The notes below the pieces were generated by a model. That model worked only from the letters and a program-made list of their open reading frames with translations. It was not told the DNA's origin and searched no databases. A stretch of DNA of 32,000 nt, from positions 2,040,001 to 2,072,000 of the forward strand of contig NZ_CP017260.1 in assembly GCF_001735745.1 (NCBI RefSeq), read 5' to 3'. Below are positions 1 to 32,000 of this stretch, piece after piece. Position 1 is the stretch's first letter, and every line of letters starts with the position of its first letter. A program made the position numbers and the translations under genes. Origin of the DNA: Formosa sp. Hel1_33_131 (GTDB lineage: Bacteria > Bacteroidota > Bacteroidia > Flavobacteriales > Flavobacteriaceae).

Positions 1-4
1 ATGC

Positions 5-38
5 ATAAAAAAAACCTGACAAAAATTGCCAGGTTTTA
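5..38 (-). terminator. Rho-independent terminator downstream of rpsP
   Basis: AAAACCTG (11-18) pairs with CAGGTTTT (30-37). Read on the minus strand, the hairpin is followed by a T-run (complement of the A-run at 7-14). It lies 25 nt past the rpsP stop. Confidence 0.75.
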
Positions 39-62
39 AAGGTATAAAAAAATTTTATTTTT

Positions 63-683
63 TTATTTTTCTTCAGTAGCTGGTGCTTCTGGAGTCGCTT
101 CTTCAGTTGCAGGAGCCACTTCAACAGCTGGAGCTTCTTCAGCAGCAGCCTCAACAGCTGGAGCTTCCTCGGCAACAACTTCAGGTGCAGCTTCTTCAAC
201 AATAGGAGCCGCTTCTTCAATTACTTCTTCTACAACAGGTGCAGCAGCAGCAATACGTGCTTCATTGGTTGCTTTTTCAGCTTCAAATATTCTAGTAACT
301 TCAGCGTCTTTAGCTTTTTCTAAATCACTTTTCTTAGCATCTACTTTAGATGTTTTATCATCTACCCAAGCTTGAAACTTAGCTTCTGCTTGCTCTTCAG
401 TTAAAGCGCCTTTACGAACACCACCAACAAGGTGATTTTTCAACATTGCACCTCTGTAAGATAAAATTGACTTTGCAGTATCTGTAGGTTGTGCTCCATT
501 TTGAAGCCATTTTACAGTCCCGTCAATATCAAGTTCAATTTGTGCAGGGTTGAAGTTTGGATTGTAAGTTCCTAATTTCTCAAGGTATTTACCATCTCTT
601 TTTGAACGAGCATCGGCTGCTACGATCCAGTAAAAAGGTTTTCCTTTTTTACCGTGTCTTTGTAATCTAATTTTTACTGGCAT
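63..683 (-). CDS. rpsP: 30S ribosomal protein S16 with a long low-complexity acidic C-terminal extension
   Basis: The N-terminus MPVKIRLQRHGKKGKPFYWIVAADARSKRDGKYLEKLGTYNP is canonical S16. The C-terminal ~70 aa are Ala/Glu/Val/Pro repeats (EEAPAVE and similar). Confidence 0.95.
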   Translation of the reverse strand: MPVKIRLQRHGKKGKPFYWIVAADARSKRDGKYLEKLGTYNPNFNPAQIELDIDGTVKWLQNGAQPTDTAKSILSYRGAMLKNHLVGGVRKGALTEEQAEAKFQAWVDDKTSKVDAKKSDLEKAKDAEVTRIFEAEKATNEARIAAAAPVVEEVIEEAAPIVEEAAPEVVAEEAPAVEAAAEEAPAVEVAPATEEATPEAPATEEK

Positions 684-729
684 AATAATTAATTTGTGAG
701 GTTCTCGACCTCGGTTATTAATGAGAGCG

Positions 730-737
730 CAAATATA
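730..737 (-). promoter_or_regulatory. Bacteroidota-type -7 box (TATATTTG) for rpsP
   Basis: The plus strand reads CAAATATA, so the minus strand reads TATATTTG and matches TAnnTTTG. It is ~47 nt upstream of the rpsP ATG. The leader contains a GAGGT/ACCTC hairpin (~703-717). Confidence 0.5.
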
Positions 738-851
738 CTATATTTTTACTTTCTACAATCTTTTGTTTATTTTTTTTATACTTTTGAATCCAGATATCAA
801 AGTGACCGATTATTGATGAATTCTGTCCCTTTTTAAAAAAGAACTTTAGTT

Positions 852-1331
852 ATGAAAAAACTCCTCATGTCCCTACTTATAGTATTGACCCTTTTTGGGT
901 GTCAAGATAATATCCAATCGAGTTTACCTGCTTTGCAAGGTTTAAAAAACGGTGATTTCACATGGCGGTCTTCCGCATCTACAGTGGTGGTAGCTGCCGA
1001 TGGTACACTTACATTCACGGGATCGGATGGGTATGGAACCATGACGCTTCAAATCCCTACTGTGGCTTTAGGAACGTTTCCTTTAGGGGAAAATACCACG
1101 GCTTTAGTGACGTATTCTGAAGATGAATTTTCATATTCCACCAACAATAACGGCAATGCAAGCATTGTGTATGTGAGTGATGGTGCGATCATTATTGACG
1201 AACTAAATACAGTCACAGGAACCGTTACAGGTACTTTTTATTTTAATGCTTACACTGCCGACGGCGAACGCGTTATGAATTTTTCAGAAGGGGTGATTTA
1301 TAAATTGCCTGTTACGGAAGGAACGTTGTAG
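852..1331 (+). CDS. Hypothetical lipoprotein (possibly DUF6252-like)
   Basis: It has a signal peptide with a lipobox (MKKLLMSLLIVLTLFGC). The rest is beta-rich and Thr/Gly-rich. The family assignment is from memory only. Confidence 0.7.
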   Translation: MKKLLMSLLIVLTLFGCQDNIQSSLPALQGLKNGDFTWRSSASTVVVAADGTLTFTGSDGYGTMTLQIPTVALGTFPLGENTTALVTYSEDEFSYSTNNNGNASIVYVSDGAIIIDELNTVTGTVTGTFYFNAYTADGERVMNFSEGVIYKLPVTEGTL

Positions 1332-1351
1332 GGGGTATTTCGCTAAGTCGG

Positions 1352-1433
1352 GAAATCGAAGATTCGACGCAGTCAAACTTTGCAAGAAATTGGTGTCACA
1401 CGAAGGGATAGACTTCGTCGAATCTTCGATTTC
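1352..1433. repeat. Long inverted repeat (hairpin) between convergent genes
   Basis: GAAATCGAAGATTCGACG (1352-1369) is the exact reverse complement of 1416-1433. The arms extend to 23 bp with one mismatch (1352-1374 / 1411-1433). There is no flanking T-run. Confidence 0.85.
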
Positions 1434-1448
1434 GTGCATGAACGGGCG

Positions 1449-1895
1449 TTAACTGGTTTGTTTTATTCTGCAAGAACATTCGTGATGCTCGTTAATGTAT
1501 TTAATTGATTCTATGCAGAGTTCTTTTAAAACCGAAATATTGATGTCAGAAAGTCTTTTCACATAAACACAAGCCTTTCCCATTTTGAATTTACCGAGTT
1601 CAGCTAATAATAATTCACTTTTTTTTGTATCAGAATAAACGTAGAGCGAGAACGCTACTTTTCTCGGTGAAAATCCAAGAACTGGCGCATCGCCTTCGTG
1701 TCCGCTTGCATATTTGTAATGGTAGTTGTCGAATCCGATAATTGTCGGCCCCCACATTTTGGGTTCAGCATTAGACCATTCCTGCATCAATTCGATCAAA
1801 CGAAAACTATCCACTTTTTTCTGTTCGTTATCAACGTATGAGTTTATGAAATCAGTGACGTTTTCTCCTGTGTAAGTTGTCTTTGTTTTGGCCAT
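1449..1895 (-). CDS. DUF1801 (YdhG-like) domain protein
   Basis: This is a 148-aa ORF. The N-terminal pattern VTDFINSYVDNEQKKVDSFRLIELMQE and the overall layout recall DUF1801 proteins. Recognition is from memory. Confidence 0.7.
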   Translation of the reverse strand: MAKTKTTYTGENVTDFINSYVDNEQKKVDSFRLIELMQEWSNAEPKMWGPTIIGFDNYHYKYASGHEGDAPVLGFSPRKVAFSLYVYSDTKKSELLLAELGKFKMGKACVYVKRLSDINISVLKELCIESIKYINEHHECSCRIKQTS

Positions 1896-1909
1896 AATTC
1901 CGATTTTGA

Positions 1910-2278
1910 TTATTGCCTTAAAATTTTTTCCATCTTTCTACCTTTTGCCAATTCATCAATTAGCTTTTCCATACGTCTGCATTGTTTATACAATTCAAAT
2001 TCATCCTCTATTTCTTCAATTCGATACCCACAAACGACTCCTTTAATCAAGTGTGCGTTTGGATGTATTTTAGCTTTTTGAAAAAATGTTCTAAAAGTTA
2101 CTTTATCGTCGATAAGTGCTTGTAATTTACCTTCATCAAATCCAGTTAACCATTCGATTACTTGGTTTAGTTCATCCTTGGTTCTTCCATTTTTTACCAA
2201 TCTATTCAGGTAAAGTGGATAAATAGATGCAAATATCATTTTTGCAACTTTTTCATTTTTTTCGGCTGTTACTTTCAT
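1910..2278 (-). CDS. DUF2200 domain protein
   Basis: This is a 122-aa ORF. MIFASIYPLYLNRLVKNGRTKDELNQVIEWLTGF matches my memory of the conserved DUF2200 N-terminus. Confidence 0.7.
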   Translation of the reverse strand: MKVTAEKNEKVAKMIFASIYPLYLNRLVKNGRTKDELNQVIEWLTGFDEGKLQALIDDKVTFRTFFQKAKIHPNAHLIKGVVCGYRIEEIEDEFELYKQCRRMEKLIDELAKGRKMEKILRQ

Positions 2279-2301
2279 CTTTATTTGATTTTGACTTATT
2301 T

Positions 2302-2352
2302 GGTGCTAACGCCGCGTTATACGCCGCGACGTTTTGGGTTTTGAGTTAAAGG
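2302..2352 (+). repeat. Cassette-boundary repeat, copy A (arm-spacer-arm core at 2308-2333)
   Basis: The core is AACGCCGCG / TTATACGC / CGCGACGTT, and the arms are complementary at 8 of 9 positions. It is ~81% identical to copy B over 47 ungapped positions (manual alignment). Confidence 0.8.
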
Positions 2353-2460
2353 CATCACGAATATGAGCGAAACAATGCCCGAGTGCACAGCAAACAAGGA
2401 CGTTATATGAAGCGAAAACGTCAAAGCACCGTAGAACCTGTTTTTGGAACGCTCACTCAG
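2353..2460 (+). pseudogene. Relic of a DDE transposase C-terminal region (IS1182/IS5-like)
   Basis: The in-frame translation ...GRYMKRKRQSTVEPVFGTLTQ carries the VEPVFGTLTQ motif typical of Bacteroidota DDE transposases. The fragment has no start codon, begins after a stop at 2347-2349, and loses similarity after 2460. Confidence 0.5.
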
Positions 2461-2622
2461 AAACTGGTAAGAAGTGAGGCAAAATCACTTGCTTTTGTTT
2501 TTTTTAGAAATACCCCTCTTTATAAAGGTGTTTTGGTCTAGCGTAAGCCCTTCGAAAAAACAATACAGTACACTCATTTTTTAGTAAGGCATCTCATACA
2601 TCGACTTGAAAAGGAAGATTTT

Positions 2623-3591
2623 TCACTTTTTTAGAGGACTTGTACAACGGTTACCGTTGTTATCACACGTCTTAGTCATTATTATTTTGTTATAACTATG
2701 TGTTTTTTTCATAATTGTATAGGGCATTATAATTCCAGAAATAGAATTTCTAACCAAATAAGAAGGCAGGCATAAAAGAATCATTTTAGCTAAAAATTTA
2801 TTTTTCAAATATTTTTTAGAACCTTTATAAAGTCTTTTAAGATTTGGCATAATTGCTAATGATTTATCTTCATTGGTGTTTATTTCAAAACCTTTTATTT
2901 TAGAGACTTCTATCCAATATGAAATCTTATGAAATTTATTTACAGCGAGAGCTTTTTCACATAATGACACACTTTCTTTCATTAAATGACTCTTACCTTC
3001 AATATCTGTAACTCTAAAAGCATCATAGATAATAAACTTACCTCCTTTTTTAAGAATTCTGTTAACTTCTTTCATCAAAATTTCTATATTTTCAGAATGA
3101 CAAAGAGTTTCCACTGCAAAAACTATATCAAAGGAATTATCATTAAATGGAATATCTTGAAAACTTCCATAATTAAAATTTAAATTATCAAATTGTTTCT
3201 CTTTTTTCTTCGCATAATTTAGCTGTGTTTCTGAAATATCAATACCATAAAACTTAGAAAAGTTGTGCTTTTCTGCTAATATTTTCGAGTTAAATCCTTT
3301 TCCGCACCCAAGTTCTAGAACTTTATTATTTTTTTTTACTAAGTGACTAATTTCAACTGCTTGTGTATAATACCCTTCAATATTATAAATTCCATCATAA
3401 TTTATAGCCATATGAACAGACCCTTCTTTTGAATGAAAGAGACTGAAGGCTAAGCTACTATATTTATAGTATTTCTTAATTATTGAATCATCAATTTTTT
3501 GTTTTTTAAAGGAATTCAAATTAAAAACGTTTTTAATGCTAATTAAATCGTTTAATAAATTATCTTCTTTCTGAAAATGTTTGTTATCCAT
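2623..3591 (-). CDS. Class I SAM-dependent methyltransferase
   Basis: It has motif I VLELGCGKGFNS and a post-I/II pattern (FYGIDIS ... FDIVFAVETLCH ... GGKFIIYD). The gene is very AT-rich; two 60-nt lines I counted were 22% and 32% GC. Confidence 0.85.
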   Translation of the reverse strand: MDNKHFQKEDNLLNDLISIKNVFNLNSFKKQKIDDSIIKKYYKYSSLAFSLFHSKEGSVHMAINYDGIYNIEGYYTQAVEISHLVKKNNKVLELGCGKGFNSKILAEKHNFSKFYGIDISETQLNYAKKKEKQFDNLNFNYGSFQDIPFNDNSFDIVFAVETLCHSENIEILMKEVNRILKKGGKFIIYDAFRVTDIEGKSHLMKESVSLCEKALAVNKFHKISYWIEVSKIKGFEINTNEDKSLAIMPNLKRLYKGSKKYLKNKFLAKMILLCLPSYLVRNSISGIIMPYTIMKKTHSYNKIIMTKTCDNNGNRCTSPLKK

Positions 3592-3612
3592 ATAGCTTGT
3601 CTGTTTGTATGT

Positions 3613-3662
3613 GTGGTAACGCCGTGCTATACGCAGTGACGTTCTGGTTTTTGAATTTATGC
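3613..3662 (+). repeat. Cassette-boundary repeat, copy B (core at 3618-3643)
   Basis: The core is AACGCCGTG / CTATACGC / AGTGACGTT. The 39-bp block 3624-3662 differs from copy C at only 2 positions. Confidence 0.85.
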
Positions 3663-3863
3663 ATCTTTGATGCGATTAATTAAAAAGACAAAAAATAGTA
3701 TCAAATTACGTTGTAGCGACTTGATATGCACTGTTTTGTTCGATACTACCTCAAGGTAATAAATAGCTATTTACCTAACTCCTACAACGACCGCTATTTG
3801 GTAGAGCGCGGCGATGAAGCGTAGCTTGTGTTAACTCCTGGCATTCTCATAAGCTTTGTTCTT

Positions 3864-5033
3864 TTAGTAATTTAATCCAAATGCCCATAGAGGAATTACG
3901 TTTAAGTACCCAAATTCAATATCATCCTTTACTACAAATGATTTTCCATCTTTCTCAATTTGTTTTTGGTGTTTGTTTTTACCTCCAACTTCAAACGTAT
4001 AATTATCAATGGAAAAATCAGCTTTTTTTGAAGAAATCACATCATTTTTAAGTCGCATTTGATTAAAGAAAAAGGTTTCTCGTAAATTTCCTGCATTTGA
4101 TTTTTCTCCAGCCAAATTAAAAATGATATTAGTATTATCTAAATAAACTTTATCAACTTTTCCCAATCCACGAATACCACTTGTGTCATTTCTCAACTGC
4201 CCTATAAGTCCCGCCTTTTCCATATAAGAGAAATAATCGTCTAAAGAATTTCTACTTACATTAATGATTTTTGAAATCTTGGAAAAATTAGGTTTAAATG
4301 GTACACTTTCAGCAATAATAGAAAGCAATTGTTTTAGCTTACGACTTGTTCCAACATTAAGGTTTGCATATTGTGGAATATCTGTTTCTAAGGTTTGTAC
4401 AATGATTTGTCCTAAACGTAAATTCATCTCACTTTCATTTCCAAAAGGATAGTATCCATTTAGTAGATAGTCATTAAATAATGGTAGCGGGTGTTTAATG
4501 TTTTCAAGTTTCACTTCGTTATTGATTATTTGTTCTAACGAATAAACTCCTATTTCGTAATTATGAAAATAGTTTAAATATTCCCGAAATGAGAGACCTT
4601 GTAATTTGTAAATTAAAGCACGGCGACTTAAGTCTGCTGAACCTTTTAGTATATCAAGAACCGACGAGCCTGTAAATACAACCTTTAAAGTAGGATATGA
4701 ATCATAAATATTTTTTAATTCACGCGACCAATCATTGTATTTGTGTATTTCATCGATGAATAAATACTCACCTGCATTTTTATAGAAGTCATCAGCCAAT
4801 TCAGTAAGTTTATTTTCACTGAAATACATGTCATCTGCAGATACATACAATGCTTTTTTATTGTCTAAATTTTCTTTGATATATTGAAGAATCATGGTCG
4901 TTTTACCAACTCCACGAGGACCAATAATTCCGACCATACGACTATCCCAAGAAATTTTCTCGTACAGATAACGTTTAAAATCTGTGGTTGTATTTTGTAA
5001 AAGTGTTTCAAATTTCTGATAAAGTATTCTCAT
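3864..5033 (-). CDS. AAA-family ATPase with a DUF4143-type C-terminal domain (COG1373-like)
   Basis: It has a Walker A motif GPRGVGKTT and a Walker B motif LFIDEIHKY. The length and C-terminal region are typical of AAA_14 + DUF4143 proteins. The gene is AT-rich. Confidence 0.85.
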   Translation of the reverse strand: MRILYQKFETLLQNTTTDFKRYLYEKISWDSRMVGIIGPRGVGKTTMILQYIKENLDNKKALYVSADDMYFSENKLTELADDFYKNAGEYLFIDEIHKYNDWSRELKNIYDSYPTLKVVFTGSSVLDILKGSADLSRRALIYKLQGLSFREYLNYFHNYEIGVYSLEQIINNEVKLENIKHPLPLFNDYLLNGYYPFGNESEMNLRLGQIIVQTLETDIPQYANLNVGTSRKLKQLLSIIAESVPFKPNFSKISKIINVSRNSLDDYFSYMEKAGLIGQLRNDTSGIRGLGKVDKVYLDNTNIIFNLAGEKSNAGNLRETFFFNQMRLKNDVISSKKADFSIDNYTFEVGGKNKHQKQIEKDGKSFVVKDDIEFGYLNVIPLWAFGLNY

Positions 5034-5054
5034 GGCTTCGCAAGTTATAGTTCA

Positions 5055-5062
5055 CAAAGATA
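5055..5062 (-). promoter_or_regulatory. -7 box TATCTTTG for the ATPase gene
   Basis: The minus strand reads TATCTTTG and matches TAnnTTTG. It is 22 nt upstream of the ATG at 5033. Confidence 0.5.
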
Positions 5063-5274
5063 CAAAATGCACATCGAAATCAACAATTATTTTAATTAAT
5101 GCTCAAACAGAAGTGCAATTAATTGTTTTTTTACTTGGATTGTCAATGACAAGAAAATAATAAACGTCAAACTTATTAGTGTGGTATATTTTCCTTTTGA
5201 ACTATTTTTAGCACCAAAAAAATGAGCCACTTTCTTTAGAACTTCCCCGTGATGTTTTCAGCCTTTTTTAGTTT

Positions 5275-5319
5275 ATCCCCGCGCTATACGCAGTGACGTT
5301 CTGGATTTTGAATTTATGC
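5275..5319 (+). repeat. Cassette-boundary repeat, copy C (core at 5275-5300)
   Basis: The core is ATCCCCGCG / CTATACGC / AGTGACGTT. The spacer, right arm and next ~19 bp are almost identical to copy B (one substitution). The left arm differs (7 of 9 identical to copy A). Confidence 0.85.
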
Positions 5320-5759
5320 GGTCTTATTAGTATATTTTTCATTCAACTTTCACTAATTTTAAACCTGTACTTTCCTGCAAACTGCCCACAGCTTCGCTAG
5401 TGAGAGTCCCATTTAAAAATAAAGAGACTCTACAAAGAGGTGCAATTGTCAGTGGCCCCTCATCTTACTTTTGGTCAAATGGCTTTTATGAAGATTCAGA
5501 TTTGGGGACTAAAATCAGTTAAACCTATAAAATAAATATCAAACACCCAAAAAAACATCAAATTTTAACATAAATAATTGATTGTGTTCAATTTATGTTT
5601 TAAATCATGAAACAAGAGTGAATTATGTTACAATATTTTATCGTCTTTATGTTCACAATAAGCCTGTATGAATTTGTTCATAATTATTAGTTGGTAGGGC
5701 CACACAAACCCCTAAATAGTTTTATATTTAGGATTCCGTTTATAGCTTATAACACACCT

Positions 5760-8700
5760 ATGTATTTAATTTTTGATACCGAAACTACCGGCTTGCCAAA
5801 GCGTTGGAATGCGCCCATTAACGACGTTGATAATTGGCCTCGCTGCATCCAGATTGCATGGCAATTGCATGACGACCTCGGAAACTGTATCGAGCATCAA
5901 GATTATTTAATACGCCCCGACGGCTTCAATATCCCTTACGATGCCGAAAAAATTCACGGCATCTCCACAGAATTAGCAACCGAGCAAGGTTTGGCACTTT
6001 CCGAAGTGTTGGAATTATTCAATGTCGCACTCTCCAAAACCACCTTTGTGGTAGGTCAAAATTTAGGTTTTGATTTGAACATTATGGGCTGTGAGTTTCA
6101 CCGACTGCAAGTTGCATCGCCTTTGAGTGAGCTGCCCGTTTTAGATACTTGTACCGAAAAAACCGCGTCCATGTGTCAGATTCCTGGCGGACGCGGAGGG
6201 AAGTTCAAATTGCCAACGCTGACGGAATTGCACCAGTTTTTATTTCATAAACCCTTTGGAGAGGCGCACAATGCCACCGCTGATGTAGAAGCCACTACCC
6301 GTTGTTTTTTAGAATTGATTCGACGTAAAGAATTTACGATTGACAAGCTGCAAGCAACCAACGATTATTACGAGCGCTTTCAGTTAGAAAATCCAGAGGA
6401 GATCACTCCGATTGGTTTAAAACATGTCAACCTCAAACAAGAATCCGCTAAAATTGCGGCGCGAATCCAACAAGAAAAAGAGTCGGTAACTCCTCAAAAA
6501 ATTACGACGGAAGTTCCGGAAATCCTCAACGATGCGGAAGTGGTACATTTGCATAACCATTCTCAGTTTTCAGTCTTACAATCGACCATCAGTATCAAGA
6601 ATTTAGTTGCCGCAGCATCGGATAATGAGATGCCAGCCGTCGCCCTTACCGATCATGGAAACATGATGGGAGCCTTTCATTTTGTCAAAGAAATAGGCAA
6701 CTATAACAGAGACATTCGCGAAAAAAATAAACTTGCCTTAGAAGCTAATGAACCTGCGGATGCACAAGAAATTAAAGGAATTGTAGGCTGTGAATTTTTC
6801 GTCTGTGAAGACCATACCAACAAATCTCAAAAAGACAATGGCTACCAAGTCGTCTTTTTAGCAAAAACCAAAAAAGGCTATCACAACTTAGTAAAAATGT
6901 CGTCCAAGGCCTATACCGATGGTTTTTATTATTTACCAAGAATTGACCGAACTATCGTCGAAACCTACAAAGAAGATTTAATTGTTCTGACGGGAAACTT
7001 ATACGGCGAAGTGCCATCCAAAATATTAAATGTTGGCGAGCGTCAAGCCGAAGAAGCCCTCTTGTGGTGGAAAGAGAAATTTGGAGCGGATTTGTATGTG
7101 GAGCTCATGCGCCACAAACAAGAAGATGAAGACCGTGTCAATCCTGTTTTGATCAGTCTCGCCCAAAAACATGCCATCAAATTAGTAGCAACCAATAACA
7201 CCTATTACATCAATCAAGAAGATGCCAATGCGCATGATATTTTGTTGTGTGTAAAAGATGGCGAAAAGCAAGCCACCCCCATAGGTCGTGGTCGTGGATA
7301 CCGTTATGGATTGCCAAATCAAGAGTATTATTTCAAATCTTCGGAGGAAATGAAGTCACTTTTTAAAGATGTTCCCGAGGCGATTGTGAACATTCAAGAA
7401 GTGGTCGATAAAATTGAACCTTATGAATTGGCACGGGATGTTTTACTACCGAAGTTCGACATTCCTCAAGAATTCGTCAATCCAGCGGATGCTGTGGATG
7501 GCAGTAACTTTGGTGAAAATGCGTATTTAAGACATTTGACTTATATAGGGGCCGAAAAACGCTATGGAGAACTCACAGATGACATAAAAGAACGTCTTGA
7601 TTTTGAGTTAAAAACCATTGAAAACACCGGCTATCCAGGGTATTTTCTAATTGTAGAAGATTTTATTCGGGTGGCACGTTCCATGGATGTATCGGTAGGA
7701 CCCGGCCGTGGATCGGCAGCAGGTTCTGTGGTTGCCTATTGCCTTTGGATCACCAATATTGACCCCATCAAATACGATTTACTTTTTGAGCGTTTCTTAA
7801 ATCCAGATCGTGTGAGCATGCCCGATATCGATATTGATTTTGACGATGAAGGCCGTGGTCGCGTCATGGATTATGTCATCCAAAAATATGGATCGAGTCA
7901 AGTGGCTCAAATTATTACGTATGGTACGATGGCTGCCAAATCGTCTATTAGAGATACCGCTCGAGTATTGGATTTACCATTAGGAGATGCCGATCGTATT
8001 GCGAAGTTGATTCCCAATATGGCGAAGCTGCACAAAATTTTTAACACCCCTGAAAAGGAGTTGAAAGCGAAATTCAGATCCGAAGATATGGAGCTGATCA
8101 ATCAGTTGCTCAATTTGTCCGATGGCGACGACTTGGAAGCTGAAACGATCAATCAGGCGCAAGTGTTGGAAGGTTCGCTTAGAAATACAGGAATTCATGC
8201 TTGTGGGGTGATTATTACGCCCGGAGATATTACCAATTACGTACCCATTGCCACCGCCAAAGATTCCGATCTTTACGTGACCCAGTTTGACAACTCCGTG
8301 GTAGAAGATGCAGGACTGTTAAAAATGGATTTCTTAGGCTTAAAAACCTTAACACTTATAAAAGACACTGTTAAAATTGTCAAAGCAAAACACGACATCA
8401 CACTGGATCCCGATCATTTTCCGTTGGATGACGAATTGACTTATGAATTATTCCAACGCGGGGAGACTGTCGGTGTATTTCAGTATGAATCTCCGGGAAT
8501 GCAAAAGCACATGCGAGACTTGAAACCCACTGTTTTTGCAGATTTAATTGCAATGAATGCCTTGTATCGACCGGGTCCAATTGAATACATTCCTAGTTTT
8601 ATTCGTCGGAAACAAGGCGATGAAGAGATTAGCTATGACCTTCCAGAAATGGAAGAATACCTGAAAGAAACTTATGGGATTACGGTGTACCAAGAGCAAG

Positions 8701-10145
8701 TAATGCTTTTGTCGCAAAAGCTAGCTGACTTCACAAAGGGTGAAGCCGATGTCTTGCGTAAAGCCATGGGTAAAAAGCAAATTTCGGTACTCGATAAAAT
8801 GAAACCGAAGTTTATCAACCAAGCTGCCGCCAAAGGGATGGCTGCCGATAAATTAGAGAAAATTTGGACGGATTGGGAAAAATTTGCCAGTTATGCCTTT
8901 AATAAATCTCACTCCACTTGTTATGCGTGGATTGCCTATCAAACGGCGTACTTAAAAGCGCATTACCCTGCGGAATACATGGCAGCGGTCTTGTCCAATA
9001 ATATGAACGATATCAAGCAAGTGACCTTCTTTATGGAAGAATGTAAACGTATGAAATTAAATGTATTGGGGCCGGATGTCAATGAGAGTTATTATAAATT
9101 TTCAGTAAATCAAGACAATGCAGTACGTTTTGGAATGGGTGCCATAAAAGGCGTGGGTCATGGAGCAGTAAAAACCATTGTGGAAGAACGTAAAAATGAA
9201 GGGCCGTACAAGTCTATTTTTGATTTGGCAAAACGCATCGATTTAAGAGCAGCCAATAAAAAAGCATTTGAAAACTTAGCCAATGCTGGCGGATTTGATT
9301 GTTTTCCAAACACCCATCGAGCACAGTATTTTCAGGACGAAGGAGATGGAGTGACCTTCTTAGAAAAAACCATTAAATATGCCAATCGCTATCAAGAAAA
9401 TAAAAACTCGGCGCAAGTCAGTTTGTTTGGAGAATCGAGCGATGTTCAGATAGAAGAACCCGAAATTCCGCCTTGTGAAACATGGGGAACGATGGAAAAA
9501 CTCGCCCGAGAAAAAGAAGTCGTAGGAATTTATATTTCTGGACATCCTTTGGATGATTTTAAACTCGAAATGCAAAATTTCTGTAATGGCGATATTTCTG
9601 TGTTTCGTGACATGCCAACTTTTATAAATAAAGAAATTTCTTTTGGAGGTGTGGTGACCGATGTGCAGCACCGTGTGAGCAAACAAGGAAAAGGCTGGGG
9701 CACGTTTGTCATAGAAGATTATATGAACACCCACGAATTTCGAATCTTTGGGGAAGAGTATTTGAAATTTAAACACTTTTTGATGCATAATAATTTTGTG
9801 TTTGTGCGCGCCTTAATTAAAGAAGGTTGGACCAATCGGGATACGGGGGCTAAGGGCGATCCGCGCTTGCAATTCAATAGTTTTCAGCTGCTTCATGACA
9901 TCATGGAGTCCTATGCTAAAAAACTATCCATCCAATTAAATATAAAAGAAATCTCCGAAGAAAAAATTCAAAGCATTAAAGAACTTCTACAAATGCACTC
10001 GGGAAATCACAACCTGAAATTTGTAGTTTATGACGATGAGGAGGAGTTGAAATTAGAAATGAGCAGTCGCTTACAAAAAATTAAAATATCGCAAGAATTG
10101 TTGGAAGAATTGAAAGCGCAAGAGGTGTTTTATAAATTAAATTAA
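5760..10145 (+). CDS. dnaE: DNA polymerase III alpha subunit with an N-terminal DEDDh (epsilon-like) 3'-5' exonuclease domain
   Basis: The Exo motifs are LIFDTETTGL, NLGFDLNIM and HNATADVEAT. They are followed by a PHP domain (HLHNHSQFS), the polymerase core (GYPGYFLIV, MPDIDIDF) and an OB fold. I prefer the ATG at 5760 to the TTG at 5691 used by the ORF track. Confidence 0.95.
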   Translation: MYLIFDTETTGLPKRWNAPINDVDNWPRCIQIAWQLHDDLGNCIEHQDYLIRPDGFNIPYDAEKIHGISTELATEQGLALSEVLELFNVALSKTTFVVGQNLGFDLNIMGCEFHRLQVASPLSELPVLDTCTEKTASMCQIPGGRGGKFKLPTLTELHQFLFHKPFGEAHNATADVEATTRCFLELIRRKEFTIDKLQATNDYYERFQLENPEEITPIGLKHVNLKQESAKIAARIQQEKESVTPQKITTEVPEILNDAEVVHLHNHSQFSVLQSTISIKNLVAAASDNEMPAVALTDHGNMMGAFHFVKEIGNYNRDIREKNKLALEANEPADAQEIKGIVGCEFFVCEDHTNKSQKDNGYQVVFLAKTKKGYHNLVKMSSKAYTDGFYYLPRIDRTIVETYKEDLIVLTGNLYGEVPSKILNVGERQAEEALLWWKEKFGADLYVELMRHKQEDEDRVNPVLISLAQKHAIKLVATNNTYYINQEDANAHDILLCVKDGEKQATPIGRGRGYRYGLPNQEYYFKSSEEMKSLFKDVPEAIVNIQEVVDKIEPYELARDVLLPKFDIPQEFVNPADAVDGSNFGENAYLRHLTYIGAEKRYGELTDDIKERLDFELKTIENTGYPGYFLIVEDFIRVARSMDVSVGPGRGSAAGSVVAYCLWITNIDPIKYDLLFERFLNPDRVSMPDIDIDFDDEGRGRVMDYVIQKYGSSQVAQIITYGTMAAKSSIRDTARVLDLPLGDADRIAKLIPNMAKLHKIFNTPEKELKAKFRSEDMELINQLLNLSDGDDLEAETINQAQVLEGSLRNTGIHACGVIITPGDITNYVPIATAKDSDLYVTQFDNSVVEDAGLLKMDFLGLKTLTLIKDTVKIVKAKHDITLDPDHFPLDDELTYELFQRGETVGVFQYESPGMQKHMRDLKPTVFADLIAMNALYRPGPIEYIPSFIRRKQGDEEISYDLPEMEEYLKETYGITVYQEQVMLLSQKLADFTKGEADVLRKAMGKKQISVLDKMKPKFINQAAAKGMAADKLEKIWTDWEKFASYAFNKSHSTCYAWIAYQTAYLKAHYPAEYMAAVLSNNMNDIKQVTFFMEECKRMKLNVLGPDVNESYYKFSVNQDNAVRFGMGAIKGVGHGAVKTIVEERKNEGPYKSIFDLAKRIDLRAANKKAFENLANAGGFDCFPNTHRAQYFQDEGDGVTFLEKTIKYANRYQENKNSAQVSLFGESSDVQIEEPEIPPCETWGTMEKLAREKEVVGIYISGHPLDDFKLEMQNFCNGDISVFRDMPTFINKEISFGGVVTDVQHRVSKQGKGWGTFVIEDYMNTHEFRIFGEEYLKFKHFLMHNNFVFVRALIKEGWTNRDTGAKGDPRLQFNSFQLLHDIMESYAKKLSIQLNIKEISEEKIQSIKELLQMHSGNHNLKFVVYDDEEELKLEMSSRLQKIKISQELLEELKAQEVFYKLN

Positions 10146-10220
10146 GGGTTTATAGCAATCTACAATCCAATCATAAGTAAAACAAATCGTGCCCCGCTGT
10201 GATTTAGTTATATTTTTAAT

Positions 10221-10228
10221 TAATTTTG
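10221..10228 (+). promoter_or_regulatory. -7 box TAATTTTG for trxA
   Basis: It matches TAnnTTTG and lies 42 nt upstream of the trxA ATG. Confidence 0.45.
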
Positions 10229-10269
10229 TGACTCAGTAATTAATAACTATCATTTAAAATAATAATATT

Positions 10270-10587
10270 ATGGCATTAGAAATCACAGACGCGAATTTTG
10301 AAGAAACAGTTTTAAAAAGTACAAAACCTGTCTTGGTTGATTTTTGGGCAGCATGGTGCGGTCCTTGTCGAATGGTAGGGCCTATCATCGAAGAAATCAG
10401 TACAGAATATGGCGACAAAGCTGTTGTAGGAAAAGTAGATGTCGATGCAAACCAAGAATTTGCAGCTAAATATGGCGTGCGAAATATTCCAACGGTGTTG
10501 GTATTTCAAAACGGTGAAGTTGTAGGGCGTCAAGTAGGGGTTTCTCCAAAAAACGTTTATACTGAAGCGATTGATGCCTTGTTGTAA
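10270..10587 (+). CDS. trxA: Thioredoxin
   Basis: It is 105 aa, has the WCGPC active site, and shows canonical TrxA sequence throughout. Confidence 0.95.
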   Translation: MALEITDANFEETVLKSTKPVLVDFWAAWCGPCRMVGPIIEEISTEYGDKAVVGKVDVDANQEFAAKYGVRNIPTVLVFQNGEVVGRQVGVSPKNVYTEAIDALL

Positions 10588-10610
10588 AACATCTTTTAAA
10601 AAGAATATTA

Positions 10611-10642
10611 AAAAGGTTTGTCTTATTGGCAAACCTTTTTTA
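10611..10642 (+). terminator. Rho-independent terminator of trxA
   Basis: AAAAGGTTTG (10611-10620) pairs with CAAACCTTTT (10630-10639) and is followed by more T residues. Confidence 0.8.
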
Positions 10643-10653
10643 GTTTAGAGCCT

Positions 10654-11583
10654 ATGGATATTCAAAAGGAATTACAAGAAGCCTCCGGGTTTTTAAACTT
10701 TGATTTATTAGCTAAATCCATTGTAGAGGGCTTTATTTCTGGCATGCATAAAAGTCCTTTTCATGGGTTTTCGGCGGAATTTGCCGAGCATAAAATTTAC
10801 AACAATGGCGAAAGTACGCGCCATATCGATTGGAAGTTGTTTGCCAAAACCGACAAACTGTACACCAAACGCTATGACGAAGAAACCAACTTGCGTTGTC
10901 ATTTGATTGTCGATAATAGCAGCTCTATGCATTATCCGAAATGCAATCAACCCTCCATCAACCAATTAAATAAAGTTAGTTTTTCAGCTTTGGCGGCTGC
11001 GGCGATGATGCAGCTTCTAAAAAAACAACGCGATGCGGTGGGTCTGAGCGTCTATTCAGATGCCATTGACTACTACGCCCCAGAAAAAGGGAGTGAACGC
11101 CACCATCAAATGCTTATGGACCGTTTAAACACCACGGTGAGTAGCCCTCAAAAGGAAGTAGGCACCAAAACATACGAGGTCTTGCATGAAATTGCTGAAA
11201 AGCTTCACCGCCGTTCCTTGATTTTTTTGTTTACAGATATGTTTCAGTCTGATCAGGAGCAGGAACAACTGTTTGAAGCGCTGCGTCATTTAAAATATAA
11301 CAAGCACGAATTGGTGTTATTTCATGTTTATGACAAAGCCACGGAGTATAATTTTAAATTTGACAATGCACCCAAGCGCTTTGTGGATGTGGAAACTGGC
11401 GGGTCTGTGGATTTGTATCCAGAATCAGTTCAAGCCAATTACGAGGCTGCTATAGCGTCCTATTTCAAGGACTTACGTTTGAAGTGTGGGCAGTATAAAA
11501 TCAATTATGTAGGGGTCGATATTCAAGAAGGATTCGACAAAATCCTGACCACGTATATGGTGGAGCGACAGAAATTTATTTAA
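10654..11583 (+). CDS. DUF58 domain protein (vWA-like, MoxR-associated family)
   Basis: HGFSAEFAEHKIY...IDWKLFAKTDKLYTKRYDEETN is the DUF58 signature region. I prefer the ATG at 10654 because the TTG at 10618 lies inside the trxA terminator hairpin. Confidence 0.85.
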   Translation: MDIQKELQEASGFLNFDLLAKSIVEGFISGMHKSPFHGFSAEFAEHKIYNNGESTRHIDWKLFAKTDKLYTKRYDEETNLRCHLIVDNSSSMHYPKCNQPSINQLNKVSFSALAAAAMMQLLKKQRDAVGLSVYSDAIDYYAPEKGSERHHQMLMDRLNTTVSSPQKEVGTKTYEVLHEIAEKLHRRSLIFLFTDMFQSDQEQEQLFEALRHLKYNKHELVLFHVYDKATEYNFKFDNAPKRFVDVETGGSVDLYPESVQANYEAAIASYFKDLRLKCGQYKINYVGVDIQEGFDKILTTYMVERQKFI

Positions 11584-11639
11584 TTTTCATTTTAGTTGAA
11601 AATAAAGTCAAAAATAGTTGTGTAATGAAAAATGCAGTG

Positions 11640-11647
11640 TATATTTG
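11640..11647 (+). promoter_or_regulatory. -7 box TATATTTG for tRNA-Asp
   Basis: It matches TAnnTTTG. A TTG at 11618-11620 gives a 19-bp spacer. The tRNA starts 19 nt downstream. Confidence 0.55.
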
Positions 11648-11665
11648 CAACCGCAATAACGCAAC

Positions 11666-11739
11666 GGTTTGGTAGTTCAGTTGGTTAGAATACCTGCCTG
11701 TCACGCAGGGGGTCGCGGGTTCGAGTCCCGTCCAGACCG
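11666..11739 (+). tRNA. tRNA-Asp (anticodon GTC)
   Basis: The cloverleaf folds by hand. The acceptor stem is GGTTTGG/CCAGACC with one G-U pair. The anticodon arm is CCTGC-CTGTCAC-GCAGG and the T arm is GCGGG-TTCGAGT-CCCGT. The discriminator is G and CCA is not encoded. Confidence 0.93.
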
Positions 11740-11763
11740 CTAAGTATCTTTCAAAAGATGCAT

Positions 11764-11859
11764 ATAGTAAATAAGACGTTGTGTTGTGATAATCAAATGA
11801 TTATCCGTGGTTTGTGACAAACCAGTGAGAAGCTTTCCTGAAAATGGAGGGCTTTTTTT
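11764..11859 (+). repeat. 96-bp element ending in a terminator-like hairpin, copy 1 (paired with 13699-13793)
   Basis: An ungapped manual alignment at offset 1935 gives 70 of 86 identical positions. This includes an identical 25-mer, GTGAGAAGCTTTCCTGAAAATGGAG. The hairpin AAGCTTTCC/GGAGGGCTT is followed by a T-run (11828-11859). Confidence 0.8.
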
Positions 11860-12012
11860 ATTTTGTACAGTCTTTGTACAGTGAAATAATGTCTATTTCC
11901 ATTTTACAATCTTCGAAGTAGTATGCTTATATTATAGATGAATTTTAGTCTATTGAGAGATCCTCTCCGTGAAATTTAGCATTATTTATATTGGGTTTAC
12001 AACGATATATTA

Positions 12013-12020
12013 TATATTTG
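12013..12020 (+). promoter_or_regulatory. -7 box TATATTTG upstream of the first fic gene
   Basis: It matches TAnnTTTG and lies 113 nt upstream of the ATG at 12133. Confidence 0.45.
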
Positions 12021-12024
12021 CACT

Positions 12025-12120
12025 AATTAATAATAATCACACAGCGTTAATTAATAACTATAACACAACATCAAATAATAATAATCACACAACAGTAATT
12101 AATAATATTGTCACGAATTT
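12025..12120 (+). repeat. AT-rich ~48-bp tandem duplication in the fic leader (TAATTAATAA / AATAATAATCACACA modules)
   Basis: The 15-mer AATAATAATCACACA occurs twice, ~48 bp apart. TAATTAATAA-type modules occur three times (12025, 12048, 12096). The two units are roughly 75-80% identical by manual alignment. Confidence 0.7.
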
Positions 12121-12132
12121 AATTTAAAAAAA

Positions 12133-13677
12133 ATGGCAACTCCAGGAGAGAAATTAGCAAAATCATTAGAAAAACTAAAGGCGATACAAGATCGAGGTTT
12201 GATTGCGATAAAAGCATCTGATTTAACCAGAGGACATAGAGAGCGGTTGGTTAAAAATGGATTTATTCGAGAGGTCATTAAAGGGTGGTATCTTGTAGCT
12301 CCTCATGATACACAAAAAGGAGATACGACTTTCTGGTACTCTTCTTTTTGGGGGTTTTGTTCAAGATATTTAGAAGATCGTTATGGGGATGATTACTGTG
12401 TGTCAGCGGAACAATCTCTTTTGCTTCATGCCGGAAATAACGCTGTCCCAACACAACTAATCATACGCTCCTCAAAAGGAAATAATTCACCCACTTCTTT
12501 ATTATTTGGCACCTCTTTATTTGTCATGAAATCGCCTTTACCAAATATTGCTGAAATAGAAGAAAAGCACGGTATTAGAATTGTGAACCTGCCATCATCT
12601 ATAGTACATTCTACACCTTCAATATTTACCAGACAAGCGATAGAAGTGCGAACAGCATTACTAATGATTAAAGATGCTTCTGAACTATTAACTATTCTAC
12701 TTGATGGGGGACATTCTACTATTGCAGGCAGATTGGTTGGTGCTTATAGAAATATAGGACATGAAAAGATTGCGGACACTATTTTAAAAACCATGAAATC
12801 GGCTGACTATGATGTTAGGGAAACGGATCCATTTGGAACATCTACACCAATTAAGCTTGATTTAAGGGAGCGTTCACCTTATGTGAATCGCATTAAATTG
12901 ATGTGGGAAGCCATGAGAAAAGATGTCATAGACGTATTTCCAAAAGCTACGGGGATGTCGAAAGATGCGAATGCCTATATGAAGGGTATAGAGGAAATCT
13001 ACACAACAGATGCTTACCATTCTTTATCTATAGAACGATATACCGTAAGCATTGAATTAATTGAACGCGTGAGAAGCGGTGCGTGGGATGCAAAAGAGAA
13101 TGAAGCAGATCGTAAACAAAAAGATGCCATGGCTGCACGGGGTTATTGGCAGGCATTTAAGGCTGTAAAAGAAAGTGTAATTCAAATTTTAACAGCTGAA
13201 AATTCAGGAACAGTAGTTGATAGAGATCATGGAGATTGGTATCGAGAATTGTTTTCTCCTAGCGTCGCAGTTGGTTTACTGAAAGTTTCAGATTTAGCTG
13301 GATACAGAAATGGACAGGTTTATATAAGCCAATCCAAACACACACCCATAAACAAAGAAGGTGTCCGTGATGTCATGCCGTTGCTCTTTGAATTATTGGA
13401 AAATGAAAAAGAGGCGAGCGTAAGAGCCGTATTAGGGCATTTTATTTTTGTATATACACATCCATATATGGATGGTAACGGACGTATGGGGAGGTTTTTA
13501 ATGAATACTATGCTTGCTTCTGGAGGCTACCCTTGGACTGTAATCCCAGTTGAAGAACGGGATAGATATATGAATGCTCTAGAGCATGCTAGTTTTGGTC
13601 AAGATATAAAACCATTTGCTGAATACTTGGCCTATTTGGTGGGTGCTGGATTAAAGGGTGAGCCAATAGCTAAGTAG
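12133..13677 (+). CDS. Fic family protein with an N-terminal AbiEi-like wHTH region
   Basis: The Fic motif is HPYMDGNGRMGR. The upstream helix SLSIER is a variant of the inhibitory motif [ST]xxxE[GN]. The N-terminal DLTRGHRERLVKNGFIREVIKGWYLV resembles the AbiEi-type wHTH pattern, recognised from memory. Confidence 0.85.
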   Translation: MATPGEKLAKSLEKLKAIQDRGLIAIKASDLTRGHRERLVKNGFIREVIKGWYLVAPHDTQKGDTTFWYSSFWGFCSRYLEDRYGDDYCVSAEQSLLLHAGNNAVPTQLIIRSSKGNNSPTSLLFGTSLFVMKSPLPNIAEIEEKHGIRIVNLPSSIVHSTPSIFTRQAIEVRTALLMIKDASELLTILLDGGHSTIAGRLVGAYRNIGHEKIADTILKTMKSADYDVRETDPFGTSTPIKLDLRERSPYVNRIKLMWEAMRKDVIDVFPKATGMSKDANAYMKGIEEIYTTDAYHSLSIERYTVSIELIERVRSGAWDAKENEADRKQKDAMAARGYWQAFKAVKESVIQILTAENSGTVVDRDHGDWYRELFSPSVAVGLLKVSDLAGYRNGQVYISQSKHTPINKEGVRDVMPLLFELLENEKEASVRAVLGHFIFVYTHPYMDGNGRMGRFLMNTMLASGGYPWTVIPVEERDRYMNALEHASFGQDIKPFAEYLAYLVGAGLKGEPIAK

Positions 13678-13698
13678 GTCTAAGTTAAAAAAGTACAA

Positions 13699-13793
13699 AT
13701 AGTAAATAAGAAGTAGTGTATTGACAATAAAACGATTACATGTATTTCGCGACAAGCCGGTGAGAAGCTTTCCTGAAAATGGAGCTTTTTTTT
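13699..13793 (+). repeat. 96-bp element, copy 2
   Basis: See copy 1 (11764-11859). This copy starts 22 nt after the fic1 stop and ends in a hairpin plus a T-run. Confidence 0.8.
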
Positions 13794-13885
13794 ATGTTCA
13801 GCCCTTTCCCAAGTCTACATACTCTATAGTTGTACTTAATGCGGGACAAAAAGTCACATATTACTTTTATTTGAACTATTTTTTG

Positions 13886-13893
13886 TATTTTTG
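13886..13893 (+). promoter_or_regulatory. -7 box TATTTTTG for the second fic gene
   Basis: It matches TAnnTTTG and lies 28 nt upstream of the ATG at 13921. Confidence 0.5.
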
Positions 13894-13920
13894 GTACACA
13901 TAATAGTCATTAGAGATAAA

Positions 13921-14994
13921 ATGTCCGATAACAAGAAACTTGTAAAACTTCCTCCAAAAAGAGAGAAAGTAGAAACAATTGAAATTCTTCGTCAATTGAG
14001 TAAATCTTCAAATTCATTAGGAGAATTAAAAGGAATTGCTAAAACTATTCCTAATCAGGAAATGTTAATTAATGCAGTTGTTTTACAGGAAGCTAAAGAT
14101 AGTTCAGAAATAGAAAATATTATTACAACTCAAGATGAACTATACAAAGCTCTAGCAACAAACACAAAACAACCAACTCAAATTAAAGAGGTTATAAATT
14201 ATAGGAGTGCCATTTTTTCAGGTTTCGAGTTAATGAAAAAACAAGGGTTTTTAAAGTTAAAGGATATTGAAACAATTCAAAAAACCATTATCGAAAATAA
14301 TGCAGGAATTCGCTCAATGGCTGGAACTGTATTAAAAAATGATAAAACTGGAAAAATTGTCTATACTCCACCACAAGAAAAAGACGAAATTTTAGATTTA
14401 TTAGGTAATTTCTTAGAACATTTTAATGTTAAACAGAATGATTTAAACCCATTAATTAATTTAGCAATTTTACATTATCAGTTTGAAAGTATTCACCCTT
14501 TTTATGATGGAAATGGAAGGACAGGAAGAATTCTAAACATTCTATACTTAATTATAAACGATCTTTTAGACATTCCTATTGTATATTTAAGTTCATATAT
14601 CAACGAAAATAAAGCAGATTATTACCGTTTGCTAAATACAGTTAATAACACAAACGAATGGTCTGAATATATAATTTATATGCTGAAAGCTGTTGAAGTA
14701 ACATCAAACAGAACTATTGAGAAAATAAATTCTATAAAAATACTATTAGATGAAACTATACTATTTGCACAAGAAAAAGAACCGAAAATTTATAGAAAAG
14801 AATTAATTGAATTACTATTTGAACAACCGTATTCTAAAATAGAGTTTGTAGTAGAAAGATTAAACGTTGAGAGAAAAGCTGCTTCAAGATATTTAAAAAA
14901 AATGGAAGAAATTGGAATATTAGCTTCTCAAAAAATTGGAAGAGAAAACGTCTACGTAAACACAAAATTGATAGAAATATTGAAAAAGCACTAA
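13921..14994 (+). CDS. Fic family protein, class II architecture (Fic_N + Fic + C-terminal wHTH)
   Basis: The Fic motif is HPFYDGNGRTGR. SSEIEN is a canonical in-cis inhibitory motif. The C-terminal RYLKKMEEIGILASQKIGRENVY is wHTH-like. I prefer the ATG at 13921 to the TTG at 13891. The gene is AT-rich. Confidence 0.9.
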   Translation: MSDNKKLVKLPPKREKVETIEILRQLSKSSNSLGELKGIAKTIPNQEMLINAVVLQEAKDSSEIENIITTQDELYKALATNTKQPTQIKEVINYRSAIFSGFELMKKQGFLKLKDIETIQKTIIENNAGIRSMAGTVLKNDKTGKIVYTPPQEKDEILDLLGNFLEHFNVKQNDLNPLINLAILHYQFESIHPFYDGNGRTGRILNILYLIINDLLDIPIVYLSSYINENKADYYRLLNTVNNTNEWSEYIIYMLKAVEVTSNRTIEKINSIKILLDETILFAQEKEPKIYRKELIELLFEQPYSKIEFVVERLNVERKAASRYLKKMEEIGILASQKIGRENVYVNTKLIEILKKH

Positions 14995-15199
14995 GTACAA
15001 CAAGCCGTGTACAATTAATTGCTTTTGTTCCAGCTTACTTACGAAAATCCTACCGGATTTTCTACCTTGCCTGCGGCAGGCAGGTTCGGTTTGTGTTTAC
15101 TAAATTAGGTACTTGAAATACGCAACCAATCATACACAAATCCGTTAAACAAGTAGATATATAAAGTTAAAAATATTAGCGTCATTACCAAATAAACGC

Positions 15200-15235
15200 A
15201 AAAAAAAGACTGCCTTTTCAGACAGTCTTTTTTTT
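15200..15235. terminator. Bidirectional Rho-independent terminator (mainly serving the M1 peptidase gene)
   Basis: The stem AAGACTG/CAGTCTT has an A-run on one side and a T-run on the other. It lies 20 nt beyond the stop of the minus-strand peptidase gene. Confidence 0.8.
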
Positions 15236-15255
15236 AATAAATTGTTTTATAAATC

Positions 15256-17490
15256 TTAGCTCTTTGTAAACTCAAAAACTTGACCACCGAGATCCAATTT
15301 AAACCCAGTTTTCTCAGCATTAAATTGAACTTTAATTCCAGCTTCACCCACAGAAAATTCACCATTACCTTCACTTTCTAAAGGTAAAGGTTCTTCGCCT
15401 TCAAGGTGTAATTCAAGGATTCCATTTGCTTCAACAGCAGTTACTTTCATCGGGAAACCTGGAGCCGTATAATCCCCTAAATAGTCCGTTAAAATCTCTA
15501 CACTAGCAGTGCCATCTGTGGATTTCCATTTGTTATTTTTTGTATTTGAATCTGGCAATGCAAAGTCGGGATCAATCACCACTCTTGACAACTCTTCTGT
15601 TGTATCTACTTTAAAGGACCAAGACACATTGCGTTTCCAAATCTCAACAGGCAGTGTTTTTCGGGTCACTGTTCCGCTTTTAGTTTTGATTTCAATAACC
15701 ACCGGCATCGGCATTTTCTCTAAATTTTCAATCGTAATGATCGCACCTTGCGTTGGGTCATTTTTAACATATTTAACCTCAGTCACCGCTTGATCTAATT
15801 TCCAGCTGTTAATGAACCAAGACCTCCAAAACCACCTTAAGTCTTCTCCTGATACATTTTCCATGGTTCTAAAGAAATCATCTGGCGTCGGGTGTTTGTA
15901 AGCCCAACGATCGATATAGGCCGTAAAGGCTTCATCAAAACGTTCAGGGCCTAGGATTTGCTCACGCAATAGTACCAGTCCTGTACCTGGCTTGTAGTAG
16001 GCCAAAATACCTAAGTTTCGTTCTTTTAAGTTATCTGGAGATGTGTAAATCGGTTCGAGTCTGTCATTCACAAACACACTAGACATACGGTGCATATTTG
16101 ATTTAGGCTCTTCATATTCTCCGTTATTAAATGCTGCGGTACTTAGAGAATTAATAAAGGTATTGAACCCTTCATCCATCCAAGCGTGTAAACGTTCGTT
16201 AGATCCGACAATCATTGGAAACCAAATGTGTCCAAATTCATGATCCGTCACACCCCATAAACGCTCTGTTTTTGATTCAAAATTACAAAATACAATTCCT
16301 GGGTATTCCATACCGCCTTCGTTTCCAGCAACGTTAATCGCTGCAGGGTAAGGATATTCAAGCCATTTCTCAGAGTAATGCTCAATAGAAGCTTTCGTGT
16401 ATTCTGTAGAACGTGTCCAAGCATCTTCTCCTACACTTTCTACAGGGTATGCAGACATGGCGATGGTTTTCTTTCCGCTCGGTAAGTTGATACGTGCAGC
16501 ATCTAAAATAAAAGAAGCAGAAGACGCCCAAGCGACATCTCTCGCATTTTCAATTCTAAACTTCCATGTGAGGGTCGCTGTATTGGATGGTCGTGAGCTT
16601 GGTTGCGTCACTTCCGATTCCGATCGAATCATCACAGTCGCATCGCTTGCTTCTGCTGTTTTTAATCTATTTTGCTGTTCAGCAGTATAGACTTCAGAAG
16701 GATTTAAAAGCGCTCCTGAACATACTACCAAGTGAGTTGCGGGTGCTGTAATGTTGACATCAAAAGTTCCGTATTCCAAATAGAACTCACCTGCACCTAA
16801 GTACGGAAGTGTGTTCCATCCACTCACATCGTCATAAACACTCATTCTAGGATACCATTGTGCCAAAGTGAAAATACGGCCATTTTTGGTTTCTAAAACA
16901 CCCATTCGATCCGATCCATAATCAGGAGACGTAAATGAGAAATCGATTTTGATTCCAACGGTTCCGCCATTCGCTTCTAAGGCAGTAGGAAGATTGACTT
17001 TCATACGTGTATCTACAATTGTGTAAGTAGTATTCACTTCTGTAGAACGCCGTCCTTTATTGTAAATAAGTTTGATGGTGTTGATGCCGTAACCCCCATC
17101 AAAATCTTGACCCTTGTCGCCATTTCGGCTTCCACGTAAGGGAACAATCGCCTTTCCACGAGAATCGAGTTTAAATAAATTTTGATCCAATTGCATCCAC
17201 AAAAAATCCAATGCATCTGGACTGTTGTTTGTGTAAGTAATGGTTTCCGACCCCGAAATTTCTTTCGTAGTTTCGTTTAAGTTCACGTCGATACTGTAAT
17301 CGGCGCTGTTTTGCCAATAGGCATGTCCTGGTTTTCCGCTCGCTGAACGCGTTGCAGTCCCATTTTTACTATAAAAATCATGCCCAAAAGCATCGTTATA
17401 GTTGTAGTTAGAAGGTTCTTTTTCTTGTGCTATCAGGGATGACGACAAGAGAAATAAACCACAAAGTAGAATAGAAAAATACTTGTTCAT
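15256..17490 (-). CDS. Secreted M1-family zinc metallopeptidase (aminopeptidase N-like)
   Basis: It has a signal peptide, a GGMEYPG exopeptidase-like motif, the HEFGHIWF zinc site, and a downstream WMDEGF glutamate. Confidence 0.9.
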   Translation of the reverse strand: MNKYFSILLCGLFLLSSSLIAQEKEPSNYNYNDAFGHDFYSKNGTATRSASGKPGHAYWQNSADYSIDVNLNETTKEISGSETITYTNNSPDALDFLWMQLDQNLFKLDSRGKAIVPLRGSRNGDKGQDFDGGYGINTIKLIYNKGRRSTEVNTTYTIVDTRMKVNLPTALEANGGTVGIKIDFSFTSPDYGSDRMGVLETKNGRIFTLAQWYPRMSVYDDVSGWNTLPYLGAGEFYLEYGTFDVNITAPATHLVVCSGALLNPSEVYTAEQQNRLKTAEASDATVMIRSESEVTQPSSRPSNTATLTWKFRIENARDVAWASSASFILDAARINLPSGKKTIAMSAYPVESVGEDAWTRSTEYTKASIEHYSEKWLEYPYPAAINVAGNEGGMEYPGIVFCNFESKTERLWGVTDHEFGHIWFPMIVGSNERLHAWMDEGFNTFINSLSTAAFNNGEYEEPKSNMHRMSSVFVNDRLEPIYTSPDNLKERNLGILAYYKPGTGLVLLREQILGPERFDEAFTAYIDRWAYKHPTPDDFFRTMENVSGEDLRWFWRSWFINSWKLDQAVTEVKYVKNDPTQGAIITIENLEKMPMPVVIEIKTKSGTVTRKTLPVEIWKRNVSWSFKVDTTEELSRVVIDPDFALPDSNTKNNKWKSTDGTASVEILTDYLGDYTAPGFPMKVTAVEANGILELHLEGEEPLPLESEGNGEFSVGEAGIKVQFNAEKTGFKLDLGGQVFEFTKS

Positions 17491-17575
17491 AGTAATAAAA
17501 TTTGTGTTATTAGATGGTGAATTTAATATAATTTATAAAATATTGATTAAAAATTTTGTTAAAAGCGATTGGATG

Positions 17576-18073
17576 TTAAAATACGACGGATCGATGCTCC
17601 CAAATTATAGAGATAAAAACACCTAAATAGATGATAGCCACCACGAATTTAATAAACGCAGAGGTTAAGAATCCTAACAAACTTCCAAAGGCAGCTTTCA
17701 AGGCGGTTCTGGAATCGGCTTTGTTTATCAATTCTCCAACGAAAGCACCTACAAAAGGTCCGATAATAATACCGCCAGGAATTGGAGCCAGCAAGCCAAT
17801 GATGAGTCCAAGGGTAGTACCAATCATTCCTGCTCTGGTGCCGCCAAATTTCTTCGTGCCGATGGCTGGAATGATGTAATCTAAAATCCAGATTAAAACA
17901 GCCACAATCAGCGTTATAATAAGCGTTACAACACTGACCTCAATTTCGGGCATTAAGTACAACACCAAAAGCCCGATCCAACTTGTAAAAGGCCCTGGTA
18001 AAACAGGCAAAAAGCTTCCAACGATTCCTAGAACCATTAAGGAGGCAGCGACTATAATTAAGAAAATATCCAT
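17576..18073 (-). CDS. DUF456 family membrane protein
   Basis: It is 165 aa with four or more hydrophobic segments. GSFLPVLPGPFTSWIG is typical of DUF456. Confidence 0.75.
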   Translation of the reverse strand: MDIFLIIVAASLMVLGIVGSFLPVLPGPFTSWIGLLVLYLMPEIEVSVVTLIITLIVAVLIWILDYIIPAIGTKKFGGTRAGMIGTTLGLIIGLLAPIPGGIIIGPFVGAFVGELINKADSRTALKAAFGSLLGFLTSAFIKFVVAIIYLGVFISIIWEHRSVVF

Positions 18074-18166
18074 ACGTTTTATTTATTAGACTCTAAGGGT
18101 GCTCCAATGTTACAAAATTTAACAGTTTGTTAAAAGAATTTAAAAGTCATTTTATACACAAATGAC

Positions 18167-18174
18167 TATTTTTG
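18167..18174 (+). promoter_or_regulatory. -7 box TATTTTTG for the thioesterase gene
   Basis: It matches TAnnTTTG and lies 17 nt upstream of the ATG at 18191. Confidence 0.55.
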
Positions 18175-18190
18175 CAGCAAATATTAAACT

Positions 18191-19075
18191 ATGGAATCCC
18201 TTAAGGAACTTATTGAGTTGTTAACGCTTGAAAAAATCAACAGCAACACCTATATCGGAAAAAATTATCAAGCGCCGTGGGGCCGTGTTTTTGGGGGTCA
18301 AGTGTTGGCACAATCTCTGCATGCCGCCTATCAAACCGTTCCTGAAGATCGCTATGCACATTCCATGCACGGCTATTTTATTTTGGGTGGAAACATTGAT
18401 ATTCCCATAAAATATGAAGTTGATATCATCAGAGATGGTGGCAGTTTCACCACCCGTCGTGTGGTTGCTTTTCAAAATGAAAAGGCAATCTTTAATATGT
18501 CTGCATCCTTTCAATTAAAACAAGAAGGAGTTGACCATCAAATTTCGATGCCCAATGTATTTCCTCCAGAAGAATTGATGGATAGCCATAAACAAATAGA
18601 ACAATTTAAGGAGGTCATTCCAGATACCTACAAGCGTTACAAGGCCTTTTTACCCAAAGTATTTGAATTTAAGCCCGTTGATAATATGCTTACCAAATTG
18701 GTTAAAAACAGTCCGCCTTATGACAATATCTGGTTCAAGACTTGTGAAGAACTCGCGACCAATATTCCGCTTCAACACCAGTTGTTGGCCTATGCTTCGG
18801 ACTATAATATTTTACGTCCTGCATCCATGCCGCATCGCGAATTTTTAAACTCTAAAGAAGTGTTTTATACCAGCTTAGATCATGCGTTGTGGTTCCACCG
18901 CGATTTTGATATCAGTGAATGGCTTTTGTACGCCATCGACAGTCCGAGTGCTTCTAATTCGAGAGGGTTTTCAAGAGGGAGTATTTTTGACTCCAAAGGA
19001 AATTTAATTGCCTCCGTTGCTCAAGAAGGCTTGATGCGGATCTTGGATCAAGGGTCGAAAGTTGGGACTATTTAA
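18191..19075 (+). CDS. Acyl-CoA thioesterase II (TesB-like, double hotdog fold)
   Basis: It is 294 aa. GRVFGGQVLAQSLHAA and the C-terminal repeat with ASDYNIL ... SLDHALWFH match the TesB family. Confidence 0.85.
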   Translation: MESLKELIELLTLEKINSNTYIGKNYQAPWGRVFGGQVLAQSLHAAYQTVPEDRYAHSMHGYFILGGNIDIPIKYEVDIIRDGGSFTTRRVVAFQNEKAIFNMSASFQLKQEGVDHQISMPNVFPPEELMDSHKQIEQFKEVIPDTYKRYKAFLPKVFEFKPVDNMLTKLVKNSPPYDNIWFKTCEELATNIPLQHQLLAYASDYNILRPASMPHREFLNSKEVFYTSLDHALWFHRDFDISEWLLYAIDSPSASNSRGFSRGSIFDSKGNLIASVAQEGLMRILDQGSKVGTI

Positions 19076-19141
19076 TTTAAATACTTTACTTTTTTGTCTT
19101 TAGAAGGATATTTCTATTTGGGTTTTTTAATAGATTTTTTG

Positions 19142-19149
19142 TAACTTTG
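19142..19149 (+). promoter_or_regulatory. Consensus promoter (TTTG, 21-nt spacer, TAACTTTG) in the tesB/TerB intergenic region
   Basis: The -33 TTTG is at 19117-19120 and the -7 TAACTTTG is at 19142-19149. Confidence 0.45.
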
Positions 19150-19164
19150 GGTATAAAATTTAGA

Positions 19165-19290
19165 ATGATGACTACAATTTTAGTAAAAATTTCTATTGAA
19201 GATTTAAAGCCTCAAGAACTCGAGGCCTGGCATCAACATAAACAAGAGGGATATGCTGACTTTGTAGATTTAAAAGAATTGTATATTTAA
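19165..19290 (+). CDS. Candidate 41-aa small protein (MMTTILVKISIEDLKPQELEAWHQHKQEGYADFVDLKELYI)
   Basis: The ATG is 16 nt after the -7 box. The ORF fills an otherwise empty 211-bp gap, and its stop overlaps the convergent TerB-like stop by 4 nt. I could not assess homology. Confidence 0.3.
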   Translation: MMTTILVKISIEDLKPQELEAWHQHKQEGYADFVDLKELYI

Positions 19291-19715
19291 AAAACTCGCT
19301 TCATTTCTTTTTGAAACGTCTCAAAGTCGACCTTGTCAGCTATCAATTTTAAGGAAGTATTGACGACTTCTGAAACCGTCTCCGTCTGAAATCCCAGTCC
19401 AATGGCTATTTTGCGAAGCATCGTCACTTCGTGCGCATCTTTGATGTCATCGGCATACACCATCCGTGCCAAATCATACAAGCGCTCAATGCGTGACGCT
19501 TGCGATATTGGGGGATTGATGGGGTGCAATTTGTAATTTTTAAAAATGCTTAAATAGGTTTCTTTTGAGATACCTAAGTTGTGAGCAAGGCGGTCTAAAA
19601 AATCTTTTTCTTCTTGGCTTATGATGTTGTCACTAAAAGCGACTCTCACAATGGAAGCAAAATGATCTTGATTTCGAGTGGTGAAACCACTATTAAATAG
19701 GTCTGAAAAGGACAT
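19287..19715 (-). CDS. TerB-like (tellurite-resistance TerB family) protein
   Basis: It is 142 aa with two repeated helical modules (EEKDFLDRLAHNLGIS ... HEVTMLRKIAIGLGF), as in flavobacterial TerB-family proteins. Recognition is from memory. Confidence 0.65.
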   Translation of the reverse strand: MSFSDLFNSGFTTRNQDHFASIVRVAFSDNIISQEEKDFLDRLAHNLGISKETYLSIFKNYKLHPINPPISQASRIERLYDLARMVYADDIKDAHEVTMLRKIAIGLGFQTETVSEVVNTSLKLIADKVDFETFQKEMKRVF

Positions 19716-19737
19716 AGGTTATATAAATTTAGGTACA

Positions 19738-19745
19738 CAAACTTA
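19738..19745 (-). promoter_or_regulatory. -7 box TAAGTTTG for the TerB-like gene
   Basis: The minus strand reads TAAGTTTG, 22 nt upstream of the ATG at 19715. Confidence 0.5.
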
Positions 19746-19823
19746 CATGTTTTTTTTGAATTTTAGTTTGATTTTTTAAAAGGATTAACTCTTAATAAAA
19801 ATCAAATTCAAAGACTATTATTA

Positions 19824-19831
19824 TATCTTTG
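19824..19831 (+). promoter_or_regulatory. -7 box TATCTTTG for mfd
   Basis: It matches TAnnTTTG. The predicted TTG start at 19846 is only 14 nt downstream, which implies a very short leader. Confidence 0.5.
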
Positions 19832-19845
19832 CAAAAATTTTCTAA

Positions 19846-22800
19846 TTGAGTAAAACCATTCTTTCTCAAAAGTTTGAACAGTCTTTGATTCATCAAAATC
19901 TGAGCACTGCCATATCCAAGTCCAAAGAAAAAACACATTTAAAAGGCGCTTTAGGCTCTTCGTTGTCCTTCACAATAGCCAGTGTGTTTAAAACCGCCAA
20001 GCACCCCTTTTTGTTAATTTTTGATACCAAGGAAGAAGCGGCCTATTACTTGAACGATTTGGAGGTGTTACTCGATGACAAAGAAGTCTTGTTCTATCCA
20101 GGAAGCTATCGCAGACCCTATCAAATTGAGGAGACAGACAACGCCAATGTGTTGTTGCGCGCTGAGGTATTGAACCGTATCAATTCTCAAAAAAAACCAG
20201 CACTCATTGTTACCTATCCCGAAGCGCTTTTTGAAAAAGTGTTGTCCAGAAAAGAACTTGAAAAATCAACGTTTAAGGTAGCGGTGGGTGAAGAATTGAG
20301 TTTAGATTTTTTCAACGAAGTCCTTTTTGAATACCAGTTTAAACGCGTTGATTTTGTCACGGAGCCAGGCGAATTCTCTGTGCGGGGTGGGATTGTAGAT
20401 GTGTTTTCATTTTCGCATGACGAGCCCTACCGAATTGAATTTTTCGGCGACGAAGTGGACAGTGTTCGAACGTTTGATATTGAATCGCAACTCTCGATAA
20501 AACCAATTAAAAAACTTCAAATCATTCCCAATATCGAGCATAAATTGCTCAATGAAACACGCCAAGGGTTTTTAGAATATATTGCTTCAAATACGGTGGT
20601 GTTTACTAAAAATATTCCTGCATTTTTAGCAGCAACAGATACGCTTCAAGAAAAAGCTTCCGAGGCGTATAATGAATTGTCGGCGACCCTTAAGCACAGC
20701 CGACCGGAAGATTTGTTTTGCACGTCTGCTAATTTCAAATCGCAGTTGTTGGATTTCTCGGTGGTTGAATTTGGAACGACCGCTGTTTTAGCAACTAAAA
20801 AGGAACAGCAATTGGAGGTTCAAGTCAGTCCTCAACCCTCATTTAATAAACAGTTTAATCTGATTATTGAAGATTTAAATACCCATCACGATATGGGGTA
20901 TCAAAATTATATTTGTTGTTCCAATGCCCAACAAGCCCAGCGGTTTTATGATATTTTTGAAACCGTAGATGAAGATGTGCAGTGTCAAACCATTGTGTTG
21001 TCTTTGTACCAAGGATTTATCGATCACGATAAAAAAATGGTCTGTTATACCGATCATCAGATTTTTGAACGTTACCATAAATTTCACCTCAAAAACGGGT
21101 TTTCCAAAAAGCAATCCATTACTCTTCAAGAATTAACCAAACTCGAAATCGGGGATTACATCACCCATATTGACCATGGGATTGGAAAGTTTGGAGGCTT
21201 GCAAAAAATTGATGTAGAAGGCAAAAAACAAGAAGCCATCAAACTGTTTTATGGCGAACGTGACATCTTATATTTAAGCATTCACGCCCTTCATAAAATC
21301 ACAAAATTTAATGGGAAAGACGGAAAGTCTCCTAAAATTTATAAGCTAGGTAGTAAGGCCTGGAAAGTATTGAAGCAAAAAACCAAATCAAGGGTTAAAG
21401 AAATTGCTTTCAATCTGATAAAACTCTATGCCAAGCGCAAGTTAGAAACGGGTTTTAGATACAACCCAGATACTTCGATGCAGCTTGAATTGGAAGCCTC
21501 TTTTGTGTTTGAGGATACGCCCGATCAAATTACTGCCACAGCCGATATCAAAGCGGATATGGAAAGCGAACGCCCTATGGACCGTTTGATTTGTGGCGAT
21601 GTAGGGTTTGGAAAAACCGAAGTTGCTCTGAGAGCCGCTTTTAAAGCTGTTGACAATGGAAAACAAGTTGCCATTTTGGTGCCGACCACCATTCTGGCGT
21701 TTCAGCATGCCAAAACCTTTAAGGCACGTTTGAAAGATTTTCCTGTCAGAGTTGATTATATCAACCGTTTCAAAACCACCAAACAACGCAAAGAGACCTT
21801 AGAACAGTTAGAATCTGGGAGTTTGGACATCATTATTGGCACGCATCAATTGGTCAATAAATCCGTGAAATTTAAAGATTTAGGGTTGTTAATTGTCGAT
21901 GAGGAGCAAAAATTTGGAGTGGCAGTCAAAGAAAAACTCAAAACCCTTAAAGACAATGTAGATGTGCTCACGCTCACTGCGACCCCAATTCCTCGAACGC
22001 TTCAATTTAGTTTGATGGCAGCACGGGATTTATCGGTTATTACAACGCCACCACCCAACCGTTTTCCGATTGACAGTATTGTTATTCGTTTGAATGAAGA
22101 AGTTATTCGGGATGCGATTCAATATGAAATTCAACGGGCGGGACAAGTTTATTTTATTCACAACCGTATTGAGAACATTAAAGAAGTCGCTGGGCTTTTA
22201 CAACGTCTGGTGCCCGATGCCAAAATCCGTGTGGGGCATGGTCAAATGGAAGGGCGGAAGTTGGAACAACTCATGCTCGATTTTATGAGTGGAGAGTTTG
22301 ATGTTTTGGTCAGTACCACCATTGTCGAAAGTGGTTTGGATGTACCCAATGCCAATACGATTTTCATTAACAATGCCAATAATTTTGGACTGAGTGATTT
22401 ACACCAAATGCGGGGCCGTGTCGGTCGAAGTAACAAGAAAGCGTTTTGTTATTTTATTACACCCGATTTTCATGCCATGACGGATGAGGCGCGCAAACGT
22501 ATTTCAGCTCTTGAGCAATACACTGCTCTTGGAAGTGGATTTAATATTGCCATGAAAGATTTGGAAATTCGAGGCGCTGGCGATTTGTTGGGAGGCGAGC
22601 AAAGTGGATTTATCAATGATATTGGATTTGAAACCTATCAAAAAATACTGAATGAAGCCATTGAAGAACTCAAAGAAACCGAGTTCAAGTCGCTTTATAA
22701 TGAAGATATAAACACCAAGGAATTTGTAAGAGATGTCACTATTGACACCGACTTTTCTTTGTTATTTCCAGATGATTACATCAACAATATTACCGAGCGT

Positions 22801-23190
22801 TTAAGTTTGTACACCCAACTAAATACCTTGAAAAACGAAGCTGATTTACAACTCTTTGAACGGGATTTAATCGATCGATTTGGCGCACTTCCAACGCAGG
22901 TAGTAGACCTTTTAGACAGTGTGCGTATCAAGTGGTTGGCAACGACTTTAGGCTTCGAGAAAATTGTCATGAAAAACCACAAATTAGTGGGCTATTTTAT
23001 CAGTGATCAAGAAAGTCGTTTTTACCAAAGCATTCATTTTTCAAAAGTATTGCAATACGTTCAAGCACATCCAGAAACCTGTACTGTGAAAGAAAAACAA
23101 ATGCGTCTCGGGCTGCGTTTGTTGATGAGTTTTTCTAAGATCAATTCGGTGCAACAAGGGCTAGAAGCCTTAAAACCAATCTTGACATAA
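19846..23190 (+). CDS. mfd: Transcription-repair coupling factor
   Basis: It is 1114 aa with a UvrB-homology N-terminal region, an RNAP-interacting domain, helicase motifs GDVGFGKTEV and DEEQKFG, and a TRG region. The apparent start is TTG, with no nearby in-frame ATG. Confidence 0.93.
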   Translation: MSKTILSQKFEQSLIHQNLSTAISKSKEKTHLKGALGSSLSFTIASVFKTAKHPFLLIFDTKEEAAYYLNDLEVLLDDKEVLFYPGSYRRPYQIEETDNANVLLRAEVLNRINSQKKPALIVTYPEALFEKVLSRKELEKSTFKVAVGEELSLDFFNEVLFEYQFKRVDFVTEPGEFSVRGGIVDVFSFSHDEPYRIEFFGDEVDSVRTFDIESQLSIKPIKKLQIIPNIEHKLLNETRQGFLEYIASNTVVFTKNIPAFLAATDTLQEKASEAYNELSATLKHSRPEDLFCTSANFKSQLLDFSVVEFGTTAVLATKKEQQLEVQVSPQPSFNKQFNLIIEDLNTHHDMGYQNYICCSNAQQAQRFYDIFETVDEDVQCQTIVLSLYQGFIDHDKKMVCYTDHQIFERYHKFHLKNGFSKKQSITLQELTKLEIGDYITHIDHGIGKFGGLQKIDVEGKKQEAIKLFYGERDILYLSIHALHKITKFNGKDGKSPKIYKLGSKAWKVLKQKTKSRVKEIAFNLIKLYAKRKLETGFRYNPDTSMQLELEASFVFEDTPDQITATADIKADMESERPMDRLICGDVGFGKTEVALRAAFKAVDNGKQVAILVPTTILAFQHAKTFKARLKDFPVRVDYINRFKTTKQRKETLEQLESGSLDIIIGTHQLVNKSVKFKDLGLLIVDEEQKFGVAVKEKLKTLKDNVDVLTLTATPIPRTLQFSLMAARDLSVITTPPPNRFPIDSIVIRLNEEVIRDAIQYEIQRAGQVYFIHNRIENIKEVAGLLQRLVPDAKIRVGHGQMEGRKLEQLMLDFMSGEFDVLVSTTIVESGLDVPNANTIFINNANNFGLSDLHQMRGRVGRSNKKAFCYFITPDFHAMTDEARKRISALEQYTALGSGFNIAMKDLEIRGAGDLLGGEQSGFINDIGFETYQKILNEAIEELKETEFKSLYNEDINTKEFVRDVTIDTDFSLLFPDDYINNITERLSLYTQLNTLKNEADLQLFERDLIDRFGALPTQVVDLLDSVRIKWLATTLGFEKIVMKNHKLVGYFISDQESRFYQSIHFSKVLQYVQAHPETCTVKEKQMRLGLRLLMSFSKINSVQQGLEALKPILT

Positions 23191-23215
23191 CACTTGGTTT
23201 TTGTCGGAAGATGAT

Positions 23216-23223
23216 TATATTTG
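23216..23223 (+). promoter_or_regulatory. -7 box TATATTTG for the TlpA-like gene
   Basis: It matches TAnnTTTG. A TTG at 23194-23196 gives a 19-bp spacer. The ATG is 22 nt downstream. Confidence 0.5.
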
Positions 23224-23244
23224 AGCTTATAAATAGTAAGCCCT

Positions 23245-24570
23245 ATGTTTAAATACCTTCTTTATTTCAGTCTTATCAGTCCTTTTTTAGGGATGGCACA
23301 ACAACAGGTCAAAGGCGTTTTTTCGCCTGCCAGTAAATTCAAAGCGACCATGTTGTATCAGCTTTCGGCGGGCAATGCGACCTATGTGAGTTATGGCAGC
23401 GTGAACGCACAAGGCGAAATGCAAATTGACCTTGGCGCATCTGTTCCTGCGGGGCTTTATAAGTTGGTCTATGCCCTCCCACAATCCGAACATAATTTTG
23501 AGTTTATATACAACGGAACCGAAGCGGTTGAATTTAATTTTGATAACGAAACAGGAGTTGTATTTACCAATTCCAAAGAAAATCAGCTACTGCAAGGCTA
23601 TACTCAATCAATGGCTTTTGCTCATAACGAATTAATGCAACTGTACGCACAACCGACCATGGATGCTTTGATTTATAAACACCGCGTTCAAAAAATAGAC
23701 AGCCTTCAAAATTCGTACGAAGCGCTGTCCAAAGGAACGATCGCTGCACATTTTATAGCCGCCAGCAAGCCCTATATTCCTAACACGGTAGAAACAGCAA
23801 ACACCTATATTTCAAATGTGAAAGCGAATTATTTTAAAGCCATTGATTTTCAAGATACCATCCTCCAAAGTTCTAATTTTATAGTCGATAAATCACTGGA
23901 TTATATACTCCGAATGCATCTTTCTGGAACACCTTCATTTCAGGGATATCAAGCCAATATTGATGCGGTTTTTAAGGACTTAGGAACAACCGATGTGTCC
24001 TACCAATTGACAACCCTAAATACTTTGAGAGAAGCTCTCATCACGGCGGGACACGATGCTTTGGCAGTGTATCTCACCAAAATTTATGTGCTGCCTTTGG
24101 CGAAACAAGCAAATGACACGGAATTGATTACGTCTTTAGAAACGTTTATACAGATTGCGATAGGGGAGAAAGCACCTGATTTTATAATAGAAAATCCTTC
24201 GGTCATGTCAAAAACGACTCTTTATGACATAGAGGGTGCAACGACTTATCTGTTGATTTTTTGGAGTAGCGATTGTCCCCATTGTTTAAACGAACTTCCC
24301 GAAGTCCATGCGTATATTTCCAATCACCCTGAAAAAAACATCGAAGTGGTTGCCATTGGGATCGAGGCAGGTCCGAAACAATGGACAGAAACCATCCAGC
24401 CTTGGTCGAAATTCACACACAGTATTGCCGAAGGAAAATGGGCGCATGCCATCACAAAAAGCTATGACATTCAGGCAACTCCAACCTATTTTGTGTTGGA
24501 TGCTTCTAAAGTCATTACAGCGAAGCCCTATTTATTGAAAGATTTGAAAGCAGTGTTGGATCAAAAGTGA
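23245..24570 (+). CDS. Secreted thioredoxin-fold protein (TlpA/redoxin-like C-terminal domain)
   Basis: It has a signal peptide. The C-terminal domain carries WSSDCPHC (a CxxC motif) in a TlpA-like context. The ~300-aa N-terminal region has unknown function. Confidence 0.8.
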   Translation: MFKYLLYFSLISPFLGMAQQQVKGVFSPASKFKATMLYQLSAGNATYVSYGSVNAQGEMQIDLGASVPAGLYKLVYALPQSEHNFEFIYNGTEAVEFNFDNETGVVFTNSKENQLLQGYTQSMAFAHNELMQLYAQPTMDALIYKHRVQKIDSLQNSYEALSKGTIAAHFIAASKPYIPNTVETANTYISNVKANYFKAIDFQDTILQSSNFIVDKSLDYILRMHLSGTPSFQGYQANIDAVFKDLGTTDVSYQLTTLNTLREALITAGHDALAVYLTKIYVLPLAKQANDTELITSLETFIQIAIGEKAPDFIIENPSVMSKTTLYDIEGATTYLLIFWSSDCPHCLNELPEVHAYISNHPEKNIEVVAIGIEAGPKQWTETIQPWSKFTHSIAEGKWAHAITKSYDIQATPTYFVLDASKVITAKPYLLKDLKAVLDQK

Positions 24571-24920
24571 TAAAATGCATTTTCAATATGCTCCAATTCA
24601 GAACCTTGATCTGTGAGTACAATCGCGATGATATCAAAACGCACTTCAACTTCTAAATCTCTGGACGTCACAAAATAATCCACTGTTTTGATAATGCGTT
24701 GTATTTGTGCAGGTTTCAGAAATTCTTCGGGCGCTCCAAAGTCGGAAGTACTCCGGGTTTTGACTTCTACCGCTGCCAAACAGTTGTCTTTTTGTGCCAA
24801 AATATCCACCTCGCCTTTTAGATAGCGAAAGTTTTGCGCTAAAATCCGATAGCCTTTAGAGATCAGATACTCCACCGCCATGCCTTCTCCAGAAATACCA
24901 CGATTGTAAGAATCAGACAT
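24561..24920 (-). CDS. yraN: YraN family (UPF0102) endonuclease-like protein
   Basis: It is 119 aa. GEGMAVEYLISKGYRILAQNFR...GEVDILA...VEVKTR is the YraN signature. Confidence 0.88.
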   Translation of the reverse strand: MSDSYNRGISGEGMAVEYLISKGYRILAQNFRYLKGEVDILAQKDNCLAAVEVKTRSTSDFGAPEEFLKPAQIQRIIKTVDYFVTSRDLEVEVRFDIIAIVLTDQGSELEHIENAFYHF

Positions 24921-25074
24921 TGTTATTTTTTTAGAAAATCATAGTCGCGTTCTACTTTGGCAATACGCACTTTGTACTGGCTATACCATGTTTTTTGTCC
25001 TTTAATCTGTGCTTTTTGATGGTCCAAATTGTCTTTCCAGTGTTTGATGGATTCTACATCGCGCCAATAGGATA
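24873..25074. repeat. 202-bp direct repeat, left copy (yraN codons 1-16, 2-bp spacer, last ~50 codons of the ABM gene)
   Basis: It reads identical to 26800-27001 (offset 1927) in my base-by-base comparison. The boundaries are set by the first mismatches on each side. Confidence 0.9.
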
Positions 25075-25168
25075 GTGTCCACCTCTTTTTTAAGGGCTTT
25101 CTCTCTTTTTTTGAGTATGCCAACCTTAAATTTGGTACAGATTCAATATGTGATTTTAGACAACTCAA
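24923..25168 (-). pseudogene. Chimeric ORF made of insert-derived N-terminus and a duplicated ABM-gene 3' end
   Basis: The C-terminal 49 aa (SYWRDVESIKHWKDN...DYDFLKK) are identical to the end of the intact ABM protein at 26850-27173. The N-terminal 32 aa are unrelated sequence and are encoded almost entirely by the insert. Confidence 0.75.
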
Positions 25169-25202
25169 TTAATATTTTTTCATCTTTTTAAGAATTATTA
25201 AA

Positions 25203-25287
25203 CCCGACATTTACCCGACATTAATTTCGATAACTCTAGACTTAACCCCTAATAAACAAGGGTTTAATCCCGACACTAATCCCGACA
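25203..25287. repeat. Four phased copies of CCCGACA (TGTCGGG on the minus strand) arranged 2 + 2
   Basis: The copies are at 25203-25209, 25214-25220, 25269-25275 and 25281-25287. Spacing within each pair is 11 and 12 bp. The pairs are 55 bp apart and flank an imperfect TAACCC/GGGTTTA palindrome. Confidence 0.85.
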
Positions 25288-25312
25288 TTTTAATACCTAT
25301 TTTTTTAACCGT

Positions 25313-26650
25313 TTAATATTCATAGCCTTCTACATTAATAACATACTTCGTAGCCCTTCCATTACCAATTTTTTTAAACATTTTAAATTCAACAAGTTCT
25401 TCAATATCCCTTAACACAGTCCTGTCTGTAATATCAAACATCTCTCTATAAGTCTTATTTGTTATAACTTTATTTTCCTTAATATATCGAATCGCTTTTA
25501 CTTGCCTCTCATTGAGGTCTAATTTCGATAAATAGTGTTCGTTGTAAATATCCTTAAATAGGGTTACAGTTACACCACCTTGCCGCTCTTCAATAAGTGG
25601 CTCTAACAGTCCATAGTTTTTGCATTCTTCAATTATTTTCAATGTGCCACGACCCCAAGCTTCAATATGCCCTCCTTTATAAAACACATTTGCCATCAAT
25701 CTATTTCTAGGAATTGAACGATGGTCTTTCCACAAGTCATCAAGAGTCAAACTTTCTGGCAGTTCTCCAAAATTTGAAATAGAAATTCTATCATTATAAA
25801 CCTTTACAGTTATCGGAGAGATTCCGTATTTTTTGTGTATGATTGCGTTAAATAAAATTTCTCGAATGGCATCGTATGGATACTCTGGCGGTTCTTTTCT
25901 GCTAAGCCCTTCATATTTAATATTTCTAAAAATGTATTTCGAATTGAGTAGTTCAAGTGTCTTGTCCGCCAATTCAAAAGCATTGGTTTCAACAACGTCT
26001 TGAGTAATTAAATCTGACGGTGAATTGCCGAACTTACCTATTTTCAAATAGGCAGTAGTGTAATATCGTTGTGGATTTTTCCCGAACAATAACAATGCAG
26101 CTCTGGTATACCTACCACTTTGGTTAACTAATTCAAGTTTTCTCAAAACAGTTTCTGTATCGGTATCGTAACCAATCGAGGGTAATCTTCCGGTATCAAT
26201 GGCTTTCTTTTTAAAGGATTCGACAGCCTCAAGATTAATATCTTCAATAGATGCGTTATCCATAGTGACAGCATCCCACGTCAGGTTCTTTTTCTTCAAC
26301 AAAAAATCTTCTAAAGCGGTACTATTTAATAATTGATTCGTACTACCGCTTCTTAAGTAGAATTTCCCTTTATATGACACAGGAGAGGAAAATGATTCAA
26401 CTGCTATTTCAATAAAATAGTTATCGTTTTCTTCATGTAAATTCACATCACAAACAATACCAGTCGTATCTTTAATTTTGTTAGGCAACTCGTCCATAAG
26501 TTTTTTATACTTATCAACTCCAACTACATTTCCATTGTCATCTTTACCTACATATAAAACACCACCATTGGCATTAGCAAATCCACTAATCCATTGCAGA
26601 TATTCATCTCGCCACGATTGTTTCCATTCTATGTTTTGTTGTTCAGGCAT
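25313..26650 (-). CDS. AlbA_2/Schlafen-like domain protein with an HATPase_c_4-like region and a C-terminal wHTH (COG2865-type putative regulator)
   Basis: The N-terminus EWKQSWRDEYLQWISGFANANGGVLYVGKDDNGNVVGV is the AlbA_2 signature. The C-terminus LNERQVKAIRYIKENKVITNKTYREMFDITDRTVLRDIEELVE is a wHTH. Confidence 0.85.
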   Translation of the reverse strand: MPEQQNIEWKQSWRDEYLQWISGFANANGGVLYVGKDDNGNVVGVDKYKKLMDELPNKIKDTTGIVCDVNLHEENDNYFIEIAVESFSSPVSYKGKFYLRSGSTNQLLNSTALEDFLLKKKNLTWDAVTMDNASIEDINLEAVESFKKKAIDTGRLPSIGYDTDTETVLRKLELVNQSGRYTRAALLLFGKNPQRYYTTAYLKIGKFGNSPSDLITQDVVETNAFELADKTLELLNSKYIFRNIKYEGLSRKEPPEYPYDAIREILFNAIIHKKYGISPITVKVYNDRISISNFGELPESLTLDDLWKDHRSIPRNRLMANVFYKGGHIEAWGRGTLKIIEECKNYGLLEPLIEERQGGVTVTLFKDIYNEHYLSKLDLNERQVKAIRYIKENKVITNKTYREMFDITDRTVLRDIEELVEFKMFKKIGNGRATKYVINVEGYEY

Positions 26651-26682
26651 GTTCTTATCCTAATAGAATCCATCTTTAAAAT

Positions 26683-26690
26683 CAAAGGTA
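26683..26690 (-). promoter_or_regulatory. -7 box TACCTTTG inside the insert, for the AlbA_2 gene
   Basis: The minus strand reads TACCTTTG, 33 nt upstream of the ATG at 26650. Confidence 0.5.
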
Positions 26691-26799
26691 TGATAATTTT
26701 TAAACATAAAATATAAACTGCATTTGTTCATCGTTTTTAGCGTGGTAACAACACATCCGTTATAAGGGACAGCTTAGCGTAAAAGAGTCGTAGAAGTTG

Positions 26800-26847
26800 C
26801 ACCGCCATGCCTTCTCCAGAAATACCACGATTGTAAGAATCAGACAT
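26800..26847 (-). pseudogene. Duplicated 5' fragment of yraN (codons 1-16) running into insert sequence
   Basis: MSDSYNRGISGEGMAV is identical to the start of the intact yraN. The frame then continues into unrelated sequence and stops at 26737. Confidence 0.8.
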
Positions 26848-27001
26848 TGTTATTTTTTTAGAAAATCATAGTCGCGTTCTACTTTGGCAATACGCACTTT
26901 GTACTGGCTATACCATGTTTTTTGTCCTTTAATCTGTGCTTTTTGATGGTCCAAATTGTCTTTCCAGTGTTTGATGGATTCTACATCGCGCCAATAGGAT
27001 A
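26800..27001. repeat. 202-bp direct repeat, right copy
   Basis: It reads identical to 24873-25074. Confidence 0.9.
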
Positions 27002-27173
27002 TGGTGATTCCAATCTCGGAACTGGCATGTTCCATGCCCAAAAAACCGTCTTGTTGAAGAGCGAGTTCACTCATAAGCGCATCCGTTTCGGCATAGCCTT
27101 CGTTGTCATTTGTTCTTACAGAAGTGAAAATAACGGCGTAATAGGGGGGTGGGGGTGTGTTTGAAATCATCAT
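26850..27173 (-). CDS. Antibiotic biosynthesis monooxygenase (ABM) domain protein
   Basis: It is 107 aa. YYAVIFTSVR...GFLGME...SYWRDVESIKHWKDNLDHQKAQ is typical of small ABM-fold proteins. Confidence 0.8.
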   Translation of the reverse strand: MMISNTPPPPYYAVIFTSVRTNDNEGYAETDALMSELALQQDGFLGMEHASSEIGITISYWRDVESIKHWKDNLDHQKAQIKGQKTWYSQYKVRIAKVERDYDFLKK

Positions 27174-27180
27174 AAAAAGT

Positions 27181-28209
27181 TTACTCTACAAATAAGACCC
27201 GCGTTTTTGATTTGGTCACATGGAGTTGAATTTTACGTCCAAAATAGAGGGCACGATTTTCAAATTCATGTCCTGCAGGAAATCCAAAGGCGACGGGTAT
27301 ATCCGTATCTTTGAGTACCTCCAAAATCAAAGCTTCAATGGATTGTCCCCAAGCAGGATTGTTGGTTTTCAGTTGACTCATATCGCCAATAATCACACCG
27401 GCACAGTGCTTAAAATAACCCGCACGTTTCAAGCTTTGTAACTGTCGATCGATATGGTATTTGTGTTCGCCAATTTCCTCGATAAAAATAATTTTTCCTT
27501 TGGTATCAAGTTGTGTGTCACTTCCTAAGGCGGCGGTTAATAAAGATAAATTTCCGCCTACAAGTGGCCCCATTGCATCTCCTGATTTGTTGTCAGAATA
27601 TCCTTCAATTTCATAACTTTTTAGAGTTCCAAAAAGTGCAGATTTTAAGGTCGAAACAGAGTGTTTTATGGCGGTAGCATCATCGGTGAGGTTGATGCAC
27701 ATCATAGCGTGCAGACTCTCATATCCCATGTTGTTTAAAGCATTGTGCAATACCGTTACATCTGAATAGCCAACGATCCATTTGGGATGGATTTTAAAAC
27801 CTTCAAAATCCAAATTATCTATAATTCGTAAAGTACCATAGCCGCCGCGTGCACACCAAATGGCTTTGATGTTTGGGTTGTCCAAGGCGGTTTGCATGTC
27901 GCTGCAGCGTTGGGCGTCGGTTCCTGCAAAATGATGTGATTTTGTTTGGAGGTGGTCTCCAAAAACGACTTCCAATCCCCAACTATTTAAGAGGGTTTTG
28001 GTTTTTTGAATCACTTCGGCATCTTGTTTTAAAATACCTGCTGGCGCAAGCACGGCAACCGTGTCTCCTGATTTTAAATAGGAAGGGCGAATCATTTCTA
28101 AGGATTTATGAGAAGTAAAAGAGGATGTGTTTGAGGAGTTCATAAGCGTCTTGTTTGGTTCTGAATGGATCAGTATTAAAAGGCACCACATTAAAGTATT
28201 AAGCATCAT
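27181..28209 (-). CDS. LD-carboxypeptidase (peptidase S66 family)
   Basis: It has GDTVAVLAPAG, a nucleophile motif GYSDVTVLH, FIEEIGE and a His motif PAGHEFEN. I moved the start to MMLNTLMW (28209) because the longer ORF overlaps the metG promoter and start. Confidence 0.85.
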   Translation of the reverse strand: MMLNTLMWCLLILIHSEPNKTLMNSSNTSSFTSHKSLEMIRPSYLKSGDTVAVLAPAGILKQDAEVIQKTKTLLNSWGLEVVFGDHLQTKSHHFAGTDAQRCSDMQTALDNPNIKAIWCARGGYGTLRIIDNLDFEGFKIHPKWIVGYSDVTVLHNALNNMGYESLHAMMCINLTDDATAIKHSVSTLKSALFGTLKSYEIEGYSDNKSGDAMGPLVGGNLSLLTAALGSDTQLDTKGKIIFIEEIGEHKYHIDRQLQSLKRAGYFKHCAGVIIGDMSQLKTNNPAWGQSIEALILEVLKDTDIPVAFGFPAGHEFENRALYFGRKIQLHVTKSKTRVLFVE

Positions 28210-28277
28210 TTTGAAGGGCTTTTTGTAAAGATAGGAATTTCTATAAAATTCTGTTTCAAATTGGACGTAATTATATG

Positions 28278-28285
28278 TATTTTTG
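28278..28285 (+). promoter_or_regulatory. -7 box TATTTTTG for metG
   Basis: It matches TAnnTTTG and lies 20 nt upstream of the ATG at 28305. Confidence 0.55.
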
Positions 28286-28304
28286 TACGAATAATTCAGA
28301 TACA

Positions 28305-30356
28305 ATGTCAAAACGTTTTACCATTACTGCCGCTTTACCTTACACGAATGGACCCATTCATATCGGCCATTTGGCGGGGGTGTATGTGCCTGCGGATATC
28401 TATGCACGTTACTTACGCTTACAAGGGCACGATGTGGCTTTTATTTGTGGAAGTGATGAGCACGGTGTACCCATTACCATTAAGGCTAAAAAGGAAGGCG
28501 TGACCCCACAAGATATTGTCGATCGTTTTCATGCGAATATCAAAACCTCTTTTGAAGATTTTGGAATTTCGTTTGATAATTACTCCAGAACTTCTGGGAA
28601 AATTCATCACGAGACGGCTTCTGAATTTTTTAAAACGCTGTATGATAAAGGCGATTTTATTGAAGAAACCACTGCTCAATTATACGATGCGGAAGCCAAT
28701 CAGTTTTTGGCCGATCGCTTTGTGGTTGGGACTTGCCCAAAATGTGGCAATGAAGAAAGTTATGGCGATCAGTGTGAGGCGTGTGGAACAACCCACAATG
28801 CCACGGATTTAATCAACCCAAAATCCGCCATCACGGGTGCAGTTCCCTCTTTAAAAGAAACAAAACACTGGTTTTTACCACTAGACAAACACGAAGCTTT
28901 TTTAAAAGAATGGATTTTAGACAGGCATAAAGCCGACTGGAAACCCAATGTTTATGGGCAATGCAAATCATGGATTGACGATGGTTTGCGCCCGCGTGCC
29001 GTGACTCGCGATTTGGACTGGGGCATTCCTGTTCCTGTGGAGGGTGGCAACGGAAAAGTGTTGTATGTGTGGTTTGATGCGCCTATCGGATACATCTCTT
29101 CTACCAAAGAATGGGCCCAACGCGAAGGTAAGGATTGGGAACCGTATTGGAAAGATAAAGACACTACACTGGTTCATTTTATAGGAAAGGATAATATTGT
29201 ATTTCACTGTATTATGTTTCCAGCAATGCTCAAAGCGGAAGGGAGTTATATCCTTCCCAAAAATGTGCCTGCCAACGAATTTTTAAACCTCGAAGGTCAA
29301 AAACTATCCACCTCCAAAAACTGGGCGGTGTGGTTGCCCGACTATTTAAAAGATTTTCCTGAAAAACAGGATGTGCTGCGGTATGTATTAACGGCTACGG
29401 CACCCGAAACAAAAGACAACGACTTTACGTGGAAAGATTTTCAAGCACGTAATAATAACGAGCTGGTGGCTATTTTTGGAAACTTCATTAATAGAGTTCT
29501 TGTATTGACCAATAAATATTATGAAGGCAGTGTGCCAAGTCCAAAGGCGTTTTCTGAAATTGATACCGAAACTTTAGAAAAAGTAAAAGCCTTTCCTGCA
29601 ACGCTCTCAAAATCGATAGAGCGTTACCGTTTTAGAGAAGCAAGTCAAGAATTGATGAACCTTGCCCGACTGGGAAATAAATATTTGGCGGATGAAGAGC
29701 CGTGGAAAGTCATTAAAACCGATCCGGAACGTGTGCAAACCATTATGTATGTCGCGCTTCAGATTTCGGCAGCTTTGGCCGTGGTGTCCGAACCATTTTT
29801 ACCAGCATCGTCTCAAAAACTAAAAACAATGCTTCAGTTGCCACCTCACTCTTGGGCAATGGTACAAAGTGGGGAACCTCTTTTAGAACCTACTCACCAA
29901 ATAGGAAAAGCAGAACTGTTGTTTGCTAAAATTGAAGATGCTGAGATTGAGCAGCAGTTAGAAAAATTAGCTCAAAGTAAATTAGCAAACACCATTGCCA
30001 ATAAAGTGGTAGAGCCTCAAAAAGAGACGGTTGCTTTTGAAGATTTTTCAAAGTTAGACCTCCGTGTGGGAACCATTATTTCGGCTGAAAAAATGCCTAA
30101 AGCCAAAAAATTATTGGTACTTCAAGTGGATACAGGCATTGATGTGCGGACCATTGTTTCAGGGATTGCCGAGAGTTTCACTGCGGAATCTGTGATCGGG
30201 AAACGTGTCACTGTTTTGGTGAATCTCGCCCCGCGTGCGTTGCGTGGCGTCGAAAGTCAGGGAATGATTTTAATGACCGAAACCCCCGAAGGAAAACTTG
30301 TTTTTGTCAATCCAGATGTAGCACAGGAAACTGCGAATGGGTTGAAGATTAGTTAG
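28305..30356 (+). CDS. metG: Methionine--tRNA ligase with a C-terminal tRNA-binding (Trbp111/EMAP-like) domain
   Basis: It has a HIGH motif (PIHIGHLAG), a zinc knuckle [18 protein letters not shown], a KMSKS variant KLSTSK, and a C-terminal [27 protein letters not shown]. The start is at [13 protein letters not shown]. Confidence 0.95.
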
Positions 30357-30364
30357 GGAAGTTT

Positions 30365-30404
30365 AAAGTGAACGCCACGCTTTAGCGTGGCGTTCACTTT
30401 TTTC
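30365..30404 (+). terminator. Rho-independent terminator of metG
   Basis: The stem is a perfect 16 bp, AAAGTGAACGCCACGC / GCGTGGCGTTCACTTT, with loop TTTA, followed by a T-run. Confidence 0.9.
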
Positions 30405-30691
30405 ACCACCCCAGACCTCCGTAGCTCATGCGTTTCCCTTACCAAAAGTAAGGTAATAAAACGCTTAAAATCAGGGGTTTGAAAACAAAAAAATCCCGTT
30501 CCGTCCATTATTTGCCCGTTTATTACGTCAATCAGCTGTTTGTTACATAGTGTTTTTATATTTTGGATTTAATTGCTTAATTGTACTTGAATTTGTAAGG
30601 TAAATTCATTTCAGATAAAAAAGTCTCTCCATTAATTTGGAGGGGCTTTTTTTGTGGATTCCGTTTGGAGAAAGAGTCGCAAAAATTAACA
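30405..30691 (+). repeat. 287-bp direct repeat, copy 1
   Basis: It is near-identical to 31087-31373 (offset 682). The exceptions are a ~12-nt divergent patch (30503-30515), a few substitutions, and two compensating 1-nt indels near the end. Confidence 0.9.
30617..30653 (+). terminator. Terminator-like hairpin inside repeat copy 1 (its twin is at 31299-31335)
   Basis: An A-run precedes the stem AAGTCTCTCC/GGAGGGGCTT, which includes G-U pairs. The loop is ATTAATTT and a T-run follows. Confidence 0.6.
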
Positions 30692-30726
30692 TCAGTCTTA
30701 CGCTCTAGCTCTCTTTAGTCTTGATT

Positions 30727-31036
30727 CTTTGTTCTTTCCATTTTCATCTTCATACTTCATACTCGATACTTAGTACTCTTTAGTCTTTACTCTCTTTTCT
30801 ATTCTCTCTTTTCTATTCTCTCTTTTCTATTTTCTATTTTCTTTGTTCTTTCCATTTTCATCTTCATACTCGATACTTAGTACTCTTTAGTCTTTACTCT
30901 CTTTTCTATTCTCTCTTTTCTATTCTCTCTTTTCTATTCTCTCTTTTCTATTTTCTATTTTCTTTGTTCTTGATTCTTGATTCTTTGTTCTTTCCATTTT
31001 CATCTTCATACTCGATACTTAGTACACTTTACTCTA
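30727..31036 (+). repeat. Pyrimidine-rich nested tandem repeat (~114-121-bp units, ~2.7 copies, with an internal 14-bp TCTCTTTTCTATTC array)
   Basis: The units start at 30727, 30841 and 30983. Unit 1 has 2 perfect 14-mers and unit 2 has 3. Unit 1 has an extra 7-bp CTTCATA. I counted only 16 G in the 360 nt from 30721 to 31080. Confidence 0.9.
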
Positions 31037-31086
31037 TTTTCTTTCCTCCTCAAAATTCTTCATTTTTAACTTTTCGTTTTCCATTT

Positions 31087-31373
31087 ACCACCCCAGACCT
31101 CCGTAGCTCATGCGTTTCCCTTACCAAAAGTAAGGTAATAAAACGCTTAAAATCAGGGGTTTGAAAACAAAAAAATCCCGTTCCTTACACTATATGACCG
31201 TTTGTTACGTCAATCAGCCGTTTGTTACATAGTGTTTTTATATTTTGGATTTAATTGCTTAATTGTACTTGAATTTGTAAGGTAAATTCATTTCAGATAA
31301 AAAAGTCTCTCCATTAATTTGGAGGAGCTTTTTTTGTGGATTCTGTTGGATGAAAGAGTCGCAAAAATTAGCA
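31087..31373 (+). repeat. 287-bp direct repeat, copy 2
   Basis: See copy 1. This copy contains two perfect CCGTTTGTTAC 11-mers (31198-31208 and 31218-31228). Confidence 0.9.
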
Positions 31374-31529
31374 GGGGGGCTTGTCAAGTGGCTTAAGCCC
31401 CTTGTAATGGTTTAAGAATTTAGTCATCAGCTCAAGTCTTATGCTGAGGGACGTTGTTCGATAGGATGTCCATATTTGGCATATATAGATATTTTTATTA
31501 TATTTGATACATCGCTAAAATGAAATAAA

Positions 31530-31763
31530 ATGAATGTAAGTCTCACACAAAAACAAAAAGATTATATCTCAAATCAAGTAGAATCTGGAGATTTTCAAAA
31601 TGCAAGTGAACTCGTTCGAGATGCTTTGCGTTTACATGAAGTCTATAGACACCGTGTTATTATGGATTTAAGAGCTGAAATTGAAAAGGGGTGGAATGGT
31701 CCCACAAGCAAGCGTACGGTTACAGATATAATTAATGAAAAACGTCAGAAAAAAGTACGCTAA
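31530..31763 (+). CDS. parD: ParD-family type II antitoxin (RHH/CopG-like)
   Basis: It is 77 aa. MNVSLTQKQKDYISNQVESGDFQNASELVRDALRL is a typical ParD/COG3609 N-terminus. The next ORF overlaps it in a TAATG arrangement. Confidence 0.85.
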   Translation: MNVSLTQKQKDYISNQVESGDFQNASELVRDALRLHEVYRHRVIMDLRAEIEKGWNGPTSKRTVTDIINEKRQKKVR

Positions 31764-32000
31764 TGAGAAGCAAGATAACTCATTATCAACTGTCTCAAGA
31801 AGCCGATATTGATTTAGATGAAATTTTTGAGTATACTGAGAAAGCTCATGGATTTAATCAAGCTGTAGAATATCTTAACGCATTAGAAATTCTTTTTAAT
31901 ACATTGGTTTTAAATCCAGAAATAGGAAGAAAACGCCCTGAAATAAAGAGGGGTCTCTATAGTATTTCAGAACAATCCCGTAGTGTGTTTTATAGAATTA
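31763..32000 (+). CDS. parE: ParE/RelE-family toxin, 3' end truncated by the window edge
   Basis: This ORF is not in the supplied track because it has no stop inside the window. The translation is MRSKITHYQLSQEADIDLDEIFEYTEKAHGFNQAVEYLNALEILFNTLVLNPEIGRKRPEIKRGLYSISEQSRSVFYRI, which is ParE-like. Its ATG overlaps the parD stop by 1 nt. Confidence 0.8.
   Translation, partial: MRSKITHYQLSQEADIDLDEIFEYTEKAHGFNQAVEYLNALEILFNTLVLNPEIGRKRPEIKRGLYSISEQSRSVFYRI

Follow-up and report, generated by a model that had tools for sequence, protein, structure and literature searches.

The three direct repeats A, B and C in the window (the whole stretch of DNA analysed, 32,000 nucleotides) are probably the 3′-terminal recombination sites of gene cassettes, with an attC-like function, in an integron-like array. 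This reading is based on the comparison of the window with related contigs, which are referred to below by L numbers. No description of an array of this kind with a Xer-like recombinase was found in the literature.

Repeat family and its boundary

Copies A, B and C form one direct-repeat family (n = 3 in a repeat search of the 32-kb window; core of B at 3617–3662). The spacings are 1310 bp for A–B and 1657 bp for B–C, and the identity to B is 78% for A and 91% for C. Two exact occurrences of the 22-mer GCTATACGCAGTGACGTTCTGG are present in the window, with 0.00 expected from 100 shuffles. An earlier sequence-only reading of this DNA had proposed three direct copies in the same orientation, and the repeat search and this chance expectation bear it out. 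The 39-bp block shared by B and C indeed differs at 2 positions, and the arms of A, AACGCCGCG and CGCGACGTT, are complementary at 8 of 9. That reading had suggested looking for the element elsewhere; the family is present in 16 marine metagenome contigs, every time in arrays.

In at least 21 distinct copies from the window and the 16 metagenome loci, the core AATTCAAAACCCAGAACGTCACTGCGTATAGCGCGGCGTT has a high information content that falls directly past GTT(R). Read in the gene direction, which is the minus strand of the window, conservation stops sharply at ...GCGCGGC/GTTR (the slash marks the boundary). This boundary appears in the window as TAAC at the left end of each copy, and the variable gene start usually lies 10–35 nt further on.

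Several details of the sequence-only reading had to be revised. Homology had been said to continue up to the ATG, but 21 distinct family members lose conservation right past GTT(R). The gap to the next minus-strand start codon, put at 33–36 bp, is 29 nt for A (ATG 2278) and 26 nt for B (ATG 3591); for C, the distance to the ATPase ATG (5033) is 240 nt. One arm had been described as drifting and the other as conserved; both arms are kept in the wider family, and C is a decayed fusion copy. The sites had been assigned to the genes on their 3′ side, and each would instead form the 3′ end of the upstream cassette, in the manner of attC.

Copy B also exists as a long form of about 194 bp. Its terminal inverted repeats (TIRs), CGCCGTGCTATAC and GTAGAGCGCGGCG, are complementary at 11 of 13 positions, and elements with 78–90% identity over 180–200 nt are found in L093, L094, L095, L098, L099/L103, L100, L104, L105 and L107. 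The C-type variant with the same downstream leader is also present in L094 and L097/L102.

Organization of the array and cassette cargo

The array is located between dnaE and a DUF6252 gene adjoining rpsP (Table 1). Its order is C, ATPase, B, methyltransferase, A and DUF2200/DUF1801, all on the minus strand. As in integrons, co-oriented open reading frames are each followed by a site, and the same layout is seen in L094, L097/L102, L103 and L107.

Table 1. Features of the array and of the second island in the window.
Feature	Position	Strand	Description
Terminal hairpin	1338–1440	-	23-nt inverted repeat, 96% complementary; type-2 arm and core remnant ...ACTGCGT
Last cassette, DUF2200 and DUF1801	1449–2278	-	DUF2200 at 1910–2278, DUF1801 at 1449–1895 (Pfam)
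Copy A	2307–2352	-	Family-1 site variant; best hairpin, 9-bp stem including one T.G pair; ends GGCGTT/AGCACC
Variable "type-2" arm, upstream of A	2353–2622	-	Split by a transposase relic; homologous to arms in L097 and L102
Cassette gene, class I SAM-dependent methyltransferase	2623–3591	-	Pfam; 25–28% GC; partial match to PADLOC mad2, E = 1.7e-20
Copy B, long form	3617–3810	-	194-bp element ending in the core 3617–3662
Cassette gene, AAA_14/DUF4143 ATPase	3864–5033	-	Pfam; AT-rich, about 30% GC; PADLOC PDC-S01, E = 3.7e-28
ATPase-cassette leader	5034–5273	-	Part 5059–5273 common to other cassettes
Copy C	5274–5319	-	Family-1 site joined to the stump of a deleted integrase gene; terminal GGCGTT decayed to GGGGAT
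Platform head "X"	5320–5759	-	Homologous to the region from dnaE (or secA) to the integrase start in intact platforms
Family-2 cassette-end site	14997–15149	+	attC-like, R'' GTACAAC ... R' GTTAAAC; follows the SoFic gene in another island of the window

The ATPase leader shows 92% identity over 257 nt to L097 (64–320) and L102 (758–1014), and window positions 5187–5319 are 84% identical to the leader of a DUF1016 cassette in L094 and L097. The exact methyltransferase protein was found in 165 assembly-index blocks, with the same context in 10 of 10 among the matches listed. The sequence-only reading had placed exactly one gene in each interval; A–B also contains a 221-bp transposase relic (2357–2577). 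The relic is flanked by an imperfect direct repeat of 17–18 bp and is polymorphic, being absent from the same-population contigs L006 and L009. The DUF2200/DUF1801 cassette stands behind another core variant in L094 and is absent from L012 and L013.

In the second island, the SoFic defence gene (13891–14994; PADLOC, E = 3.5e-108) is followed by a site that matches the profile of sites following cassettes downstream of intact integrases (nhmmer, E = 2.2e-32), with fold z-scores of −2.5 and −2.7. With the PDC-S01 ATPase, the methyltransferase and SoFic elsewhere in the window, the cargo looks defence-related.

Cassette gain and loss among related contigs

The sequence-only reading had proposed a comparison of cassette presence and absence across strains, and related strains and species do vary in this respect at the sites. 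L107 corresponds to L093 with an additional 778 bp inserted, which consist of one gene for a 222-aa methyltransferase and a 64-bp duplicate of the site. L094 represents the same rpsP–dnaE locus as the window at 87–93% identity and carries other cassettes, each bounded by the core; four cores are present, one of them degenerate. L102, from the same locus, has a copy A and a DUF2200 start that are 100% identical to those of the window, with different upstream cargo. In L012 (DnaE 94%), 2.4 kb of other genes take the place of window positions 1335–5375, and the sister species L013 (DnaE 86%) has an empty site with only about 100 bp and a terminator. The differences of these two from the window are confined to the island.

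As in integrons, the junctions of presence and absence lie at the conserved GTT. The exceptions are the C-type copies, which break 6 nt before GTT, and the pair L095 and L100, which share 9 further bases past GTT before diverging.

The pattern had no match in 185,579 representative genomes, and therefore some of the apparent polymorphism could be due to metagenome mis-assembly at repeats. The long-read contigs L002–L007 reproduce the arrangement of the window, which counts against mis-assembly. All of the evidence for recombination comes from the comparison of assemblies.

Recombinase platforms and the attI-like site

In the intact platforms (L113, L117 and L121), a tyrosine recombinase gene is located upstream of the array and co-oriented with it. 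The order is dnaE, head, integrase, PhzF and so on in L117, and secA, head, integrase, a 178-aa cassette, a family-2 site and MarR in L121–126. A recombinase at the head is also found in L113, L114–116 and L127–129. The platforms are flanked by the housekeeping genes dnaE, secA, argH and yidC.

An attI-like sequence, ATATACAsTA/GTTR, follows or overlaps the integrase stop codon in L108, L113, L012, L117, L114–116 and L121. It is tied to the stop codon in four integrase lineages (L108/L113/L012, L117, L114–116 and L121), which are 55–94% identical to L108. The platforms have, as integrons do, an attI-like site adjacent to the integrase; the window, in which the integrase gene is deleted, has none. 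Among contigs whose integrases are the same or 94% identical, L108 and L113 diverge right past ...ACACTAGTT, and L114/115 and L116 diverge right past ...ACAGTAGTTG. The more distant Marinilabilia platform has a different, attC-like end.

The integrase scores 233 bits with NF040815, above the cut-off, and about 198 bits with the XerC and XerD models. The scores with TIGR02249 (209.7 against a cut-off of 265) and NF011946 (143 against 435) do not place it with the IntI type. It aligns colinearly with the structures 4a8e and 5hxy from the PDB, and the catalytic residues R, K, H-x-x-R, H and Y are seen in the alignment. Compared with VchIntIA (2a3v), positions 270–291 of the query lie opposite residues 179–243, which leaves about 43 residues with no counterpart. 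There is an additional N-terminal domain of about 85 aa. The platform enzyme is therefore XerA/Xer-like, without the IntI-specific insertion.

In none of the contigs compared does a family-1 site come directly after an intact integrase. The recombinase and family 1 are linked in a way that is indirect and is suggested by shared cassette starts, the head region, the arrays and the GTTR junction. A 190-nt cassette start follows the attI-like site in L108 and a family-1 core in L099/L103, with 81–82% identity. Family-1 sites also co-occur in arrays with family-2 sites, which have R''/R' ends and an end-to-end hairpin on the bottom strand (z = −3.0).

Loss of the integrase

The sequence-only reading had noted the lack of a recombinase gene in the window, and a tblastn search with the intact integrase confirmed this, with no match in 32 kb; therefore, any activity must come in trans. 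Window positions 5316–5342 still encode integrase codons 1–9 (MKNILIRPH, comparable to the N-termini MKTILLRPH and MKTIQLRPQ) and then enter copy C. All 441 nt of the head align (78%) with the dnaE–integrase intergenic region of L117–L120. Partial alignments were obtained with L113, L108, L112 and L114–116, as well as with L094, L097, L012, L092 and L106. The head region is absent from the empty site of L013.

Decay is seen elsewhere too. The integrase of L108 has two nonsense codons, the second of which (TAG) lies inside a stretch matched at 100% by L111, and that of L112 carries a 1.5-kb insertion. Remnants are limited to the last 80 aa in L012 and the last 24 aa in L096/L106. With pseudogene integrases at four platforms, this lineage may have largely lost the system.

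Folding of the sites and alternative explanations

The hairpin at the sites does not stand out statistically. When folded as DNA, the gene strand gave z-scores of −1.8 for A, −1.1 for B and −0.8 for the consensus, and +0.1 was obtained for the opposite strand. The family-1 hairpin is 26 nt long, and conservation is at the level of sequence, with almost no covariation. The minimum free energy structure of long B closes its ends, with z-scores of only −1.3 and −1.6. The arm of the terminal hairpin at 1338–1440 recurs beside cores in L097, L102 and L106; this hairpin is possibly, though uncertainly, a degenerate fourth site, and it probably also serves as a bidirectional terminator.

An unlikely explanation is that the copies are a passive conserved intergenic element (a terminator or leader), and that the arrays differ through RecA-dependent homologous recombination between repeats of 45–200 bp, with no dedicated recombinase. 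The copies do resemble G+C-rich hairpins followed by T-runs on the plus strand; however, no plus-strand gene reads into such a "terminator", and it is this strand that gave the z-score of +0.1. The identical 64-bp stretch duplicated in L107 is long enough for rare homologous recombination, but this process does not fit well with a conservation boundary at the same GTT in 21 copies. The window lacks a recombinase and several platform integrases are dead, yet GTTR also forms the junction at the 3′ end of the integrase, which has no homology to the core, and three unrelated site families share one geometry inside single arrays.

It is quite unlikely that host XerC/XerD or an unrelated recombinase uses the sites, as in IMEX or pdif modules, and that the platform integrase is incidental. 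Since the integrase of the platforms belongs to the Xer type, similar sites might be recognised by Xer proteins, and an integrase is missing from the array in the window. The sequence-only reading had put forward an arm–spacer–arm layout with exchange in TATAC by analogy with Xer/dif. The junctions are not in a 6–8-bp centre between two 11-bp arms. They map to the GTT on the outside of the first arm, at a distance of 10–12 bp, or, for C-type copies, to a point 6 nt into this arm, and never to TATAC. The repeats are direct here, as against inverted pairs in pdif modules, and in the four lineages the attI-like site is linked physically to the stop codon of the integrase gene.

Copy B could also be regarded as a MITE of roughly 194 bp with TIRs, A and C as truncated copies and the intervening genes as unrelated, which we consider highly improbable. 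The inverted repeats, matching at 11 of 13 positions in B, match at 13 of 13 in L103, and about 10 near-full-length copies stand in differing contexts; still, target-site duplications are missing, the orientation relative to the flanking genes is always the same and short copies always keep the same end. The copies are clustered in arrays, the remaining 27 kb of the window and 80 related dnaE loci being free of them, and the transposase relic adjoining A is a separate polymorphic insertion.

The idea that a duplicated ORF with the peptide [IF]NSK..RI[AT]R left the copies behind as 3′ relics, raised in the sequence-only reading, is hardly tenable and effectively refuted: all three copies read in one frame because the DNA is conserved, and NSKT is seen in the L012 integrase fragment (GHGNSKTTEIYT), but the copies lie at variable distances, 0 to about 200 nt, past the stop codons of unrelated genes, the intact integrase has no tblastn match in the window, its 3′ end and the core do not align as DNA, and what runs through C in frame is translation from the integrase start codon continuing into the site.

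Proposed mechanism

For the integron-like array of cassettes, the following scheme is proposed. In the gene direction, an intact platform consists of the head, a Xer/XerA-type recombinase gene, an attI-like site and mostly co-oriented cassettes of one or a few genes, each terminating in a site that is conserved up to a final GTT. The recombinase would exchange strands at this GTT or within about 6 bp of it. Cassettes would leave as circles and enter at the attI-like site or at another cassette-end site. The compared assemblies show the site family with its sharp boundary, the variation of cassettes at the sites, the association with a recombinase and the deletion of its gene in the window. That recombination takes place, that this enzyme acts on family-1 sites and that it cleaves at this point are deductions from them; its substrate may be double-stranded or a folded single strand.

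In the window, the recombinase gene is deleted from codon 10 on, the stump is joined to C and the GTT of C is lost; the array can therefore be considered a CALIN-like fossil. To reshuffle it, either a paralogous recombinase would have to act in trans or the sites would have to undergo homologous recombination with each other. The earlier suggestion of an integron-like, trans-acting accretion of cassettes was largely right as regards delimited mobile cassettes at one spot and a recombinase in related arrays; the dif-like geometry with crossover in TATAC is not supported.

Significance

To our knowledge, integrons are considered nearly absent from Bacteroidota. There is, in our estimate, about an even chance that an integron analogue of their own exists in marine Flavobacteriaceae and probably in further Bacteroidota such as Marinilabilia, with a XerA-like enzyme without the IntI insertion, co-orientation, several site families and a stockpile of anti-phage defence genes. 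The extrahelical bases of folded attC sites are read by a domain specific to IntI, on which integron activity is believed to depend. If the proposal is true, cassettes came to be captured in integron style, or are still captured so, by an enzyme that does not have this supposedly essential domain. The layout of recombinase, attI-like site and GTT-ended cassettes is fully integron-like on a plain Xer-like enzyme with other site types. If active, the system would broaden the integron concept and provide a natural experiment on the true requirements of cassette recombination. Some of the variation in gene content between strains of abundant, bloom-associated marine flavobacteria, turnover of defence genes included, would be accounted for as well. 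Searches by the IntI-specific domain or a canonical attC model may miss such arrays. Homologous integrases in cultured Marinilabilia and Draconibacterium would make the system testable.

Comparison with known systems

MITEs are dispersed in both orientations and have TIRs and target-site duplications; here, TIRs are present in the long form. REP/BIME elements number tens to hundreds of dispersed copies per genome; the count for the 32-kb window is 3 copies, all in one 3-kb island.

The array resembles Xer/dif systems (IMEX, pdif) in that the recombinase is small and of the Xer family, the chromosomal sites are short, the modules comprise one gene or a few, and action in trans is possible. It differs in that the platform is bound to its own recombinase gene and housekeeping flanks and not to the terminus dif. 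A dif module has a 28-bp site with two inverted 11-bp arms and a 6–8-bp exchange centre, and no 11-6-11 site with central exchange is present here. By family and by structure, the platform integrase is matched best by archaeal XerA and bacterial XerC/XerD; unlike them, the platform enzyme has an extra N-terminal domain and heads variable cassette arrays instead of serving chromosome dimer resolution.

Like a CALIN, the window holds an array of cassette-end sites, three or four in number; the 32 kb contain no integrase, and the array descends from a platform in which this gene was lost. CALINs are defined by attC covariance-model hits (at least two sites, no integrase within about 4 kb), and the window is analogous to them in structure. 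In contrast to CALINs, the loss of the integrase is directly visible here, with the head and nine codons kept.

In integrons, attC sites are imperfect palindromes of 57–141 nt with R'' (RYYYAAC) and R' (GTTRRRY), folded into single-strand hairpins with extrahelical bases. A, B and C differ: they conserve about 40 nt, have R' GTTAGCA (A), GTTACCA (B) or none (C), and match only the GTTR of GTTRRRY. The platform recombinase also differs, lacking the additional domain that IntI has around patch III and having an extra N-terminal domain. In a minority of integrons (Treponema type), intI is co-oriented with the array, as here. In the host phylum, IntegronFinder reported only In0 elements and one complete integron, in Salinibacter ruber (PMC9024848). 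Common to integrons, especially the sedentary chromosomal ones, and the arrays described here are a tyrosine recombinase at the head, an insertion site tied to it and co-oriented, mostly single-gene, promoter-poor cassettes, each with an end site. Both have junctions at GTT plus a purine, heterogeneous site families within an array and cassettes without an ORF. The cargo of both is rich in toxin–antitoxin, defence and unknown small proteins, and a link between integron cassettes and defence has been described (bioRxiv 10.1101/2024.07.02.601686). The closest analogy of the array is the integron.

Repeat copies and cassette genes

A repeat search returned three direct copies of the ~45-bp repeat, A, B and C, where the sequence-only reading had placed them, at spacings of 1310 and 1657 bp (coordinates are collected in the table). 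Copies A and C are 78% and 91% identical to B, respectively, and a 22-mer common to the repeats has 0.00 expected matches in shuffled sequence. That reading had assigned one gene to each interval. A methyltransferase gene and an ATPase gene do occupy the two intervals, but the A–B interval also holds the relic of a transposase C-terminus. The gap to the next minus-strand ATG, put at 33–36 bp before, was measured as 29 nt for A and 26 nt for B. The two cassette genes have a GC-content of 25–31% vs. ~41% in the flanks, and genes for DUF2200 and DUF1801 are located past A. The methyltransferase protein is recorded in 165 assembly-index blocks, with an identical context in 10 of the 10 places listed.

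The transposase relic (KRKRQSTVEPVFGTLTQ...) is bordered by an imperfect 17–18-bp direct repeat (TTTTGAGTTAAAGGCATC / TTTTTTAGTAAGGCATC); it is found in most contigs of the population and is missing from L006 and L009. Between the convergent genes for DUF1801 and DUF6252 there is a 23-nt inverted repeat with 96% complementary arms, one of which recurs beside cassette-end cores in the comparison contigs L097, L102 and L106.

Features of the window
Feature	Position	Strand	Remark
S16 gene	63-683
S16-Flavobacteria leader	688-722		upstream of S16 gene
Inverted repeat, 23 nt	1352-1374 / 1411-1433
Copy A	2307-2352
Transposase relic, 221 bp	2357-2577		between A and B
Class I methyltransferase gene	2623-3591	minus	between A and B
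Copy B	3617-3662
AAA_14/DUF4143 ATPase gene	3864-5033	minus	between B and C
Copy C	5274-5319
Head region X	5320-5759	minus
tRNA	11666-11739		start of second island
Two 109-nt repeats, 78% identical	11750-11858, 13685-13793		around 514-aa Fic-domain gene
SoFic defence gene	13891-14994		PADLOC E=3.5e-108
Family-2 attC-like site	14997-15149		directly after SoFic gene
Two 202-nt direct repeats	24873-25074, 26800-27001
445-aa gene	25313-26650	minus	between 202-nt repeats
Two 290-nt repeats	30402-30691, 31084-31373		downstream of metG
Tandem repeats	30670-31042		between 290-nt repeats

Cassette-end sites of family 1

The core had been proposed as a query for searches elsewhere. A degenerate repeat pattern was absent from all 185,579 representative genomes scanned and from viral contigs, and matched 16 marine metagenome loci. 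Together with the window, these loci hold at least 21 distinct copies of the cassette-end family of A, B and C (family 1). In the gene direction, conservation is high across AATTCAAAACCCAGAACGTCACTGCGTATAGCGCGGCGTT and collapses directly past the GTT and a purine; the gene start usually follows 10–35 nt past the GTT. The arms upstream of the core differ between copies. An arm of ~150 nt and the core form a conserved 194-bp element, closed by a 13-nt inverted repeat and found in about 10 other cases besides B, which is its terminal part. A second arm type adjoins A and also occurs in L097 and L102, and in a single armless case the core comes directly after the DUF1016 gene's stop codon.

Rfam searches (gathering threshold and E ≤ 5) gave no match at the repeats, the 194-bp element or X, the head region between dnaE (or secA) and the integrase start; real matches were limited to a tRNA and the S16 leader. 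The fold support for an attC-like long hairpin in the 194-bp B element is weak, and the 26-nt hairpin of family 1 itself is not significant (fold z). An origin of the repeats as relics of the integrase 3′ end, prompted by NSKT in L012, was ruled out by DNA comparison and tblastn.

Island polymorphism and cassette gain and loss

The nearest genomes are Helgoland MAGs, with DnaE N-termini 94% (L012) and 86% (L013) identical to that of the window; together with the S16-Flavobacteria leader, they indicate a marine Flavobacteriaceae as the source. Homology with L012 ends at window position 1334 and returns at 5376; at the island position, this contig carries 2.4 kb of other genes together with the 3′-terminal 80 codons of a tyrosine recombinase gene. 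Homology with L013 returns only at 5705, and its DUF6252 gene and dnaE are separated by ~100 bp including a terminator. The alignments indicate that the interval between the DUF6252 gene and dnaE is an island. The repeat was found in none of 80 related dnaE loci.

The cassette presence and absence that the sequence-only reading had suggested looking for in relatives was seen at the sites. L107 corresponds to L093 plus 778 bp, which comprise a single methyltransferase gene (222 aa) and a 64-bp duplication of the site. L094 represents the same rpsP–dnaE locus (87–93% identity), and instead of the window's cargo carries a 479-aa ATPase, a DUF1016 gene and two small genes, each bounded by cores. 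In L102, A and the DUF2200 start are 100% identical to the window, and the upstream genes are different. The core variant preceding the DUF2200 cassette in the window and L102 differs from that in L094, so the core travels with the upstream cassette.

An 85-bp direct repeat in L093 (3966–4050 and 6497–6581) surrounds a 2.4-kb two-gene segment that is missing in L107. Near this repeat, at 3931–4014, L093 contains a stretch resembling the 3′ end of the integrase gene.

Integrase of related platforms and its loss in the window

The trail to the integrase led from the L012 fragment to L108, where a tyrosine recombinase gene of full length, carrying two nonsense codons, comes after X; next are a palindrome that overlaps its stop codon and then ...ATATACACTA/GTTAGCG. 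As a query, the 85-aa integrase fragment retrieved mostly other fragments, and the repaired full-length sequence was used instead. Intact homologues (P0121, 94% identical; P0130, P0131 and P0145, 55–60% identical) sit at the equivalent platform position. The gene order is dnaE, X, integrase and cassettes in L117, and secA, X, integrase, a 178-aa cassette, an attC-like site and MarR in L121–126; the platform follows argH in L114 and yidC in Marinilabilia (L127–129), where small genes and a type III restriction-modification system come next. Contigs with identical or near-identical integrases diverge directly past the GTT, and a 190-nt cassette start is found after the attI-like site, which follows the integrase stop codon, in L108 and after a family-1 core in L099/L103. 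In L112 (1491–3019), a 1.5-kb insertion carrying an LRR/T9SS-tail protein gene splits the integrase gene, which is further disrupted by a stop codon and a frameshift.

The window has kept X (441-nt alignment with L117) and the first nine integrase codons (MKNILIRPH vs. MKTILLRPH in P0130). This stump runs directly into copy C, the terminal GTT of which is lost (reads GGGGAT). No further integrase trace was found in the window by tblastn, and among its ORFs of at least 150 aa no other recombinase is evident. Retention of X and the nine codons, with no other integrase trace, argues that the window array is a platform that lost its integrase. The same C-type fusion, with 14 integrase codons kept, is present in L097.

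In alignment, X shows conserved blocks along with a single possible G.U-compatible stem; it may contain promoters for the integrase and the cassettes, or a regulatory RNA. A small-RNA gene serving as the integration target was set aside, as X always precedes the integrase and so is more simply its upstream region. The strongly conserved blocks, AGTCCCATTT ... TGAAGATTYAGAYTTGGGG (window 5376–5560; L012, L092, L094, L097, L106, L108, L113, L117 and L121), are maintained across lineages and chromosomal contexts.

Second site family and other repeats

Cassettes downstream of intact integrases end in ~135-nt elements (family 2), in which GTACAAC...GTTGTAC form the complementary ends and GTATAT...ATATAC the inner boxes; the bottom strand forms an end-to-end fold (z = −3.0). 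Marinilabilia cassette ends read GGCACATAAC...GTTGTGTGCC. Both are attC-like. Such sites and family-1 cores occur in the same arrays (L092, L093, L100, L103 and L105) and have a common geometry: a TATA-containing box, 6 nt and GTT. The window contains a second island, at 11666–15149.

The two 202-nt direct repeats are 100% identical and include the start of a small host gene as well as part of the adjacent gene. Since they span host coding sequence, insertion of a single gene, the 445-aa one between them, appears to have duplicated 202 bp of that sequence. The 290-nt repeats are 95% identical, and the tandem repeats have 14/21-nt spacing. In the S16 gene, the C-terminal tail is long, rich in Ala/Glu/Val and internally repetitive (repeat families D7 and D8), and the product varies from 206 to 216 aa among contigs.

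Proposed mechanism and comparison with known systems

The evidence is comparative throughout, and part of it comes from short-read metagenome contigs. The best reading is that the Xer-like integrase would recombine cassettes at or near the GTT in an integron-like manner; in the window, this could happen only in trans, if at all. Junctions fall at or near the GTT and not in the TATAC "spacer" earlier taken as the exchange point; the C-type junction lies 6 nt inside the GTT. Homologous recombination between passive repeats fits fewer of the observations, as does host Xer action on the sites. The same applies to the repeat being a MITE or an ORF relic.

A literature search found no description of an integron-like system in Flavobacteriia/Bacteroidota, which is not proof of absence; for Bacteroidetes, IntegronFinder 2.0 reported one complete integron and otherwise only In0 elements (PMC9024848). 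The platform integrase passes the XerA/"integron integrase" model NF040815 (233 vs. a cut-off of 220) and does not pass the IntI models. It is colinear with XerA structures in alignment. In VchIntIA, ~43 residues located where the IntI-specific domain sits have no counterpart in the platform integrase.

Follow-up and report, generated by a model that had tools for sequence, protein, structure and literature searches.

In MMBIR/FoSTeS, as well as in DIR/SPDIR and homology-facilitated illegitimate recombination of naturally transformable bacteria, ectopic DNA is joined at microhomologies of 4–6 nt. When template switching returns to a point behind the point of departure, a duplication flanking the templated insertion is produced. 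Campbell-type insertion-duplication is the single-crossover integration of circular DNA, for instance of suicide plasmids and insertion vectors. Other elements carry a copy of the end of their target gene, such as e14 or phage 21 in icd and the tRNA-targeting islands, and CIMEs are cis-mobilisable elements without an integrase. An Rhs orphan module, located in an RHS locus, has a core fragment with a toxin C-terminal domain and then an immunity gene behind it. SPDIR in naturally transformable bacteria has been described (bioRxiv 10.1101/2023.11.22.568220).

The locus studied here is located in a window of 32,000 nt (the whole stretch of DNA that was analysed) of the marine Formosa sp. Hel1_33_131, where the chromosome is densely packed, and all its features are given on the minus strand. 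Repeat search and string comparison yielded two 202-nt direct repeats (R), at 24873–25074 and 26800–27001, which are 100% identical, are spaced 1927 nt apart and enclose an insert of 1725 bp (25075–26799) with a single gene, as stated in a preliminary description of this DNA. R consists of the final 149 nt of ABM with the stop codon, a 2-nt spacer and codons 1–16 of yraN. The ABM-side copy (26800–27001) holds the intact 3' end and stop codon of ABM, the spacer and a dead 16-codon yraN stub (26847–26800), while the yraN-side copy (24873–25074) holds the start and codons 1–16 of the intact yraN and a dead ABM 3' fragment, which is the tail of a chimeric 81-aa ORF (24923–25168). Owing to the two copies both host genes stay intact: the ABM-like monooxygenase gene (26850–27173, 107 aa) is completed by the ABM-side R, and yraN (UPF0102; 24561–24920, 119 aa) receives its start from the yraN-side R. 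Codons 3 and 13 of yraN, both within R, are polymorphic in the population (D3E, G13R). The dead fragments, the rebuilding of both host genes and the native nature of R had all been recognised in the preliminary description, the last agreeing with the single R of the empty sites described below.

The insert is foreign, with a G+C content of about 33%, against about 41% in its flanks. It lacks ORFs for a transposase or integrase as well as terminal inverted repeats, as had been noted before, and contains no tRNA or tmRNA (ARAGORN) and no Rfam family; a T-arm-like appearance of its 3' region, noticed by eye, was thus rejected as a tRNA att site. Neither its 5' boundary nor its 3' region gave a stable fold and, with no integrase and no Rfam or other match, no attC or IntI of an integron gene cassette was recognised. 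Between the insert ends and yraN or ABM, homology beyond R was restricted to microhomologies, with no degenerate match, and host R is the only sequence common to both insert junctions.

The same R-insert-R junctions were present in 13 other independent metagenome assemblies, obtained with different assemblers and including contigs of 100–700 kb that resemble long-read assemblies, which gives 14 filled loci in all. The uninterrupted ABM–yraN site was found in 11 assemblies of the same species, from which the insert is missing and in which exactly one R is present. Filled and empty alleles differ by exactly the insert plus one R, and the junctions are identical in 14/14 filled loci. R-insert-R is therefore genuine and segregates as a polymorphism, which settles the possibility of an assembly error raised in the preliminary description.

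Three SNP sites were detected in R, with haplotypes TAG, TGC and GAG at the empty sites. Among the filled loci, uniform R pairs were TGC/TGC (5), TAG/TAG (3) and GGC/GGC (1), and mixed pairs were TGC/TAG (2, one of them on a 468-kb contig), GGC/TAG (1) and GAC/GAG (2); R is chimeric in 5/14 occupied loci, the insert-adjacent copy being of the xxC type in all mixed cases. The flanks likewise carry SNPs that are shuffled across filled and empty alleles. Judged from the chimeric R copies and the coexistence of filled and empty alleles, homologous recombination within R is real, and the identity of both copies in Hel1_33_131 may come from gene conversion. To speak of a recent event, as was done earlier, was too strong: the insertion was found on at least four R haplotypes, the insert has SNPs of its own and a 2-bp indel, and the filled assemblies come from several separate sampling projects (judged by record names only). 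Excision by homologous recombination is plausible; the empty sites may be just ancestral. The 2050-bp contig L117, with a terminal overlap of 123 nt and an implied circle of 1927 bp, was considered as the excised form and rejected, as it would be an assembler loop on the collapsed repeat if k was 123, which is presumably the usual k of the JGI assembler. No replicon, backbone or circle carrying the insert was seen.

The only gene of the insert (25313–26650) encodes a protein of 445 aa, annotated as 'ATP-binding protein/RecG-like', with the domains SLFN_AlbA_2 (residues 3–108) and HATPase_c_4 (279–364) and a C-terminal DeoR-like wHTH (about 375–440). By domain similarity the gene is probably defence-associated. 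In genome and metagenome scans its closest protein was 75% identical, and the exact donor of the insert was not found in these scans. The search of solved structures retrieved a single uncharacterised protein (3LMM), and the literature search gave no relevant paper on the AlbA_2/HATPase_c_4 domain pair. Shortly past the stop codon (25199–25290) there are four copies of ATGTCGGG(A/T), placed 2+2 around a short hairpin (25244–25264). At this locus these repeats represent a 3' repeat array that is present throughout the gene family.

The preliminary description had left the occurrence of the insert in other contexts to database searches, and the insert proved to be homologous over its full length to cassettes that lie in the RHS toxin arrays of related marine Flavobacteriia. 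At its non-coding ends it matches the cassette units of the loci L120, L121, L125, L130, L131, L118, L126 and L136. The 5' 39 nt are 92–95% identical to a conserved cassette boundary of the relatives, here called the C-site, and the 3' 95–158 nt are 84–92% identical, the encoded 28 aa showing 64–82% identity to the starts of RHS fragments. The 3' end of the insert (25075–25168) is the start of an RHS-core-fragment ORF, of which the first 31 codons or so (MSCLKSHIESVPNLRLAYSKKERKPLKKRWT) are retained, and it is cut where the relatives run on into YYPFGLxHKGYN. A GGTGGA string near this end was rejected as host-derived, since RHS-fragment sequence explains it better and L118 has GGTGGTAC at the same place. 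Donor-type units in L120, L125, L138 and L118 form RHS arrays with repeated core fragments between units. The insert thus resembles Rhs and polymorphic-toxin orphan cassettes in that donor units lie in such arrays and the core-fragment start is kept. The donor context agrees with the toxin/immunity definition of an Rhs orphan; the Formosa site departs from it, being a housekeeping gene pair with only 31 core-fragment codons and no toxin/immunity pair. An origin from a plasmid or phage was rejected on weak partial matches limited to the coding region (about 70–81% identity). Likewise, a shared palindromic element of about 70–130 nt ('category B'), which flanks the homologues L071, L077 and L115 and is not in Rfam, is absent from the window.

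The C-site (26754–26804; CGGTG followed by CAACTTCTACGACTCTTTTACGCTAAGCTGTCCCTTATAACGGATG) marks the 5' boundary of the cassette, and its first five nt, CGGTG (26800–26804), are at the same time host yraN and the microhomology of the left joint. In the relatives it is a sharply bounded module of about 50–53 nt, found in 8 different left contexts. Its end is formed by inverted arms that a 6-nt AT spacer separates (TGTCCC-TTATAA-GGGAAT), and in L120, L125 and L130 directly oriented C-sites bracket the units. In the window this palindrome is degenerate and does not fold. The C-site is limited to a few marine loci, the same gene alleles occur also without it, and a scan of viral contigs gave no matches.

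At the left joint, host GCGGTGGAG meets C-site CCGGTGCAG, with 5 nt exact and 8/9 positions matching overall. At the right joint the microhomology is TATCC (25070–25074, with its twin at 26997–27001), where host ABM reads CCA followed by TATCCTATTGG and the donor relatives read CTAC followed by TATCCCTTTGG, with 5 nt exact and 9/11 matching overall. Each novel joint therefore shows a microhomology of the MMBIR/DIR-like kind, the donor side of each being inferred from relatives that are 80–95% similar at the ends. By chance, both joints would show 5 nt or more of microhomology with a probability of about 2–4 × 10^-5. Elsewhere, in related units rather than the exact donor, the donor-like segment is contiguous past both joints, continuing beyond the 3' joint into the RHS core and carrying other sequence to the left of the C-site. 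The left joint lies within 0–3 nt of a boundary that is a junction in 7 other places; this position is unlikely for a random break and suggests that DNA ends form preferentially at the C-site or that a recombinase acts there.

With somewhat better than even confidence, we read these joints as the trace of a microhomology-mediated, duplicative illegitimate insertion that was later reshuffled by homologous recombination through R. A unit of 1.7 kb would have been copied or cut from an RHS-toxin-associated cassette array of a marine flavobacterium, in the order C-site, AlbA_2/HATPase_c_4 gene, 3' repeat array and start of the next RHS-core fragment. Its 5' end would have been joined at CGGTG, in yraN codons 15–16, and its 3' end at TATCC, at about ABM codon 57, 202 bp upstream of the first joint. 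Since the order of the joints is crossed and 202 bp separate them, the host sequence in between is present at either end of the insert and neither gene is broken, an outcome that selection would keep among such accidents. The insertion could have arisen in one step, by replication template switching (MMBIR/FoSTeS-like) to the donor and back to a point 202 bp behind the departure, or in two, if a simple insertion at CGGTG came first and the TATCC joint was then made by homology-facilitated illegitimate repair using wild-type DNA. From then on R-insert-R would have behaved as an ordinary segregating allele, moved between backgrounds by recombination through R and the flanks; recombination through R would have homogenised or mixed the R copies and probably also deletes the insert occasionally.

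The Formosa locus shares with MMBIR and SPDIR the microhomology at both joints and the duplication around the insertion. It differs in being a natural event of 1.7 kb, known here from sequence alone, that preserves genes and is kept as a polymorphism of wild populations, and in that one joint coincides with a conserved cassette boundary.

Direct repeats bracket homologous cassettes in 18/76 loci, compared with 6/93 controls, a roughly fourfold difference, so that a process more systematic than a single accident may be at work. That cassette termini are fixed throughout the family was rejected, as distances from gene to bracketing repeat vary widely, from 0 to about 660 nt. Together with a right end that is not fixed, these distances argue against a dedicated end-recognising enzyme. 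Two more clean duplications of host genes were found around homologues. In L097, the duplication of 117 bp covers the stop of GT1 and the start of GT2, with mostly synonymous differences. In L046, a 345-bp 3' end of a radical-SAM gene is duplicated, the copies being 29% diverged over 222 nt and then 2% over 126 nt, a pattern which indicates that a foreign copy of the target came along with the cassette.

The alternative that survives best is Campbell-type, single-crossover (ends-in) integration of a small circle carrying one R and the cassette, which had already been proposed in the preliminary description, with a site-specific element whose attP copies the target as the other possibility. We consider it unlikely as the origin. 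It predicts the product topology seen at the locus and the coexistence of filled and empty alleles, and it agrees with L046, where the cassette brought a diverged copy of its own target. In 5/5 mixed haplotypes the insert-adjacent R is 'donor-like' and the yraN-adjacent R of the common host type, as expected if crossing-over took place within the first 160 nt of R; however, gene conversion or ordinary allelic recombination accounts for these haplotypes equally well. As an origin, the model needs a prior event that placed R on the circle and leaves unexplained that host DNA and RHS fragment join at two microhomologies, so that two illegitimate joints are needed anyway. As in Campbell insertions, direct repeats of target homology flank the insert, both genes are intact and the structure would be reversible by homologous recombination, but the Formosa insert has no vector or replicon, and its homology would have been made by two illegitimate joints instead of pre-existing on the cassette. 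Of the earlier proposal, recombination within R holds, whereas neither a circle that already carried target homology nor an attP mimic is supported as the origin, as the insert ends are an RHS-array boundary and an arbitrary point in the RHS-core-fragment ORF, both at 5-nt microhomologies. The Campbell-type model fits later spread, not the origin, and it may describe such spread as in L046.

Quite unlikely is site-specific recombination at the C-site by a recombinase acting in trans, in the manner of a cassette or CIME, with host GCGGTGGAG as a pseudo-site. The sharply bounded C-site, with its many left contexts, its inverted arms around an AT spacer and its direct bracketing of units, is of the kind that such a reading expects. 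Of the first 9 nt of the C-site, 8 agree with the host site. The closest homologues with tyrosine-recombinase-like ORFs beside them are L118 (a pair), L121 and L126, and tyrosine recombinases also adjoin the homologues L155 and L162. On the other hand, no recombinase was found in the insert or among ORFs of at least 150 aa in the flanks of the 32-kb window, and such a crossover yields no 202-bp duplication. The right end has no second C-site and is an arbitrary cut within an ORF, the degenerate palindrome of the window does not fold, and the restriction of the C-site to few marine loci, with gene alleles also lacking it, speaks in the same direction. The locus is similar to elements carrying a target-gene end in its long direct repeats that include a gene end, its rebuilt host genes and the displaced fragment at the far side, and L046 shows the identical block beside a diverged block that is typical of them. 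It differs from these elements in that the insert has no integrase and no att core common to both ends, its right end is an arbitrary cut within an ORF, and R is pure host sequence.

Across the family, a precise 5' C-site resembling a recombinase core is accompanied by variable 3' ends, a lineage-specific array of 8–12-nt repeats lies right after the stop codon and co-varies with the protein's own wHTH, and long duplications of the landing sequence bracket units unusually often. From these observations, Bacteroidota might have an undescribed system of cassette mobilisation in which AlbA_2/HATPase_c_4/wHTH genes serve as cargo or even as agent. This is speculative and decidedly improbable; if true, the Formosa insertion would be an off-target landing in a housekeeping operon.

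A transposon-like element with very long staggered cuts, R being its 202-bp target-site duplication, would account for host-sequence direct repeats on both sides of the insert and for the enrichment of bracketing repeats around homologues. It is very improbable, given that no transposase and no terminal inverted repeats are present, the ends differ among homologous insertions, and the L046 copies cannot have started identical. The duplications around homologues measure 30–708 bp, many of them diverged or foreign, and 202 bp is far beyond the short fixed lengths (2–15 bp) of transposase target duplications, in line with the preliminary description. [quoted passage not shown]

Under the favoured reading, a microhomology-mediated duplicative insertion, the locus is a clean natural example of a streamlined, gene-dense bacterium gaining an accessory gene, probably defence-related, in a housekeeping gene pair with neither gene broken. 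Such a gain would need no mobile-element enzyme of its own, and the 202-bp duplication would leave the insertion reversible. The source (RHS cassette arrays), the joints and the segregation of filled and empty alleles in bloom populations can all be seen at one locus, which can therefore serve as a testable model of how genes are gained and lost away from classical islands. Bracketing repeats are enriched across the family and its 3' repeat arrays are conserved, which suggests that the gene family may take this route recurrently.

Two identical copies of a 202-nt stretch of host DNA, the ABM 3' end and the start of yraN (R; 24873-25074 and 26800-27001), are spaced 1927 nt apart and flank a 1725-bp insert (25075-26799) with a G+C content of ~33%, against ~41% in the background. 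Read along the minus strand, the locus comprises the ABM gene (26850-27173), a 2-nt spacer, a 16-codon yraN stub, the single gene of the insert (26650-25313, 445 aa), a chimeric ORF of 81 aa and intact yraN (24920-24561). The preliminary description of identical 202-nt repeats around a 1725-bp single-gene insert, with ABM and yraN both rebuilt, was accurate, and its repeat and ORF coordinates agree with ours. By exact protein matches (AOR29017-AOR29024), the window belongs to Formosa sp. Hel1_33_131. Past metG a ParD/ParE toxin-antitoxin pair is located (31530-31763), also seen in fetched public loci whose flank extends that far (L001, L010, L011, L013, L032).

Public assemblies were searched with the insert protein, yraN and ABM as look-up proteins. 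Besides the window, 13 more filled loci (insert and two R copies) with the same junctions were found in independent assemblies. The uninterrupted ABM-yraN junction was present in 11 empty loci, with the genes adjacent and a single R. Several filled and several empty loci are on contigs of 100-711 kb, whose names, together with frameshifts of the indel type, point to long-read assembly; short-read contigs sometimes end at R (L018-L020). Given these 13 further filled and 11 empty loci, several of each on long contigs, the insertion is a real presence/absence polymorphism within one species.

Three SNP sites were detected in R, near the yraN end, altering yraN codons 3 and 13 (D3E, G13R). They are packed within 29 nt (24884-24885 and 24912; twins 26811-26812 and 26839), with few variants in the neighbouring kilobases; all three common SNPs are nonsynonymous in the yraN N-terminus, and G13R is a dinucleotide change. 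Empty loci carried the haplotypes TAG (six), TGC (three) and GAG (two). Filled loci, written ABM-side/yraN-side, were TGC/TGC (five), TAG/TAG (three, the window among them), GGC/GGC (one), or mixed: TGC/TAG (two), GGC/TAG (one) and GAC/GAG (two). In all mixed loci the xxC type was on the R copy adjoining the 5' end of the insert. The insert itself varies by three SNPs and one 2-bp indel, and flank SNPs are shuffled among filled and empty alleles. Taken together, the mixed haplotypes, insert variants and shuffled flanks indicate that recombination through and around R is frequent, and the identity of the two copies, previously taken as a sign of a recent event, is thus no proof of recency.

Comparison with homologue loci showed that conservation is stronger at the insert's non-coding ends than in its gene. 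Its 5' ~45 nt match at 92-95% the C-site, a conserved ~53-nt 5' boundary of cassette units (window copy 26754-26804) with the consensus C(G/A)GTGCAGTCTCTACGACTCTTTTACGCTAAGCTGTCCCTTATAAGGGAAT, present in three copies in L120 (1393/3357/5051) and two each in L125 (1335/3102) and L130 (1957/3593). The left neighbours of the C-site differ each time (8 contexts), and include an RHS N-terminal fragment, an RHS core end, a glycosyltransferase gene end, a small ORF, and RHS-fragment starts truncated after 8, 18 or 24 codons. The 3' ~95-160 nt of the insert match the region 3' of the gene in L120, L121, L131, L118, L126 and L136, and its final 94 nt are the start of an RHS-core-fragment ORF that in relatives runs on as ...KPLKK..G.YYPFGLxHKGYNN. 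With the C-site at one end and the RHS-core-fragment start at the other, the insert is therefore a piece taken out of a cassette array associated with RHS genes. Cassette units are bracketed by C-sites in direct orientation, and the C-site terminates in TGTCCC-TTATAA-GGGAAT, a sequence reminiscent of a recombinase core. It had zero occurrences in the viral contigs scanned, and an Rfam scan of the window's copy alone returned no family.

At the left joint, host yraN reads GCGGTG/GAG, the C-site CCGGTG/CAG and the product GCGGTG/CAACTTC; at the right joint, host ABM reads CCA/TATCCTATTGG, the relatives CTAC/TATCCCTTTGG and the product GGACAC/TATCCTATTGG. Each joint shows 5 nt of exact microhomology (chance for both ~2-4e-5). 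In host coordinates the 3' joint is 202 bp upstream of the 5' joint, and R is duplicated because of this crossed order. Judging from microhomologies and geometry, the simplest mechanisms would be a single replication template switch to a donor with return behind the departure point, or else two steps: a plain insertion at CGGTG, then homology-facilitated illegitimate repair at TATCC.

Campbell-type integration of a circle carrying target homology, put forward in the preliminary description, accounts for the product, and the insert probably moved later by this route; as the origin, however, it still requires two illegitimate joints. For an integrase/att model, neither a recombinase nor a common core is present, and such a model is unable to generate the R duplication. 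Site-specific cleavage may nevertheless have played a part at the left joint, given how sharply the C-site is bounded, its core-like palindrome and the presence of tyrosine recombinases next to the closest homologues. A transposase-type target duplication, already discounted earlier, is excluded, with no transposase, inverted repeats or constant ends.

Bracketing repeats were counted at homologue loci with 1.5 kb or more on each side, and in control windows of equal size taken from these loci. Direct repeats of 30 bp or longer bracket 18 of 76 homologue loci versus 6 of 93 controls (Fisher p=0.0017), and those of 100 bp or longer 9/76 versus 2/93. Clean host-gene duplications resembling that of the window were two, L046 and L097. 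L046 has a 345-bp duplication of a radical-SAM gene's 3' end; divergence in the copy that lies downstream of the cassette is 29% across 222 nt, where conserved motifs are retained, and falls to 2% across the next 126 nt. This copy arrived with the cassette from another lineage, and such travel of a foreign copy is evidence for spread via carried homology. In L097, a 117-bp duplication takes in the stop of GT1 together with codons 1-39 of GT2, and the copies differ at six codons (4/6 synonymous); the cassette's own 3' end is also partly duplicated in tandem (3836-4103 / 4171-4419; ORF 4111-4341), yielding a second wHTH-coding copy. Elsewhere the bracketing sequence is an RHS core fragment, a C-site or an intergenic palindromic element that recurs in several genomes. 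An imperfect palindrome of ~70-130 nt (..CACATTGnCAAAGCC..AGCCAAC..CTTTGnCAAAGAGCTTGCAAA), without an Rfam match, occurs 3' of the homologous gene, sometimes also 5', always co-oriented, in unrelated Bacteroidota genomes (L071 5833-5960/7461-7588; L077 1305-1436/2865-2998; L115; L084 7359-7495; L112 7365-7432; L088).

The insert gene product contains SLFN_AlbA_2, HATPase_c_4 and a C-terminal wHTH, and is similar to Schlafen-type modules found in PADLOC as fusions with prokaryotic Argonautes. Its homologues number thousands, the nearest outside the ABM-yraN locus being 75% identical. Directly upstream of the closest homologues are adjacent, co-oriented pairs of tyrosine-recombinase-like genes (L118 806-2646; L155; L162); downstream, L118 also has an orphan RHS toxin, which is intact, and an immunity gene. 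In L048, five copies (1850, 3502, 4312, 5876, 7404) of a 42-56-nt repeat (..CCCCTGATTACTACCCCGCAGGTATTTTGTACCCGGGTGGC..) separate successive genes, including the homologue, a layout that looks like a cassette array. Within the first 110 nt after the stop codon, at least three copies of an 8-mer were found in 119 of 145 homologues (82%; loci L021-L195) versus 18 of 116 control windows; the window array is at 25199-25290. Motif copies follow the pattern (A/T)(A/T)TGNNNN(A), are spaced 10-13 nt apart and have a lineage-specific core, ATGTCGGGA in the window and ATGTCCGAT, ATGGCGGAT, TTGGCTCA, ATTGCACC, TGGGTCGAAAG and others elsewhere. Homologues with a core in common are more alike in their C-terminal wHTH regions (0.605 vs 0.470 at matched N-terminal identity), and the array may be a cis site for the encoded protein itself.

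The finding is real and the architecture unusual. Known recombination processes, combined in an uncommon manner that spared both genes, offer the best explanation of the locus; in view of how conserved the C-site is and of the features seen across the gene family, there is a modest chance that it represents an undescribed cassette system.
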